This document shows, in pieces, positions 1 through 64,000 of a stretch of DNA of 64,000 bases; within the stretch, counting starts at the first letter, position 1; each line of letters begins with the position of its first letter. A program made the translations under genes and the position numbers. This DNA is from Sphingomonadaceae bacterium (GTDB taxonomy: Bacteria; Pseudomonadota; Alphaproteobacteria; Sphingomonadales; Sphingomonadaceae): NCBI GenBank assembly GCA_046348665.1, contig JAXMDV010000001.1:1859797-1923796 (forward strand), read 5' to 3'. The notes under the pieces are model-generated. The model made no database searches. It was not told the origin of the DNA and was given only the letters and a program-made list of their open reading frames with translations.

Positions 1-1653
1 AATGCAGACGAGGCCGCATTCGGGAATGTCCAGCCCCTCGCGCAGCAGATTGATCCCCACCAGGACGTCATAGACACCCAGCCTAAGGTCGCGGATCAGC
101 TCGATGCGTTCCAGCGTCTCGACGTCGGAATGCATGTAGCGCACGCGCAGCCCCGCCTCGTGCATGAATTCGGTCAGATCCTCGGCCATCCGCTTGGTCA
201 GCGTGGTGACCAGCGTGCGGTATCCCGCCGCGGCGGTCTTGCGGCACTCCTCGATGCAGTCCTGCACCTGGTCCTCGACCGGGCGGACCAGAACCGGCGG
301 GTCGATCAGCCCGGTCGGACGGATCACCTGTTCGGCAAAGACCCCGCCCGATTGCTCCATCTCCCACGATCCGGGCGTGGCGGAAACCGCCACGGTCTGC
401 GGGCGCATCGCGTCCCATTCGTTGAAGCGCAGCGGGCGGTTGTCGATGCAGCTGGGCAGGCGAAAGCCGAATTCGGCCAGCGTGATCTTGCGGCGATGGT
501 CGCCCTTGCTCATCGCTCCGATCTGCGGAACCGTCTGGTGGCTTTCATCGACGAACAGCAGCGCGTTGTCGGGCAGGTATTCGAACAGGGTCGGCGGCGG
601 CTCGCCCGGCAGGCGCCCGGTGAGGAAGCGTGAATAGTTCTCGATCCCCGCGCAGCTCCCGGTCGCGGCGATCATCTCGAGGTCGAAATTGGTCCGCTGT
701 TCAAGCCGCTGGTGCTCAAGCAGCTTGCCCTCGGCCTCCAGCTCTTTCAATCGCTCCGCCAGTTCGAAGCGGATCGCCTCCATCGCCTGCTTCATCGTCG
801 GCCCCGGCGTGACATAGTGCGAATTGGCATAGACCCGCACCGTGTTCAGGCTCGCCCCCTTCTTGCCGGTCAGCGGGTCGAATTCGCTGATTTCCTCGAT
901 CTCGTCGCCGAAGAAGCTGATCCGCCAGGCCATGTCCTCATAGTGCGAAGGGAAAAGCTCCAGGCTGTCACCCCGCACGCGAAAGGTGCCGCGCTGGAAC
1001 GCGGCGTCGTTGCGCTTGTACTGCAAGGCCACCAGCTTGCGGATGATCTCGCGCTGGTCCTGGCTCTCCCCTTTCCTGAGGTCGAAGATCATCGCCGAAT
1101 AGGTTTCGACCGAGCCGATGCCATAGAGGCACGAAACCGAGGCGACGATGATCACGTCGTCGCGTTCGAGCAGCGCCCGGGTGGCCGAATGGCGCATCCG
1201 GTCGATCGCCTCGTTCACCGAGCTTTCCTTCTCGATGTAGGTATCGGTGCGCGGCACATAGGCTTCGGGCTGGTAGTAGTCGTAGTAGGAGACGAAGTAT
1301 TCCACCGCGTTGTCGGGAAAGAAGCTCTTCATCTCGCCATAAAGCTGGGCGGCAAGGATCTTGTTGGGAGCCAGGATCAGCGCGGGGCGCTGGGTCGCCT
1401 CGATCACCTGGGCCATCGTGAAGGTCTTGCCGCTGCCGGTCACCCCCAGCAGCACCTGCGTTGCCTCGCCGTTCGAAATGCCTTCAACCAGGTCGGCGAT
1501 CGCGCCTGGCTGGTCGCCGGCCGGCTGGTAATCGCTGACGATCCGGAACCTCCGCTGGTCAAGCGACTTCTCCGGCCGCGCCGCCTTGTGCGGCACGAAC
1601 GAGGCAGACGTATCGGGCTCTTCCAGCCCCCGGCGGATGATCAGTTCGGCCAT
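1..1653 (-). CDS. uvrB: Excinuclease ABC subunit B (UvrB), first ~551 codons; the 3' end runs off the left edge of the window
   Basis: Reverse-strand translation from the ATG (rc of cat 1651-1653) reads [14 protein letters not shown]...[18 protein letters not shown] (Walker A)...[13 protein letters not shown]...VSATPG...[21 protein letters not shown]. It is absent from the ORF track because the frame is open at the window edge. Confidence 0.93.
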
Positions 1654-1743
1654 TGGAACGACTATGGGGGTTGGCGGTTTGTTCCGCAATGGGGGAGGTG
1701 TGGCTGGTCGACCTTCCGGTCAGAGCATCTTGCACCCGATCCT

Positions 1744-1806
1744 CACCAGCTTCCACCAACTCCCACCAGCTCCCACCAGCTCCCCACCAGCTCCCCACCA
1801 GCTCCG
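1744..1806. repeat. Microsatellite-like tandem repeat, about 6 copies of a 10-11 nt unit CACCAGCTCC(C)
   Basis: Read directly: caccagcttc / caccaactcc / caccagctcc / caccagctccc / caccagctccc / caccagctcc, in the spacer upstream of uvrB. Confidence 0.85.
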
Positions 1807-1812
1807 TCCATG

Positions 1813-1997
1813 CTGAGCTTGTCGAAGCATTGTCCTTGTCCTCTGGGCAACGGAAGAAGGACGGTCCTTCGACAAGCTCAGGACGGGCGGCTTCAGGGGT
1901 GGGATTGGCTTCTTCAGAGGTGGGATTGGCTTCTTCAGGACGGTCCTTCGACAAGCTCAGGACAGGCGGCTTCAGGCGCGGGATTGGCTCCGTCAGG
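1813..1997. repeat. Composite palindromic plus tandem repeat block (family A, arms CTGAGCTTGTCGAAG / CTTCGACAAGCTCAG)
   Basis: Inverted arms at 1813-1827 and 1867-1881. The segment ACGGTCCTTCGACAAGCTCAGGACRGGCGGCTTCAGG..GGGATTGGCT occurs twice (about 1861-1916 and 1940-1997), with an extra GGTGGGATTGGCTTCTTCAG copy between. The same arm motif recurs at 22844-22914 and 37310-37406. Confidence 0.85.
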
Positions 1998-2024
1998 GCG
2001 GTGCAATTCTATGCCATCAGGGCT

Positions 2025-2462
2025 CTAAGCAGCCACCTTCCATCTGCCCTCATCCTGCTCCGCGACGATCCGCGCGGCGCTATCGGCAACATCGCTGTCG
2101 GTTAGCCGTTCGATCATCGCCCGGATTTGCGCGTTGCCTTCATCCTGCTCGCGCCAGATCGCGCGGATGAAGCGGTCGGCGATCTTGGGCTGGCTGCTGC
2201 GTTTTTCCCACAGCGCGACGGTCTGCGCCTCGTTGCCCAGCATGGCAGCCAGCCGACTCTGGCTGAGGCCCATTTCCAGGCGCAGAAAGCGCAGCTCGCT
2301 GCCCGTCAGCTTGCCGCCCTTGTTGACGAGGCCACGTGCGATGGCGCGGTGCAGGCCATCAGCGTCATGGATGGCCACGCCTGGCCCATAGGGCGTCTGG
2401 TGCTCGTCATAGCCGTTCGCCAGCCAGACGTTGCGAAGGCCGCATTCGCGATAGTGATACAT
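2025..2462 (-). CDS. XRE-family HTH antitoxin with a YgiT/MqsA-like N-terminal module (type II TA antitoxin candidate)
   Basis: ORF 145 aa. N-terminus is MYHYRECGLRNVWLANGYDEHQTPYGPGVAIHD. The HTH is LTGSELRFLRLEMGLSQSRLAAMLGNEAQTVALWEK. A GAAGGAGG Shine-Dalgarno sits just upstream, and the gene lies 15 nt downstream of the toxin-like gene on the same strand. Confidence 0.75.
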   Translation of the reverse strand: MYHYRECGLRNVWLANGYDEHQTPYGPGVAIHDADGLHRAIARGLVNKGGKLTGSELRFLRLEMGLSQSRLAAMLGNEAQTVALWEKRSSQPKIADRFIRAIWREQDEGNAQIRAMIERLTDSDVADSAARIVAEQDEGRWKVAA

Positions 2463-2476
2463 GCCCTAGGCCTCCT

Positions 2477-2778
2477 TCAAAAAACCGTGATCACGATCGC
2501 GCGGTTCGGCACATCGATCGCTAAGGCAACGTCCATATCCAACCCCGCCGCCCGGTGCATAACGGTCAGCTTCCAGTTTCCGTACGGATCCAGCGCGACT
2601 GGCTCGACAGGATTCCGCGTCGCAGGCAGGTCAGCACCTGCGCTGTCGAAACCTTGCGTTGTCGCATCCGTTGCAATGCGTGCCGTGTAAAGATGACGCG
2701 GCCTGAATCCTCGGCGATTTCCCGCAGCAGCTTCAATGCCGAAGCATCGTTCATCCGCATCGGAACCGGATCGATCAT
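2477..2778 (-). pseudogene. DUF4258-type toxin gene disrupted by a frameshift (1-nt deletion near 2609-2615)
   Basis: Frame A (ORF 2566..2778) gives MIDPVPMRMNDASALKLLREIAEDSGRVIFTRHALQRMRQRKVSTAQVLTCLRRGI and then a nonsense tail. The frame offset by one continues NPVEPVALDPYGNWKLTVMHRAAGLDMDVALAIDVPNRAIVITVF* (stop 2477-2479). The span is 302 nt, not a multiple of 3. The HAxxRMxxR motif is typical of DUF4258. Confidence 0.7.
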
Positions 2779-2799
2779 GACCTATAAATATTATAGGTC
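2779..2799. promoter_or_regulatory. AT-rich palindrome GACCTATAA-ata-TTATAGGTC abutting the toxin start codon; candidate TA operator overlapping a TATAAT -10 box (minus strand)
   Basis: 9-bp perfect arms around a 3-nt centre, read directly. It is the most AT-rich patch of the region, and the reverse strand reads GACCTATAATATTTATAGGTC followed immediately by ATG. Confidence 0.5.
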
Positions 2800-2902
2800 A
2801 CGTCGCATTGCAAGCGGCACGGGACCCCGAGCCCCCGATTTTCCTACTCTCCGATAATCTGCAACATGGTCCGTTTCACTTTTTCGAAGAGGAGAAACGA
2901 TC

Positions 2903-3241
2903 ATGGCCCACTGCGATCCGCATGATCAGCGCGCAGTTGAATTGGTGGTGCAGCCCTCGGCCTTCTCGTCCGATCCGGTGCTCACGCCCGAGCGCAAGCT
3001 GCGGTTCCTCGACGAGCTGGCGCGGCATGGCAATGTTCGCGTGGCGGCGGCGCGGGTGGGGTGTTCGCGTTCAGGGCTCTACCTGGCGCGGCGGCGCGAC
3101 CTGGCCTTTGCAGCGGGATGGCGGGCGGCGTTGGTTCTGGCGCGCGATCACGCGGAGGCGGTGCTGGCCGAACGGGCGCTCGACGGAGTGGAGGAGCCGG
3201 TGTTCTACCACGGCGAGGTGGTGGCGATGCGGCGGCGCTAA
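2903..3241 (+). CDS. HTH-containing conserved hypothetical protein, N-terminal fragment ended by an in-frame TAA
   Basis: ORF 112 aa with a GAGGAG SD. It contains TPERKLRFLDELARHGNVRVAAARVGCSRSGLYLARRRDLAFAAGW (HTH-like). The same frame stays open after the TAA at 3239-3241. Confidence 0.6.
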   Translation: MAHCDPHDQRAVELVVQPSAFSSDPVLTPERKLRFLDELARHGNVRVAAARVGCSRSGLYLARRRDLAFAAGWRAALVLARDHAEAVLAERALDGVEEPVFYHGEVVAMRRR

Positions 3242-3600
3242 GATAACCGCCTGCTGCTGGCGCACCTGGCGCGGCTCGACCAGCTTTGCGCCGAGGACGC
3301 GGCGGCGGTGCGGTCGGCCCGGCACTTCGATGCGGTGTTGGGCGTGGTGGGCGAGCTCTATGAGGAGGACGCGGTCAATCCGGCTGACCTGCTGAGCCGC
3401 GCCGAAGCGATCGAGCAGGCGCGCTGGGATGCCGGGGCACGCGGCCGAAGCGAAGCGCGCGCAGCATGCAAGGCGGCGGAGGAATGGGACGCGGCGGAGG
3501 CAGAACTGGTCGCCGCGGTCGATGCGGTGCGGCATGGAGACGTGTCCGGCGGGAGCGGCGAGGAGGAAGAGCCGTTCGAGGTGAAGTCGCTGGAACGAAC
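3242..3600 (+). pseudogene. Continuation of the 2903 gene after the in-frame stop (C-terminal part; 3' end uncertain)
   Basis: In the same frame as 2903..3241, it reads DNRLLLAHLARLDQLCAEDAAAVRSARHFDAVLGVVGELYEEDAVNPADLLSRAEAIEQARWDAG.... The frame formally stays open to 4009, but third-position GC drops and the sequence stops looking like protein after about 3600. Confidence 0.4.
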
Positions 3601-3905
3601 GGATTCAGGCCAGGCCGCACTTGGCAATGCCTGCCCGGACCCGGCCGGATTTGCCTGCAAGGAACCTTGTCCAGTCTGTCCAGTCGGCCATGCCAAGTCG
3701 TTCGTCGGGCCGGTCCGGCGGTTGGTCGGCGGGGGCGGATTCTTGGTCGGGCGGGCTGTGCGGTTGGTCGATGGAAAGTGGCTCTCCCGCGGCGGCGCGG
3801 CATCACTGGATGGGCCGATCGGGCAGGGGGCAGCAGCAAGGGCCGGGGAAGCCTGGCTGCTAGCATCCCGGCCGGCCAACGACAGATTTGCCGGTGGGGA
3901 GTGCC

Positions 3906-6017
3906 ATGTCCGTGAAGATCAAGCCAAATGCCGGAGCATGTGGAGGCAGCCTGATTGCCCTGGCAATGGTTGCCCTGGCTCCCGGCCAGGCGCTGGCCGC
4001 GCCCGATAGTGCCGTGGTCGAACCGGCGGCGGCAGCAACGTCCGCCGAGGGCCGCATTCGCAGCTATGAAGCGGCATGGTTCGCGCAGTTCGCACCCTCC
4101 ACCGCGCTCGACATGGTCCGGCGCGTCCCCGGCTTCGCGCTGGAGGAGAGCGAGGATGAAGTGCGCGGCTTCAGCCAGTCGGCGGGCAACGTGGTGCTCA
4201 ACGGTGCGCGGCCGTCCTCGAAGTCCGAACCGCTCAGCGCGATCCTGGCGCGGATCCCGGCAAGCCGGGTGATGCGGGTCGAGGTCGCCTCTGGCGAGGC
4301 CTATGGCGCGGACTATGCCGGAAAAAGTCAGGTGGTGAACCTGGTGCTGTCCGAAGCGGGCGGGATCGATGGCAATATCAAGGCCAGCCTGACCCGGCTC
4401 TACACCGGCTGGGTGGTGCCCAACCTTGAAGGATCGGTGCTGATCCGGACCGGCGGCTCGACCATCAACATTTCCGCCAGCAGCGGACAGGAAGGACAGG
4501 TAGAGGAAGGCTTCGACGACCTGACCTGGCTGCCCGACGGATCGCGGCTGGAATACCGCCGCAAGGTCAACCGGGTCGAGACGCCCGATCCCCGCTTTGC
4601 GATCAGCTGGGGGCAGGAAGGCACGGGCGGCCGCGCGGCGCACCTCAACCTGGCCTACAACCCCAGCCGGGTCCTGCTGCACCAGACCAACCATGTCACC
4701 CCGGCCAGCGGGCCAGAGCGCGACGACCGGCTGATCCAGGACTATCATCCGACCGGCTATGAACTGGGCGGCGATATCGCCCGTCCGCTCGGATCGGGGG
4801 TGATCAAGCTGGTCGCTCTGGCCAACCGCCGCGACCGCGATGCCTTCGACGGCAGCTACAACCGGATCGGCGGGGCGACCATCGGCGGTTACGAGGCGCT
4901 GCAGGTGTCGCGTTACGACGAGGTGCTGGGGCGGCTGAGCTGGTCAAGCCCGAAGCTGCTGGGATTTGCCGCCGAACTGGGCAGCGAGCTGGCCTACAAC
5001 CGGCTGGAGAATGCGACCGAGCTTTACCAGCTCGACGCGGGCGGGGGGCGGACCCGGATCGACCTGCCGATCGACCAGGCGGTGGTCGACGAGCTGCGCA
5101 CCGAAAGCTACCTCAGCCTGGGCCGGCAGCTCAGCCAGTCGCTGCGGCTGGAAACGCGGGTGGCCTTCGAAACCTCGCACCTCAAGGTTTCGGGCGATAC
5201 CGCGGCGCGGCGCGACCTGAGCTATTTCAAGCCGGGCGTCACGCTAGACTGGAAGGGACCGAATGGCTGGCACGTCCAGCTGGCGGCGCGGCGCACCGTG
5301 GCGCAGCTCGATTTCTTCGACTTCATCTCGAGCGCCGAGCTGACCAACGACCGGATCAACGGCGGCAACGCCGATCTTGTCCCGCAGCGGACCTGGGAAT
5401 TCCGGCTGACGCTCGACCGCCCGCTGCTGGGCAAGGGCGTGGCAAAGCTCGAGCTCGGGCATGACCGGGTGAGCCAGTTGCAGGACCGGATCCTGACCAG
5501 CGAGGGCTTCGACGCACCCGGCAATATCGGCAGCGGCACGCGCAGTTTCGCGCAGCTTACCCTCGATGCGCCGCTTGACCGGCTGGGGCTGAAGGCGACG
5601 CGGTTCAAATTCGTCGGGGCGGTGCAGGACCATTCGGTGCGCGATCCGCTGACCGGACTCGACCGGCCGTGGAGCGGGTTCCGGCCCAAGTGGTCGGTCG
5701 ATGCCGAGCTGCGGCGCGACCTGAACCAGCTGTCCTACGGGATGGAATTCTACCGCGAGGCCGCCTCGACAGTCTATCGCATCGACGAGACCGACAGCTT
5801 CTTCAATTCAGGCCCGTTCGTGAGCGCCTTTGTCGAATACCGGCCCGACCGGAAGACCACGCTGCGGCTCGATGCCAAGAACCTGGGCGATGCCGCGGGC
5901 CAGCGGCGGCGGCGCTTCTACGATCCCAACCGCACCGCGCCCCTGCCCGATGTCGAGGAGTTCCGCCACCGCAACGCCCATGTCGCGCTGACCTTCTCGA
6001 TCAACCGGACGCTGTAG
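3906..6017 (+). CDS. TonB-dependent receptor-like outer-membrane protein (plug plus beta-barrel)
   Basis: ORF 3888..6017, with the start moved to ATG 3906 (GGGGAG SD). The signal peptide is MSVKIKPNAGACGGSLIALAMVALAPGQALA/AP. Plug motifs are STALDMVRRVPGFAL and RGFSQSAGNVVLNGARPSSK, followed by a long alternating beta-strand pattern to the C-terminus. Confidence 0.85.
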   Translation: MSVKIKPNAGACGGSLIALAMVALAPGQALAAPDSAVVEPAAAATSAEGRIRSYEAAWFAQFAPSTALDMVRRVPGFALEESEDEVRGFSQSAGNVVLNGARPSSKSEPLSAILARIPASRVMRVEVASGEAYGADYAGKSQVVNLVLSEAGGIDGNIKASLTRLYTGWVVPNLEGSVLIRTGGSTINISASSGQEGQVEEGFDDLTWLPDGSRLEYRRKVNRVETPDPRFAISWGQEGTGGRAAHLNLAYNPSRVLLHQTNHVTPASGPERDDRLIQDYHPTGYELGGDIARPLGSGVIKLVALANRRDRDAFDGSYNRIGGATIGGYEALQVSRYDEVLGRLSWSSPKLLGFAAELGSELAYNRLENATELYQLDAGGGRTRIDLPIDQAVVDELRTESYLSLGRQLSQSLRLETRVAFETSHLKVSGDTAARRDLSYFKPGVTLDWKGPNGWHVQLAARRTVAQLDFFDFISSAELTNDRINGGNADLVPQRTWEFRLTLDRPLLGKGVAKLELGHDRVSQLQDRILTSEGFDAPGNIGSGTRSFAQLTLDAPLDRLGLKATRFKFVGAVQDHSVRDPLTGLDRPWSGFRPKWSVDAELRRDLNQLSYGMEFYREAASTVYRIDETDSFFNSGPFVSAFVEYRPDRKTTLRLDAKNLGDAAGQRRRRFYDPNRTAPLPDVEEFRHRNAHVALTFSINRTL

Positions 6018-6048
6018 ACGTTTGGACGGCGCCCGGCTGTTCGCAGGC

Positions 6049-6072
6049 CCCCTCCTCCCTGAAGAGGAGGGG
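6049..6072. terminator. Hairpin between convergent genes (CCCCTCCTC-cctgaa-GAGGAGGGG), candidate bidirectional terminator
   Basis: 9-bp perfect GC-rich stem with a 6-nt loop, lying between the TBDR stop (6017) and the acyl-CoA dehydrogenase stop (6083). There is no clear U-tract. Confidence 0.45.
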
Positions 6073-6082
6073 AAGCATGCGT

Positions 6083-7213
6083 TCAGGCCGCCATTGTCAG
6101 CGCTTCATAGCGCTCCAGATGGTAGTCAGGGCTGCCGAACTGGTTCTCGATCATCGTCGAGCGCTTGAAGTAGTGGCCGATGCCCAGTTCCATCGTGATC
6201 CCGATCCCGCCGTGGGTCTGGACCGCGCTCTGCCCGACGAACTTGAGGCTGCGGGCGACCTTGGCCTTGGCCATGCTGACCGCGGTCTTGCGGGCCTGGG
6301 CATCCTCGCCAAGGCGCAGGGTGCCCATCAGGCTCATCGAGGCGATCTGCTCGGCCTCGACCAGCATGTCGGCCATGCGGTGCTGCAGCGCCTGGAACTT
6401 GCCGATCGGCTGGCCGAACTGCTTGCGCTGGCGCGTATACTCGACCGTCTGGGCAAGCATGGTGCGGGCGATCCCGGTGGCCTCGGCCGAAATGGCCATG
6501 GTGCACTGGTCGGCGACCAGCTCGACCAGGTCGATCCCGCCGGCAAGCAGCGCCTCGCCGGGCACGGCGACGTTCTCGAAGTAGACCTCGCTGGCGCGGA
6601 AGCCGTCGACGGTCGGGTAATCGCGGCGGCTGATGCCCTTGGCATTGGCATCGACCAGGAACAGCTCGACCCCGGCGCGTTCACGCCGGCTGCCGCCGGT
6701 GCGCGCGGTGACCAGCAGGTGCGTGGCCCAGGGCGCGGCATAGACCACCGCCTTGTGGCCGTTGAGGACATAGCCGGCGCCGTCCTGCTTCGCCGTGGTG
6801 CCGATGTCGGCCAGGTTGTAGCGACCCTGCGGCTCGGCATAGGCGAAGGCGATCAGGCAATCGCCGCTGATGATCTGCGGGATCGTGGCTTCGGCCAGCG
6901 CTCCGCCCGCGGCGCTCAGCGCGCCGCCGCCGGCGACTACGGTCTGGACCCAGGGCTCGATCGCGATGACCTTGCCCAGTTCCTCCATCATGATCATGTT
7001 CTCGATGTTGCCGCCGCCCATTCCGCCGAACTCTTCGGCAAACGGAGCGCAGGTCAGTCCCAGCTCGCTGGAAAGCGCCTTCCAGATGCCGGGATCGCGG
7101 CCTTCGGCGCTGTCGATCATCTTCTGGCGGGCTTCGAAGCCATAGGTATCGGCCAGGAACTTCGCGAGCGTGTCGCGCAGCATGCCCTGGGTTTCGGTGT
7201 AGCTCAGGTCCAT
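6083..7213 (-). CDS. Acyl-CoA dehydrogenase family protein (small partner of a PimC/PimD-like pair)
   Basis: 376 aa: MDLSYTETQGMLRDTLAKF..., YVLNGHKAVVYAAPWATH, RKQFGQPIGKFQALQHRMADM, QTHGGIGITMELGIGHYFKR. Confidence 0.88.
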   Translation of the reverse strand: MDLSYTETQGMLRDTLAKFLADTYGFEARQKMIDSAEGRDPGIWKALSSELGLTCAPFAEEFGGMGGGNIENMIMMEELGKVIAIEPWVQTVVAGGGALSAAGGALAEATIPQIISGDCLIAFAYAEPQGRYNLADIGTTAKQDGAGYVLNGHKAVVYAAPWATHLLVTARTGGSRRERAGVELFLVDANAKGISRRDYPTVDGFRASEVYFENVAVPGEALLAGGIDLVELVADQCTMAISAEATGIARTMLAQTVEYTRQRKQFGQPIGKFQALQHRMADMLVEAEQIASMSLMGTLRLGEDAQARKTAVSMAKAKVARSLKFVGQSAVQTHGGIGITMELGIGHYFKRSTMIENQFGSPDYHLERYEALTMAA

Positions 7214-7226
7214 CTGTTCAGCTTCC

Positions 7227-8420
7227 TTAGAGCCCGAGGACCATCTTGGCGATCACGTTGCGCTGAATCTCGTTCGAGCCGCCGTAGATCGTGGTCTTGC
7301 GGGTGTTGTAATAGGTCGGCGCCGCGCGGTTGGCCCAGGCCGGACCGATCGGATGCTCGTTGTCGCCTTCGCCGAAGCCGCGGAAATAGGGCGCGCCATA
7401 GTGGCCGGCCATTTCCAGCGTCAGCTCGGTCAGCCGCTGCTGGATTTCGGAGCCCTTGATCTTGAGAACCGAACTTTCCGGCCCCGGCCCCTTGCCCGCC
7501 GCCATCCCGGCAATGGTGCGCAGCTCGGTATATTCGAGCGCGGCGAGGTCGATCTCGAGCTCGGCCACCTTGCGCTTGAAGAAGGGATTGGCGAGCAGCG
7601 AACGCTCGCCGTCCATCTCGGTCCTGGCGATGTCCTTGATCCGCTCGATCGAACGCTTGGACGAGGCGACCCCGGCGATCCCGACACGTTCGTGGGCCAG
7701 CAGGAACTTGGCGCAGGTCCAGCCCTTGTTCTCTTCGAACACGCGGTTCTCAACCGGCACGCGGACATCCTCGAGGAACACCTCGTTGACCTCGTGCTCA
7801 CCGCCGAGCGTGATGATCGGACGCACAGTGATTCCGGGCGACTTCATGTCGATCAGCAGGAACGAAATGCCTTCCTGCTGCTTGGCGTCGGGCTCGGTAC
7901 GGACCAGGAAGAAGCCCCAGTCGGCATGCTGGGCCAGCGTCGTCCAGGTCTTCTGGCCGTTGACCACGTAATGATCCCCGTCGCGAACCGCCCTGGTGCG
8001 CAGCGAGGCAAGGTCGGAGCCCGAACCCGGTTCCGAATAGCCCTGGCACCACCAGTCCTCGCCCGACAGGATGCGGGGCAGGAACCTGGCCTTCTGCTCG
8101 GGCGTGCCGAAGGTGTAGATCACCGGTCCGACCATCGTCAGGCCGAAGGGCAGCAGGCGGATGCAATCGGCGCGCGCGGTCTCTTCCGACCAGATGTAGC
8201 GCTGGGTCGAGGACCAGCCGGTGCCGCCGTATTCGACCGGCCAGGCCGGGGCGACCCAGCCTTTCCTGGCCAGAACGCGGTGCCAGGCCAGGAAATCCTC
8301 CTTGCCCAGCTCTTCGCCCTCGTCCTGCTTGCCGCGGAGTTGCGCGGGGTAGTTCTCGGCGATGAACGTGCGCACCTCGTCGCGAAAGGCGAGATCTTCT
8401 GCGCTGAATTCCAGGTCCAT
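7227..8420 (-). CDS. Acyl-CoA dehydrogenase family protein (large partner of a PimC/PimD-like pair)
   Basis: Start set at MDLEFSAEDLAFRDEV (rc ATG 8418-8420) instead of the 551-aa ORF start at 8882. Motifs: CQGYSEPGSGSDLASL, YVVNGQKTWTT, TIYGGSNEIQRNVIAK. Confidence 0.9.
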   Translation of the reverse strand: MDLEFSAEDLAFRDEVRTFIAENYPAQLRGKQDEGEELGKEDFLAWHRVLARKGWVAPAWPVEYGGTGWSSTQRYIWSEETARADCIRLLPFGLTMVGPVIYTFGTPEQKARFLPRILSGEDWWCQGYSEPGSGSDLASLRTRAVRDGDHYVVNGQKTWTTLAQHADWGFFLVRTEPDAKQQEGISFLLIDMKSPGITVRPIITLGGEHEVNEVFLEDVRVPVENRVFEENKGWTCAKFLLAHERVGIAGVASSKRSIERIKDIARTEMDGERSLLANPFFKRKVAELEIDLAALEYTELRTIAGMAAGKGPGPESSVLKIKGSEIQQRLTELTLEMAGHYGAPYFRGFGEGDNEHPIGPAWANRAAPTYYNTRKTTIYGGSNEIQRNVIAKMVLGL

Positions 8421-8474
8421 GACAGTCTCCGGGAAGTGTTGGTTGGGCCCAGACTGGCGCAGCTTGGCGCACTT

Positions 8475-8486
8475 CGCAAGCTTGCG
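8475..8486. promoter_or_regulatory. Perfect 12-bp palindrome CGCAAGCTTGCG about 55 nt upstream of the acyl-CoA dehydrogenase operon; candidate operator
   Basis: Read directly. It is flanked by the direct repeat TGGCGCA..TGGCGCA. Confidence 0.3.
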
Positions 8487-8860
8487 TTGCAGGGGAAAAC
8501 CCGATCCATCCGCCCCTGGCCGGCAAGGCAGGCGTGCCGCTATCCGGCAAGCCCGCCCGCTGACCCTACGGCAAGGCGGAGCCGCAAGGATGGAAGCTGC
8601 AATGGACCGCAAGGCCCGAAAGTGCCGCGCCGGAAAGACTGGCTGCGGCTGCCGCTTCCCGCGCGATGCCGTTCGCGCCCTGGCTTCGTCGATCAGGTGG
8701 TGATTTCCGGCCTTCCGGAAGGTGGCTGCCGAATCGATTCGCCCAGACCTGCACTTTCGCTTGACTTGCCCGGGCAGGTGGTGTCGCCTCGCCCGCAGTC
8801 CGTGCCGATGTGCTGCCCTGCGGCGGGAATGACGGCGCGGCCAATCGAGAGGGAGAGCGC

Positions 8861-9115
8861 ATGAAATACGTAAGCATGGCAATCATGGGCCTGATCGTCG
8901 GCGCGCTGGCCAAGCTGGTCTACATCGGTGACAACGGCAACAGCTGGCTGATGTCGATCGTGCTGGGCATTGCCGGTTCGTTCGCGGCCGGCACGGTCGG
9001 GACACTGCTCGACAAGCAACCGGGCACGCAGCTCAAGCCGGCCGGATTTCTCGCCTCGGTGCTGGGCGCCCTTGTGCTGATCTTCATCGCCAAGCGCTTC
9101 GGCATCGAAGTCTGA
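8861..9115 (+). CDS. GlsB/YeaQ/YmgE family (transglycosylase-associated) small stress membrane protein
   Basis: Start at the internal ATG 8861 after a GAGAGGGAGAG SD. Sequence: MKYVSMAIMGLIVGALAKLV...VLGIAGSFAAGTVG...VLGALVLIFIAKRFG. Confidence 0.8.
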   Translation: MKYVSMAIMGLIVGALAKLVYIGDNGNSWLMSIVLGIAGSFAAGTVGTLLDKQPGTQLKPAGFLASVLGALVLIFIAKRFGIEV

Positions 9116-9131
9116 TCCAGCCCAACCGGGC

Positions 9132-9166
9132 AAGGGGCGGGGCGCTCGCGCCTCGCCCTTTCGTTT
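9132..9166 (+). terminator. Rho-independent terminator candidate after the GlsB-like gene
   Basis: AAGGGGCGGGGCG-ctcg-CGCCTCGCCCTT, an 11-13 bp stem with two G-U pairs, followed by TCGTTT. Confidence 0.55.
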
Positions 9167-9176
9167 GAGGGAACGC

Positions 9177-9965
9177 ATGAACCGCGTCTTCGACTTTACC
9201 CACGCCATAGTCCGCCGCCCCGGAGCCAGCGTGGTTAGCGGGCTGCGCGCGGGCGGCGGGGCCGATCCCGCTCTGGAAGACGTGCTGGCCGAGCATGCCG
9301 GCTATGTCGCCGCGCTGCGCGAGGCCGGGCTGGTCGTGACCGAGCTGGAACCGCTGGAGGACTATCCCGACGCGATCTTCGTCGAGGATCCGGCGCTGGT
9401 CTTCACCCAGGGCGCGGTGGTGCTGCGTCCCGGCGCGCCAAGCCGCGAGGCCGAAGGCCAGTTCCTGCGCGCCGAGCTTGCAGCGCGCTTTCCGGTCGTG
9501 CTGGAGCAATGCGAAGGCCATGCCGATGGCGGCGATGTGCTGGTGATGCCCGACCGGGCCTATATCGGTCTGTCGGCGCGAACCGACCGGCGCGGGGCGG
9601 AAGCGCTGATCACCTTGCTGGACCGGCTGGGAATTGCCGCCGTGGTTGCCGACACTCCTGCGGAAGTGCTCCACCTCAAGACCGCAAGCTCGCTGATCGA
9701 CGAGGAGACGGTGCTCGCCACGCGTCCGCTGGCGGAGAGCGGGATCTTCTCCGGCTACCGCGTGATCGAGGTTCCCGCCGGAGAGGAAGGCGGGGCCAAT
9801 GTGCTGCGCCTGCGCGACCGGCTGCTGGTCGGCGCCGGCTATCCGCGGCTGATCGAGCTGCTCGCCAATTGCGGCGCTCGGGTGGTGCCGATGCCCAATG
9901 CCGCGATCGCCATGATCGATGCGGGCTTTACCTGCATGTCTCTGCGCTGGCGGGAGGCTAATTGA
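9177..9965 (+). CDS. Dimethylarginine dimethylaminohydrolase (DDAH)/amidinotransferase-fold protein
   Basis: MNRVFDFTHAIVRRP..., DAIFVEDPALV, LHLKTASSLI, and the C-terminal catalytic-Cys motif DAGFTCMSLRW. Start at ATG 9177 after a GAGGGA SD (the track ORF begins at TTG 9165). Confidence 0.8.
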   Translation: MNRVFDFTHAIVRRPGASVVSGLRAGGGADPALEDVLAEHAGYVAALREAGLVVTELEPLEDYPDAIFVEDPALVFTQGAVVLRPGAPSREAEGQFLRAELAARFPVVLEQCEGHADGGDVLVMPDRAYIGLSARTDRRGAEALITLLDRLGIAAVVADTPAEVLHLKTASSLIDEETVLATRPLAESGIFSGYRVIEVPAGEEGGANVLRLRDRLLVGAGYPRLIELLANCGARVVPMPNAAIAMIDAGFTCMSLRWREAN

Positions 9966-10026
9966 TCCGGATCGTTGCGCCAGTGGCGGAGGTCGTCTCT
10001 AATGCCGCCAATCGCCCCTCCCGCTT

Positions 10027-10105
10027 TCGTCATTGCGAGCGCAGCGAAGCAATCCAGGGCGGTTTGCGCTGCCATCTGGATTGCTTCGCTGCGCTCGCAA
10101 TGACG
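10027..10105. repeat. Solitary palindromic element, family B (TCGTCATTGCGAGCGCAGCGAAGCAATCCAG ... CTGGATTGCTTCGCTGCGCTCGCAATGACG)
   Basis: About 31-nt perfect inverted arms around an 18-nt loop, between convergent genes. It is the same unit as in the 49335-49906 array. Confidence 0.9.
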
Positions 10106-10226
10106 GACATCATAGGAAAGGAGACCCTGCGGCTTTCGGACGCGGCGCTGATTGCCACCTCTGCCGATGCACAGTTCGGCGGGCTTGGCGGCGTGGTCCG
10201 CACGGGTTTACGCGAAGTAGGGCACC

Positions 10227-10892
10227 CTATCGGCAGAGCCTGCGGCCACCCACCTCGAGATGGAGGTGATTGCGGTGCGCCGGATTGTAGGCCGGTCCCA
10301 GCACCAAGCCGAAGCGCTTGCAGGCGCTGGCGTGGATCGCGGTGAAGAACTGGCGCACCTGGGGGCTCTTGTCCTCCCAGTTGCCCTCGACGGTGATCCG
10401 CCGCCCGTCGGCCAGGACGAAGCCCGAGACGTCGACCGCATTGGCGCTGGCATGGCCGCTGCGGCGGGCGGAGCCGGCAATGTTGCGGCAGTTGTAGGTG
10501 CCCATCGTCTCGATCTTGACCAGCCGGGCGCCCAGGATCTGCTGCGCCGCGCGGTCGACGCCAAAGCGGGCCCAGCCGGCAAAGGTATCGGCAAGTGCGC
10601 AGGTCATCGGGCCGAGGTTCGACAGCTGGAGCCGCGAGGTATCGCTGCGCAGGCTGGCGATCCGCACCGCGCTGACCGCAGAGCATCCGGCGCCGTAATA
10701 GGCATCAGGCAGCGGCGTGAAGGCGGCGGCGCGGGTGCCGAGATCGGCCAGGCAGGCCTGGGCTTCGGGGCTTGCGGCCACTGGCGCGGCGGCGCGGGTC
10801 ACCGCCGGCCTGCGCGGCGCCTGGCGTTCGGGAACGAGCGAACAGGCGCTGGCCAGCAGCGCAGGAATCAGAATGAGAAACCTTGTGCGCAT
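10227..10892 (-). CDS. Extensin-like C-terminal domain lipoprotein
   Basis: MRTRFLILIPALLASAC lipobox. The C-terminal domain reads YNCRNIAGSARRSGHASANAVDVSGFVLADGRRITVEGNW...ACKRFGLVLGPAYNPAHRNHLHLE. Confidence 0.75.
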   Translation of the reverse strand: MRTRFLILIPALLASACSLVPERQAPRRPAVTRAAAPVAASPEAQACLADLGTRAAAFTPLPDAYYGAGCSAVSAVRIASLRSDTSRLQLSNLGPMTCALADTFAGWARFGVDRAAQQILGARLVKIETMGTYNCRNIAGSARRSGHASANAVDVSGFVLADGRRITVEGNWEDKSPQVRQFFTAIHASACKRFGLVLGPAYNPAHRNHLHLEVGGRRLCR

Positions 10893-11063
10893 GACGCATA
10901 ATTGCATCCATTGTGGTTAACGGAGTCTAAGCATTGCGCACAAGTCTAGAAAATCTCGCGATCGACATGCGCATTGGCTTGACATGCTGCACTGCATCAT
11001 CCAACGCGGCGCCGGGCCACGCGGTCCCAACGCCGCGCGTGCTCTCTGCAAGGAGAGACTGAC

Positions 11064-12188
11064 ATGACTGCATCCAAGCCGGCGCTCCCGGAGCGTCCGT
11101 ATTTTTCTTCCGGTCCCTGCGCCAAGCCGCCCGGATATTCCCCCGCCAAACTCGCCACCGAATCGCTGGGCCGCTCGCACCGCGCCAAGATCGGCAAGGT
11201 GCGCCTGCAATACTGCATCGACCTGATGCGCGAAGTGCTGCAGCTGCCCGATACACACCGGATCGGGATCGTTCCCGGCAGCGATACCGGCGCGTTCGAA
11301 ATGGCGATGTGGACGATGCTGGGCGCGCGCGGGGTAACCTGCCTGGCCTGGGAAAGCTTCGGCGAAGGCTGGGTCACCGATGCGGTCAAGCAGTTGCAGC
11401 TTGAACCCAGCGTGCACCGCGCCGACTATGGCGAGCTGCCCGATCTGTCGAAGGTCGATTTCGCCGACGATGTGCTGTTCACCTGGAACGGCACCACCAG
11501 CGGCGTGCGCGTGCCCGACGGCGAATGGATTCCCGATAACCGCGAAGGCCTGACCTTTGCCGATGCCACCTCGGCGGTCTTCGCCTATGACATCCCGTGG
11601 GACAAGATCGATGTCGCGACCTTTTCCTGGCAGAAGGTGCTGGGCGGCGAGGGCGGCCACGGCGTGCTGATCCTGGGGCCGCGTGCGGTCCAGAGGCTTG
11701 AGGAATATACCCCCGCCTGGCCGCTGCCCAAGGTGTTCCGCCTGACCTCGAAGGGCAAGCTGGCCGAAGGCGTGTTCAAGGGCGAGACGATCAACACTCC
11801 TTCGATGCTCGCGGTCGAGGATGCGATCTTCGCGCTCGAATGGGCGAAGGGTCTGGGCGGGCTTGATGCTCTCAAGGCGCGCTGCGGCGCCAATGCCCAT
11901 GCGCTTGACCGGATCGTTGCCGAACGGGACTGGCTCAGCCACCTGGCGACCGACAGTGGGACCCGCTCGAAAACCTCGGTCTGCCTTTCGGTCGAAGGCG
12001 CGGATGCGGACTTCATCAAGGCGATGACTGGCCTCCTCGAAAAGGAGGGCGCGGCCTATGACATCGCGGGTTACCGCGATGCACCGCCGGGTCTGCGCAT
12101 CTGGTGCGGCGCAACGGTCGAAACCGCCGATATCGAGGCCCTCGGCCCGTGGCTCGACTGGGCTTACCAGGCCACCAAGGCAGCCTGA
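11064..12188 (+). CDS. serC: Phosphoserine aminotransferase
   Basis: 374 aa: MTASKPALPERPYFSSGPCAKPPGY..., FSWQKVLGGEGGHGVLILGPRAV. It lies directly upstream of serA. Confidence 0.9.
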   Translation: MTASKPALPERPYFSSGPCAKPPGYSPAKLATESLGRSHRAKIGKVRLQYCIDLMREVLQLPDTHRIGIVPGSDTGAFEMAMWTMLGARGVTCLAWESFGEGWVTDAVKQLQLEPSVHRADYGELPDLSKVDFADDVLFTWNGTTSGVRVPDGEWIPDNREGLTFADATSAVFAYDIPWDKIDVATFSWQKVLGGEGGHGVLILGPRAVQRLEEYTPAWPLPKVFRLTSKGKLAEGVFKGETINTPSMLAVEDAIFALEWAKGLGGLDALKARCGANAHALDRIVAERDWLSHLATDSGTRSKTSVCLSVEGADADFIKAMTGLLEKEGAAYDIAGYRDAPPGLRIWCGATVETADIEALGPWLDWAYQATKAA

Positions 12189-12196
12189 AACTCCGG

Positions 12197-12280
12197 CGTC
12201 ACCCCGGCCTTGAGCCGGGATCCCGCTTCTTCCCCTTTACCCGCGCACAAGCGGGACCCCGGATCAGGTCCGGGGTGACG
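12197..12280. repeat. Palindromic element, family D (CGTCACCCCGGCCTTGAGCCGGGATCCCGC ... GCGGGACCCCGGATCAGGTCCGGGGTGACG), in the serC-serA spacer
   Basis: About 29-nt imperfect inverted arms, each with its own CCCGG..CCGGG sub-hairpin. Read directly. Confidence 0.8.
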
Positions 12281-12298
12281 ATCAAAGGACACGTAAAG

Positions 12299-13882
12299 AT
12301 GACCAAGCCCCGCGTACTCATTTCCGACAAGATGGACCCCAATGCCGCCGCGATCTTTCGCGAGCGCGGCTGCGAGGTTGACGAGATCACCGGCGAAACG
12401 CCCGAACAGCTGATCGCCCGGATCGGCGACTACGATGGCCTCGCGATCCGCAGCTCGACCAAGGTGACGCCAGCGATCCTGGCTGCCGCGAAGAACCTCA
12501 AGGTCGTAGGGCGGGCCGGGATCGGGGTCGATAATGTCGATATTCCGGCGGCATCGGCCCAGGGCGTGGTGGTGATGAACACGCCGTTCGGCAATTCGAT
12601 CACCACCGCCGAACACGCCATCGCGCTGATCTTCGCGCTGGCGCGCCAGATCCCCGAAGCCAATGCCCTTACGCAAGCCGGCAAGTGGCCCAAGAACGAC
12701 TTCATGGGGGTCGAGGTGACGGGCAAGACCCTGGGCCTGATCGGTGCGGGCAATATCGGCTCGATCGTGGCGAGCCGCGCGCTGGGGCTGCGGATGAAGG
12801 TCGTCGCTTTCGATCCGTTCCTCTCGCCCGAACGCGCGGTCGAACTGGGGATCGAGAAAGTGGAGCTTGCCGAGCTGCTGGCCCGCGCCGACTTCATCAC
12901 GCTCCACACCCCGCTGACCGACCAGACCCGCAACATCCTGAGCCGCGAAAACCTGGCGCTGACCAAGAAGGGTGTGCGGATCGTCAACTGCGCGCGCGGC
13001 GGGCTGATCGATGAAGCGGCGCTCAAGGACGCGCTCGACAGCGGGCACGTCGCGGGCGCCGCGCTCGATGTGTTCCAGACCGAGCCCGCGAAGGAATCGC
13101 CGCTGTTCGGCACCCCGAACTTCATCTGCACCCCGCACCTGGGGGCCAGCACCAACGAAGCGCAGGTCAACGTCGCGTTGCAGGTGGCCGAACAGATGGC
13201 CGATTATCTGGTGAACGGCGGGGTCACCAACGCGCTCAACATGCCCAGCCTTTCGGCCGAGGAAGCGCCCAAGCTCAAGCCCTACATGGCGCTGGCGGAG
13301 CGGCTGGGCAGCCTGGTCGGGCAGCTGACCACCGGGGCGATTCCGCGGATCTCGATCCATGTCGAAGGCGCGGCGGCCGAGCTTAACATCAAGCCGATCG
13401 TCGCCGCGGTGCTGGCGGGCTTCCTGCGGGTCCAGTCGGCCACGGTGAACATGGTCAACGCGCCGTTCCTGGCGAAGGAACGCGGGATCGAGGTGCGCGA
13501 GGTGCGCAGCGAGAAGGAGGGCGATTACCACACGCTGATCCGCGTCTCGGTCAAGACCGACGCGGGCGAACGCTCGGTGGCCGGCACGCTGTTCTCCAAC
13601 CGCGAACCGCGCCTGGTCGAGCTGTTCGGGATCAAGGTCGAGGCCGAGTTGGAAGGCTATATGATGTATATCGTCAACGAGGATGCCCCCGGCTTCATCG
13701 GACGGATCGGCACTCTGCTGGGCGAAAACGCGATCAACATCGGCACCTTCAACCTTGGCCGCCGCGAGGCGGGCGGAGAAGCGGTGCTGCTGCTCAGCGT
13801 GGACAGCCCGGTTTCGGCCGAAGTGCTCAATGCCGCCAAGGCGCTGCCCGGCGTGAAGCGGGCGATGGCGCTGGCGTTCTAA
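12299..13882 (+). CDS. serA: D-3-phosphoglycerate dehydrogenase
   Basis: Start at MTKPRVLISDKMD (ATG 12299). Motifs: VVGRAGIGVDNVD, GLIGAGNIGS, NCARGGLIDE, CTPHLGAST, plus a C-terminal ACT domain. Confidence 0.93.
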   Translation: MTKPRVLISDKMDPNAAAIFRERGCEVDEITGETPEQLIARIGDYDGLAIRSSTKVTPAILAAAKNLKVVGRAGIGVDNVDIPAASAQGVVVMNTPFGNSITTAEHAIALIFALARQIPEANALTQAGKWPKNDFMGVEVTGKTLGLIGAGNIGSIVASRALGLRMKVVAFDPFLSPERAVELGIEKVELAELLARADFITLHTPLTDQTRNILSRENLALTKKGVRIVNCARGGLIDEAALKDALDSGHVAGAALDVFQTEPAKESPLFGTPNFICTPHLGASTNEAQVNVALQVAEQMADYLVNGGVTNALNMPSLSAEEAPKLKPYMALAERLGSLVGQLTTGAIPRISIHVEGAAAELNIKPIVAAVLAGFLRVQSATVNMVNAPFLAKERGIEVREVRSEKEGDYHTLIRVSVKTDAGERSVAGTLFSNREPRLVELFGIKVEAELEGYMMYIVNEDAPGFIGRIGTLLGENAINIGTFNLGRREAGGEAVLLLSVDSPVSAEVLNAAKALPGVKRAMALAF

Positions 13883-13914
13883 CAAGCGCGCCGCGCGGGT
13901 GGCGCTCCCCCAAT

Positions 13915-14015
13915 TCCCTCCCGCTTGCGGGAGGGGCCAGGGGCGGGGCTGTTGCGTTACCGCGAAACCGTGCCTAACAGGCCCTCCCCCGACCCCTCCC
14001 GCAAGCGGGAGGGGA
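13915..14015. repeat. Palindromic element, family C (CCCTCCCGC-ttg-GCGGGAGGGG hairpins in inverted orientation)
   Basis: TCCCTCCCGCTTGCGGGAGGGGCCAGGGGCGGGG at 13915 pairs with GCCCTCCCCCGACCCCTCCCGCAAGCGGGAGGGGA at 13981. The second arm is nearly identical to the arm at 33196-33231 (reverse complement). Confidence 0.85.
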
Positions 14016-14048
14016 GATTGCGGGAAGCCACTTTCAGGGCTTGATGAT

Positions 14049-15173
14049 ATGGATACCGACCGCGACCTGCTTCCCGAGGGCCTGAAGGACCGCCTTCCCG
14101 CCAGCGCTGCCTCCGCCGCGCGGGTAACGCGCGCCGTTCTCGATGTGCTCGACGCGCATGGCTACGATCGCGTCCAGCCGCCCACCATCGAGTTCGAGAA
14201 TTCGCTGGCCAGCCGCATGGCGGGGATCCGCCTGCGCCGGATGTTCCGTTTCGTCGATCCGGCCAGCTTGCGCACCCTGGCGCTGCGCAGCGACATGACC
14301 CCGCAGCTTGGCCGGATCGCATCGACCAGCCTGGCGGCGCGGGCGCGGCCGCTGCGGCTGTGCTATGCCGGTCAGGTCGTGACGATCAAGGGCGACGGGC
14401 TCGACCCCGCGCGCGGGCGGTTGCAGCTTGGCGCCGAACTGATCGGGCTCGACAGCGTTGCCGCGGCGGGTGAGGCGGTGGCGGTGGCGATCGAGGCCTT
14501 GGGTGCGGCCGGGGCCAAGGGCCTTTCGGTCGATTTTACCCTGCCCGACCTTGTCGATACGCTGGCAGCCAAGGCCTTGCCGCTTGCTGCCGAACAGGTC
14601 GAGGCCGTGCGCGCAGAGCTGGACGCCAAGAACGCCGGGGCGCTGGTCGATGCTGGGGGAGCGGCCTACCTGCCGCTGCTCGAGGCGATCGGACCGTTCG
14701 AGACCGCGATTGAGCGGCTGGCACAGTTCGATACCGGCGGCGCGTTGGCGAACCGGATCGCGGCGCTGCGCCAGGTTGCGGCGCGGCTGGGCGGCAAGGC
14801 CCGGCTGACACTCGATCCCAGCGAACGCCACGGCTTCGAATACCAGACCTGGTTCGGCTTCACGATCTATGCGGAGGGTATTTCCGGTCTGCTGGGGCGC
14901 GGCGGCAGCTACACGATCAAGTCGAACGGCGCGGGCCGCGCGGATGAGCCGGCAATCGGCTTTTCGCTTTATCCCGATGACCTGATCGACAGCCTGGCCG
15001 GCGCCGAACAGCCGCGCGACACGCTGTTCCTGCCGCTGGGTCACGATCCGGTTCAAGCGGAACGGCTGCGCGCGATCGGCTGGCGCACCGTGGCCGCGCT
15101 GGGCGAATGCTGCGATGCCCGGGCACTGGGCTGCACCCATGTCCTGCAGGATGGCGACGCGGTGCGGCTCTAG
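14049..15173 (+). CDS. hisZ: ATP phosphoribosyltransferase regulatory subunit (HisZ)
   Basis: Start at MDTDRDLLPEGLKDRLP (ATG 14049), after the repeat element. Motifs: RMFRFVDP, LALRSDMTPQ, GFEYQTWFGFTIY (HisRS-like fold). Confidence 0.8.
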   Translation: MDTDRDLLPEGLKDRLPASAASAARVTRAVLDVLDAHGYDRVQPPTIEFENSLASRMAGIRLRRMFRFVDPASLRTLALRSDMTPQLGRIASTSLAARARPLRLCYAGQVVTIKGDGLDPARGRLQLGAELIGLDSVAAAGEAVAVAIEALGAAGAKGLSVDFTLPDLVDTLAAKALPLAAEQVEAVRAELDAKNAGALVDAGGAAYLPLLEAIGPFETAIERLAQFDTGGALANRIAALRQVAARLGGKARLTLDPSERHGFEYQTWFGFTIYAEGISGLLGRGGSYTIKSNGAGRADEPAIGFSLYPDDLIDSLAGAEQPRDTLFLPLGHDPVQAERLRAIGWRTVAALGECCDARALGCTHVLQDGDAVRL

Positions 15174-16090
15174 TTTCCGAACACCCGCTTCAGCCAGGCA
15201 TCGACCACCGGGGTTGCGGCATAGTCCGGGTTGCCAAGCTGACGATTGATCTCGCCGTGGCCCTTCAGGCCGGTGCCGGGAAACTCGCGGCGTTCCACCC
15301 GGGTGCCGCCCTGCCTCAGCGCGGCTTCAAGCTGCTTGTTCTGCGCCACGCCATCCTTGCGCATCACGTGGATCAGCAGGAAGTCCGGGGCATTTGGCGC
15401 CGGTGCCTGCAACGTGGGCGATAGCGCGCGCTGGCGGGCGGCATCGGTCCCGAAGGCCTGGATATAGGTTTCGTTCATGAAGCTGCTGCCATCGGCGATC
15501 TGCCGCGGCACATCATAGGCGGCGCCATCGATCGGCAGCACGCCGTCGATGCTGGCGAAGCTCAAGCCCGCCTTCCTGAGGTACTGTTCGTCGGTGCCGA
15601 CCAGCGCAACCAGGTGCGCGCCGGCACTGTGCCCCATGATCACCACCCGCGAAGGGTCGAAGCCCAGCCGCGCGGCGTTGTCGATCAGGTAACGCAGCGC
15701 CGCCGCAACGTCCGATGCCTCGTCCTCGACCGTGCTGGCGGGAACCAGCCGGTAGTTGATCGAGGCATAGGCATAGGTCTGGGTGTAATGCGGCGCCTTC
15801 CAGCTGCCGTCCGCGTTGTCCTTGCTGCCGCGCTTCCATCCGCCGCCGTGGACGAACAGCACCAGCGGCGCGCGCCTGTCGCCATTGCGGGCGGGATAGA
15901 AATCGAGCACCTGCAGCCTGTCGTTGCCATAGGACAGGGTCTGCTTGCCGGCCGGCTGGGGCACCTGCTCACTCGGGGTTTGCCGTGCCGCCAGCCGTTC
16001 GCGCAGGCGTTCGCCGGGGCGGGCCTGGATCGCGGTGCCGGCGATCAGCGCGCCGGCGGCAAGCGCCAGGATCAGTGCTTTTCTCATCAT
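15170..16090 (-). CDS. Alpha/beta hydrolase (esterase/lipase fold-3 type), secreted
   Basis: [23 protein letters not shown] signal peptide. Motifs: [10 protein letters not shown] (oxyanion HGGG) and IMGHSAGAH (GxSxG). Confidence 0.8.
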
Positions 16091-16255
16091 CGAACTCCCT
16101 TTGGCACAGGGTCTATTGCGCAAGTGTTGCGGTTCCAGCCGCAAATTGTCGCGGATTGTCACGCGAATTGGGCCGGGCTGCCTTGCCCTTGTCCCGGCAT
16201 TCCCCTAGGGCGCGGCACGGTTTTCGCACCTGCAACACAAAGGATTCGCGCTACC

Positions 16256-17545
16256 GTGGCCAATGTTACCGTGATCGGCGCCCAGTGGGGCGATGAAGGC
16301 AAGGGCAAGATTGTCGACTGGCTGGCCAGCCGCGCCGATGCCGTGGTGCGCTTCCAGGGCGGGCACAACGCCGGGCACACGCTGGTTGTCGGCAACCAGA
16401 CCTACAAGCTTTCGCTGCTGCCTTCGGGCATCGTCACCGGCACGCTCAGCCTGATCGGCAACGGCGTGGTGCTCGATCCGTGGCACTTCCGTGACGAGGT
16501 CGCCAAGCTCAAGGGGCAGGGGGTCGATATCAACCCGCAGAACCTGCAGGTGGCGGAAAACACCCCGCTGATCCTGCCTTTCCATCGCGACCTTGACGGG
16601 CTGCGCGAAGATGCCAGCGGCGCCGGCAAGATCGGCACCACCCGACGCGGGATCGGCCCGGCCTATGAAGACAAGGTCGGCCGCCGCGCGATCCGGGTCT
16701 GCGATCTGGCGCACCTGGACGACCTTGGCCCCCAGCTTGACCGGATCTGCGCCCACCATGATGCGCTGCGCGCCGGGTTCGGCCAGCCGCCGATCGATCG
16801 CCAGCGGCTGCTCGATGACCTGTGGGACATCGCCGCCTTCATCCTGCCCTTCGCCAAGCCGGTGTGGCGCACGCTGAACGAGGCGCGCAAGGCCGGCAAG
16901 AGGATCCTGTTCGAAGGCGCGCAGGGCGTGCTGCTCGATGTCGATCACGGCACCTATCCCTTCGTCACCAGTTCCAACACCGTCAGCGGCACGGCTTCTA
17001 GCGGATCGGGGCTGGGGCCAAGCCAGGCCGGCTTCGTGCTGGGGATCGTCAAGGCCTATACCACGCGCGTCGGTTCGGGTCCGTTCCCGACCGAGCTTGA
17101 GGACGAGACCGGCCAGCGGCTGGGTGAGCGCGGCCACGAATTCGGCACCGTGACCGGCCGCAAGCGCCGCTGCGGCTGGTTCGACGCGGTGCTTACCCGG
17201 CAAAGCTGCGCGATCAGCGGGGTTACCGGGATCGCGCTGACCAAGGTCGACGTGCTCGACGGGTTCGAGACGGTGAAGATATGTGTGGGCTACCGCCTGC
17301 GCGGGCAGGAGATCGACTATTTCCCCAGCCATGCCGCCGACCAGGCTGCGGTCGAGCCGGTCTACGAGGAAATGGAAGGCTGGAGCGGCACCACCGCCGG
17401 CGCGCGCAGCTGGGCCGAACTTCCCGCCCAGGCGATCAAGTACATCCGCCGGATCGAGGAACTGATCGAAACCCCGGTCGCGCTGGTCTCGACCAGCCCC
17501 GAACGCGAGGACACGATCCTGGTGCGCGATCCGTTCGTGGATTGA
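16256..17545 (+). CDS. purA: Adenylosuccinate synthase
   Basis: GTG start at 16256 after an AAGGA SD. (M)[22 protein letters not shown]..., [14 protein letters not shown], full length. Confidence 0.95.
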
Positions 17546-17597
17546 TCCCGCAGGCAAGGTTCTGGCACTATCGCGGCTTCTTTCGCGGAGGTGCGCG

Positions 17598-18098
17598 ATG
17601 CTGAAGATTCGCCTGGGACTTGGCGCGGCGCTGGTCCTGCTTTCCGGCGCGGCGACGCCTGCCGCGCCGCTTAGCTATCCCGAGGTCGATCATATCCTGG
17701 TCGAAAAGGCCGCGCGGACCATGACGCTGTTTGGCGTCGACGGTTCGGTCACGGTAATCCCCGGCATCCAGCTGGGCGATACCCCGCTTGGTCCCAAGCA
17801 GTTCGAAGGCGACGAGAAGACGCCAGAAGGGCGCTTCACGATCGACTATGGCAACCCCAACAGCGCCTATCACCTTGCGCTGCACATCGATTATCCGCAC
17901 GCCGAACAGCGCGCCTTTGCCCAGGCGCAGGGCCGCAGCGCCGGCGGGCTGATCATGATCCACGGTCAGCCCAACGCCTTGCCCGCGGGCCGCGTTCCGG
18001 GCGACTGGACCGATGGCTGCATCGCCCTGTCGAATGCCGAGATCGAGGCCCTGTGGGAGGCGGTGCCCGATGGCACCCCGATCGAGATAAGGCCCTGA
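17598..18098 (+). CDS. L,D-transpeptidase (YkuD) family protein
   Basis: Signal peptide MLKIRLGLGAALVLLSGAA. Catalytic region IMIHGQPN...DWTDGCIALSN. Confidence 0.85.
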   Translation: MLKIRLGLGAALVLLSGAATPAAPLSYPEVDHILVEKAARTMTLFGVDGSVTVIPGIQLGDTPLGPKQFEGDEKTPEGRFTIDYGNPNSAYHLALHIDYPHAEQRAFAQAQGRSAGGLIMIHGQPNALPAGRVPGDWTDGCIALSNAEIEALWEAVPDGTPIEIRP

Positions 18099-18112
18099 AG
18101 ATTCGCATGTTC

Positions 18113-18140
18113 TTGACATAAGCTTGGTTTGTTCTAACTC
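18113..18140 (+). promoter_or_regulatory. Sigma70-like promoter candidate (TTGACA-16 nt-TAACTC) for the 18169 regulator gene
   Basis: Read directly in the AT-richer spacer, about 30 nt upstream of the start codon. Confidence 0.35.
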
Positions 18141-18168
18141 TGTTCGCAAGAATCGGGAGTCGGAACCT

Positions 18169-19170
18169 ATGGGACAGGCCAACCTTGTTTACAGCACCGC
18201 CGCCAACGACGCGGCCGGAATGCCGCTCAGCCTGTCGATCTTCGCTGACCGGCCCGACGTGCTGGGTCAGTTGCACGATGATGCGGTCGCGGCGGGGTTC
18301 CGGATTGCCGAGGCCGGCAGCCTCGTCGATCTCCTGGAAGGTGAGGCGCGGGTGCTGGGCGAACTGGTGCTGGTCGATTGCCCGGCGCCCGATGCGGCGG
18401 CCCTTGCGGCGCTAAGCCGGCTTGACTTGCGTGCGGCGCATTCGGGCACGCAGCTGATCGTCTCCACTTCGGTCGCCGCGCTCGACGCGGTTTTCGGCTG
18501 TCTGGACCAGTCCGGCCCGCAGCTGCTGGTCGATCCCGGCCGGGCCGACCGGGTGATCGCGCTGGGCCGGGCCCTGGCTTCGGCCGCCCAGCTCAAGGTG
18601 CGCGAACTGTCCGAGGAAGACCACCTGGTGCTGCTGCGGCTGACCGAGCAGGTCGCGCAGATCGCCCAGCGGCTTGACCGTCTGGAAGGCCCGCTCAGGA
18701 ACCTGGCGAAGACCCACGGCGATAGGGACAGCGCCTTCGGTTTCGAAAGTCCGCGTCCTGAATTTGCGAAAGCCGAAGCGGATGATGGCAGTGCCCGGCT
18801 GGTCCAGGCCAGCCGCCCGTCGCTGCCCGATCCGCGGCTGGTGCGCCGGATCATCCGCCAGCGGCAACTGCGCGCCCGGCACTTCGAAAGCGGCCTGTTC
18901 GCCGATCCGGCATGGGATATGCTGCTCGATCTTACAGCCGCGCGGGCGGAACATGCCCGCGTGTCGGTGACCAGCCTGTGCATTGCCAGCGGCGTGCCGC
19001 CGACAACGGCCTTGCGCTGGATCGGAATGATGACCGATGCCGGACTGCTCCAGCGGGTTGAGGATGAAACCGACCGGCGCCGGGCCTTCATCACGCTGAC
19101 CGACAAGGCGGCCGATGCGATGGCGCGCTATTTCGCGGATTTCGGCGCTCAGGCCAAGCGGCTGGTTTGA
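18169..19170 (+). CDS. Winged-helix (MarR-like C-terminal domain) DNA-binding protein
   Basis: Start at MGQANLVYS (ATG 18169). The C-terminal part reads LFADPAWDMLLDLTAARAEHARVSVTSLCIASGVPPTTALRWIGMMTDAGLLQRVEDETDRRRAFITLT. The N-terminal half belongs to no family I recognise. Confidence 0.55.
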   Translation: MGQANLVYSTAANDAAGMPLSLSIFADRPDVLGQLHDDAVAAGFRIAEAGSLVDLLEGEARVLGELVLVDCPAPDAAALAALSRLDLRAAHSGTQLIVSTSVAALDAVFGCLDQSGPQLLVDPGRADRVIALGRALASAAQLKVRELSEEDHLVLLRLTEQVAQIAQRLDRLEGPLRNLAKTHGDRDSAFGFESPRPEFAKAEADDGSARLVQASRPSLPDPRLVRRIIRQRQLRARHFESGLFADPAWDMLLDLTAARAEHARVSVTSLCIASGVPPTTALRWIGMMTDAGLLQRVEDETDRRRAFITLTDKAADAMARYFADFGAQAKRLV

Positions 19171-19224
19171 CGCTTTCCTAAGCCGCCGACTTGGGCTAGG
19201 GGCGCTGTCCTTGGCAACCGGCCA

Positions 19225-19300
19225 GGGCGCTTAGCTCAGTTGGTAGAGCATCTCGTTTACACCGAGAGGGTCGGCGGTTCGAGCCCGTCAGCGCCCACCA
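19225..19300 (+). tRNA. tRNA-Val (anticodon TAC), CCA encoded
   Basis: GGGCGCT/AGCGCCC acceptor stem, GCTC..GAGC D-stem, anticodon arm TCTCG-TTTACAC-CGAGA, and T-arm GGCGG-TTCGAGC-CCGTC. 76 nt. Confidence 0.95.
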
Positions 19301-19350
19301 GCCGGTCTAGAGGTAGTCTTGACGACGCCTCTACCCCATCAGGACAGACT

Positions 19351-19908
19351 CTACTTCGCTTCGGCCAGCAGTGCCGCGGTATCGGTGCCGGTCCAGTCGC
19401 GTTCGCCCTGGATCCGCCAGACTTCGCGCCCATCGGCATCGTACATGACCGTGGCCGGATAGGTTTCCACCCCGAACTGGAAGGCCAGAGTCATATCGGG
19501 GTTGAGCCAGGGTTCCAGGTTCTCCCCGCCCTTTTCCCTGAGGAAGCCGGCTACCGCATCCAGCTTTGCGCTGTCCTGGTTGATGGTCAGCACCCTGATC
19601 CCCGGATTGTCCGCCGCCAGCCGGTTCAGCTGCGGCAGTTCGGCCACGCAGGGCGCGCACCATGTCGCCCAGAGGTTGATCAGCAGCGGCTTGCCCTTGA
19701 GACTGGACAGGTTCAGCTCCTTGCCCGCCGGGTCCTTGAGCTGGAAATCGGGAAGCTGGCTGCCCTTGTGGCTGCGGTCGATCGATCCCGCGGTGGCCGC
19801 CGCGGCCGACGCGGGCGGTTGCGCCTTCTGCGCGCTTTCCCTATCGCACCCGCCAAGCAGTGCGGCACAGCCAAGGGCGACGACAGTGAGCGAGCGGGAC
19901 GACAACAC
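19351..19908 (-). CDS. tlpA: TlpA-like thiol:disulfide oxidoreductase (thioredoxin fold lipoprotein)
   Basis: GTG start at 19908 gives (M)[20 protein letters not shown], a lipobox. Active site [12 protein letters not shown]. It is divergent from argH. Confidence 0.78.
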
Positions 19909-19927
19909 AGGGCAGGGCTCCAACGCG

Positions 19928-21301
19928 ATGTGGGGCGGGCGGTTCGCGGGCGGACCGTCGGCGATCATGCGCGAGATAAATGCCTCGATCCCCTTCGACA
20001 AGGCGCTGTGGCGCCAGGACATCGCCGCCAGCAAGGCGCACGTCGCGATGCTGGCACGGCAGGGGATCGTCACCGCCGACGATGCCGAGGCGATTTCCGC
20101 CGGGCTCGATACCGTCGCGGGCGAATATGCCGCGCATGGCGTTCCCGAGAACTGGGATCTTGAAGACATCCACATGGTCACCGAAAGCCGCCTTGCCGAA
20201 CTGATCGGCGCGGCCGCCGGGCGGCTCCACACCGCGCGCAGCCGCAACGATCAGGTAGCGACCGATTTCAGGCTGTGGGTGCGCGATGCCTGCGACCAGG
20301 CCGACGCCGCGCTGCGGGCTCTGCAGGCCGCATTGGTCACCCGCGCGGGCGAACATGCCGCCAGCATCATGCCGGGCTTCACCCATTTGCAGACCGCGCA
20401 GCCGGTTACCCTGGGCCACCACCTGATGGCCTATTGCGAAATGGCCACACGCGATCGCAGCCGCTTTGCCGATTGCCGTGCACGGCTCAACCAGTCGCCG
20501 CTCGGCTCTGCCGCATTGGCGGGAACCGGCTTTCCGATCGACCGTGATTTCACCGCGCGCGAGCTCGGTTTCGACGCGCCGACCCGCAACAGTCTCGATG
20601 CGGTGTCCGATCGCGACTTTGCGATCGAGTATCTGACCTGTGCCGCGCAAACCTCGCTGCACCTCTCGCGGCTGGCGGAAGAATTCATCATCTGGGCCAG
20701 CCAGCCGTTCGGCTTCGTCACCTTGCCCGATAGTCTTTCGACCGGCAGCTCGATCATGCCGCAGAAGAAGAACCCCGACGCGGCGGAACTGGTGCGCGGC
20801 CATGCGGGGCGTATCGTCGGTGCCCTGACCAGCCTGATGATCACCATGAAGGGCCTGCCGCTGGCCTATTCCAAGGACATGCAGGACGACAAGGTGCCGG
20901 TGTTCGAGGCCGCCAGCCTGCTTACCCTGTGCCTTGCCGCGATGACCGGGATGGTCGAAGGGGCAACCTTCCGCACCGACCGGATGCGCGCCGCCGCCGA
21001 ACTGGGCTATGCCACGGCGACAGACCTGGCCGACTGGCTGGTGCGGCAGGCCAACATCCCCTTCCGCGAGGCGCACCACATCACCGGCGCGGCGGTCAAG
21101 CTGGCGGAAAGTCGCGGGATTGCGCTCGATGCCTTGCCGCTGGCCGATCTCCAGGCAATCGATGCGCGGATCGACGAGCGGGTGTTCGCCGCGCTCTCGG
21201 TCGATGCTTCGGTTGCCTCGCGCGCCAGCTATGGCGGAACCGCGCCCGAGCAGGTAAGGGCTCGTGTGGCCGAGGCGCGCGTGGCGCTGGGGCTGGAGTG
21301 A
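19928..21301 (+). CDS. argH: Argininosuccinate lyase
   Basis: [21 protein letters not shown]..., [25 protein letters not shown]. Confidence 0.95.
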
Positions 21302-21306
21302 TTCGC

Positions 21307-21552
21307 ATGCGCCGCTGGCTGGTTCCTGCCCTGATTGTCGCCCTTGCCGGTTGCGGGGCAACAGCGCCGCTCAAGCCGGCGGCAGGCAAGGAGCTGCCAG
21401 TCGCGCCCTATGGCGTCGAACAGAAGCCGGCTGCCGAAGCCCTGCTCAAACCTACCCCCCAGGCTGCGCCGGAACGCAGCGTCGAACTGCGAAAACGTTC
21501 GGAAGAACGCACGCAAGACCCCTTCGACCTGCCCCCCGCCGACCACGAGTAA
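21307..21552 (+). CDS. Small lipoprotein (conserved argH-lysA spacer gene)
   Basis: MRRWLVPALIVALAGCG lipobox. 81 aa, charged C-terminal tail. Confidence 0.6.
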   Translation: MRRWLVPALIVALAGCGATAPLKPAAGKELPVAPYGVEQKPAAEALLKPTPQAAPERSVELRKRSEERTQDPFDLPPADHE

Positions 21553-21563
21553 AGCCTGATCAC

Positions 21564-22826
21564 ATGGACCATTTTGCAATCAAGAACGGCGTGATGCACG
21601 CCGAAGACCTGCCGCTGACCGCGATCGCCGAAGCGGTCGGGACCCCCGTCTACGTCTATTCGCGCGCGACGCTGGAACGCCATGCGCGGGTGTTCAAGGA
21701 TGCGCTGGCGCACCTGCCCAGGACGCATATCGCTTTCGCGATCAAGGCCAATCCCAACCTCGCCGTGCTCAAGGTCATGCAGCGCGAAGGGCTGGGCGCC
21801 GACGTGGTTTCGGGCGGAGAGCTGGCGCGCGCGCTGGCAGCGGGCATGGCGAGCCGCGACATCGTCTTTTCGGGCGTCGGCAAGACCGCGGCCGAGATGG
21901 TCCAGGGCCTCGATGCCGGGATCGGCCAGTTCAACATCGAAAGCGAGGAAGAAGGCATCGAGCTGGCGGCGCTGGCCGCGGCGCGCGGCCAGGTTGCGGC
22001 CTGCGCGCTGCGCGTCAATCCCGATGTCGATGCCCGCACGCACGAGAAGATCTCGACCGGCAAGGCCGAAAACAAGTTCGGCGTGCCGATCGACCGCGCG
22101 GCCGGGATCTATGCCCGGCTAAATGCCCTGCCCGGCATGGATCTGCGCGGGGTTGCGGTGCACATCGGCAGCCAGTTGCAGCAGCTCCAGCCGCTGGAGG
22201 ATGCCTTCGTCAAGCTGGGCGCCCTGATCACCGAACTGCGCGCGGGCGGGCAAAGCGTGACTCACGCCGATCTCGGCGGCGGGCTTGGCGTGCCGTACAA
22301 GGCGGGCGAGGTGTTTCCCAGCCCGGCGGAATACGGGCAGATGGTCGGGCGGGTCTGCGCGGATTGGGACGTAACCCTGATGTTCGAGCCGGGGCGGGTG
22401 ATCTGCGGCAACGCCGGCCTGCTGCTGACCCGCGTGATCCGGGTGAAGCGCAGCTCCAACGGCGCGCCATTCGTGGTGGTTGACGCCGCGATGAACGATC
22501 TCGCACGTCCGGCAATGTATGGCGCCTGGCACGATTTCGATGCGGTGCAGCCGAATGGCAGCCGGATGGTCGCCAACGTCGTCGGGCCGATCTGCGAAAC
22601 CGGCGATACCTTTGCTATGGGCCGCGATATCGACGCGCTCGAAGCGGGCGACCTTGCGGTGTTCCGCACCGCCGGGGCCTATGGCGCGACGATGGCCAGT
22701 TCCTACAACAGCCGCGGCTTCGTCTGCGAAGTCATGGTTGACGGAGACAGGTTCGCGGTTGTCGCCGACCGGATCCTGCCCGCGGCCATCACCGCCGCCG
22801 AGCGCGTGCCGGATTTCCTGCTGTAG
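21564..22826 (+). CDS. lysA: Diaminopimelate decarboxylase
   Basis: MDHFAIKNGVMHAEDLPL..., FAIKANPN (PLP lysine), HIGSQL, CETGD. Confidence 0.93.
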   Translation: MDHFAIKNGVMHAEDLPLTAIAEAVGTPVYVYSRATLERHARVFKDALAHLPRTHIAFAIKANPNLAVLKVMQREGLGADVVSGGELARALAAGMASRDIVFSGVGKTAAEMVQGLDAGIGQFNIESEEEGIELAALAAARGQVAACALRVNPDVDARTHEKISTGKAENKFGVPIDRAAGIYARLNALPGMDLRGVAVHIGSQLQQLQPLEDAFVKLGALITELRAGGQSVTHADLGGGLGVPYKAGEVFPSPAEYGQMVGRVCADWDVTLMFEPGRVICGNAGLLLTRVIRVKRSSNGAPFVVVDAAMNDLARPAMYGAWHDFDAVQPNGSRMVANVVGPICETGDTFAMGRDIDALEAGDLAVFRTAGAYGATMASSYNSRGFVCEVMVDGDRFAVVADRILPAAITAAERVPDFLL

Positions 22827-22843
22827 CGTCTGGTCCGCATGGG

Positions 22844-22914
22844 GCTTCGACAAGCTCAGCCTGAGCGGGATTGCACTGTGGAACCCGGTCCGCTTAGGCT
22901 GAGCTTGTCGAAGC
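22844..22914. repeat. Palindromic element, family A (GCTTCGACAAGCTCAGCCTGAGCGG ... CCGCTTAGGCTGAGCTTGTCGAAGC)
   Basis: 25-nt near-perfect inverted arms around a 21-nt loop, immediately after the lysA stop. Confidence 0.9.
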
Positions 22915-22939
22915 CCGGCCGCCAGCCTAGTTTTCCAGC

Positions 22940-23698
22940 ATGATGCACAGCCTGCCGATCTTCGTCCGCCTTGCCGGCCAGCCGGTGATCGTGCTGGGCG
23001 AAGGCGATGCGGCAGCGGCGAAACGGCGGCTGGTCGAACGTGCGGGCGGGGTCGTGGTCGGCGCTGACGATCGCGAGGCCCGGCTGGCGCTGGTGGCAAT
23101 GGATGATCCCGAAGGCGCGGTGCTGCGCCTGAAGGCGCGCGACGTTCTGGTCAATGTCGCCGACCGGCCCGAGCTGTGCGATTTCACCCTGCCCAGCATA
23201 GTCGATCGCGACCCGGTGCTGATCGCGGTTTCGACCGGTGGAGCATCGGCGGGGCTGGCCAAGGCGCTGCGGCTGCGGTTCGAGGCGCTGCTGCCCGCTT
23301 CGCTGGGCAAGCTGACGCTCGCGCTCGGCGGCGCGCGCGCGGCGCTGCGGGTGCGCTGGCCCGATACGGGTGAACGGCGACGGGCGCTTGACGCCGCGCT
23401 GGCGGCGGGCGGTTCGCTTGACCCGCTGCGCGAAGGCAGCGCCGATGCGCTTGATGCCTGGCTGGAGCGAGCGGGCGCGGAGCCGGGCGGCACGGTAACC
23501 ATCGTGCTGGCCAGCGACGATCCTGATGAGCTTACCCTGCGCCAGGCGCGCTGGCTGGGAAGCGCCGACCGGGTGTTTCACGCGGCGGATGTGCCGGCCG
23601 CGATCCTGTCGCGCGCGCGGGCCGATGCCCGGTTGCTGATGCTGGATGGCGAGCCTGGCGAGGCGCCGGGCCTGACCGTCATCGTCACTCGGGGCTGA
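22940..23698 (+). CDS. Siroheme synthase N-terminal module (precorrin-2 dehydrogenase/sirohydrochlorin ferrochelatase) with a truncated, degenerate methylase remnant
   Basis: LPIFVRLAGQPVIVLGEGDAAAAKRRLV, VNVADRPELCDFTLPSIVDRDPVLIAVSTGGASAGLAKALR. The C-terminal 70 aa, VTIVLASDDPDELTLRQARWLGSADRVFH, resemble the start of a TP-methylase domain but lack the GAGPGD loop. Confidence 0.7.
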   Translation: MMHSLPIFVRLAGQPVIVLGEGDAAAAKRRLVERAGGVVVGADDREARLALVAMDDPEGAVLRLKARDVLVNVADRPELCDFTLPSIVDRDPVLIAVSTGGASAGLAKALRLRFEALLPASLGKLTLALGGARAALRVRWPDTGERRRALDAALAAGGSLDPLREGSADALDAWLERAGAEPGGTVTIVLASDDPDELTLRQARWLGSADRVFHAADVPAAILSRARADARLLMLDGEPGEAPGLTVIVTRG

Positions 23699-24077
23699 GC
23701 AGCACCTTCATCTGCGCGAGCGCGATCGGCCGGGTGCGGTCATCCTGCCAGCATTCGGCATTGACCAGCGCCACGCGCCGCCCGGCGCGCATCACCTTGC
23801 CCATTGCGAAGGTGCGTTGCTCGGTCCCGCCGCGCATGAATTCGACCTGGACGTTGACCGGCTTGAGCTTCATCGCCTCGCCCCGGCGCTCCAGTTCGGC
23901 ACGCAGCGCGGCAATCGCCGCCATTTCCATCAGCCCGCTCATCGCCCCGCCATGCAGGAAACCGGGGCGGCCCTGGATCCGGTCCGAAAAATCGGCGTAA
24001 AGCACCGGCAAGCCATCCTCGTCGTGATCGAGGGCGATACCCAGCGCCTGGGCATAGGGGGGCAGGGCAGTGCTCAC
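23685..24077 (-). CDS. PaaI-family hotdog-fold thioesterase
   Basis: 130 aa, with GFLHGGAMSGLMEMAA and an overall hotdog pattern. It overlaps the upstream paralogue by 4 nt. Confidence 0.75.
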   Translation of the reverse strand: MSTALPPYAQALGIALDHDEDGLPVLYADFSDRIQGRPGFLHGGAMSGLMEMAAIAALRAELERRGEAMKLKPVNVQVEFMRGGTEQRTFAMGKVMRAGRRVALVNAECWQDDRTRPIALAQMKVLLSPE

Positions 24078-24541
24078 AGATAGGTCCCGTGGGTGGCCAT
24101 GAAAGTGCCGGTCACGTGCGCAACTGGATCATCGGGATCGCCATCGTGGGCGATGCCGCGGATGAAGCTGATCGTGCGGGTCAGCTTGTAGCATTCGCCG
24201 TGGCCGATCACCGTGCGGCCGGGCACCGCGGCGCGCATGTAGTCGACCCGCAGGTCCAGCGTGGCATGCGGGGTCACGCGTTTCGCCAGGGTCCAGACCG
24301 CCATCGACGTGGCATTGTCCATCAGGCTGATGATCGGGCCTGATGCCAGCACTCCGGTTTCGGCCACCCCGACCAGTTCCTCGCGCCAGGGCAGCGAAAG
24401 CTCGACCCAGTCCGGCCCGTGCGCATGATAGGTCAGCCCCAGCCAGCCGCCGTGGCCGTGGCGGGTCATGAATTTCGATCCGCGGGCCGGGTCGAAAACG
24501 AAATCCGGTGGCAGGTCGTGCAGGCTCTTGGCGCGTTCCAT
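24074..24541 (-). CDS. PaaI-family hotdog-fold thioesterase
   Basis: 155 aa: GVLASGPIISLMDNATSMAV, TLDLRVDYMRAA. Confidence 0.75.
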   Translation of the reverse strand: MERAKSLHDLPPDFVFDPARGSKFMTRHGHGGWLGLTYHAHGPDWVELSLPWREELVGVAETGVLASGPIISLMDNATSMAVWTLAKRVTPHATLDLRVDYMRAAVPGRTVIGHGECYKLTRTISFIRGIAHDGDPDDPVAHVTGTFMATHGTYL

Positions 24542-24659
24542 GGCGGTTTCTCTGCTGCCGCGCGGGACCGATTACAATCTTTTAATTTCAGTCCGAGCGC
24601 CGCGGCGCGGAAGTTTCCCCGGCGGGATGGAATCCCGCGCCAGCAACAAGGGGAAAGTC

Positions 24660-24827
24660 ATGAACCTGCCAAAATTCGATCTATCCGCGCTGCCCGACCT
24701 CGACACCCTGACCGGGATGCTCGGTAGCCTGTCCAGCCCCGACCAGCGCGTCCAGATCATCGACGATTCGCTGATTGACGTGATGGTTTACGTCTACGAA
24801 GTCATCAAGCAGCTGCTCGGCACCTGA
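24660..24827 (+). CDS. Small acidic hypothetical protein (55 aa)
   Basis: An AAGGGGAAAG SD lies 5 nt before ATG 24660. Sequence: MNLPKFDLSALPDLDTLTGMLGSLSSPDQRVQIIDDSLIDVMVYVYEVIKQLLGT, with GC3-rich codons. No family recognised. Confidence 0.35.
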   Translation: MNLPKFDLSALPDLDTLTGMLGSLSSPDQRVQIIDDSLIDVMVYVYEVIKQLLGT

Positions 24828-24845
24828 GAGTCCGCACTTGCTGAG

Positions 24846-25331
24846 CTAGCCGATCCCGCCAGCCAGTGCGTCGATCGCCGCCTGGAGGATCACCGCAGCG
24901 GCGGCGGCGTCGATCCGTTCGGCGCGCCTGGCCCGGCTCATGTCCTGGGCGATCAGCGCGCTTTCGGCGCTGGCGGTCGACCAGCGCTCGTCCCAGAGCA
25001 GAACCGGCAGGGCCAGTGCCTGCGCAACATTGCGGGCGTAGGCGCGGCTCGACTGGCTGCGCGGTCCTTCGCTGCCGTCCATGTTGAGCGGAAGGCCGAT
25101 CACCACGCCCCTGATGCCGCGCTCGCGCACCAGCGCGGCAAGCGCTTCCTTGTCGGCGCCGAACTTGCCGCGCTTAAGCGTCTTGCCGGGCGACGCGAAC
25201 CTCCACCCGGCATCGCAGAAGGCTGTGCCGATCGTCTGGGTGCCAAGGTCGAGCGCCAGCAAAGCGCCGCCCTGCGGCAGCGCGGCGCGCAATTCATCGG
25301 CGCGGACGGTGATCAGCGCTGCTTCTGCCAT
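24846..25331 (-). CDS. ruvX: Holliday junction resolvase-like protein RuvX (YqgF)
   Basis: LLALDLGTQTIGTA, VVIGLPLNMDGSEGP, LWDERWST. Confidence 0.9.
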   Translation of the reverse strand: MAEAALITVRADELRAALPQGGALLALDLGTQTIGTAFCDAGWRFASPGKTLKRGKFGADKEALAALVRERGIRGVVIGLPLNMDGSEGPRSQSSRAYARNVAQALALPVLLWDERWSTASAESALIAQDMSRARRAERIDAAAAAVILQAAIDALAGGIG

Positions 25332-26425
25332 GTCGCTACCCGCCGCGCGAAGTCTTCGCGCAGGTTGGTCCAGTAGAGTGCATAGTCATAGACATGGTAG
25401 TTGCCCCCCGGCAGCACGAACGGCCCCATGTCGGGCCCCTTGCCGATCCGCAGCGTGCCGTCGGCAGCGCAGGCAGCCCCGGCAAGGCCCGGGGTGATCG
25501 TGGCCCTGGTGACTTTCAGATCGGGAACGATCGCGCCGCGATTGGCGCTGGCGGGCGCCGCGCCGCCGATTCCGCCGGTTAGCGGGTTGGAGCACAGGTA
25601 GCGCGGCACGGCGGGCGCGGAGCCCTTGCCGGCAAACCGTTCATAGGCGCGCCGCATCATCGACGTATCGGCCTGATCGGTGAAACTGAGGTAGCTGATC
25701 ACGCAGCCGGCCTGATCGGGTGCGGCGCAGGCCGGCAGGCCCATGTCCGGCAGGTCGCGCGCGGTATCGACCACCCAGCCGATCACATAGGCGGCCACCA
25801 CCCGGCGGGCGAGCGGCTTGCCCGCGACCTTTTCCCTGAGCAGCCGCTTGATGATGAAACTGCCCTGGCTGTGACCCGCAAGCACGATACCGCGTCCCGG
25901 CGGCTGCGCCGCCACGAAGGCATCGAAAGCCTGGGCGACGTCCTGGTAGGCCAGTTCGTGCGCCTCGCGGGCCTCGGGCGCGTCTGAAACGAAGGCCCCG
26001 AAAGTCGCCTGGCGATAGCGCGGCGCCCAGACTTCGGCGGCACGGCTGAACACGCTGGCATTGGCCTTGGTCACGATCTCGCCGATCCGGCGCGCATCGG
26101 CATCATCGAGCGGGGCGTTCCAGTGGCTCTTCTTGAGATAGCTGGTCGGGTGAACGAAGAACACCGCGACGTCGAGCGGCTCGCCCGCTTCGGCAAAGCC
26201 CTCGGGCCGCCAGTTGATCAGCGCCTCGCCGGGCTGGCCGGGCCGCGCCATCCACAGCGCCGGGTCGGCATAGGCATTGGCGGCGAGCCGAGGCTGGGGC
26301 TCGAACGCGCGCGAAGGCGTGAAGGTCGCGCGGGTCAGCTGTTCGGGATAGAAGCCCAGCGCGATCCGTCCGGCCGCGAACAGCGCGATCAGGATCGCGA
26401 CGAGGTAGAGGAACTTGCGGGCCAC
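25313..26425 (-). CDS. DUF3089 domain protein (alpha/beta-hydrolase-like)
   Basis: GTG start at 26425 gives (M)ARKFLYLVAILIALFAAG, a TM segment (alternative start ATG 26470). Motifs: VFFVHPTSY, APRYRQATF, LAGHSQGS. Confidence 0.75.
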   Translation of the reverse strand: MARKFLYLVAILIALFAAGRIALGFYPEQLTRATFTPSRAFEPQPRLAANAYADPALWMARPGQPGEALINWRPEGFAEAGEPLDVAVFFVHPTSYLKKSHWNAPLDDADARRIGEIVTKANASVFSRAAEVWAPRYRQATFGAFVSDAPEAREAHELAYQDVAQAFDAFVAAQPPGRGIVLAGHSQGSFIIKRLLREKVAGKPLARRVVAAYVIGWVVDTARDLPDMGLPACAAPDQAGCVISYLSFTDQADTSMMRRAYERFAGKGSAPAVPRYLCSNPLTGGIGGAAPASANRGAIVPDLKVTRATITPGLAGAACAADGTLRIGKGPDMGPFVLPGGNYHVYDYALYWTNLREDFARRVATWQKQR

Positions 26426-26429
26426 GGCT

Positions 26430-27518
26430 TCAGCCGCCTTCGTTGCGCAGCGATTGCCGTTCCAGCGCAACCTTGATCATCGCCACCAGCGGATCGGCCA
26501 GCATCAGCCCCAGCAGGCCGAACAGGGTGCCCATGATCAGCTGCATTCCCAGCACCACCGCCGGCGCGAGATCGGCGGTATGCTTGGCGATCAAGGGAAC
26601 CACGATGTTGCCGTCGATCAAGTGCACGAACAGGTAGACCAGAATGCAGAACAGCCCGGTGCTGGTGCTGTCGGAAAACCCGACCAGGATCATGATCGCG
26701 CCCGAAATCGGCGCGCCGATATTGGGCAGGAAGGCCAGCAGTCCGGTCAGCAGGCCCAGCAGCGCCGCCATCGGCACGCCCCACCAGCCCAGCAGCAGCC
26801 AGGTCGCGAGGCCTTCGAGCGTCATCCCGGCAAGCCGCCCGGCCATCAGCCGACGCAGAGTGTGGCCCATCTGCTGCGCGGTATCGGCAAAATATGCGCG
26901 CTGCGACATCGGCAGGAGCCAGGCGAACCCGCGCTGGTAGAGCTGCGGCTCGAGCGCGAAATAGATCCCCAGCACGATGATCCCGAACGCCGTGGTCAGC
27001 CCGCCGATCAGGTTGCTGACCGCGCTGGTCAGCTCGCCAATCGCGCCGGCGGCGCGTTCGACCAGGCTTTGCGCGGTCTTCATGTTGACCACCGCGCCGT
27101 GCGCCTGGAGCCAGTCGAGCACCTTGAACGACTGGGCCTGGATCACTTCGGGCAGCAGCGCGGCCTGGGCGGCGATCTGCGATCCGGCGAACATCGCGGT
27201 CCACAGCAGGAACGCGACCGTGAAGGCCAGCACGATCGCCGCCCGCCAGACCCGGTCGATGTTCAGCACCCGGCCAAGCAGCCGCGTCCCGCCGTCGATC
27301 AGCGCGGCAAAGACCATGCCGCCGAAAATGATCAGCAAGGGCCGGGCGAGATAGGCCACCAGCGCCAGCGCGGCGGCAAGGCCGATCCACACCGCGGCGC
27401 GCTTGAACTCGCCGCGCAGCACCGGATCGTGGATGTCGGCCGGCCCGGCAAGCTGCGCCGCCGGTTCCGCCTTCTTGCGGGTCCGGCTGCGGGCGGGGCT
27501 GGGGCTGGCCTCGGCCAT
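26430..27518 (-). CDS. AI-2E family transporter (PerM/UPF0118 permease)
   Basis: Start at [13 protein letters not shown] (rc ATG 27516-27518), overlapping the lepB stop by 1 nt. It is a multi-TM protein with LAFLPNIGAPISG and the typical C-terminal pattern. Confidence 0.85.
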   Translation of the reverse strand: MAEASPSPARSRTRKKAEPAAQLAGPADIHDPVLRGEFKRAAVWIGLAAALALVAYLARPLLIIFGGMVFAALIDGGTRLLGRVLNIDRVWRAAIVLAFTVAFLLWTAMFAGSQIAAQAALLPEVIQAQSFKVLDWLQAHGAVVNMKTAQSLVERAAGAIGELTSAVSNLIGGLTTAFGIIVLGIYFALEPQLYQRGFAWLLPMSQRAYFADTAQQMGHTLRRLMAGRLAGMTLEGLATWLLLGWWGVPMAALLGLLTGLLAFLPNIGAPISGAIMILVGFSDSTSTGLFCILVYLFVHLIDGNIVVPLIAKHTADLAPAVVLGMQLIMGTLFGLLGLMLADPLVAMIKVALERQSLRNEGG

Positions 27519-28414
27519 CACTTGCCTTTCGTCAGGTGCACGGTCCGCAGGCTGGTCCAGGACCGGCCAGAACGCAAGGCATTCCACCAGCTTGCCGGGT
27601 TGCGGCCCTGGCTGCCGTCGAGCGAGAAGGTGACGAATTCGGCGCGCCCGCCCACGTCGGACAATGGAACCGCTCCGCCCAGGCCGTGATCGGCCGAAGG
27701 AACCCGGCTGTCGGCCGAATGGTCGCGGTTGTCGCCCATCAGGAAGACGTGCCCTGCCGGCACCTTGACTTCGGGCATGTTGTTGTAGGCACCGCGCGGC
27801 TGATCGCGGATGATCATGTAGGTCGCCCCGTTGGGCAGCACTTCGCGGTAGGTCGGCAGTTCGATCACTTCGCGGCCCGAAGGCAGGCGCTTCCTGAAAC
27901 CGGCAAACACATCGTAGCACCAGGTCGGGTAGCCATATTCATCGCACATCAGCTCGGAATCGACGGGCAGCTGCACGCTCGGCTCCACCGTTTGCGGAAC
28001 TTTCCGGCCGTTGAGCACGATCTCGCCGTTCACCACCGCGATCCTGTCTCCGGGCAGGGCCACCACACGCTTGATCAGATCGTCGGTCCGGTCGCGCGGG
28101 ACGACGATCACGATGTCGCCATATTGCGGCATGCCGCCCAGCAGGCGCCAGTTGCCGCGCGGCAGGACGTGAAAGCTGGCCGAGGCCCAGTTCCAGCCGA
28201 ACGGGAACTTCGAAACCACCAGCCGGTCGCCAACCAGCAGGTTGGGCATCATCGAGATCGAAGGGATGTAGAACGGCTTGGCGATGAAGCTGTGGAAGCT
28301 GAGCACCGCCAGCAGCATCCAGAACAGCCCCTTGATCTCGCCGATCCAGTCGATCGGTTCATAGGGCTCGGCGGCGGTATCGGAAAGGGCGGGGGCGGGG
28401 CTTGATTCGGTCAC
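27518..28414 (-). CDS. lepB: Signal peptidase I
   Basis: [20 protein letters not shown] (catalytic Ser box), [33 protein letters not shown]. Confidence 0.93.
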
Positions 28415-28812
28415 GTTTTGCGGGCCTCGATTACCACGAAGGCCTGGGCCCAGGGGTGGTCGTCAGTCAGGGTCAGGTGGATCACGGCCTCGTGCCCCGC
28501 GGGCGTGATCTCGGCCAGGCGGATAGCGGCCCCGCCCGAAAGCTGCAACGTCGGCGCGCCGCTTTTCATGTTGACCACGCCGATGTCCTTCATGAACACC
28601 CCGCGCTTGAACCCGGTGCCGACCGCCTTGGAAAAGGCTTCCTTGGCGGCAAAGCGCTTGGCCAGGGTGCCGGCCTTGGTAAAGGGGCGCGAATTGCCCT
28701 TGGCTTGCTCGATCTCGGTGAACACCCGGTTCTCGAACTTCTCGCCCCAGCGCTCCAGCGATTGCTGGATGCGTTCGATGTTGCACAGGTCCGAACCGAT
28801 CGCGAGGATCAC
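28411..28812 (-). CDS. acpS: Holo-[acyl-carrier-protein] synthase
   Basis: [15 protein letters not shown]..., [20 protein letters not shown]-like [10 protein letters not shown]. Confidence 0.9.
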
Positions 28813-29552
28813 CGCGAAGGCCCCGCGCGCGCCGCGTCCATCAGTTCGCGCATCCTTAGCACCGCCGGCTCAAGCCCGCAGAAGATCGCTTCGCCGATCA
28901 GGTAGTGGCCGATGTTGAGTTCGGCGAGCTGCGGGATCGCGGCGACGGGCTGGACGTTTTCATAGGTCAGCCCGTGCCCGGCATGCGGTTCGATCCCGTA
29001 ACTGGCGGCAAGCGCGGCCATGTCGGCCAGGCGTTTCAGTTCAGCCGCGCGCGCTTCGCCTTCGGCGTGGGCATATTCGCCGGTGTGCAGTTCAACCACC
29101 GGGGCGCCGAGGCGCAGAGCGGCTTCGATCTGGCGCTCGTCCGGGGCAATGAACAGGCTGACGCGAATCCCGGCTTCGGACAGGCGCTGGACCATCGGGT
29201 AAAGCCGGTTGTGCTGCCCGGCGGCGTCGAGCCCGCCTTCGGTGGTGCGCTCCTCGCGCCGTTCGGGAACGATGCAGGCGGCGTGCGGCTGGTGGCGCAG
29301 GGCAATGGCCAGCATCTCGTCGGTCGCGGCCATTTCGAGGTTCAGGGGCAGGCTGGTGGCGGCCTGGATCCGGGCGAGATCCTCGTCGCGGATATGGCGG
29401 CGATCCTCGCGCAGGTGCGCGGTGATCCCGTCGCCGCCGCAGTCCGCGACGATCCTGGCGGCGCGAACCGGATCGGGATGATCGCCGCCGCGCGCGTTGC
29501 GGATCGTCGCAACGTGATCGATATTGACGCCAAGGCGCAGGCGCTGGCTCAC
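28809..29552 (-). CDS. pdxJ: Pyridoxine 5'-phosphate synthase
   Basis: GTG start. [50 protein letters not shown]. Confidence 0.93.
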
Positions 29553-30133
29553 GGTTTCGCGCGGCTTCCCGGCTTTACCGCCTCGCTCGCGGCGAGTTCG
29601 GGCGGCAGTTCGTCAGGCGCATAGGTGGGAAAGTTGATCGCGATCAGCGGGAAGAACGGTACGCCCAGATCGACCGCCCCGGCCGAACGGTCGACCAGCG
29701 CGGCGGCTGCCACCACCTCGCCGCCGGCTTCCTCGATCGCGCGAATCGCTTCCTTGCTCGACAGGCCGGTGGTCACCACGTCCTCGACCATCAGCACCTT
29801 GTCGCCCGGTTCCAGCGCGAAGCCGCGGCGCAGCTCGAACGTGCCGGTGGGGCGCTCGACGAACATCGCCTCGACCCCCAGCGCGCGGCCCATCTCGTGA
29901 CCAATGATCACACCGCCCATCGCCGGAGAGACCACCCTGGTGATCTCCTTGCGCAGCTCGCGCGGGAGGCGCTGGGCCAGCGCGGTGGCCAGCCGGGACG
30001 CGCGCATCGGATCCATCAGGACCCGCGCACATTGCAGGTAATGTGCGCTGTGGCGCCCGGACGAGAGCAGGAAATGCCCCTCAAGCAAGGCCTTGCTGGC
30101 CCGGAACTCGCCAAGCACTTCTTCTTCCTGCAT
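29549..30133 (-). CDS. pyrE: Orotate phosphoribosyltransferase
   Basis: Start at [33 protein letters not shown] loop [13 protein letters not shown]. Confidence 0.9.
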
Positions 30134-30326
30134 ATCGCCGCGCAGCCTTTCGCAAATTTCGATTTCGGCGGGCCGCCCTTGCAGCCGACCCACAAATTTT
30201 CCCTAGAGGCGCTTGAGGTGCCCGTAAAGCGCGCGTATAGGCCCGGCTGAAAATCACAACTCCCACGGGAGCAGGGAGGAAGCGCGCTCGGGCTTCCCGA
30301 CCTGAAAAGCGAAAGCAAGGGGAACG

Positions 30327-31448
30327 ATGGCAATCGGTCAATGCGCCCGTGATGCGGTCAACGCGTCTTTCACCGCAATCAAGGCAATCGGACTGTCGCT
30401 GGCACTGCTGACGGCGGGAACGGCATATGCCGCACCGGCCGCGGCGCCTGCCGTCAGCGCCGCGCCCGCGGCCAGCGGGGCCGCCGATGCCTCTGCCGCC
30501 GAAGCGAAGCCTGCCGCCGCTCCGGTGGCTGCCGCACCGGCGCCCGAAGCGCCCAAGATCGATCCCAACGATCCGCGCTACCGGGTTGCCCCGGGCGGCT
30601 ATGTCCCGATGAAGCCGACCGAGGGCGTGGGCATGCCGATCTCGGGCGCGCTCGACGTCCAGACGCAGTATTCGCCGACCGGCCAGCAGGCGCTCAGGAT
30701 GCACAACGGCCTCGTCTATGTGATGTTCGCCATCACCGCGCTGGTCCTGCTGCTGCTGCTGTTCGTGATCGTGCGCTTCAACAAGCGCGCCAACCCGGTT
30801 CCCTCGAAGACCTCGCACAACACCCTGCTGGAAGTCATCTGGACCGGCATCCCGATCCTTATCCTGGTCGGCATCGCGGTGCCCTCGGTCAACCTGCTGC
30901 GCGCGCAGTTCAAGGATCCGGGCAAGAACGCGCTGACCATCAAGGCCACCGGCAACCAGTGGTACTGGACCTATTCCTATCCCGACAACGGCGGGTTCGA
31001 AGTGATCTCGAACATGCTCAAGGAAAAGGACGAGGTTAATCCCGGTGAGCGTTTTCGCACCGATGACGACGGCCCGGCGCACCTTGCCGCGGACAACCGC
31101 ATGGTCGTTCCCGTCGGCGAGGATATCCGCTTCCAGGCGGTCGGCTCCGACGTGATTCACGCCTTCGCCGTGCCTTCGCTGTGGTTCAAGATCGACGCGG
31201 TTCCCGGCCGTCTCAACGAACGGTTCCTGCGCATCGACAAGCCGGGCGTCTATTTCGGCCAGTGCTCGGAACTTTGCGGCGCCCGCCACGGCTATATGCC
31301 GATCGTGGTCGAAGCCCTGCCGCGCGACAAGTACAACGCCTGGGTCGTCGCCCAGGGAGGCAAGGTTGACGGGCTGCCCGAAGCGCCCGCCGCCGCTGCC
31401 GCCCCGTCGCAGGCTGCCGCAGCTCCGGCTGCCAAGCCCGCCGCCTGA
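30327..31448 (+). CDS. ctaC: Cytochrome c oxidase subunit II
   Basis: QWYWTYSYPD, DVIHAFAVPSLWFKIDAVPGR, and the CuA site GQCSELCGARHGYMP. It has Ala/Pro-rich N- and C-terminal extensions. Confidence 0.93.
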   Translation: MAIGQCARDAVNASFTAIKAIGLSLALLTAGTAYAAPAAAPAVSAAPAASGAADASAAEAKPAAAPVAAAPAPEAPKIDPNDPRYRVAPGGYVPMKPTEGVGMPISGALDVQTQYSPTGQQALRMHNGLVYVMFAITALVLLLLLFVIVRFNKRANPVPSKTSHNTLLEVIWTGIPILILVGIAVPSVNLLRAQFKDPGKNALTIKATGNQWYWTYSYPDNGGFEVISNMLKEKDEVNPGERFRTDDDGPAHLAADNRMVVPVGEDIRFQAVGSDVIHAFAVPSLWFKIDAVPGRLNERFLRIDKPGVYFGQCSELCGARHGYMPIVVEALPRDKYNAWVVAQGGKVDGLPEAPAAAAAPSQAAAAPAAKPAA

Positions 31449-31479
31449 CCAGAAGATCTAGGACAAAGGTTCCTGCACC

Positions 31480-33162
31480 ATGGCTACCACCGCCGACCAC
31501 TTCCAGGCCCACGCAGAAGATCACGGGCACCATGATCACAAGCCGGCGTTCTTCGCCCGCTGGTTCATGTCCACCAACCACAAGGACATCGGGACGCTCT
31601 ACCTGATCTTCGCGATCTTCGCGGGGATCATCGGCGGCGCGATCTCGGGCCTGATGCGCCTCGAACTGGCCCAGCCGGGAATCCAGCACCTGGGCTGGAT
31701 CGCCAGCCTGCTGGGCGAACCCAACGCCAGCTTCGATGCCCAGCTGCACCTGTGGAACGTGCTGATCACCGCGCACGGACTGATCATGGTGTTCTTCCTG
31801 GTCATGCCGGCGATCATCGGCGGTTTCGGCAACTGGTTCGTCCCGATCATGATCGGCGCGCCCGACATGGCCTTCCCGCGGATGAACAACATCTCGTTCT
31901 GGCTGACCGTTTCGGGCTTCTGCTCGCTGCTGCTTTCGGCGGTGGTCCCGGGCGATGCCACCGGCAACGGCGCCGGCATCGGCTGGACCGCCTATGCTCC
32001 GCTGTCGACCTACGGGTCGGTCGGGCCGGCAACCGATTTCGCGATCTTCTCGCTGCACCTTGCCGGTGCCGCCTCGATCATGGGCGCGATCAACTTCATC
32101 ACCACCATCTTCAACATGCGCGCTCCGGGGATGACTCTCCACAAGATGCCGCTGTTCGTCTGGTCGGTGCTGGTCACTGCCTTCCTGCTGCTACTGGCGC
32201 TGCCGGTGCTTGCCGCGGCGATCACCATGCTGATCACCGACCGCAATTTCGGCACCACCTTCTATGATCATCGCGGCGGCGGCGACCCCGAACTGTACCA
32301 GCACCTGTTCTGGTTCTTCGGCCATCCCGAAGTCTACATCATGATCCTGCCGGCCTTCGGCATCATCAGCCACATCATCTCGACCTTCTCGAAGAAGCCG
32401 GTGTTCGGTTACCTGGGCATGGCCTATGCGATGGTCGCGATCGGCGTGGTCGGCTTCGTGGTCTGGGCGCACCACATGTACACCACCGGGATGACGCTCA
32501 ACACCAAGATGTACTTCACGCTCGCCACGATGGTGATCGCGGTGCCGACCGGCATCAAGATCTTCAGCTGGATCGCGACGATGTGGGGCGGCTCGATCGA
32601 ATTCAAAAGCCCGATGGTCTGGGCGATCGGCTTCATCTTCCTGTTCGTGGTCGGCGGCGTGACCGGGGTCTACCTGGCCAACGGCGGGATCGACGACGTG
32701 GTCCACGATACCTATTTCGTGGTCGCGCACTTCCACTACGTGCTGTCGCTGGGTGCGGTGACGGCGCTGTTCGCGGGCTTCTACTACTGGTTCCCGAAGA
32801 TGAGCGGGCGGATGCACAGCGAATTCCTCGCGCACGTGCACTTCTGGATCTTCTTCGTCGGCGTGAACATGATCTTCTTCCCGCAGCACTTCCTGGGCCT
32901 GCAGGGGATGCCGCGCCGGTATCCGGACTATGCCCCGGCCTATGCCTACTGGAACGAATGGTCGTCGATCGGCTACCTGGTGCTGCTGACCTCGCTGGTC
33001 GTGTGGTTCATCAACATCATCTATGCCTTCACCGCCGGCAAGAAGGCCGCGGACAACTACTGGGGCGAAGGCGCCACCACGCTCGAATGGACCTTGTCGA
33101 GCCCGCCGCCGTATCACCAGTTCGAAACGGTTCCGGTAATCGAGGACAACGATCACCACTGA
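31480..33162 (+). CDS. ctaD: Cytochrome c oxidase subunit I
   Basis: 560 aa: [44 protein letters not shown]. Confidence 0.97.
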
Positions 33163-33167
33163 GGTTT

Positions 33168-33187
33168 GTCCGCCCGGAGGGGCGGAC
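33168..33187 (+). terminator. Hairpin GTCCGCCC-ggag-GGGCGGAC directly after the ctaD stop (possible terminator/attenuator, no U-tract)
   Basis: 8-bp perfect stem read directly, 6 nt after the stop codon. Confidence 0.35.
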
Positions 33188-33195
33188 ACCGCAGC

Positions 33196-33310
33196 TTCCC
33201 CTCCCGCTGGCGGGAGGGGTCGGGGGAGGGCTTGTTCCCTCCCCTTTGCTTTTGTACGTCTTGCGCTAAGACATTCCCTTCCCCAGCCCCTCCCGCAGGC
33301 GGGAGGGGAG
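33196..33310. repeat. Palindromic element, family C (CCCCTCCCGC-tgg-GCGGGAGGGG ... CCCCTCCCGC-agg-GCGGGAGGGG)
   Basis: TTCCCCTCCCGCTGGCGGGAGGGGTCGGGGGAGGGC at 33196 versus CCCTTCCCCAGCCCCTCCCGCAGGCGGGAGGGGAG at 33276. Same family as 13915-14015. Confidence 0.85.
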
Positions 33311-33348
33311 GAGCAGGAGGCCCGCTTCGCGGCCTGGAGGATGCCTTG

Positions 33349-34308
33349 ATGCCTGAATTTCGCATGATCGATACCGGCGGACTTGCCCTGCGCTGCGCGA
33401 TCGAGGGCGAAGGGCCGCTGGCGATCATGGTCCACGGCTTTCCCGAAAGCTGGTATTCGTGGCGGCATCAGATCGCGCCGGTCGCGGCGGCGGGGTTCAC
33501 CGCCTGCGCGATCGACGTGCGCGGCTATGGCGGCTCGGACAAGCCCCCGGCGGTCGAGGACTACACGCTGGAAAAGATCGCGTCCGACCTGATCGGGCTG
33601 GCCGACGCGCTTTCGCCCGATGCCCCGGTGATGCTGATCGGGCATGACTGGGGTGCGCCGATCGTCTGGAACACGGCCTTCACCAATCCGCGGCGGATCC
33701 GGGCCGTGGCCGGGCTTTCGGTGCCATTTTCCGGCGCCCCGCAGCGCCCCTTCACCGAGGTGTTCCGCGAACATTTCACCAGCCAGGGCCGGTTCTTCTA
33801 TCAGGAATATTTCCAGCAGCCGGGGGTGGCCGAAGCCGAAGCGGAGCGCGATCCGCGCGATTTCGTGGCGCGGATGATGTATTCGATCAGCGGCGACGTG
33901 CCGCCGGGTGATTACTGGAGCAAGCCCGCCGGGGCGACCTTCCTCGAAGGGCTGCCCGATCCCCGGCCGGTCCCCTGGCTCAGCGAGGCGGACCTCGACT
34001 ATTACGAGGGTGAGTTCAAGGCTTCCGGCTTTCGCGGGCCGCTCAACCGCTATCGCAATCACGAGCGCGATTTCGAATGGCTGAAGCCGATGCAGGGCAG
34101 GCAGCTCGAACAGCCCTGCCTGTTCATCGGCGGCGATCGCGATCCGGCAACCACGCTGTTCGGCGCAGTGGCCGATCCGGTCGCAATGATGCGGATCTTC
34201 GCGCCCGCCGTCGAAGGCCATGTGCTGCAAGGTGTGGGCCACTGGACCCAGCAGGAGCGCCCCGAAGAGGTGAACGCGCTGCTGATCGACTGGTTGAAGC
34301 GGCTCTGA
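33349..34308 (+). CDS. Epoxide hydrolase-like alpha/beta hydrolase
   Basis: Start at [11 protein letters not shown] (ATG 33349). Motifs: [15 protein letters not shown] (HGxP), [10 protein letters not shown] (nucleophile Asp), [14 protein letters not shown]. Confidence 0.85.
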
Positions 34309-34331
34309 CCCCGGCCTATAGCCCGACCGCC

Positions 34332-35243
34332 ATGTCCACCGCGCCCGCCCAGCCGATTCCCTTGCCCGCCGATTGGCGCGATTTCCTGTCGCTGACCAAG
34401 CCCCGGGTTATGAGCCTGGTGATCTTCACCGGGCTGTGCGGGCTTCTGGCCGCGCCTGTGCCGGTCGATCCGATCCTGGGGTTCACCGCGGTGCTGTGCA
34501 TCGCACTGGGGGCAGGCGGCAGCGCCGCGCTCAACCAGTGGTGGGAGGCCGATCTCGACGCGATGATGAAGCGCACCGCCTCGCGCCCGCTGCCCGCCGG
34601 GCGAATGGAACGCGCCGCGGCGCGCGATTTCGGCGTGGCGCTGTCGGTCGCCTCGGTGCTGATCATGGGGCTTGCCTGCGGCTGGCTGGCTGCGGCAATC
34701 CTGGCCTTCTCGATCTTCTACTATGCGGTGATCTACACCGTGTGGCTGAAACCCCGCACTCCGCAGAACATCGTCATCGGCGGCGGGGCCGGCGCTTTTC
34801 CGCCGATGATCGGCTGGATCGCCGCCACCGGCGAGATCACGCTGATGCCGGTCCTGCTGTTCGCGATCATCTTCTTCTGGACCCCGCCGCATTTCTGGGC
34901 GCTCGCGCTGTTTGTCGAGACCGACTATGCCGCCGCCGGCATCCCGATGATGCCGGTGGTCGCCGGGCACAAGTCGACCCGGCGGCAGATCCTGGTCTAT
35001 GCCGTGCTGCTGCTGCCGATCGCGCTGGCGCCGTTCCTGCTTGGCCTGACCGGGTGGTTCTATGGTGCTGCCGCCCTGGCGCTGGGCACGATGTTCCTGC
35101 TGCTCAGCCTCAAGGTCGCGACTTTCCGCACCAGCCAGAACGACATGGACATGCGCGCCGAAAAGCGCCTGTTCGGGTTCTCGGTGCTCTATCTCTTCGC
35201 CCTGTTCGCCGCGCTGGTGGCGGACCGCTTCATAGCCGGATGA
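34332..35243 (+). CDS. ctaB: Protoheme IX farnesyltransferase (heme O synthase)
   Basis: Start at [12 protein letters not shown]. Motifs: [44 protein letters not shown]. Confidence 0.93.
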
Positions 35244-35383
35244 CCCCGATGGACCTCAACAAGCCCGATCCAGAAGCCGAACGCCGGCGCATCATCAAGG
35301 GGCGCAACAATGCGCTGGGGCTGCTGCTGCTGGGCCTGGTGGTGCTGTTCTTCCTGATCACCATCGCCAAGCGGGTAACCTGA
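35240..35383 (+). CDS. Small single-TM membrane protein of the cta cluster (47 aa)
   Basis: The ATG overlaps the ctaB stop (ATGA). Sequence: [47 protein letters not shown]. Confidence 0.5.
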
Positions 35384-35385
35384 CC

Positions 35386-36009
35386 GTGGGAATCGCATCG
35401 GCTGCCGATGGCCGGCGCAATCGCCGCGTCGCGCTCTATGCGCTGGCGGGGGCGCTCGCCATGCTTGCGCTGGGTTTCGCCGCGGTTCCGCTTTACCGGA
35501 TGTTCTGCCAGGTCACGGGCTTTGGCGGCACGACCCAGCGCGCCAGCGCGGCCGAGGCCGGTGCGGTCAAGGTTTCGGACCGGACGATCTCGGTGCGGTT
35601 CGATGGCAACGTCGCGTCTGATTTGCCCTGGCGCTTCGGGCCCAGCCAGGTCACGCAGGAGATGAAGATCGGCCAGCGCCGGATCGCCTTCTACACCTCG
35701 GAAAACCTTTCGAACGTGCCGATCACCGGAGTTGCCAGCTTCAATGTCGAGCCCGAGGTTGCGGGGCTCTATTTCAAGAAAATCCACTGTTTCTGCTTCA
35801 ACCAGCAGACCCTGCAGCCGGGGCAGAAGGTGGTCATGCCGGTGCAGTACTATGTCGATCCGGCGATCCTCGATAACCCGGACACCAAGGATATCCGGCA
35901 GATCACGCTCAGCTATACCTTCCACAAGTCGGCCGATCAGAGCGCGGCCAAGCCGGATGGTGGGAAAGCCGCGTCAAAGGCACTGGACCAGCGCGCGGCG
36001 GCGCGATAA
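35386..36009 (+). CDS. ctaG: Cytochrome c oxidase assembly protein CtaG/Cox11
   Basis: GTG start. FAAVPLYRMFCQVTGFGGT, KIHCFCFNQQTL. Confidence 0.9.
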   Translation: MGIASAADGRRNRRVALYALAGALAMLALGFAAVPLYRMFCQVTGFGGTTQRASAAEAGAVKVSDRTISVRFDGNVASDLPWRFGPSQVTQEMKIGQRRIAFYTSENLSNVPITGVASFNVEPEVAGLYFKKIHCFCFNQQTLQPGQKVVMPVQYYVDPAILDNPDTKDIRQITLSYTFHKSADQSAAKPDGGKAASKALDQRAAAR

Positions 36010-36076
36010 GGGCTGAGGAAATCCGAAGCCGGCAGCATTGCCGACACAACAGAGATAAACGGGGACCTGACGTATC

Positions 36077-36898
36077 ATGGCCGGCACTAAGAACCACGAT
36101 TATCACATTCTCGATCCGGACATCATGCCGCTCATGGGGGCACTCACCGCGCTGACGATGACCAGCGGGCTGGTGCTGTTCATGCACGACATGCCGGCGG
36201 GCAAGTTCGTCTTCCCGCTGGGTCTTGCCGGGCTGCTGTTCACGCTGTGGCAGTGGTGGAGCAAGGTCGTCGCCGAAGCGCATCAGGGCCACCATACCCC
36301 GGTGGTGCAGCTGCACCTGCGCTATGGCATGATCCTGTTCATCGCTTCCGAAGTGATGTTCTTCGTCGGCTGGTTCTGGGCGTTCTTCGATTTCTCGCTG
36401 TTCCCCTCGACCATTTCGGAAGTGGTCGCCGGACAGTGGCCGCCCAAGGCGGTTACGGCGGTGCTCAACGCCTTCGACCTGCCGCTGCTCAACACGCTGA
36501 TCCTGCTGTGTTCGGGCACCACGGTCACCTGGGCGCACCACAGCTTGATCCACGGCGATCGTGATGGGCTGAAGAAGGGCCTGTGGGCCACGATCCTGCT
36601 GGGCCTGCTGTTCACCAGCATCCAGGCCTACGAATATTCGGCCGCGCCGTTCCCCTTCGGCGTCAACACCTATGGCAGCGCCTTCTACATGGCGACGGGC
36701 TTCCACGGTTTCCACGTGATCGTCGGCACGATCTTCCTGATCGTCTGCCTCAAGCGCGCCTACAACGGCGACTTCACGCCCAAGCAGCACTTCGGCTTCG
36801 AAGCGGCTGCCTGGTACTGGCACTTCGTCGACGTGGTCTGGCTGTTCCTGTTCGTCGCGGTTTACGTGTGGGGTAACTGGGGCCACGCGGTCCACTGA
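36077..36898 (+). CDS. ctaE: Cytochrome c oxidase subunit III
   Basis: 273 aa: HDYHILDPD, MILFIASEVMFF, FYMATGFHGFHVIVGT, AAWYWHFVDVVWLFLF. Confidence 0.95.
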   Translation: MAGTKNHDYHILDPDIMPLMGALTALTMTSGLVLFMHDMPAGKFVFPLGLAGLLFTLWQWWSKVVAEAHQGHHTPVVQLHLRYGMILFIASEVMFFVGWFWAFFDFSLFPSTISEVVAGQWPPKAVTAVLNAFDLPLLNTLILLCSGTTVTWAHHSLIHGDRDGLKKGLWATILLGLLFTSIQAYEYSAAPFPFGVNTYGSAFYMATGFHGFHVIVGTIFLIVCLKRAYNGDFTPKQHFGFEAAAWYWHFVDVVWLFLFVAVYVWGNWGHAVH

Positions 36899-37293
36899 TG
36901 GCGGGCGAGACGCCTGACACGAAGGGGCAGCCGGGGATCACCCAGGCTGCCCTTTTCGCATTGTGCCCGCGCTGCGGCGCGAAGGGCCTGTTCTCCGGGC
37001 TGACCCGGTTTGCGCCGAAGTGCGGCGCCTGCGGGCTGGACTATCAGCAGTTCAATGTCGGCGATGGCCCGGCGGCGTTCCTCACCTTGGTGATCGGCGG
37101 GCTGGTGCTTGGGCTGGGCCTGTGGGTCGAATTGGCCTTCGAACCGCCGCTCTGGTTGTTGCTGCTTCTGCTGACGCCGCTGATCTTCGGCGCGACGGTC
37201 TGGGGCCTGCGCGTCACCAAGGCTGCGCTGCTCGCGGCGGAGTTCCAACGCAAGGCGGTTGAGGTAACGCACAAGGACGTGCGCAAGGACTAG
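36898..37293 (+). CDS. DUF983 domain membrane protein
   Basis: CPRCGAKGLFSGLTRFAPKCGACGLDY zinc-ribbon-like motif followed by two TM segments. The start overlaps the ctaE stop. Confidence 0.8.
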   Translation: MAGETPDTKGQPGITQAALFALCPRCGAKGLFSGLTRFAPKCGACGLDYQQFNVGDGPAAFLTLVIGGLVLGLGLWVELAFEPPLWLLLLLLTPLIFGATVWGLRVTKAALLAAEFQRKAVEVTHKDVRKD

Positions 37294-37309
37294 CCTTTGC
37301 CCAACAATC

Positions 37310-37406
37310 CCGCTCATCATGAGCTTGTCGAAGGATTGTTGTAGTCACCGGCTTTGCGCTTGGGCCAAAGTGCAAAACGGCCCTTCGACAGGCTCAGGGT
37401 GAACGG
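37310..37406. repeat. Palindromic element, family A (CCGCTCATCATGAGCTTGTCGAAGG ... CCTTCGACAGGCTCAGGGTGAACGG)
   Basis: Inverted arms with the same TGAGCTTGTCGAAG / CTTCGACA(A/G)GCTCA core as at 1813 and 22844. It lies between DUF983 and SURF1. Confidence 0.85.
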
Positions 37407-37420
37407 AACCGGAGAACGAA

Positions 37421-38011
37421 GTGCGGAATTTAGGGCGTATCCCTGTTTTGCCGACGCTGCTGGTGCTTGCGGCAGTGGCCATGATGGTGCGATTGGGTTT
37501 CTGGCAGCTTGACCGGTTGCATCAGAAAGAGGCGTTGCTACGCACCTATTCGGCCAATCTGCATCAAGAGGCTGAGGCGATCGTATTACTCGGGAGCCCC
37601 TTCATACGCCGGGACAACTGGTATCGGCGTGTCCATCTTCTGTGCCGAGGGAAGGGGCTGACTGAACCCAGGGCCGGGCGCAACGCAAACGGCGAGGCCG
37701 GGTGGGCGCATTGGGCCAAGTGTTGGTTTGGCGATATCCCGGCCATCGTTGTCAATGTAGGCTGGTCATCCTCTCCCAATCCCGTTCAATTCATTGATTC
37801 GGAAATCGACGGAACAATTGCACCCGATGACATGGTCGTGGCCCGTGTGGTGGCCGACAGGCCATTGCCTGGCCTTCTGCCGAGCGCCCGGCCCGACCCG
37901 GCCGACATTCCCAACAACCACCTGTCCTATGCGGTGCAATGGTTCCTGTTCGCCGCCACCGCGCTGGTGATCTATGCGCTGGCGCTGCGCAAGCGGGTGG
38001 GCCGCGCATAG
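37421..38011 (+). CDS. SURF1 family cytochrome oxidase assembly protein (short, 196 aa)
   Basis: GTG start. N-terminal TM segment plus RLGFWQLDRLHQKEALL; C-terminal NNHLSYAVQWFLFAATALVIY. Confidence 0.8.
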   Translation: MRNLGRIPVLPTLLVLAAVAMMVRLGFWQLDRLHQKEALLRTYSANLHQEAEAIVLLGSPFIRRDNWYRRVHLLCRGKGLTEPRAGRNANGEAGWAHWAKCWFGDIPAIVVNVGWSSSPNPVQFIDSEIDGTIAPDDMVVARVVADRPLPGLLPSARPDPADIPNNHLSYAVQWFLFAATALVIYALALRKRVGRA

Positions 38012-38081
38012 CAATTTTCGATAAGCGCGCACCTTCGCGCAGGGTTTTCAATTGCGCGCGGTGCGGCTAACGCGCGGGCCG

Positions 38082-39482
38082 ATGGAATATGTCTCCACCC
38101 GTGGCAGCGCTCCGGCGCTGGACTTCGAAGGCGCGACGCTGGCGGGCCTCGCCAGCGACGGCGGGCTCTATGTGCCGCGCGAATGGCCGCGCTTCTCGAA
38201 AGAGGAGATCGCGGCGCTGGCGGGTCTGCCCTATCCCGAACTGGCCGCGCGGATCATGGCGCCGTTCGTGGGCAGCAGCCTGAGCCACGAGCGCCTGCTC
38301 GAACTTACCACCCAGGCCTATGGCCGCTTCGCGCACAAGGCGGTGACCCCGCTCAGGCAGCTGGATGAGCAGCAGTGGCTGCTCGAGCTGTTCCACGGCC
38401 CGACCCTGGCCTTCAAGGACGTGGCCTTGCAGATGCTGGGGCTGCTGTTCGAGGAGTTCCTGGGACGCGGCGGCGATCCGTTGACGATCGTCGGGGCAAC
38501 TTCGGGTGATACCGGATCGGCGGCGATCGATGCGGTGGCGGGCCGCGCGCGGATCGAGATCTTCATGCTCCATCCCAAGGGGCGGGTCAGCGATGTCCAG
38601 CGCCGGCAGATGACCACGGTGCTGGCGCCCAATGTCCACAACATCGCGATCGATGGCACCTTCGACGATGCCCAGGCGATGGTGAAGCGGATGTTCAATG
38701 ACCCGGCGATGACCGGACGCTTCGCGATCGGCGCGGTCAATTCAATCAACTGGGCGCGGCTGATGGCGCAGGTGGTCTATTACTTCGCCGCCGCCCTGCA
38801 ACTGGGCGCGCCGCACCGCGAGGTGGCCTTCGCCGTGCCGACCGGCAACTTCGGCGATGTCTTCGCCGGCTATGTCGCCGCCCAGATGGGGCTGCCGGTG
38901 GCGCGGCTGATCGTCGCCACCAATGTCAACGACATCCTTCACCGGGCGCTGACCAGCGGTGACTATTCCGCCGGAACGGTGACGCCGACCGCCGCGCCTT
39001 CGATGGATATCCAGGTTTCCTCGAACTTCGAGCGCCTGCTGTTCGACCTTGGCGGGCGCGATGGCGCTGCGCTGGCGGCGCAGATGGCGGGGTTCGAGGC
39101 GACGAAGGCGATGCAGCTTACCAACCTCCAGCGCGAAGGCGCGGCCCGGCTGTTTTCCAGCGCGCGCGCCGATGCCGCCGACATGGCAAGGGCGATCCGC
39201 TGGGCGCATGAAAACACCGGCGAGCTGCTCGATCCGCATACCGCGATCGGCCTGCATGCCGCGCGGACCGCCGAGCTGCCGCGCGAGGTGCCGGTGGTTA
39301 CGCTGGCCACCGCGCACCCGGCTAAGTTCCGCGATGCGGTCGAACGCGCCACCGGCCAGCGCCCCAGCCTGCCAAGCCGGATCGGCGACCTGTTCGAGCG
39401 CGAGGAACGTCTGGTGGAACTGCCGGGCGACTATGCGGCGATCGCCGGCCATGTCGCGGCGCATGCGGTGCCGCGTGGCTGA
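38082..39482 (+). CDS. thrC: Threonine synthase
   Basis: MEYVSTRGSAPALDFEGATLAGLASDGGLYVP, FHGPTLAFKDVALQ (PLP lysine), ATSGDTGSAA. Confidence 0.93.
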   Translation: MEYVSTRGSAPALDFEGATLAGLASDGGLYVPREWPRFSKEEIAALAGLPYPELAARIMAPFVGSSLSHERLLELTTQAYGRFAHKAVTPLRQLDEQQWLLELFHGPTLAFKDVALQMLGLLFEEFLGRGGDPLTIVGATSGDTGSAAIDAVAGRARIEIFMLHPKGRVSDVQRRQMTTVLAPNVHNIAIDGTFDDAQAMVKRMFNDPAMTGRFAIGAVNSINWARLMAQVVYYFAAALQLGAPHREVAFAVPTGNFGDVFAGYVAAQMGLPVARLIVATNVNDILHRALTSGDYSAGTVTPTAAPSMDIQVSSNFERLLFDLGGRDGAALAAQMAGFEATKAMQLTNLQREGAARLFSSARADAADMARAIRWAHENTGELLDPHTAIGLHAARTAELPREVPVVTLATAHPAKFRDAVERATGQRPSLPSRIGDLFEREERLVELPGDYAAIAGHVAAHAVPRG

Positions 39483-40497
39483 GCTGGTTCTGCCGCCGGT
39501 TGTACTGACCGGCGAGGGCTGGGCGGACTATGGCCTGGTCGACAGCGGTCATGGCCGCAAGTACGAGCGGTATGGCCCCTACAGCTTCATCCGCCCCGAA
39601 CCGCAGGCGATGTGGACCCCGCGGCATGAGCGCTGGCCGGCGGATGGCGAGTTCATTCCGGGCTCCGACGAAGACGGCGGCGGCCGCTGGGCCTATGGCA
39701 GCCGCGCGGTTCCGCAAGAGGGCTGGCCGCTCAGCCGCGGCGAGTGCCGCTTTACCGCGCAGTGCACCCCATTCCGCCACCTTGGCTTCTTTCCCGACAT
39801 GGCCCCCGTGTGGGACTGGATGGCGGAGCAATTCCTCCCCGGCACGGCGAGGGGGACCAGCGCAGCTGGTGGAGGGGCACGCGCAGGTGTTCCCGACGCC
39901 GCTGGCCAGCACGCTCAGGATCACTCGCCCGTACCCCTCCACCATCCCGCGGATGGTTCCCCTCCCCGTGCCGGGGAGGAATTCTCTTCCCTCAATCTGT
40001 TCGGCTATACCGGGGTCGGAACCCAGGCGCTTTCCGCCTTCGGGCCGGTCACCCATGTCGATGCCAGCAAGAAGTCCGTCGCCCAGGCCCGCGCCAATGC
40101 CGAACTGGCCGGGATCGCCGACCGCCCGGTGCGCTGGATCGTCGATGATGCCGCCAAGTTCACCGCGCGAGAGGTGCGGCGCGGCAAGCGCTATGACGGG
40201 ATCATCCTCGACCCGCCCAAGTTCGGGCGCGGCCCCGAAGGCGAGGTCTGGCGGCTGGAAGAAGGCCTGCCCCGCCTGCTGGCCGATTGCCGTGCCCTGC
40301 TTGATGCCGACAGCCGCTTTCTGTTCCTCACGGTCTATGCGGTCAGGATGTCATCTCTCGCATTGATCGGACTAATGGACGAGATTTTCCGCGACCTTCC
40401 CGGCAAATTGGAGCATGGCGACCTGGCGGTGCGCGAAGAAGGGCCTGGCGGGCGCCTGCTTCCAACCGCGATCTTTGCACGCTGGAGCAATGACTGA
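39463..40497 (+). CDS. Class I SAM-dependent (rRNA large-subunit-type) methyltransferase carrying an in-frame repeat insertion
   Basis: ATG 39463 (alternative GTG 39475: VAELVLPPVVLTGEGWADYGLVDSGHGRKYERYG). Motifs: LNLFGYTGVGT, VTHVDASKKSV, YDGIILDPPKFGRGPEGEVW. Confidence 0.8.
   Translation: MRCRVAELVLPPVVLTGEGWADYGLVDSGHGRKYERYGPYSFIRPEPQAMWTPRHERWPADGEFIPGSDEDGGGRWAYGSRAVPQEGWPLSRGECRFTAQCTPFRHLGFFPDMAPVWDWMAEQFLPGTARGTSAAGGGARAGVPDAAGQHAQDHSPVPLHHPADGSPPRAGEEFSSLNLFGYTGVGTQALSAFGPVTHVDASKKSVAQARANAELAGIADRPVRWIVDDAAKFTAREVRRGKRYDGIILDPPKFGRGPEGEVWRLEEGLPRLLADCRALLDADSRFLFLTVYAVRMSSLALIGLMDEIFRDLPGKLEHGDLAVREEGPGGRLLPTAIFARWSND
39830..39983. mobile_element. 154-nt near-perfect palindromic REP/MITE-like element embedded in-frame in the methyltransferase CDS (family E)
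   Basis: AATTCCTCCCCGGCACGG at 39830-39847 is exactly reverse-complemented at 39966-39983, and the two ~77-nt halves pair at roughly 80% by eye. The insert is equivalent to 51 codons with no stop in the host frame. Confidence 0.75.
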
Positions 40498-40500
40498 GCG

Positions 40501-40872
40501 ATGGCCGACAGCCTGATCCTTGAAGTCGCCGATTTCGAGCATGACGTCCTGACCGGGATCTATTCGGAAGAGACTGGCCGGCCGCAGCCGCTGCGCTTCA
40601 CCATCACGGTGCAGCTGAAACCCCGGCCCCGCTACGAGCCGGACACGCCGCTCGAAGCCAGCAAGAACTACATGGACCTCAAGTTCGCCGCTTCGCAGGC
40701 GCTGCCGCAGGGCGTGCATTTCAAGCTGATCGAGGCGGTCGCCGAACATGTCTGCGACACGCTGTTCGTTCAGGACGAGCGGGTCGAGGTGGTGACCGTC
40801 AGGATCATCAAGCTGGCGATCAGCGAGAAAGGTGAGCAGATCGGCATGACCCTGCGGCGCGAGCGGCGCTGA
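40501..40872 (+). CDS. folB: Dihydroneopterin aldolase family protein
   Basis: 123 aa: LILEVADFEHDVLTGIYSEETGRPQPLRFTITV, LIEAVAEHVCDTLF. Confidence 0.75.
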   Translation: MADSLILEVADFEHDVLTGIYSEETGRPQPLRFTITVQLKPRPRYEPDTPLEASKNYMDLKFAASQALPQGVHFKLIEAVAEHVCDTLFVQDERVEVVTVRIIKLAISEKGEQIGMTLRRERR

Positions 40873-41213
40873 TGGCACTGGTGTGCGTCACCGGGCTGCC
40901 AGCGGCCCCGCTCGATGCCGCCGCCCTGTTTCACGCCGAATGGCTGCCGCGAATCCGCCAGCAGCTTGCCGTGTCGGACGCGGAAAGCACGGTGCTTGCT
41001 TTCCCGCCCGCCGATCACGGCCATCGCGGCTGGCGGCTTGCGGCGGTGCAGGAACTGGCCCGCGCGCTGGCCCCGCGGCGGCTGAATGCGCTGGTTGGCG
41101 ACAGCGAGGCGGGGCTTGCCGCGGGCCTGGCGCTGCTTGACAATTGTCAAGGCATCACCGGCCAGCTTCTGGCAATCGACGAAGCCGGAATGCTACAAGA
41201 CGACCAGAAATGA
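40872..41213 (+). CDS. Hypothetical protein, reduced SDR/Rossmann-like relic (113 aa)
   Basis: ALVCVTG at the N-terminus, then [15 protein letters not shown] and [12 protein letters not shown], which resemble SDR C-terminal motifs. The gene is translationally coupled on both sides (ATGA overlaps). Confidence 0.5.
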
Positions 41214-42217
41214 CCACCGACCACCGCCCCCTGGTTGACCAGTTCAATCGCCGGATCACCTATCTGCGCCTGTCGGTGACGGATCGCTGCGACCTGCGCT
41301 GCACCTATTGCATGCCCGAGCGGCAGATCTTCCTGCCGCGCAAGGAAGTGCTCAGCCTCGAGGAACTGCACCGCCTGGCGCTGGGCTTTATCGAGCGGGG
41401 GATCAACCGGATCCGGCTGACCGGCGGGGAACCGCTGGTGCGGCGCGACATGATCGAACTGGTCCGCGCGCTGGGCCGCAAGCTGGGCGATGGGCTCGAG
41501 GAACTGACGCTCACCACCAATGCCACCCAGCTCGCGCAGCATGCCGCCGATCTCTATGGAGCCGGGGTGCGGCGGGTCAACGTCTCGCTCGACACGCTCG
41601 ACCGCGAGAAGTTCGCGGCCCTTTCCCGGCGCGACAGCCTGCCGCTGGTGCTTGAGGGGATCGCCGCGGCGCGCGAAGCGGGGCTGGCGGTCAAGCTCAA
41701 CACCGTGGCGCTGAAGGGCGTGAACGAAGGCGAAATCCCCACCCTCGTCGAATGGGCGCACGGGCAGGGGATGGAACTGACCCTGATCGAGGTCATGCCG
41801 CTGGGTGAAGTCGAAGGCGATCGGTTCGATCAGTACCTGCCGCTCAGCCAGGTGCGCGCCGACCTGGAACAGCGCTATACGCTCACCGCCAGCCAGCATC
41901 GCAGCGGCGGTCCGGCACGCTATGTCGATGTCAAGGAAACCGGCGGGCGGCTGGGCCTCATCACCCCGCTTACCGGCAATTTCTGCGACGGCTGCAATCG
42001 GGTTCGAGTCACCGCCACGGGCCAGATGTATCCGTGCCTGGGCGGCATGGAACAGATCGACCTGCGCGCCGCGATGCGGGGCGATGATCCCGATTCCGCC
42101 CTGTCCGAAGCGCTTGACCGGGCGATGCGGATCAAGCCGGCGCGGCACAATTTCGAAATTGACCGGCCGGGCGCCGCACCGGCGCTGGCCCGGCACATGT
42201 CGGCAACCGGCGGATGA
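41210..42217 (+). CDS. moaA: GTP 3',8-cyclase (molybdenum cofactor biosynthesis protein A)
   Basis: Start at [36 protein letters not shown] (radical-SAM CxxxCxxC). LTGGEPL, and the C-terminal [14 protein letters not shown]. Confidence 0.93.
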
Positions 42218-42453
42218 ACGCCAGGCTGGTGTTCCTGGGCCGGCTCGAAGACCTTGCCGGGTCGGGCGAGCGCACGGTTGTGGCGGGGCCGCTGGGCACT
42301 GTGCTGGCCGCGTTGGAGCCGGAACTGGCCGCTGCCCTTCAGGGTGACCGGGTGCGCATGGCGCTCAACGGTGATCTGGTGACCGATCCCGGCGCAATCG
42401 TGCTGAGCGAAGGCGACGAGCTGGCCTTTCTTCCCCCCGTCAGCGGCGGCTGA
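42214..42453 (+). CDS. moaD: Molybdopterin synthase sulfur carrier subunit
   Basis: 79 aa ending ...FLPPVSGG (C-terminal Gly-Gly). It overlaps the moaA stop. Confidence 0.85.
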
Positions 42454-42454
42454 C

Positions 42455-42898
42455 TTGGCCGAGGTCCGCCTGCTTGATGCGCCGTTCGATCCGGCGGCAG
42501 AGCTGGACGCCTTTGCCGGGGCGCATGGCGCGGCCGGCGGCATCGCCAGCTTCCTCGGTCAGGTGCGGACCGGTGGGGGCGTCGAATGCCTCGAGCTGCG
42601 CCACTATGGCCCGCTGACCCTGCCGGGGATGCAGGAGCTGGCGCAGGCGGCCGAGGAGCGCTGGACGCTGGAGGGGCTGCTCATCATCCACCGCACCGGG
42701 CAGATGGCGCCGGGCGATCCGATCGTCCTCGTCGCGGCCGCGGCCCGGCATCGCCGCGATGCAATCGCCGCGATCGATTTCGCGATGGATCACCTGAAAA
42801 GCCGGTCGTGGTTCTGGAAGCGCGAACGGCGCGGCGGCGTATGGAACTGGATCGAGCCGCGCGAGCAGGACTATGCCGATCTGACGCGCTGGGATTAA
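42455..42898 (+). CDS. moaE: Molybdopterin synthase catalytic subunit
   Basis: TTG start 1 nt after the moaD stop. Motifs: GAAGGIASFLGQVR, IIHRTGQMAPGDPIVLVAAAARHRRDA, FWKRE. Confidence 0.9.
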   Translation: MAEVRLLDAPFDPAAELDAFAGAHGAAGGIASFLGQVRTGGGVECLELRHYGPLTLPGMQELAQAAEERWTLEGLLIIHRTGQMAPGDPIVLVAAAARHRRDAIAAIDFAMDHLKSRSWFWKRERRGGVWNWIEPREQDYADLTRWD

Positions 42899-43398
42899 CT
42901 TCCCAGCTTCAATCGCAGTTCGCCCAAGACCTGGTCGTGATGACCGATCAGCGCAATCACCGTGTCGCGCGCCTGGCCGATGGCGCTGGCGTCCTGCCCG
43001 CCCAGCACCGCCTCGTTGAACAGCAGGTCAAGTTCGGTCAGCGCGACCATCGCCTCGCCGCGGGCGGCTTCGAGTTCGGAGACCGCGACGGTGGCGGTGC
43101 TCCACGAATCGGTGCCCATCTTCGCTCCCGCCGCGCTGGAAACCAGGGTGCGTGCGCGGCCTTCCTTGTCGCGGAATTTCGCGTCGGCGCCGCGCGCCTG
43201 CGCGACGAGACCGTCGAGCCGCCCGGTCACCGCGGCCGGGGGCGGGGGGAGCGGGGCTGGTGGCGGCGCCGGAACCGGGCTGTAGGTTGCGGTAATCCGT
43301 TCCATCGGACGGCGCTCGAGCGAGGGATACTCGCCCTGTCCCGCGGCACAGGCAGCGAGCGGAAGGACCAGGAGCAGGGCGGCGATGGCACGGTTCAT
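42895..43398 (-). CDS. Hypothetical lipoprotein with a Pro-rich linker and helical C-terminal domain
   Basis: Start at MNRAIAALLLVLPLAAC (lipobox), then PVPAPPPAPLPPPPAAV and a helical domain. No family recognised. Confidence 0.6.
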   Translation of the reverse strand: MNRAIAALLLVLPLAACAAGQGEYPSLERRPMERITATYSPVPAPPPAPLPPPPAAVTGRLDGLVAQARGADAKFRDKEGRARTLVSSAAGAKMGTDSWSTATVAVSELEAARGEAMVALTELDLLFNEAVLGGQDASAIGQARDTVIALIGHHDQVLGELRLKLGS

Positions 43399-43450
43399 GG
43401 CAGGTGCCATAGCATGCCGGGCAATCCTTGCCAGAGTGACTTCTTCGGCG

Positions 43451-43479
43451 TTGACAGTCCCGGCACCTTCGATTAGGGG
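43451..43479 (+). promoter_or_regulatory. Promoter candidate for rplU-rpmA (TTGACA-17 nt-TAGGGG)
   Basis: A perfect -35 hexamer about 120 nt upstream of rplU, but a weak -10. The leader downstream has several short GC hairpins (for example CCCGGATCGCCGGG). Confidence 0.25.
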
Positions 43480-43571
43480 CAGCCCTTCTTTCGGCACCCC
43501 TGCTTATGGCGGGGTCCGATGTACTGCCCGGATCGCCGGGTGGTTTGGTAAAACGAACGGATAGAAGCACC

Positions 43572-43988
43572 ATGTTCGCAGTTGTGCGCACGGGCGGCAA
43601 GCAATACCGGGTTGCCGCCGGAGACAAGATCGCGGTCGAAAAGCTGGCTGGTGAAGCCGGTGAGACCATCACCCTTTCGGACGTCCTGCTGGCCGGCGAC
43701 GGCGGCGAAGTGAAGGACGCCAAGGGCGTTGTCGTTTCGGCCGAGATCATCGCCCAGGCGAAGTCGGAAAAGGTGATCGTTTTCAAGAAGCGTCGCCGCC
43801 ACAACTATCGCCGCCGCAACGGCCACCGCCAGCAGATGACCCTGCTGCGCATCGTTGCCGTTGGCGCCGAAGGCAAGAAGGCCGCTCCCAAGAAGGAAGC
43901 CGCCCCCAAGGCCGATGAAGCCGCCGCTGAAAAGCCGGCCAAGAAGGCTCCGGCCAAGAAGGCCGTCAAGGCCGCTGACGCTGAATAA
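43572..43988 (+). CDS. rplU: 50S ribosomal protein L21 with a Lys/Ala-rich C-terminal extension
   Basis: [20 protein letters not shown]..., [17 protein letters not shown]. The tail reads [40 protein letters not shown]. Confidence 0.95.
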
Positions 43989-44007
43989 GAATTCGGAGTA
44001 GTACGAC

Positions 44008-44274
44008 ATGGCACACAAGAAAGCAGGCGGCTCCTCGCGTAACGGTCGCGATTCAGCTGGTCGCCGCCTTGGCGTGAAGAAGTTCGGCGGCCAGGAAGTG
44101 GTCGGCGGCAACATCATCATTCGCCAGCGCGGGACCAAGGTCTATCCGGGCGCCGGCGTCGGCATTGGCAAGGATCACACCCTGTTCGCGCTGGTCGCGG
44201 GCCGCGTGCGATTCCACCTTGGCAAGCTTGGCCGAAAGTACGTTTCGGTCGACATGCCGCAGGCAGCCGAATAG
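44008..44274 (+). CDS. rpmA: 50S ribosomal protein L27
   Basis: [29 protein letters not shown]...IIIRQRGTK. Confidence 0.97.
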
Positions 44275-44339
44275 CGGACAGCCGATGACGGGCTGTCCCT
44301 GATGGGATGGCCCCGCCGGTTCTCAATCCGGCACGAACG

Positions 44340-44369
44340 AGGGAGAGGGCCAGGCCCATCTCCCTTTTT
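44340..44369 (+). terminator. Rho-independent terminator after rpmA
   Basis: GGGAGAGGG-ccagg-CCC(A)TCTCCC, a 9-bp stem with one bulge and a 5-nt loop, followed by TTTTTT. Confidence 0.65.
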
Positions 44370-44496
44370 TCGTCTCTCCCTCAGCACGGCTGGAACAAGG
44401 TGCCCCTCCCGCAGGTCGTACCGCCGCAGCCGTAATGGCAATGTCACACGCTGCCGCTAGAGCGGCTGGCGTGGGGCGGATGACGAGAGGTGAGAG

Positions 44497-45063
44497 ATGT
44501 TCATTCGCAGCGAAAGACTGTTCCTGCGGCCGGCCTGGCCCGAGGACTGGCAGGAATTGCTGGCACGGATCGCCGATGAGGCGGTGGTCAAGAACCTCGC
44601 CAAGGCGCCCTGGCCCTATACGGCCGAGGATGCGCGCCGGTTTGCCGGCCAGCCGCAGCACCCGCGCTGCCCGCACTTCTTCGTAACCCTGCCGACCAGC
44701 CAGGAGCCCGCCAGGATCATCGGCTGCATCGGCCTTGCCGAGGATGGCGAGAACGTCGAGCTGGGATACTGGTTCGCGCGCGAGCACTGGGGCAAGGGCT
44801 TCGCGACCGAGGCGGTGCGCGCCGTGCTGCGACTCGCCAGGGTGCTGGGTCACCGCGAACTGGTGGCCGGCCACTTCGTCGACAACCTCGCTTCGGGCGC
44901 GGTGCTGCGCAAGGCCGGTTTCAAGCCGACCGGCAAGCTGCGCCAGCGCTTCAGCCTGTCACGCGGTCATGACGTGCAGTCGGTCGAGCACCGCATCGTG
45001 CTGGGCGACAAGTGCGATTGCGACGGCGGCGACGACGAACCCCGATCGATGCGCGCCGCCTGA
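44497..45063 (+). CDS. GNAT family N-acetyltransferase (RimJ/RimL-like)
   Basis: MFIRSERLFLRPAWPEDW..., IGLAEDGENVELGYWFAREHWGKGFATEA, NLASGAVLRKAGF. Confidence 0.85.
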   Translation: MFIRSERLFLRPAWPEDWQELLARIADEAVVKNLAKAPWPYTAEDARRFAGQPQHPRCPHFFVTLPTSQEPARIIGCIGLAEDGENVELGYWFAREHWGKGFATEAVRAVLRLARVLGHRELVAGHFVDNLASGAVLRKAGFKPTGKLRQRFSLSRGHDVQSVEHRIVLGDKCDCDGGDDEPRSMRAA

Positions 45064-45084
45064 TTTCCCGTGCGGGTGCTGGCC

Positions 45085-45978
45085 CTAGGCCAGCACCGCG
45101 TCGGGGAATTCGCTTTCGGCCTTGCCGATCAGCGCGCGGTCGTCGTGGTTCCAGGGGTGGAAGCCCGGCATGAAATAGGCGAACCAGGCCGGCACGATCT
45201 TGCGCAGCACGCCGGGCGTGCCGAACAGATACCAGGCCAGCCGAGCCTTGACCCTGAAGCCCTTCAGCCCGTCCTGCGCCAGCAGTTCGAGCGTGTCCTT
45301 CCAGCGGTTCTTGACGAAGTTCTGGGTAATCACCAGCATCATCAGGCTCTTGACCTTGTAGCGCCGCCAGGTGCTCCAGTCGCGGGTGGCGTGCATGAAG
45401 GTGTCGAAGGCGACGCCCTTGTGCTCGATCTCCTCGATCGCGTGCCAGCGCCACAGCGCGATCGTTTCCGGATCGCCCCCGGCGAAGTGCTTCGGATTGG
45501 CCAGGAATTCGTGCGCCATCATCGCGGTGTAGTGTTCCAGCGCCATCGTCGCGCAGAGGTTGACGATCGCCGGCCGCTTGCGGATTTCGGCCATCAGTTC
45601 TTCAAGCCGCGCATCGATCCGCTGCATGTTGTAGCCGGCGTCGGCGGCAGCCTTGTTGAGCACGATATGCTCGCGCGTGTGGTTGATTTCCTGGCGAACG
45701 AAAGCGCGGATCTCGGCGTCCAGCTTTTCCGGCACGCCTTCGCGGAAGGCTTTGACCGATTCGATGAACAGCGCTTCGCCGCGCGGGAACGTGGCGGACA
45801 GCGCATTGTGCCAGGCCGTGGCGACGGGATCGTTGTTGAGCCACCAGCGCGGCGGCGCCTTGTCGCGGCCAAAGCGGCGGTCGCGCACCACGATCTCGAG
45901 ATCGGAGGGGGTCGGAACCGGCTTGCCGAGGGGCGCGGCGGGTTCTACGTCGAGGGGGAACTTGGTTGGGGCGTTCAT
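45085..45978 (-). CDS. Metal-dependent hydrolase family protein (PF10118-like)
   Basis: Start at MNAPTKFPLDVEP (rc ATG 45976-45978). Motifs: ATFPRGEALFIESV, FVRQEINHTREH, MALEHYTAMMAH, RWHAIEEIEHKGVAFD. Confidence 0.78.
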   Translation of the reverse strand: MNAPTKFPLDVEPAAPLGKPVPTPSDLEIVVRDRRFGRDKAPPRWWLNNDPVATAWHNALSATFPRGEALFIESVKAFREGVPEKLDAEIRAFVRQEINHTREHIVLNKAAADAGYNMQRIDARLEELMAEIRKRPAIVNLCATMALEHYTAMMAHEFLANPKHFAGGDPETIALWRWHAIEEIEHKGVAFDTFMHATRDWSTWRRYKVKSLMMLVITQNFVKNRWKDTLELLAQDGLKGFRVKARLAWYLFGTPGVLRKIVPAWFAYFMPGFHPWNHDDRALIGKAESEFPDAVLA

Positions 45979-45990
45979 GTTCCTCGATTT

Positions 45991-46005
45991 AGGGTAACTT
46001 ACACT
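45991..46005. promoter_or_regulatory. Imperfect palindrome AGGGTAA-c-TTACACT in the 28-bp divergent spacer; candidate TetR operator
   Basis: The half-sites match 6/7. It is the only AT-rich patch between the two start codons (45978 and 46007). Confidence 0.35.
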
Positions 46006-46006
46006 G

Positions 46007-46606
46007 ATGTCAATTAGGAAGCGCCTGACCCAGGAGGAGAGCCGCACGGTCGCGCTGGAAGCCGCGCGGGCGCTGCTGATCGAGCTGGGGCCGCAGGCGG
46101 TGACGCTGAAGGCCGTGGCATCGCGGATCGGACGCACCCACGCCAACCTGCTGCACCACTTCGGTTCCGCCGCGGGACTGCAAAAGGCGCTGGCCGAGCA
46201 TCTGGCGGTGACCATCTGCGCGACGATCGAGGATGCCGTCCTGGCCAGCCGCGCGGGCGAGGGAACCCCGCGCGAGGTGGTGGACCTGACTTTCGATGCC
46301 TTCGACAAGGAAGGCGGCGGCGCGCTGGCCACGTGGATGCTGATGAACGGCAACGAGGACGCGCTCGACCCGCTGCTCGAGGCGATCCACGAACTGGTCG
46401 ACGACCTGGGCGAGCATGAGAGCGGCAAGATGCACGACATTACCCACGCGCTGTGCCTGATGGCGCTGGGCGATGCCCTGATGGGCGGCCCGCTATCGCA
46501 AAGCCTGGGCCTGCCGCGCACATCGGCGCGCGATACGGCGGAAAGGCTGCTGATCGACGGAGCGATCGCGGCGGGAATGGTGGTGCCGGGTCAGTCGGCC
46601 TGCTGA
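46007..46606 (+). CDS. TetR/AcrR family transcriptional regulator
   Basis: N-terminal HTH ALEAARALLIELGPQAVTLKAVASRIGRTHANLLHHFGS. It is divergent from the hydrolase gene. Confidence 0.88.
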   Translation: MSIRKRLTQEESRTVALEAARALLIELGPQAVTLKAVASRIGRTHANLLHHFGSAAGLQKALAEHLAVTICATIEDAVLASRAGEGTPREVVDLTFDAFDKEGGGALATWMLMNGNEDALDPLLEAIHELVDDLGEHESGKMHDITHALCLMALGDALMGGPLSQSLGLPRTSARDTAERLLIDGAIAAGMVVPGQSAC

Positions 46607-47304
46607 AGCCAGCCCGGCCGCCATTCGGGCCGGATATCTTCCACCCTGCGGTGGTCCACGGCGAGCCCCAATTGCGGATAGGCGGCGCGTTGGCGGGCCG
46701 GATCGCTGTCCGCCAACGGAATCACGACCAGCCGCCGGTTGACCTTCTGCCGCCAGTTCATCCGCGCGGTGTTCTCCTGGCCGACATAGCAGCCCTTGGT
46801 GAAACTCACCCCGTTCAGTTCCGCGGCGTTGCATTCGAGCCAGAGCAGGTCGGCAAGTTCGCCGTGCCCTTCGCAGACACCGTGGGAAAGCCGCACGGCA
46901 AGCCATTGCTCCTCCGCGCTTTCGCCATCCGGCTCGCCCAGCCAGCGCTGGCCCAGGGCGGCAAGGCGGGGATCGGGTGAGGGACCGTCCCCGGCTTGCC
47001 AGTGGACCCCCAGCGATGGGTCGAGCGCGATCCCGATCCTGCGGCGCAGGCGGTAGAGCGACAGGCGCCTGGCCAGCGCTTCGGCCTGGCCGGCTTCGCA
47101 GTCGATCAGCAGGTCCGCGCCGCCATCCCAGACCAGGAAATCGAACAGCACCTTGCCTTGCGGGCTGAGCAGCGCCGCCCAGCACGGCAGCGGGCCGGCC
47201 ACATCGTTGGTCACCAGCCCCTGCAGGAAGGCGCGCAGGTCCTCTCCTTCCTCAATCGGGGAGAGGCGGATCACGGCGCGGCTGGTCAGGCGGGTGGCGG
47301 TCAT
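46591..47304 (-). CDS. ygfZ: YgfZ/GcvT-like folate-binding protein
   Basis: Start at MTATRLTSRAVIRLSP. Motifs: FLQGLVTNDV, ALLSPQGKVLFDFLVW, and the KGCYVGQE signature. Confidence 0.85.
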   Translation of the reverse strand: MTATRLTSRAVIRLSPIEEGEDLRAFLQGLVTNDVAGPLPCWAALLSPQGKVLFDFLVWDGGADLLIDCEAGQAEALARRLSLYRLRRRIGIALDPSLGVHWQAGDGPSPDPRLAALGQRWLGEPDGESAEEQWLAVRLSHGVCEGHGELADLLWLECNAAELNGVSFTKGCYVGQENTARMNWRQKVNRRLVVIPLADSDPARQRAAYPQLGLAVDHRRVEDIRPEWRPGWLQQAD

Positions 47305-47342
47305 GGGTGACAGATAGGCATGGCCAAGCCTAAGGGGAAGGC

Positions 47343-48389
47343 ATGACCGAACCCGCGAATCGCCTGACCATCCGCCGCCCCGACGATTGGCACGTCCACT
47401 TGCGCGACGGCGCGGTGATGGCGGGGGTGCTGGCGCATACCGCGCGGCAGTTCGCCCGGGCAATCGTGATGCCCAACCTTTCACCGCCGGTCTCCAGCGT
47501 CGAAGCCGCGCGGGCCTATCGCAAGCGGATTGTCGCGGCGCTGCCCGCAGGCTCCACCTTTACCCCGCTGATAACCTGCTATCTTGTCGACGGGATCGAT
47601 CCCGAGGTGCTGGCGCAGGGCAAAGCCGAAGGCGTGTTCACCGCGGCAAAGCTGTACCCCGCGCACGCCACTACCGGATCGGCCCACGGCGTGACCGACA
47701 TTGCCACCATCTATCCGGCGCTTGAACGGATGCAAGCGATTGGCCTGCCGCTGCTGGTCCACGGCGAGGTGACCGACCATGCGGTCGACATCTTCGATCG
47801 CGAGGCGGTGTTCATCGAGCGCACCCTGACCCGCGTGGTGCGCGATTTTCCGGGGCTGAAAGTGGTGTTCGAACACATCACCACTCGGGATGCGGCCGAT
47901 TTCGTTCTGGCCGAGGGGCCGAATGTGGCCGCGACGATCACCCCGCAGCACCTCCACATCAACCGCAACGCGATGTTCGTTGGCGGGATCCGGCCGCACA
48001 TGTATTGCCTGCCGGTGGCCAAGCGCGAGGTGCACCGCCTGGCGCTGCGCAAGGCGGCAACATCGGGAAGTCCCAAGTTCTTCCTCGGCACCGACAGCGC
48101 CCCCCATGCCGTTGCCGCGAAGGAAGCCGCCTGCGGCTGCGCCGGGATCTTCAACGCGCCGTTCGCGCTCGAAAGCTATGTCCAGGTGTTCGACGAGGAG
48201 CAGGCGCTTGACCGGTTCGAGGGCTTTGCCTCGCTCCACGGTCCGGCGTTCTACGGCCTGCCGGTGAACGAGGCGACGGTCACGCTTGAACGCGGCGAGG
48301 TGCAGGTTCCGGCGGTGATCGACGCCAACGGCACCCCGATCGCGCCGTTCCACGCGGGCGAGACGCTAGGCTGGCGCTACCTGGGCTGA
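47343..48389 (+). CDS. pyrC: Dihydroorotase (homodimeric type)
   Basis: IRRPDDWHVHLRDG, AIVMPNL, AKLYPA, LVHGE, FLGTDSAPH. Confidence 0.92.
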   Translation: MTEPANRLTIRRPDDWHVHLRDGAVMAGVLAHTARQFARAIVMPNLSPPVSSVEAARAYRKRIVAALPAGSTFTPLITCYLVDGIDPEVLAQGKAEGVFTAAKLYPAHATTGSAHGVTDIATIYPALERMQAIGLPLLVHGEVTDHAVDIFDREAVFIERTLTRVVRDFPGLKVVFEHITTRDAADFVLAEGPNVAATITPQHLHINRNAMFVGGIRPHMYCLPVAKREVHRLALRKAATSGSPKFFLGTDSAPHAVAAKEAACGCAGIFNAPFALESYVQVFDEEQALDRFEGFASLHGPAFYGLPVNEATVTLERGEVQVPAVIDANGTPIAPFHAGETLGWRYLG

Positions 48390-49280
48390 TACGTTCCGCC
48401 GCCGCGCGAGGATATCCCAGACGAACACCGCGATCGCCGCCCAGATGAAGGCAAAGCAGGCCAGCTGGCTGGGCTTCAGCGGCTCCTCGAACACGGTCAC
48501 GCCCAGGATGAACACCAGTGTCGGCGAAAGGAACTGGGTCATCCCGAGGCTGGAATAGTCCATCCGCCGCGCCGCCGCCCCGAACAGCAGCAGCGGTATT
48601 CCGGTCATCAGCCCCGAAAAGGCGACCAACGCCGAATTGCCGATGCCGTGGCCCATCGCCGTGCCGGCCGGGCTTTCGGCATACCAGGCCACTACCAGCG
48701 TTGCGGGGACCAGCAGCAGCAGGGTCTCGATCGTCAGGCCCGACAGCGATTCGACCGGAGCCAGCTTGCGCACCAGGCCATAGGCGGAAAAGCTGATCGC
48801 CAGCGACAGGCTGATCCACAGCATGTCGCGTGCATCCCAGGCCAGCAGCGAGACGCCCAGCGCCGCCAGGGCCACCGCCAGCCATTGCCGCCGGCCAAGC
48901 CGCTCACCCAAAAACAGCGTGCCGGCCAGGACATTGGCCAAGGGGTTGATGTAGTAGCCCAGGCTCGAGGCGACGACATGTCCGGCCTGGATCGCGGCAA
49001 TGTAGATCGTCCAATTGAGCGCGACCAGGGCGGCGCTGACCGCCAGCACCCCGGCGATACGCGGATTGGCCAGCGCGCGCAGCACGGCGCCATGCTCGCG
49101 CCGGATGGCCACGAACAGCAGGCAGACCGGCAGCGTGCAGATGATCCGCCAGCCGATGAATTCATAGGGCGGCACCCAATGGACCAGCCGCAGGTAAAGC
49201 GGCATGATCCCCCAGAAGAGATAGGCGCCCAGCGCCATGCCAAGGCCGCCGTGCGGATGAGGGCTATGCTGGCGGTCCAT
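48366..49280 (-). CDS. rarD: EamA/RarD family transporter
   Basis: Start at MDRQHSPHPHGGLGMALGAYLFWGIMPLYLRL (typical RarD N-terminus). 10-TM pattern. The 3' end overlaps the convergent pyrC by 24 nt. Confidence 0.8.
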   Translation of the reverse strand: MDRQHSPHPHGGLGMALGAYLFWGIMPLYLRLVHWVPPYEFIGWRIICTLPVCLLFVAIRREHGAVLRALANPRIAGVLAVSAALVALNWTIYIAAIQAGHVVASSLGYYINPLANVLAGTLFLGERLGRRQWLAVALAALGVSLLAWDARDMLWISLSLAISFSAYGLVRKLAPVESLSGLTIETLLLLVPATLVVAWYAESPAGTAMGHGIGNSALVAFSGLMTGIPLLLFGAAARRMDYSSLGMTQFLSPTLVFILGVTVFEEPLKPSQLACFAFIWAAIAVFVWDILARRRNVSAQVAPA

Positions 49281-49334
49281 CGCCGCCCCGCTAGCCGCGC
49301 GGACGGCGCACGGCAAGGGGACAACCCCGCCGCT

Positions 49335-49906
49335 TCGTCATTGCGAGCGTAGCGAAGCAATCCAGACCGCAGCGCTGAACCGCCTCTGGATTGCTTCGCT
49401 ACGCTCGCAATGACGAAAGGTGGTGCCGGGGGAAGCACGCATCACCACCCCAACCTCGTCATTGCGAGGGGCGCAGCCCCGCGGCAATCCAGGAGGCGGC
49501 ACTGCGCGGCCTCTGGATTGCTTCGCTGCGCTCGCAATGACGAAGGGTGGTGGATTGGGAAAACCCGCAGCCCCCCCCCACCTCGTCATTGCGAGGGGCG
49601 CAGCCCCGCGGCAATCCAGACGGCGGCGCGCTCGGCCCCTGGATTGCTTCGCTACGCTCGCAATGACGAAGGGTGGTGCCGGGGGAAGCCCGCATCACCC
49701 CCCATCTCGTCATTGCGAGGGGCGCAGCCCCGCGGCAATCCAGGAGGCGGTGCCACACGGCGCCTGGATTGCTTCGCTGCGCTCGCAATGACGAAGGGTG
49801 GTGGAGGAAACCCGCAGCCACCCCCCCACCTCGTCATTGCGAGGGGCAAGGCCCCGCGGCAATCCAGGAGGCGGCACTGCGCGGCTTCTGGTCGTTCGCA
49901 AAGACG
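49335..49906. repeat. Tandem array of five ~121-127-nt hairpin units (family B) with alternating linkers; not a CRISPR
   Basis: Unit starts (TCGTCATTGCGAG) are at 49335, 49456, 49583, 49707 and 49831. Each unit has a CAATCCAG..CTGGATTG hairpin ending in CGCTCGCAATGACGA. Linkers alternate between GGTGGTGCCGGGGGAAGC.CGCATCACC and GGTGGTGGA..GGAAAACCCGCAGCC. The last unit is decayed. Confidence 0.9.
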
Positions 49907-49972
49907 AAAAGCACCTTCGCCATTTCGATACGATCTAGGCAGCACCGCCATGCTGCGGCACAAGGTGCGGCG

Positions 49973-50665
49973 ATGACCTTGCGCCGAACCCTTGTCCTGA
50001 CGCTGACCATTGCGCTCGCGGCCTGTTCAGGCGGCGAGGCGGCGGACGGCGGGCAGCGGGATTCGGTGGTGGCTGCCGCGCTCGACGATCCGCTGCTGAC
50101 CGATCCCGATCTGACCAGCCAGAATCGCGGCAATGCCGCGCTCGACGGGGGGCTTCCCGATGGAGCCGTGCCGGCCTTCAAGCGCGGCGACGAGGAGATC
50201 GCGGCGGCGCGGGCCGAGGCCGAGCGGCTGCTGGGCCGCACGATCCCCGCCGCGCCCGATGCGGTGCATAGTGCCAAGGCCTCGCGGCTGGCCGGTGCCC
50301 AGACCCTGCAGGCGATCGCCGCGGCCACCGCGCCGGGCAAGGCCTGTGCCGAGCGGATCGAGTACGGCTTTGCCTGGGCCGCGCGGCTGCCGGCGGCGCT
50401 GCCGATCTATCCGCGCGGGCATGCGCTGGTGGCGGGCGGATCGGATCAGGCCGGGTGCCAGCTGCGCGCGGTGCGCTTTGTCACTCCGGTCCCGGTTGGC
50501 GATGTGCTGGCGTTCTATCACGCCAGCGCCAGCGGGGCGAAGCTGCCGGTGCAGCACAGCCGCGAAGGCGATGACGATGTGCTTGAGGGCGCGGGCTTTG
50601 CCCTGTTCGTCCGCACACGCGCCGACGGCCTGACCGAAGCCGACCTGATCGCCAACGGAATCTAG
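49973..50665 (+). CDS. Hypothetical lipoprotein
   Basis: Start at MTLRRTLVLTLTIALAAC (lipobox). 230 aa. No family recognised. Confidence 0.6.
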   Translation: MTLRRTLVLTLTIALAACSGGEAADGGQRDSVVAAALDDPLLTDPDLTSQNRGNAALDGGLPDGAVPAFKRGDEEIAAARAEAERLLGRTIPAAPDAVHSAKASRLAGAQTLQAIAAATAPGKACAERIEYGFAWAARLPAALPIYPRGHALVAGGSDQAGCQLRAVRFVTPVPVGDVLAFYHASASGAKLPVQHSREGDDDVLEGAGFALFVRTRADGLTEADLIANGI

Positions 50666-52077
50666 GCGTCGCGCAGCCCCACGCCGATCACCGCGCGCGG
50701 CTGTTCCATTTCGTTCGAGGCGACCGGATAGGCGCAATAGTCCGCCGCGTAGTAGGCGCTGGGGCGGTGGTTGCCCGACAGGCCCACGCCGCCGAACGGG
50801 GCGGACGAGCTGGCCCCGTTGGTCGGGCGGTTCCAGTTGATGACCCCGGCGCGGATATTGGCCCAGAAGCGGTTGTAGTCCTGCGGCGTGCCGCCCACCA
50901 GCGAAGCGGAAAGCCCGAAGCGCGAATTGTTGGCCTCGGCGATCGCCTCGTCGAAATCGCCGACCTGGACGACTTGCAGCAAGGGACCGAACAGCTCGAC
51001 ATCGGGGCGGTCCTTGACCTGGGTGACATCGATGATCGAGGGCGAAAGGAACGGCAGGTCGTCGTGCTGGCGAACCATGTGCTTGATCGCCTTGCCGCCG
51101 TGGCTGAGCAGGTAGAGGAAGCTTTCGGTCAGGCCGTCGGCGGCGGCATTGTCGATCACCGGGCCCATGAACGGCACGGGATCGTCGAACGGGGCGCCGA
51201 CGATCAGCCGGTCGGCCAGCCGTTTGACCTCGCCGATCAGGGCGTCGTACATCGTCGACTTGACGATCAGCCGGCGCGCGGCGGTGCAGCGCTGGCCGGC
51301 CGAGGTGAAGGCGGACTGGACCACCAGCGCGGCGGCGTCGGTGATCTTGGGGGTATCCCACACCACCATCGGGTTGTTGCCGCCCATTTCGAGCGCGACG
51401 ATCTTGTCCGGCCGCACGGCCAGGCGGCGGTTGATCGCGATCCCGGTATGCGCCGATCCGGTGAACAGCACGCCGTCGATCCCTTCGTGGCCGACCAGCG
51501 CCTGGCCTTCCTCGGCCCCGCCGACCAGCAACTGCGCCACCGCCGCCGAAATTCCCGCGCGGTGCAGGCATTGCAGCAGCATTTCGCCGGTGGCCGGGGT
51601 CTTTTCCGATGGCTTGAAGATCACCACGTTGCCCGCGATCAGCGCCGGGATGATGTGGCCGTTGGGCAGGTGGGCGGGAAAATTGTAGGGCCCCAGCACC
51701 GCCATGACGCCATGCGGCTTGTGCCGCAGCGATGCGGTGCCCTGGAGCGCGTTGTCGAGTTTGCGCTGCGAGGTCCGCTCGGCATAGGCGCGAATCGAAA
51801 TCTCGACCTTGTTGACCACGCTTTCGACTTCGGTGCGCGCTTCCCACAATGGCTTGCCGGTTTCGCGCGCGATCATCGTCGCCAGCTTTTCGGCATCCTT
51901 GCGCACTTCGTTGGCGAAGCGGCGGACCAGTTCCATCCGGGTGGCGAGCGGCTGGGCCGCCCAGGTCGGCCAGGCCCGCCGGGCGCGGTCCACAATCTCG
52001 TCCACATTGCCATGCTTGCCGCGCCAGATCTCGGCCCCGGTCGCCGGTTCAAAGGAAATCAGCTGCGGCTTGCTCAA
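50662..52077 (-). CDS. astD: Aldehyde dehydrogenase, N-succinylglutamate 5-semialdehyde dehydrogenase (AstD)-like
   Basis: 471 aa: FKPSEKTP, LEMGGNNP, QRCTAARR (catalytic Cys), and the C-terminal SSSAPFGGVGLSGNHRPSAYYAADYCAYP. Confidence 0.7.
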   Translation of the reverse strand: MSKPQLISFEPATGAEIWRGKHGNVDEIVDRARRAWPTWAAQPLATRMELVRRFANEVRKDAEKLATMIARETGKPLWEARTEVESVVNKVEISIRAYAERTSQRKLDNALQGTASLRHKPHGVMAVLGPYNFPAHLPNGHIIPALIAGNVVIFKPSEKTPATGEMLLQCLHRAGISAAVAQLLVGGAEEGQALVGHEGIDGVLFTGSAHTGIAINRRLAVRPDKIVALEMGGNNPMVVWDTPKITDAAALVVQSAFTSAGQRCTAARRLIVKSTMYDALIGEVKRLADRLIVGAPFDDPVPFMGPVIDNAAADGLTESFLYLLSHGGKAIKHMVRQHDDLPFLSPSIIDVTQVKDRPDVELFGPLLQVVQVGDFDEAIAEANNSRFGLSASLVGGTPQDYNRFWANIRAGVINWNRPTNGASSSAPFGGVGLSGNHRPSAYYAADYCAYPVASNEMEQPRAVIGVGLRDA

Positions 52078-52252
52078 AGAACCTGTCCCGTCCTGTTGTG
52101 GTTGCGATCCCCAGGGTCGCTAGGGCCTTAGTGCCTTGCGCCAAGGTTGGGAAGCCTTCGTTTTCCGGCCCGGTCTCCTGCTTGATTCCGGGTGGGAAAT
52201 TTGTGCCGCGCGGCTTGCGCCGGTGCGCTCGTCGAGCGATAGAGCAGCGGAT

Positions 52253-53146
52253 ATGACCGCCGAAACCGCCGCGCCAGCTTCGCCAGCAGAAGCAGCCTTC
52301 GCCGATGGCTACTGGACCAGCCGCGATGGCCTGAAACTGCACTACCGCGACTATCCCGGCCGCGCCGATCGTCCCGCCGTGCTGTGCCTGCCGGGGCTGA
52401 CCCGCAACGCCCGCGATTTCGCGCATGTCGCGCAGCGCATCGCCGGGGACTGGCGCGTGGTCTGCCCCGATCTGCGCGGCCGCGGCGACAGCGCCTATGC
52501 GCGGGAATCGGCCACCTACAATCCGCTGCAATATGTCGAGGATCTGGGCGAACTGTTCGACCAGGCGGGGATCGAACGGTTCGTGGCGATCGGCACTTCG
52601 CTGGGCGGGCTGCTGACCATGATCATGGCGATGACCATGCCCGATCGCGTCGCCGGGGCGCTGCTCAACGATGTCGGACCCGAAGTTTCGCCCGAAGGGC
52701 TTGAGCGGATCCGCGGCTATGTCGGCCAGGGCCGCACCTTCCCGACCTGGATGCACGCCGCGCGCGCGCTCGAGGAAAGCCAGGCGGCGGCTTTCCCGGA
52801 CTACCGGATTTCCGACTGGCTCGACATGGCCCGGCGCTGCATGGTGGTGGGCGGCAACGGGCGGATCGTGTTCGATTACGACATGAAGATCGCCGAACCC
52901 TTTTCCCAGCCCGGCGGCGACGGCGTGGTCGACATGTGGCCGTTCCTGCTCGCGCTGAAGGACAAGCCGGCGGCGCTGCTGCGCGGCGAACTGTCCGACA
53001 TCCTCAGCGAAGAGGTCCACCGCAGGATGGCCGAAAGCCTTCCGGGCAGCGATGCGGTGACAGTCCCTCGCGTCGGCCACGCGCCCATGCTGGATGAGCG
53101 CGAGGCCGTTGCGGCAATAGACCGGCTGCTGGCGCGGGTGGGATGA
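52253..53146 (+). CDS. Alpha/beta hydrolase
   Basis: Start at MTAETAAPAS (ATG 52253). Motifs: VLCLPGLTRNARDF, AIGTSLGG (GxSxG), GHAPMLDE. Confidence 0.8.
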   Translation: MTAETAAPASPAEAAFADGYWTSRDGLKLHYRDYPGRADRPAVLCLPGLTRNARDFAHVAQRIAGDWRVVCPDLRGRGDSAYARESATYNPLQYVEDLGELFDQAGIERFVAIGTSLGGLLTMIMAMTMPDRVAGALLNDVGPEVSPEGLERIRGYVGQGRTFPTWMHAARALEESQAAAFPDYRISDWLDMARRCMVVGGNGRIVFDYDMKIAEPFSQPGGDGVVDMWPFLLALKDKPAALLRGELSDILSEEVHRRMAESLPGSDAVTVPRVGHAPMLDEREAVAAIDRLLARVG

Positions 53147-54291
53147 GCCGGCCGGCCGGTCCGTTGCGCCTGCTCCACCTGCATTCGAGCTTTTCCCCCG
53201 GCGGCAAGGAACTGCGCGCCGCCCGGCTGATGAACCTGTTCGGCGCGGGCATCGAACATACCGTGGTTTCCGGCGTGCCCGGCGAACTGGGCGCGGCGAA
53301 GGCGGTCGATCCGGCGGTCACGGTATCCTATCCCGATGATTTCCCGCCGCTGTCGGGCCGGCCGCTGCCCGCCCGCCTGCTGCGCCTGGCCCGGGCGATG
53401 CGGGGCTTCGACCTGGTCCTGACCTACAACTGGGGCGCGATGGATGCGGTCATGGCGCACCGGCTGTTCGCCAGGGCGCTGAACCTGCCGCCGCTGGTCC
53501 ATCACGAGGACGGCTTCAACCGCGACGAGGCCGAGCGGCTCAGCCCGCTGCGCAATCTCTATCGCCGCCTGGCGATGGCCGGGGCGGCAGCGCTGGTCGT
53601 GCCTTCGCGGCGGCTTGAGGCGATCGCGCTGGAGGCCTGGCACCTGCCGCCGGCACGGGTGCGGCGGATCGCCAATGGCATTGCGCTTGACCGCTACGCC
53701 GCTGCCGCGCGCGGCGATGCCCTGCCGGGCCTGGTCAAGCAGCCGGGGGAATTGTGGCTGGGAACACTGGCTGGGCTGCGCATGGTCAAGAACCTGCCTC
53801 GGCTGGTCCGCGCCTTCGCCGCCATGCCCGCCGACTGGCGCCTGGTGATCGTCGGCGAAGGCCCCGAACGCGGCGCGATCCTGGCCGAGGCCGCGCGGCT
53901 GGGAATCGAAGCGCGCGTGCACCTGCCGGGCTTCGCGCCGGACCCGGCCGAAGTGGCGGGCCTGTTCGATCTCTTCGCGCTTTCTTCGGACAGCGAGCAG
54001 TTCCCGATCTCGGTGGTCGAGGCAATGGCCGCCGGCCTCGCTGTGGTCAGCCCGGCGGTGGGCGATGTCGCGGCGATGGTCGCCCCTGAAAACGCGGGCT
54101 GGATCGTGGCTTGCGGCGACGAAGCAGGGCTTGCCGACGCGCTTGCCGAGGCTGCGGCCCGGCCCGATCTGCGCGCGGCAATCGGCGCCGCGAACCGTGC
54201 GCGGGCCAAGGCCGAATACGATGAGGCGGCGATGCTGGCTGCCTACCGCCTGGTCTATGCCCAGGCGATGGGGCGCGGACAGTTTCCCTGA
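53143..54291 (+). CDS. Glycosyltransferase family 4 (GT-B, RfaG-like)
   Basis: LRLLHLHSSFSPGGKE, GEGPERGAILAEAARLGI, SDSEQFPISVVEAMAAGLAVV (EX7E region). Confidence 0.85.
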   Translation: MSRPAGPLRLLHLHSSFSPGGKELRAARLMNLFGAGIEHTVVSGVPGELGAAKAVDPAVTVSYPDDFPPLSGRPLPARLLRLARAMRGFDLVLTYNWGAMDAVMAHRLFARALNLPPLVHHEDGFNRDEAERLSPLRNLYRRLAMAGAAALVVPSRRLEAIALEAWHLPPARVRRIANGIALDRYAAAARGDALPGLVKQPGELWLGTLAGLRMVKNLPRLVRAFAAMPADWRLVIVGEGPERGAILAEAARLGIEARVHLPGFAPDPAEVAGLFDLFALSSDSEQFPISVVEAMAAGLAVVSPAVGDVAAMVAPENAGWIVACGDEAGLADALAEAAARPDLRAAIGAANRARAKAEYDEAAMLAAYRLVYAQAMGRGQFP

Positions 54292-54389
54292 GCACCGTTC
54301 ACCGCAGCTTCAGCGGGGCATATCCACAAGATGCGCGTTGAAATGGCCCCACCATTCGCTAAACAGCGCGGCAATCGTATATCCAGCCA

Positions 54390-55211
54390 GTGAAGGCAGT
54401 ACTCTTGGCCATCGAACCCCCCAAGCTCCCAGTATCGTCGCCCAAGGCCGCCGAACGCGATGCGGCGCAGCAGGACGGCTTCCTGCGCGAAGTCGACGAA
54501 GCGCTGCGCGAAGAACAGATGGTCAATGCCGTCAAGCGCTATGCCAAGCCGGTGGGCGGGGCGATCGCGGCGATCCTGCTGGCGATGGGCGGCTATTTCG
54601 CCTGGGACTATTCGGTGAAGAGCGCCGCGGCCGAACGCAGCGAAAAGGCCGTCCTGGCCTTTGACAAGATGCAGGCCGGACAGCTTGATGCGGCCGCGGC
54701 CGATCTGATGCCGCTGCTCAAGGACGGCACTCCCGGCAGCCGCGCCGTGGCGGCGATGAACCTGGCCGCGATCGCGCTGGCCCAGGGCAAGGAACAGGAA
54801 GCCGCCAGGCAATTCGCCGCGATTGCCGCCGATGGTTCGGCGCCCAAGCCGTTTCGCGATCTGGCCGCGATTCGCGAAGTGACGATCCGCTTTGACACGA
54901 TGAAGAGCGAGGACGTGGTCGCGCGGATGAAGCCGCTGGCCGTGCCGGGCAGTCCGTTCTTCGGCAGCGCGGGTGAGCTTCTGGGCATGGCCTATCTCGA
55001 CCAGGGCAAGCCCGATCTTGCCGGCGCGCTGTTCGCGCAGATCGGCAAGGACCAGGACGCACCCAAATCGCTGCGCGCGCGGGCCAAGCAGATGGCCAGC
55101 AGCCTCGGCTACGATGGCGGGGTCGATATCCCCAGCGAAGCTCCCGAACAGCCGGCCGCACCCGCCGGCGCCGCGCCCGCCGCCGGCGCCCCTTCCGCGC
55201 CCAAGCAATAA
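54390..55211 (+). CDS. YfgM-like TPR membrane protein (upstream partner of bamB)
   Basis: GTG start. FLREVDEALREEQM, one TM segment (GGAIAAILLAMGGYFAW), then a TPR-like helical domain. An Ala/Pro-rich tail follows. Confidence 0.6.
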   Translation: MKAVLLAIEPPKLPVSSPKAAERDAAQQDGFLREVDEALREEQMVNAVKRYAKPVGGAIAAILLAMGGYFAWDYSVKSAAAERSEKAVLAFDKMQAGQLDAAAADLMPLLKDGTPGSRAVAAMNLAAIALAQGKEQEAARQFAAIAADGSAPKPFRDLAAIREVTIRFDTMKSEDVVARMKPLAVPGSPFFGSAGELLGMAYLDQGKPDLAGALFAQIGKDQDAPKSLRARAKQMASSLGYDGGVDIPSEAPEQPAAPAGAAPAAGAPSAPKQ

Positions 55212-55236
55212 TACGGCAACAGCCAAGGATCACTTG

Positions 55237-56580
55237 ATGCCCTCGACCTCGATCAACCGCAGCCTTTCCGCCTCGCTGGTTCTTACGCTTGCGCTGGCTC
55301 TTGCCGGGTGCGGCGCGTTTGGCGGCAAAGGCAAGCCGGCGACGCCAACCGTGGGCAATCGCATCCCGATCCTGTCCAAGGTCGATACCAGCGCCAAGGT
55401 CGATCCGGCGATCGCCGACCAGGCCGTGGTGCTTCCCCCGGCTGCCGAGAACGAGGAATGGGCCCAGGCCGGCGGCACCGCCAGCAAGAGCTATGGCAAC
55501 CTCGCGCTGGCCGCCGCACCGCAACGCGTGTGGACAGCACGCGTAGCGGGATCGACCCCCAAGCAGCGGCTGGCCGCCTCGCCGGTGATCGGTGGCGGCA
55601 TGGTCTTTGCGATGGGCACCGACGGCGTGGTCCACGCTTTCGATGCCAAGACCGGGGCCGAACGCTGGACGCAGGGCTTCCAGATCAAAGGCGACGGTTC
55701 GAGCGCGGTCTATGGCGGCGGCGCCAGCTATTCGAGCGATCGCGTATACATCACCACCGGGATGGGCGAGGTCGCGGCGATCAACGCGGCCGACGGCAAG
55801 CTGCTCTGGAAGGTCAAGCCCGCCGGTCCGCTGCGCGGCTCGCCGACCATTGCCTTCAACACCGTTTTCGTGATGACCCAGGCCAACCAGATCCTCGCGC
55901 TCAATCCCGAGGATGGTTCGCAGGTCTGGAACAAGTCTGCTTCGGTCGGGCAGACCGGTGTTTTCGGCGTTGCTGCTCCCGCGGCCGGGCAGGGCACGAT
56001 CATTGCCGGATATTCGACCGGCGAACTGATCGCCTATCGCTATGAAAACGGGCGCGAACTGTGGTCCGACGCGCTGGCGCGGACATCGCTTTCGACTTCG
56101 GTCGGCGTGCTGACCGACATCGACGCCGATCCGATCATCGATCGCGGGCGCGTCTACGCGCTGGGCCAGGGCGGGCGCATGGCGGCCTATGAACTGGTGA
56201 CCGGGCAGCGCATCTGGGAACTGAACCTGGCGGGAATCTCGACCCCGGCGGTCGCTGGTGAGTGGATCTTCACGCTGACCGACGACGGCCGCCTGCTGTG
56301 CATCGCCCGCTCGACCGGCAAGGTCCGCTGGCTGACCCAGCTCGACACCTTCCGCAACCAGAAGAAAAAGAAGAATCCGATCTTCTGGTCGGGTCCGGTG
56401 CTGGCGGGCGAAAGGCTGTGGTTCGTCAACTCGCTGGGGCAGGTCTACAGCGCCGCCGCGGCGGACGGCCAGCCCAGCCTGTTCACCAAGCTGGACAAGC
56501 CGGTTACCCTGGCCCCGGTGGTCGCGGGCTCCACCCTTTACGTCCTCGATGACGACGGCCGGATTTCCGCTTTCCGGTAA
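55237..56580 (+). CDS. bamB: Outer membrane protein assembly factor BamB (PQQ-like beta-propeller lipoprotein)
   Basis: Lipobox LALALAGCG. Repeated propeller blades (GMVFAMGTDGVVHAFDAKTGAERW, AADGKLLWK, PEDGSQVW, GRLLCIARSTGKVRW). Confidence 0.88.
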   Translation: MPSTSINRSLSASLVLTLALALAGCGAFGGKGKPATPTVGNRIPILSKVDTSAKVDPAIADQAVVLPPAAENEEWAQAGGTASKSYGNLALAAAPQRVWTARVAGSTPKQRLAASPVIGGGMVFAMGTDGVVHAFDAKTGAERWTQGFQIKGDGSSAVYGGGASYSSDRVYITTGMGEVAAINAADGKLLWKVKPAGPLRGSPTIAFNTVFVMTQANQILALNPEDGSQVWNKSASVGQTGVFGVAAPAAGQGTIIAGYSTGELIAYRYENGRELWSDALARTSLSTSVGVLTDIDADPIIDRGRVYALGQGGRMAAYELVTGQRIWELNLAGISTPAVAGEWIFTLTDDGRLLCIARSTGKVRWLTQLDTFRNQKKKKNPIFWSGPVLAGERLWFVNSLGQVYSAAAADGQPSLFTKLDKPVTLAPVVAGSTLYVLDDDGRISAFR

Positions 56581-56618
56581 ATCGCGGCCGTTACCCGGCC
56601 TTTAACCCTTCCGGGGTT

Positions 56619-57980
56619 ATGGCCGGGGCAATGACCGATCCAGCAGCCAAAGCCGCCGTGCGGCCGCCCAGCGATGTTTCCGCTGCGGTCGGCATGGTCG
56701 GGCTCGTCCCGTTGACCTGCTGGATCCTGATCTGCCATTTCTGGCCCGAACTGGTCGCCCTGTTCGATCTGCCGAGCCGGGCCGAGCGGCTGACCGGGCC
56801 CAACGCGGCGCTGGTCGGGCTGCTGGCCTGCGCCGGGCCGATGGTCCTGTGGGAAGTGCTGGTCACCAAGGTCCACCGCCGCGCATCGACCGGGATCGAC
56901 TGGGACCGCCCGCGCGCGCTGTCCGACGTGATTGAAGTGTCGATCACCAAGCTCGCGGGGCTATGGGCCACCTGGGCGATCATCGCCTTCCTCTATTTCG
57001 TCGGGCGCTGGTACTGGCAGGGGCCTTACCTCTTCGCGATGGAGGTGCTGCGCACCGCCGCCGTGCCGCTGTTCCTGCTCTCGGTGCCCTATGTGCTGTG
57101 GCTCGACCGGGTGCTGGTCGAACCGCGCGATCCCACGTGGAATTTCGGTGCACTGCTGATCGGGCGCGAGCCGTTCGATCCGGCCAAGGTGTGGATCCAC
57201 CTGCGCGCCTGGGCGGTGAAGGGCTTTTTCACCGCCTTCATGCTGATGATCGTGCCGGGCGGCTTCCAGAACCTGGTCACGCCCGATTGGGGCACTTTCT
57301 TCCTGACGCCGGTGGGTGTCTCTACCCTGCTGATCACGCTGATGTTCGTGATCGACGAACAGATCGGCTCGGTCGGCTATATCCTGACGATGAAGCCGCT
57401 CGACGCGCAGATCCGTTCGGCAAATCCCTATCTTGCCGGCTGGCTGGCGGCGCTGCTGTGCTATCCGCCATTCCAGATGATGAACCCGCCCGACCGGCCG
57501 CTGTTCTACCTCACCGATACCTGGGGCGACGATACCTGGTTCCATGTCCTTGGCGGCAACGCGGCGCTGCTGTGGATCTGGGGTAGCTTGCTGGTCTTCC
57601 TGACCGCGGCCTATGCCTGGGCCACCGTGGCTTTCGGGATCCGCTTTTCGAACCTGACCTATCGCGGGGTGCTGACCAATGGCCCCTACGCCTTCACGCG
57701 GCATCCGGCCTATCTTGCCAAGAACGCGTTCTGGTGGTGTGCTTCGATGCCGTTCATGGTCTCGACCGGTTCGCTGGCCGAAGGCGTGCGCAACGCGTTT
57801 TTCCTTGGCTGCGTCAGCGCGATCTATTTCTGGCGCGCCAAGACCGAGGAGCGGCACCTGCTGGCGGAAGACCCGAAATACGCCGAATACCACGCCTGGA
57901 TGAGCCGCCACGGCGCGATCACCGCGCCGCTGACCCGGCTGGGCGCGGCGCTGAAAGGGCGCCGCCGCGTGATCGAATAA
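56619..57980 (+). CDS. Polytopic membrane protein with a C-terminal ICMT/phospholipid-methyltransferase-like domain
   Basis: 453 aa. C-terminal part: LTNGPYAFTRHPAYLAKNAFWW...YFWRAKTEERHLLAEDPKYAEYHAW (RHPxY...EE..L pattern). Confidence 0.6.
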   Translation: MAGAMTDPAAKAAVRPPSDVSAAVGMVGLVPLTCWILICHFWPELVALFDLPSRAERLTGPNAALVGLLACAGPMVLWEVLVTKVHRRASTGIDWDRPRALSDVIEVSITKLAGLWATWAIIAFLYFVGRWYWQGPYLFAMEVLRTAAVPLFLLSVPYVLWLDRVLVEPRDPTWNFGALLIGREPFDPAKVWIHLRAWAVKGFFTAFMLMIVPGGFQNLVTPDWGTFFLTPVGVSTLLITLMFVIDEQIGSVGYILTMKPLDAQIRSANPYLAGWLAALLCYPPFQMMNPPDRPLFYLTDTWGDDTWFHVLGGNAALLWIWGSLLVFLTAAYAWATVAFGIRFSNLTYRGVLTNGPYAFTRHPAYLAKNAFWWCASMPFMVSTGSLAEGVRNAFFLGCVSAIYFWRAKTEERHLLAEDPKYAEYHAWMSRHGAITAPLTRLGAALKGRRRVIE

Positions 57981-57990
57981 CGCCAGGCCG

Positions 57991-59361
57991 TCAGAAGCTC
58001 AGTTCGTAGATCCGGCTGATATCGCCGCCCCATTCGCCGTGATACTTGTCAAGCAGCACCTGCGCGGGAACTTTGCCGGTGCGGACGATCTCGTCCAGCG
58101 GATTGAGGAAGCCGGCTTCGGTATCGCCCATCGAATTGAGCCGGCTGCGCGAATTGAGCCCGGCGCGACTGATCGCCAGCACTTCCGCCGCGATGTCGCG
58201 CAGCGTTCCGCCGCCCGGAATCGGCGCGTCGAGGCCCAGCCTGGGCACCGCCGCGCGCAGTGCCTCGCGGCCTTCCATGTCCCAGCCCTTGACCAGGTTC
58301 CATGCCGCATCGAGCGCGCCCTGATCGTAGAGCAGGCCGACCCAGAATGCCGGCAGTGCGCAGATCTTGCGCCACGGCCCGCCATCGGCGCCGCGCATCT
58401 CGAGAAAGCTTTTCAGGCGCACTTCGGGAAAGGCGGTCGAAAGGTGATCGATCCAGTCGCTTTCGCGCGGCCTTTCGCCGGGCAGCGCCGGCAGCTTGCC
58501 AGCCAGGAAATCGCGGAAACTCTGCCCCGCTGCATCGATGTATTTGCCGTCGCGGAACACGAAATACATCGGCACGTCGAGCATGTATTCAACGTAGCGA
58601 TCATAGCCGAAGCCGTCCTCGAACACGAAGCCCAGCATGCCGGTGCGGTGCGGATCGGTATCGGTCCAGATATGGCTGCGATAGGAAAGATAGCCGTTGG
58701 GTTTGCCTTCGGTGAACGGCGAATTGGCGAACAGCGCCGTTGCCAGCGGCTGAAGCGCCAGGCTGGTGCGGAACTTCTGCACCATGTCGGCTTCGCTCGA
58801 ATAGTCGAGGTTGACCTGGATCGTGCAGGTCCGCAGCATCATGTCGAGGCCGAGGTTGCCCACCCGCGGCATGTGCCGCAGCATGATCGCATAGCGGCCC
58901 TTGGGCATGATCGGCAGCTCGTCGCGGGTCTTGTCGGGCCACATGCCCAGGCCCAGGAAGCCCTTGCCGGTCTTGGCCCCGATCGCCTTGACCTGATCGA
59001 GGTGGCGGCCGGCTTCGGCGCAGGTCTGGTGGATCGTCTCGAGCGGCGCGCCCGACAGTTCGAGCTGCCCGGCCGGCTCAAGGCTGACGGTGCTGTCGCT
59101 GCCCGCCATCGCGATGACCTTGCCGCCCTCGACGACCGGTTCCCAGCCATACTGGGCAAGCGCGTTCAGCAGGTCGCGGATCCCGCCAGGCTCGTCATAG
59201 CTGGGGGCATGGTGATCGGTTGTGCAATAGACCAGCTTTTCGTGCTCGGTGCCGATCCGCCAGCGTTCGCGCGGTTTCTCACCCTTGATCATCGGGGCGA
59301 GAAGCTGCTCGCGGCTTTCGATGATCGGTTCGTTGCTATCTGAAACCTGTCTCGTGCTCAT
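57991..59361 (-). CDS. gshA: Glutamate--cysteine ligase, plant/alphaproteobacterial type (GCS2)
   Basis: 456 aa: RIGTEHEKL, VSLEPAGQLELSGAP, MLRTCTIQVNLD, FPEVRLKSFLEMRGAD. Confidence 0.92.
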   Translation of the reverse strand: MSTRQVSDSNEPIIESREQLLAPMIKGEKPRERWRIGTEHEKLVYCTTDHHAPSYDEPGGIRDLLNALAQYGWEPVVEGGKVIAMAGSDSTVSLEPAGQLELSGAPLETIHQTCAEAGRHLDQVKAIGAKTGKGFLGLGMWPDKTRDELPIMPKGRYAIMLRHMPRVGNLGLDMMLRTCTIQVNLDYSSEADMVQKFRTSLALQPLATALFANSPFTEGKPNGYLSYRSHIWTDTDPHRTGMLGFVFEDGFGYDRYVEYMLDVPMYFVFRDGKYIDAAGQSFRDFLAGKLPALPGERPRESDWIDHLSTAFPEVRLKSFLEMRGADGGPWRKICALPAFWVGLLYDQGALDAAWNLVKGWDMEGREALRAAVPRLGLDAPIPGGGTLRDIAAEVLAISRAGLNSRSRLNSMGDTEAGFLNPLDEIVRTGKVPAQVLLDKYHGEWGGDISRIYELSF

Positions 59362-59416
59362 TGCCGGAGCGCTATCGTTTTGTTTAGCGCCGCGCCAGAA
59401 AATTCGCCCTCCAAAG

Positions 59417-61840
59417 CTATTGCACGATGGCCTCGTAGGTCAGTGCAACGCTGCCTCCGGCGGCAAGCGCGGGTGCCGATCCGGCGATGTTCGAGCCGCT
59501 GGCCGATGCGCCGAACGGATCGCTTTCGTCGGCCCCGGTGTTGCCGTCGTCCTCGACCGTGGCGGCCGCGGCGCAGCTGGTCCCGGAACGCAGCGACCCG
59601 GCGACATAGCTGATCGCGGGCGGCAGGCTGTCCGCCATCTGGACCGTGCTGGCGCTGGTGTTGCCGGTGTTGGTCATCAGCACGCAGTAGCGCACCGTGG
59701 CGCCGGGGATCGCCTTGGGATTGGTGGTGCCGTTGGTGGGATCGCTGATCACGCTCGATGTCTTGGTGACCGCCATCGAGGGATAGATGATCGTCAGCTG
59801 GTAGTCCTCGACCTCGCCAAAGCCGGCCAGGCCCGAACTTGCCGCGCCGCTGGCGGACGCGAAGCGGAAGCGCGCGATCGTGGCTCCGGTCGCGGAGTTG
59901 GCCGGGGGGGTGAGCGCCAGCGCGATGGTGCCGTTTGCCGCGCCGTCGCCGTCGCCGCTGCCGCCGTCGCTGACGCTGCTGGCCACCTGTTCGCCGCTGT
60001 CGGCGAAATCGCCGTCGCCGTTGAAGTCGATCCAGGCGCTCAGCTTGCCCGGGCCGGAGACCGGAACCGAGATGCTGGTGGCCACCCCGCGAAACAGGTT
60101 GGGCAGGGTGACCGCATCGTCGCTGTCGGCGGAGGCGGTCGGGCTGTCGTAGGCGGTGCTCTCGTTGGTGAAGGCGCTGCCCATCCTGAGCCCCGCGATC
60201 GTGCGGTGACTGGCCGAACCATAGCTGGTGCCGGTCAGCGGCGCGTCCGAGAAGTCATAGGACGTGAAGATCCCGAAGGCCGCCGCGGTCCCGCCGCCGC
60301 CGTTCAGCGTGATGCCCAGCGACAGGTTCGTGGCGGTGGTTTCGACCACCGCGGTGCCGCCGCCGGCATTGCCCGGATCGTTGATGGTCACGCTGCCGCC
60401 GGCGATGCTGTAGCTGATCGAACCCTGGCTTTCGACCAGTTGCCAGGCGCTGCCATTGGTCGCCGCGACGATCGATTCGTTGGGAGAGGCGTCTTCGGCG
60501 TCGCCCAGGACAAAGCGCAAGGATACCGGGCTGGAATTGAGCGTGGCGGATAGCGCCAGGGTCAGGCTGGGATGCACGCCGTCGACACGGTTCCTGAGGC
60601 CGATCGGGTTGAGCCCGGCGTGCAGGTTTTGCAAGCTGTCGCCGCTCCAGGTGCCGACCGTATAGGGCACAATGTCGTCGCTGATGCCGCTGATCTGGCC
60701 GGTGATCGCCAGGCCGTCGCCCACGTTCCAGCTCTTGGTCACGGTCGCGCCCTTGTTGAACACCGTCACCCCGCCGCAGCTCCAGTCGAGCCAGAAGATC
60801 TGGCCCTTGAAGGAACTGGTCCCGCTGGCGGCATAGCCCGAACCGGTGGCCGTGCTGCCTGCCGGACAGGCGATGGTATTGGCGCCGACGGTGATGGTCC
60901 GGCTGGCGTAGTCGTCCTCGCTGGTGACGCCGTTGTTGACCGTGGAATCGGGATCGGGATGCGACGATGCGGTGATCTGCGCCACATTGGTCACGCTCGA
61001 TCCGACCGGAGCAGCGGCGTTGACCGTGATCGTCAGGCTGGCCGAGCCGCCCGCGGCAATGCTGCCCACGGTCCAGACGCCGGTCGCCGAATTGTAGGTG
61101 CCGGTGCCGGCGGCGCTGACGAAACTGGCCCCGCTCGGGAGCAGATCGCTCACCGTCACCCCGGTGGCGGTTGCGCTCGACGTGGACGAATTGCTGGCGG
61201 TAAGGGTGTAGCTGTAGCTGGTGCCATAGGTCGGCGAGGCGGTCGACGCAGTCATGCCCAGCGACAGGTCGGCCAGCGCCGTGCCGGTGATATAAAGGTC
61301 GGCGCGCGTGAAGGTGCCCACGTCCTGCGCACCGTCGTCGCAGATCGTCAGCGTCCACGTGCCCGCCGAATTCTGCCCGTTGAAGGCCGAAAGCGCGTTC
61401 TGCGGGCGATAGCTGTGCGAATAGGGCGGCACCGCCGCGGTCGAATCCGCGAGGAGGCTGGGATGACTGGCGATCCCCAGCAGCGCCGAATCGTCGAACA
61501 GGTCGGACAGGTTGTCGCCGCTGCCGCCGGTCGCACTCATCAGCGTCACGCTGGTCCCCTGCGGCGAAGCCAGCGTGATGATCAGATCGCCGCGAAAGGT
61601 GTGGAGCAGGGCGATGCCGATGTTCACATCGGTGATCGCATAGCCGGTCGGGACGGTGAACGTGCGGGTCAGCGCGCTTGCCGTGCCGCAGCTTATATCG
61701 GTAATCGCGCCGCCGGTTGCGTTGGAATACTGGTTGGAAACCTGGGCCCGGGCCGGCATGCCCAGCAGCAGTGCGGCAAGCAGCGACGCGGCCAGCGCCA
61801 GGGCGCGCGACAGGCCGCGTTTTGTAAGGACAGCATCCAT
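59417..61840 (-). CDS. Large secreted multidomain surface protein (P-domain-like, DUF11-type repeats, GEVED-type module)
   Basis: 807 aa. Signal peptide MDAVLTKRGLSRALALAASLLAALLLGMPARA. Modules: ITDVNIGIALLHTFRGDLIITLASPQGTSVTLM (P-domain-like), VTVSDLLPSGASFVSAAGTGTYNSATGVWTVGSIAAGGSASLTITV (DUF11-like), and AWIDFNGDGDFADSGEQ...GFGEVEDYQLTI (GEVED-like). Confidence 0.8.
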   Translation of the reverse strand: MDAVLTKRGLSRALALAASLLAALLLGMPARAQVSNQYSNATGGAITDISCGTASALTRTFTVPTGYAITDVNIGIALLHTFRGDLIITLASPQGTSVTLMSATGGSGDNLSDLFDDSALLGIASHPSLLADSTAAVPPYSHSYRPQNALSAFNGQNSAGTWTLTICDDGAQDVGTFTRADLYITGTALADLSLGMTASTASPTYGTSYSYTLTASNSSTSSATATGVTVSDLLPSGASFVSAAGTGTYNSATGVWTVGSIAAGGSASLTITVNAAAPVGSSVTNVAQITASSHPDPDSTVNNGVTSEDDYASRTITVGANTIACPAGSTATGSGYAASGTSSFKGQIFWLDWSCGGVTVFNKGATVTKSWNVGDGLAITGQISGISDDIVPYTVGTWSGDSLQNLHAGLNPIGLRNRVDGVHPSLTLALSATLNSSPVSLRFVLGDAEDASPNESIVAATNGSAWQLVESQGSISYSIAGGSVTINDPGNAGGGTAVVETTATNLSLGITLNGGGGTAAAFGIFTSYDFSDAPLTGTSYGSASHRTIAGLRMGSAFTNESTAYDSPTASADSDDAVTLPNLFRGVATSISVPVSGPGKLSAWIDFNGDGDFADSGEQVASSVSDGGSGDGDGAANGTIALALTPPANSATGATIARFRFASASGAASSGLAGFGEVEDYQLTIIYPSMAVTKTSSVISDPTNGTTNPKAIPGATVRYCVLMTNTGNTSASTVQMADSLPPAISYVAGSLRSGTSCAAAATVEDDGNTGADESDPFGASASGSNIAGSAPALAAGGSVALTYEAIVQ

Positions 61841-61893
61841 GCCGCCCTTTTGCCGCCAGCGTGGCTAATGGCCCTTTGCCCGGCGCCTAGGTA

Positions 61894-62658
61894 TCAATCC
61901 GTGGTTTTGCCCCAATCGCCCGCAACCCCCATCCACAGCGCCGTGCCGGCGATGGCGGCGGTTTCCCCGCGCAGGATGCGGGGTCCAAGGGTGATCGCGC
62001 GGGCCTGAGGCAGTGCCCGCACCGCCTTGCGCTCGGCCTCGTCGAATCCGCCTTCGGGGCCGGTCAGCAGCGCGGCGGGGCCTTGATAGACGCCGAACTG
62101 GCGCAGCGCTTCCTTGCCGCCCAGCTCATCGGCAAAGAACAGCGCGCGGGCGGGATCCCAGCTGCTCAGCAGCGCGTCGAGCTTCACCGGCGCCAGCAAC
62201 AGCGGCAGCGCGGTGCGGGCGCACTGTTCCGCCGCTTCGGTCAGCACCGCGCGCGCGCGCTCAAGGTTGAGCTTGTCGGCCACGCAGCGCCGGGTCAGCA
62301 CCGGCTGGATCCGCATCACGCCCAGTTCGCAGGCCTTTTCCAGCACCAGGTCGAAGCGGTCCTTCTTGAGCAGCGCGGCGCAAAGCGTGAAATCGGGCAC
62401 GTCCTCGCGCGGACGCAGCCGGGTTTCGGCGGCCAGCACCACCTCGCGCTTGCCCGCGCTCAGCACCCGCGCGGCCCATTCGCCGGTCGCGTTGTCGCAC
62501 AGCACCACGCCGTCGCCCTCGCTCACCCGCATGACCCGCGCCAGGTAGTGCGCCTGCGGCCCATCGAGCGCCACCTGCGCGCCGGCAGACAGCTCTTGCC
62601 CCACGAACAGGCGCGGAGCGCTTTTGGGCGGCCAGGCGGGGGTGGCGGGCATGGGCAA
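61894..62658 (-). CDS. rsmE: 16S rRNA (uracil1498-N3)-methyltransferase
   Basis: PRLFVGQEL, HYLARVMRV, LLKKDRFDLVLEKACELGV, LTGPEGGFDEAE, LGPRILRGETAA. Confidence 0.88.
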   Translation of the reverse strand: MPMPATPAWPPKSAPRLFVGQELSAGAQVALDGPQAHYLARVMRVSEGDGVVLCDNATGEWAARVLSAGKREVVLAAETRLRPREDVPDFTLCAALLKKDRFDLVLEKACELGVMRIQPVLTRRCVADKLNLERARAVLTEAAEQCARTALPLLLAPVKLDALLSSWDPARALFFADELGGKEALRQFGVYQGPAALLTGPEGGFDEAERKAVRALPQARAITLGPRILRGETAAIAGTALWMGVAGDWGKTTD

Positions 62659-62696
62659 GCTCTAGCGCATTTTGCCGATCAGGCTAGATAGCCCGT

Positions 62697-63617
62697 ATGA
62701 CTACCACCGAAGTCGTCCCGGACAGCCAGCACAGCGGCCTGGTCGCAGCCCTGCCGCAGCCCCTGCGCGACTATGCCCAGCTCGCCCGGTTCGACCGGCC
62801 GATCGGCTGGTGGCTGCTGTTCTGGCCCTGCGCCTGGGGGCTGCTGCTGGCCGGCGGGATACCGACTCCGTGGGACGGGCAATGGCTCCTGCTGGGCTGG
62901 CTGCTGCTGGGCTCAATCGCGATGCGCGGGGCAGGGTGCGTCTATAACGACATCGTCGATGCCGACATCGACCGGCAGGTGGCGCGCACCGCGCTGCGTC
63001 CGGTGGCCAGCGGGCGGATTGCCAGCCGCGCGGCCTGGGCCTGGCTGGTCGTGCTGTGTCTGGTCGGGCTGGTGGTCCTGCTGCAACTGCGCCGCGAAGC
63101 GCAACTGGTCGCGCTGGGCAGCCTGGCCCTGGTCGCGGCCTATCCCTTCATGAAGCGGATCATGCCGTTTCCGCAGGCCTGGCTGGGGCTGGTCTTCACC
63201 TGGGGCGCGCCGGTCGGCTGGATCGCGCTGCGCGGCGACCGGCTCGAGGTCATGGCCGCGCTCTATGCCGGGTCGGTGCTGTGGTGCGTGGGCTATGACA
63301 CGATCTATGCCTGCCAGGACCGCGAGGATGACGCGATGGTCGGGATCGGATCGAGCGCGCTGACGCTGGGTCGACACGTCAGGACCGGGGTGGCGCTATG
63401 CTATGCCGGGGCTGTGGCACTGTGGGCGCTGGCGTTCTGGTGGCTGCGGCCGGACTGGCTGGCGCTGCTGGCGCTGGCTCCGGTGGCGGCTCACCTGGGC
63501 TGGCAAGTGCTGACGCTGGAGGACACCGACGCCGACAACGCGCTTGCCCGCTTCCGCTCGAACCGGTTTGCCGGGCTGCTCATGGCGCTGGCCTGCTGGG
63601 TGGTCGGGAACGCCTGA
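62697..63617 (+). CDS. ubiA: 4-hydroxybenzoate polyprenyltransferase
   Basis: YAQLARFDRPIGWWLLFWP, GAGCVYNDIVDADIDRQVARTALRP, GYDTIYACQDREDD. Confidence 0.92.
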   Translation: MTTTEVVPDSQHSGLVAALPQPLRDYAQLARFDRPIGWWLLFWPCAWGLLLAGGIPTPWDGQWLLLGWLLLGSIAMRGAGCVYNDIVDADIDRQVARTALRPVASGRIASRAAWAWLVVLCLVGLVVLLQLRREAQLVALGSLALVAAYPFMKRIMPFPQAWLGLVFTWGAPVGWIALRGDRLEVMAALYAGSVLWCVGYDTIYACQDREDDAMVGIGSSALTLGRHVRTGVALCYAGAVALWALAFWWLRPDWLALLALAPVAAHLGWQVLTLEDTDADNALARFRSNRFAGLLMALACWVVGNA

Positions 63618-64000
63618 TGTGCAATCTCTACCGGATGACCAAGGGCACTGCCGAAGTGGCAAAGCTGTTTGCGGTGGAACCCGATCTTGCCGCCAATTTT
63701 GGCGCCGAGGTCTATCCCGGCTATCCCGGACTGGTGGTGGCGCAGGGCCGGGCGCGGGCGATGACCTGGGGCTTTCCGCTGGTGCTGAAAGGCAAGGCGG
63801 GCCAGCCGCTCAAACCCAAGCCCGTCACCAACGCGCGCGAGGACAAGCTGCTGACGCCCTTCTGGCGCGACAGCTTCGCCGCGCGCCGCTGCCTGATCCC
63901 GGTTAGCCAGTGGGCCGAGGCCGAGGGAGAGAAAGGGGCGATGACCCGCACCTGGTATGGCCTGCCCGATGCCGAAGTCTTCGCGGTCGCAGGGCTGTGG
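63617..64000 (+). CDS. SOS response-associated peptidase (SRAP/YedK family), 5' part; runs off the right edge
   Basis: The ATG overlaps the ubiA stop by 1 nt. MCNLYRMT (catalytic Cys2), VTNAREDKL, FWRDSFAARRCLIPVSQWAE. Confidence 0.85.
   Translation, partial: MCNLYRMTKGTAEVAKLFAVEPDLAANFGAEVYPGYPGLVVAQGRARAMTWGFPLVLKGKAGQPLKPKPVTNAREDKLLTPFWRDSFAARRCLIPVSQWAEAEGEKGAMTRTWYGLPDAEVFAVAGLW

Follow-up and report, generated by a model that had tools for sequence, protein, structure and literature searches.

An in-frame REP-type palindromic element in a sphingomonad methyltransferase gene, at a linker occupied by many kinds of repeats

Within a methyltransferase gene of a Sphingomonadaceae bacterium, we find an imperfect palindrome at positions 39830-39983 of the window (the whole stretch of DNA that was analysed, 64 kb) that is read through in frame and consists of two REP-type units arranged head-to-head. 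We are fairly confident that a dispersed, normally extragenic element of this kind entered the linker between the two domains of the enzyme, replaced about 21 of the 36 nucleotides there, left the frame open and was tolerated as a loop, and that the linker is a hotspot through harmlessness. An insert is present at this linker in 71 of the 120 closest orthologues, an occupancy of 59% that may be inflated given that the query itself carried an insert; at least eight kinds of inserts, two reading frames and differing junctions are represented.

Results

A long hairpin inside an open reading frame

The outer arms of the palindrome (39830-39859 and 39954-39983) are 30 nucleotides each and 93% complementary, and the inner palindrome occupies 39867-39944. 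Comparison with other copies places the boundaries of the element proper, ATTCC...GGAAT, at 39831-39982 (152 nucleotides). The original prediction, made from the sequence of the window, had described a long inverted repeat inside a methyltransferase gene, and arm complementarity, folding and the reading frame all confirm it. The 18-mer AATTCCTCCCCGGCACGG, predicted to be exactly reverse-complemented at the far end of the element, occurs at exactly two sites in the window, 39830-39847 on the forward strand and 39966-39983 on the reverse strand, against a mean of 0.19 in shuffled sequences. Pairing of the two halves had been estimated by eye at about 80%; the alignment of the element with its own reverse complement shows 78% identity over 156 columns, so the halves are indeed complementary, and both of the inner boxes named at the outset, GGTGGAGGGG and CCCCTCCACC, are present. 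Folding, which had been proposed as a check, yields -116.9 kcal/mol for the RNA (z = -10.6; 0 of 200 shuffles equal) and -60.6 kcal/mol for single-stranded DNA (z = -8.6; no shuffle as stable). The GC content is 71% in the element and 66.6% in the window.

The host ORF reads through the element in frame and, as predicted, meets no stop codon. This is unremarkable because five of the six frames of the element are free of stop codons, so that only a net length divisible by three is required. No further copy of the family was found in the 64-kb window, and no sigma-70-like promoter was found by a promoter scan of 38000-42500. At gathering thresholds, the sole Rfam match in the window is a tRNA at 19225-19297, and the element is unmatched; at E-value thresholds, plant miRNA-precursor models appeared (52 bits against a cut-off of 168), which we rejected as generic long-hairpin matches.

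Anatomy of the two-hairpin unit

Self-alignment, folding and alignment to genic and extragenic copies resolve the element (39830-39983, without assigned strand) into two units that face each other head-to-head across a variable spacer. Each unit consists of the hairpin CCTCCCC-loop-GGGGAGG followed by GGGACC, a 7-bp stem with a GNA triloop, and GGTGGAGGGG. On the left, the outer hairpin CCTCCCC-GGCAC-GGCGAGG (39834-39852, forward strand) departs at one position from the family consensus GGGGAGG, which was derived from L004, L009, L036 and L010; the inner hairpin ACC-AGC-GCA-GCT-GGT (39856-39870, forward strand), delimited from the sequence and from covariation across the family, carries its GNA triloop on the forward strand and runs into the G-box GGTGGAGGGG (39868-39877, forward strand), which is part of the pattern used in the family search. 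The central spacer of 56 nucleotides (39878-39933, no strand), defined by alignment of copies, varies within the family and is partly common to the L004 insert. On the right, the box CCCCTCCACC (39934-39943, forward strand) is the reverse complement of the G-box, and the inner hairpin ACCATCC-CGC-GGATGGT (39941-39957, reverse strand), supported by the alignment of copies, belongs to the inverted unit, with the loop GCG on the reverse strand. The right outer hairpin CCTCCCC-GTGCC-GGGGAGG (39961-39979, forward strand) is followed by AATTCTCTTC.

The variable part of the arm is nearly always a perfect mini-palindrome on a GNA triloop; GCGAAGC and ATGC-GAA-GCAT are examples. In the 37 distinct variants that were compared, 99.6% of the cells of the 7-bp arm stem are paired, with 46 double-sided changes compared to 14.6 in shuffles, and the pairing collapses once the partners are slid against each other; the G-rich flanks are invariant in the same sample because the search pattern demands it. 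The strand reading GGGGACC…GGTGGAG tolerates G·T pairs, which implies that the constraint acts on one strand, as single-stranded DNA or as RNA. Anatomically, the element is a head-to-head REP dimer that resembles REPINs and BIMEs. Of the predicted REP/MITE-type assignment, the REP part thus stands; a classical MITE is not supported because a target-site duplication is absent.

The host gene and its product

The host gene occupies 39463-40497 on the forward strand (ORF list, Pfam, 2IGT, Foldseek, synteny and dN/dS). It starts at ATG 39463 or at GTG 39475, the latter matching most orthologues and overlapping the thrC stop, and its stop codon ends at 40497; the gene order thrC-MTase-folB is conserved among relatives. 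With the uninserted orthologue P0013 as the query, PDB entry 2IGT was matched at E = 1.5e-74. This solved but uncharacterised A. tumefaciens enzyme is the closest solved relative, and Foldseek superposes the AlphaFold model on it with TM-scores of 0.76/0.83; RlmI, RlmK/L and related enzymes are more remotely similar. The match and the superposition agree with the predicted function and indicate that the host protein is a class I SAM-dependent methyltransferase, 2IGT / RlmI-RlmK-like, the substrate of which is probably RNA. Because all Pfam matches (weak ones to PF10672 and PF03602) and NCBIfam matches fall under the curated cut-offs, they do not allow a specific substrate or rRNA methyltransferase equivalog to be named. 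Annotations of the closest homologues point to Novosphingobium or Sphingomonadales, and the identical host protein sequence is found on 18 contigs.

The N-terminal beta-rich domain, with a helix that ends at the insert, is encoded at 39475-39829 (forward strand; homologue alignment and AlphaFold secondary structure). The Rossmann-fold methyltransferase domain follows at 39984-40494 (forward strand; alignment, 2IGT, AlphaFold and Foldseek) and opens with SS-LNLFGYTGVGT, that is, β1 and the glycine-rich SAM loop. Between the helix at residues 114-124 and the strand at residues 176-179 (LNLF, β1), AlphaFold assigns residues 126-172 a pLDDT below 50 and no secondary structure. The insert is accordingly modelled where it had been expected, just before the SAM-binding fold, and is predicted to form a disordered loop in front of Rossmann β1.

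A short ancestral linker and what was replaced

In an alignment of 30 homologues, all length variation is confined to the stretch between two invariant blocks, …FRHLGFFPDMAPVWDWM and LNLFGYTGVGT…. The linker has 12 residues, in the form G-E-Q-L-D-G-R-S-D-A-S-T, in 49 of the 120 best homologues and 21-58 residues in the other 71. The 2IGT linker has the short length, which recurs in about 65 of the 75 metagenomic orthologues sampled at greater distance, for which the linker was read from metagenome DNA independently of gene calls. This distribution indicates that the 12-residue linker is the ancestral state; the comparison of orthologues that had been suggested at the outset thus finds the long stretch absent from many relatives. 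The linker DNA comprises 168 nucleotides in the window compared to 36 in uninserted orthologues, a net gain of 132 nucleotides or 44 codons, and about 21 nucleotides of the ancestral linker (the L-DGRSDA codons) are replaced by the element of 152-154 nucleotides. The prediction of an in-frame insert of 153 nucleotides, a multiple of three equal to 51 codons, was correct as to the frame and has to be revised as to the net size.

Comparison of the junctions with uninserted orthologues reveals no target-site duplication, only the replacement of about 21 nucleotides, and neither consistent flanking direct repeats nor a conserved target motif was found at six other genic copies or at the extragenic copies. 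When we speak of an insertion, we refer to an event that appears to follow from such comparisons rather than from a known mechanism.

Many kinds of inserts at one site

The inserts of the 120 closest orthologues fall into distinct kinds. The most common is kind A, LPGTGRGT…PLHHPADGSPPRAGEEF, counted together with C and D, which have the same left arm and other right arms (28/120), followed by kind E, RRDPGQSHSVIPAKAG…, the CGTC-1 REP described previously (PMC3733652; 11/120). Kind B (NPPPLGEVA…PPPSGLRPATSPSGGGF) and kind G (PPRNGEGDH…, which is type A DNA in another frame) account for 8/120 each; kind F, SPLPFRGGAGGG…PHPNPSPEGEGL, from the CCCCTCCCC…GGGGAGGGG family, for 6/120; kind H (PGLDPGPL…VPDQVRDDEF) for 5/120; and kind I (SPREGGDL…) for 2/120, with three further inserts (3/120) unclassified. 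Every insert for which the DNA was fetched folds into one long hairpin, with energies of -60 to -120 kcal/mol. In a sample that was independent of gene calls, 10 of 10 inserts were multiples of three and free of stop codons. The family of the window occurs in a second frame in L131, where the junction is 4-5 nucleotides away (CAA-CTC-G|ATCCTCCCC versus CA|ATTCCTCCCC in the window); junction positions differ among the other insert types as well. Deletion remnants of inserts are seen in L132, P0053 and P0108.

Inserted and uninserted forms are intermingled on a neighbor-joining tree from which the linker was left out, and Fitch parsimony calls for no fewer than 18 changes of presence or absence and no fewer than 42 of type; the tree is noisy, and recombination would inflate these event counts. 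All kinds of elements lack the same 18-21 nucleotides or so of the ancestral linker, and the residual bases GGATTT-AGCAGC follow both a type B insert (L002) and a type E insert (L007). Such a common loss is awkward for fully independent insertions and may point to a site-directed process or to the replacement of a resident element. The missing segment, with the shared terminal bases, would be in keeping with the entry of new elements into alleles already carrying a palindrome.

Age, selection and movement

Between the window and five orthologues, the dN/dS of the core of the gene is 0.05-0.15, which means that insert-bearing genes are functional: the host gene is, on this ratio, under purifying selection, and a pseudogene reading was rejected. 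The insert itself, compared with that of L004, has a dN/dS of about 0.7. In the same pair, dS is 0.23 in the insert and 0.87 in the core; the gene of the window is only 76-81% identical to that of L004, yet the inserts are 88% identical. At the DNA level, the closest genes are the uninserted L001 (87.5% identity) and L002, which holds a different element (86-90%). Because the insert has the lower dS and is missing from the closest hosts, it is either younger than the divergence of the hosts or has moved between them. Sliding DNA identity resolved no recombination tract around the insert, the flanks being too conserved in all lineages.

The family outside the methyltransferase gene

Outside genes, the same units recur as doublets in Sphingomonas, Novosphingobium, Caulobacterales, Hyphomicrobiales and viral contigs. 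A 40-kb stretch of S. parapaucimobilis (L010) contains six doublets and one single unit, all seven intergenic and mostly between convergent genes, with 13 outer hairpins and arms nearly identical to those of the window. An extragenic copy on an S. hankookensis plasmid (H1), also between convergent genes, and a copy in a Novosphingobium MAG that begins directly 3' of a TAA stop have arms matching those of the window. Searches with the arm pattern GGGGAGGGGGACC-N7-13-GGTGGAGGGG retrieved more than 120 genome-contig stretches (Sphingomonadales, Caulobacterales and Hyphomicrobiales), often as pairs on opposite strands and none with this methyltransferase gene, as well as more than 120 viral-contig stretches; the family also occurs at 167 places in plasmid records of Sphingomonas and Sphingobium, and there are some matches in Firmicutes MAGs. 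Most of the copies found are extragenic. The element thus belongs to a multi-copy family, and the expectation of a dispersed repeat with both intergenic and genic copies is borne out in these records. When the 51-residue insert was used as a query for other host proteins, a word-indexed search gave no matches and an exhaustive HMMER search gave two weak ones; protein-level searches fail because the insert is short and of low complexity, and DNA patterns were therefore used instead.

Among 127 sampled sites of the family, 116 lie outside verified genes and 11 (about 9%) are in frame within genes that have Pfam domains on both sides, all in linkers or loops. The hosts are GluQRS, LigA (between HhH and BRCT), an AcrB-type transporter, a terminase (between the N and C domains), two E2 acyltransferases (lipoyl linkers), a NIR_SIR protein, TruB (between the N and C domains), PheS, LigD and CbiG-CobJ. 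In TruB of Sphingomonas and Sphingomicrobium, one site is occupied by an insert in almost all of the top 120 sequences, in most cases ILPGTGRGT…PLHH…GPPPRSGED; several orthologues have unrelated repeat families there, and only two of these 120 have no insert. The same occupation by multiple families in a second gene favors a selective filter, whereby landing is widespread and coding copies survive only in permissive linkers.

Discussion

Taken together, these observations are best accommodated by the following scenario. A copy of a REP-type dimer would have entered the interdomain linker in place of part of the short ancestral sequence, and the frame would have stayed open, such that the insert is translated as a disordered surface loop, 44 residues longer and rich in Gly, Pro and Ala. 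The encoded loop is presumably tolerated rather than functional, and both the mRNA and the single-stranded DNA would form a hairpin of about 75 bp that translating ribosomes must unwind. Most likely, the linker is a hotspot in that it is among the few coding sites where GC-rich palindromes, nearly devoid of stops, are harmless. The conserved flanks FRHLGFFPDMAPVWDWM and LNLFGYTGVGT could additionally let inserted alleles spread by homologous recombination.

A harmless site is not the only way to account for such crowding. A sequence- or structure-specific process could direct REP-type elements to the site of about 20 nucleotides, or to a palindrome that already resides there, and swap them in and out with replacement of the local sequence, which would make the linker a mechanistic target; in that case, tolerance would not suffice to account for the hotspot. 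The presence of at least eight kinds of elements at one linker, all without the same DGRSDA-coding segment, would be expected under this explanation, as would the GGATTT-AGCAGC terminus shared by unrelated type B and type E inserts and the high turnover on the tree; moreover, IS elements target REPs, and different REPs have been found near the same site in Xanthomonas recB (PMC3733652). However, the junction positions vary between events, neither a conserved target motif nor a duplication is seen at the six other genic copies or at the extragenic copies, and the linkers of TruB, E2 and LigA behave alike, as fits a selective filter. We consider a directed process unlikely. A bolder idea is that a few interdomain linkers, among them those of the methyltransferase and of TruB (TruB_N|TruB_C), are preferred landing pads, which different REP families repeatedly enter, where they replace each other, and from which they spread in frame, as cassettes, to other species. 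Conserved host or phage machinery might then recognize the two-hairpin unit CCTCCCC-loop-GGGGAGG-GGGACC-stem-GNA-stem-GGTGGAGGGG. This is a conjecture that we would currently bet against; if true, such sites would be a natural assay for the movement of transposase-less REPs.

It is less probable again that the element has been co-opted, be it as an internal terminator, an attenuator or an RNA-stability barrier in the thrC-MTase-folB operon, or as a functional loop of the enzyme. The right outer hairpin with the following AATTCTCTTC is the sole match to a terminator-like consensus in 38000-42500, but the scan gave fewer sites than shuffles did (1 versus 2.7), so this match is a lead and not evidence. 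The mostly 3'-terminal position of extragenic copies between convergent genes, the structural selection on the arm hairpin across the family with G·T allowed on one strand, and the high frequency of inserts in this clade all speak for co-option. Nevertheless, the closest relatives are uninserted or have unrelated inserts while the operon is visibly unchanged, the insert evolves with a dN/dS of about 0.7 and encodes a loop predicted to be disordered, and deletion remnants are present in L132, P0053 and P0108. Finally, although many homologues have long Gly/Pro-rich linkers here, an ancestral low-complexity linker with a coincidental palindrome, or an assembly artefact, can be rejected with hardly any reservation: the long linkers are unrelated sequence classes, each a DNA hairpin that matches an extragenic repeat family, the stability of the fold far exceeds chance, the linker is short in 2IGT and in distant orthologues, and the identical protein is present on 18 contigs.

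On these results, selfish palindromes inside working proteins are not peculiar to the reduced genomes of Rickettsia but are routine in GC-rich, free-living alphaproteobacteria. For annotation, this accounts for many low-complexity segments of the type LPGTGRGT…PLHHPADGPPPRAGE, which mark permissive surface sites, and for length variants of conserved enzymes. A single linker of about 20 nucleotides with at least eight kinds of elements and rapid turnover offers a comparative system for the copying, replacement and loss of REP-type repeats, and also lets the effect of a hairpin of about 75 bp in the middle of a coding sequence on transcription and translation be tested.

The insertion of palindromic repeats into coding sequences has precedents. 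The Rickettsia palindromic elements (RPEs; Ogata et al. 2000) are palindromes of about 100-150 bp that are found between genes and in frame within unrelated housekeeping genes, where they leave the ORF open; the peptides that they encode are thought to sit at the protein surface (PMC10969869, PMC3733652). The element described here is similarly a palindromic repeat that lies in frame in a functional gene and adds a peptide. Unlike RPEs, which reside in AT-rich, obligately intracellular Rickettsia, it has 71% GC, occurs in free-living alphaproteobacteria and is made of two-hairpin REP units. Judging from this GC content and host range, homology to RPE sequence families is unlikely; the likeness is one of description, and the original comparison with RPEs holds as an analogy. 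The terminal inverted repeats of 30 nucleotides with 93% complementarity recall bacterial MITEs such as ERIC, BOX, Correia/NEMIS and Nezha, which are non-autonomous and occasionally inserted in frame within genes (PMC10969869); unlike in MITEs, host sequence is replaced here instead of being duplicated.

There are also parallels with REPs and REPINs: a short multi-copy hairpin, an inverted pair around a spacer, and a family that is mainly extragenic and near 3' ends are all found here. As in REPINs, two inverted REPs and a spacer fold as one long hairpin, and copies are dispersed and numerous (PMC3116915, PMC3337134). REPINs, however, are by description GTAG-tagged repeats outside genes, associated with a RAYT gene whose transposase mobilises them (PMC3116915, PMC3337134), whereas the element of the window is intragenic and contains neither GTAG nor CTAC within 39830-39983. 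Di Nocera et al. (2013) reported REPs tagged with GTAG or CGTC, mostly dimers with a head-to-head arrangement, with examples in S. wittichii, S. alaskensis and N. aromaticivorans (PMC3733652). They are frequent in alphaproteobacteria and mostly near the 3' ends of genes; some are in frame in genes for TruB, E1/E2 and tRNA synthetases, where a dimer contributes 20-30 residues (PMC3733652). In-frame insertion of REPs and RPEs is thus already known, sphingomonads included; the predicted in-frame palindrome in a sphingomonad gene is real, and its novelty has to be revised accordingly. That study records the occupation of roughly one site by different REPs only in Xanthomonas recB (PMC3733652), and the turnover of multiple families at one linker, at the scale seen here, appears to be undescribed. 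The sequence of this unit was not found in the literature that was searched.

With CGTC-tagged REPs, the element shares the head-to-head arrangement and the taxonomic range. Those REPs have a CGTC (TGTC/CCTC) tag, an 8-9-bp stem starting with A-T pairs, a 4-5-nucleotide loop and a CCA tail (PMC3733652). Compared by description, the units of the window have neither the CGTC nor the GTAG tag, the corresponding position reading CCTC-CACC, and their arms differ in the 7-bp stem with a 3-nucleotide GNA loop (CCTCCACC-stem-GNA-stem-GGTCC) and in the extra outer hairpin CCTCCCC-N3-6-GGGGAGG. Among the orthologues, the type E insert (…VIPAKAG…) matches the CGTC-1 peptide, and a related 'Y' arm reads CCGTC…GCCA.

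Palindromic repeats within and around protein genes

The methyltransferase gene is not the only one to host elements of this family. In nearly all of the 120 closest TruB homologues (P0123-P0242), a single site between TruB_N and TruB_C_2 is occupied by an in-frame palindromic insert. The majority of these inserts match the window element in both family and reading frame, and several belong to unrelated repeat families that occupy the same site; an in-frame palindromic insert is likewise present at the TruB locus of a Sphingomonas MAG (L107). The site between TruB_N and TruB_C_2 is a second insertion hotspot.

In two loci that contain orthologues of the methyltransferase gene, copies of the CCCCTCCCCTTCAGGGGAGGGG family were detected in the adjoining intergenic DNA, namely between thrC and the methyltransferase gene (L006, 9878-9990) and approximately 0.5 kb downstream of that gene, past folB (L001, 4335-4370). 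Therefore, repeats are drawn to the methyltransferase neighbourhood as a whole. In the window, the methyltransferase gene probably starts at a GTG that overlaps the thrC stop codon (39475-39482, GTGGCTGA), an arrangement that suggests translational coupling within a thrC-MTase-folB operon; an in-frame ATG at 39463 is an alternative start.

The window contains 8 further REP-like palindromic doublets or clusters (1804-1969, 10028-10105, 12197-12280, 13916-14013, 22842-22916, 33197-33309, 37310-37406 and 49333-49843), which represent at least four families other than that of the methyltransferase element. Examples include CGTCATTGCGAGCG…CGCTCGCAATGACG, CCCTCCCGC…GCGGGAGGG-GCC-GGGG, CGTCACCCCGGCC… and CTTCGACAAGCTCAG…. 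No coding-like frame was found across any of these 8, so that the methyltransferase copy is the sole intragenic one among the nine in the window. The only Rfam match above the gathering score in the window is a tRNA gene at 19225-19297.

Distribution and structure of the two-hairpin unit

The two-hairpin unit is common in predicted viral and prophage contigs from IMG/VR (L213-L332; e.g. L247 and L283), the GC content of which is mostly 60-70%. One of these contigs (L247) harbors seven copies within 10.6 kb, and the 3' extension GGTGGAGGGGGCGACCACAG is common to five of them. In a further contig (L024), a copy lies in-frame in a terminase large-subunit gene.

The complete unit, GCCTCCCCTGAAAGGGGAGGGGGACC-hairpin-GGTGGAGGGG, was also found as single units, often followed by a T-run, in AT-richer contigs (43-63% GC) from both the genome scan (L013, L023, L043, L054, L067, L073 and L074) and the viral scan (L216 and L281), with the labels Selenomonadaceae, Phascolarctobacterium, Ruminococcus, Oscillospiraceae and Clostridia. 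Given its 23 fixed bases, the occurrence of this unit across phyla is not expected by chance and could reflect either horizontal spread or mis-binning.

Throughout the family (L011-L130), the inner hairpin, which in the window element lies at 39856-39870 and 39941-39957, has a loop that is almost always GNA (GAA, GCA, GTA or GGA) closed by a C·G pair, as in GCGAAGC. This heptamer is identical to d(GCGAAGC), a DNA mini-hairpin of exceptional stability, and the identity would point to a role of the inner hairpin as single-stranded DNA.
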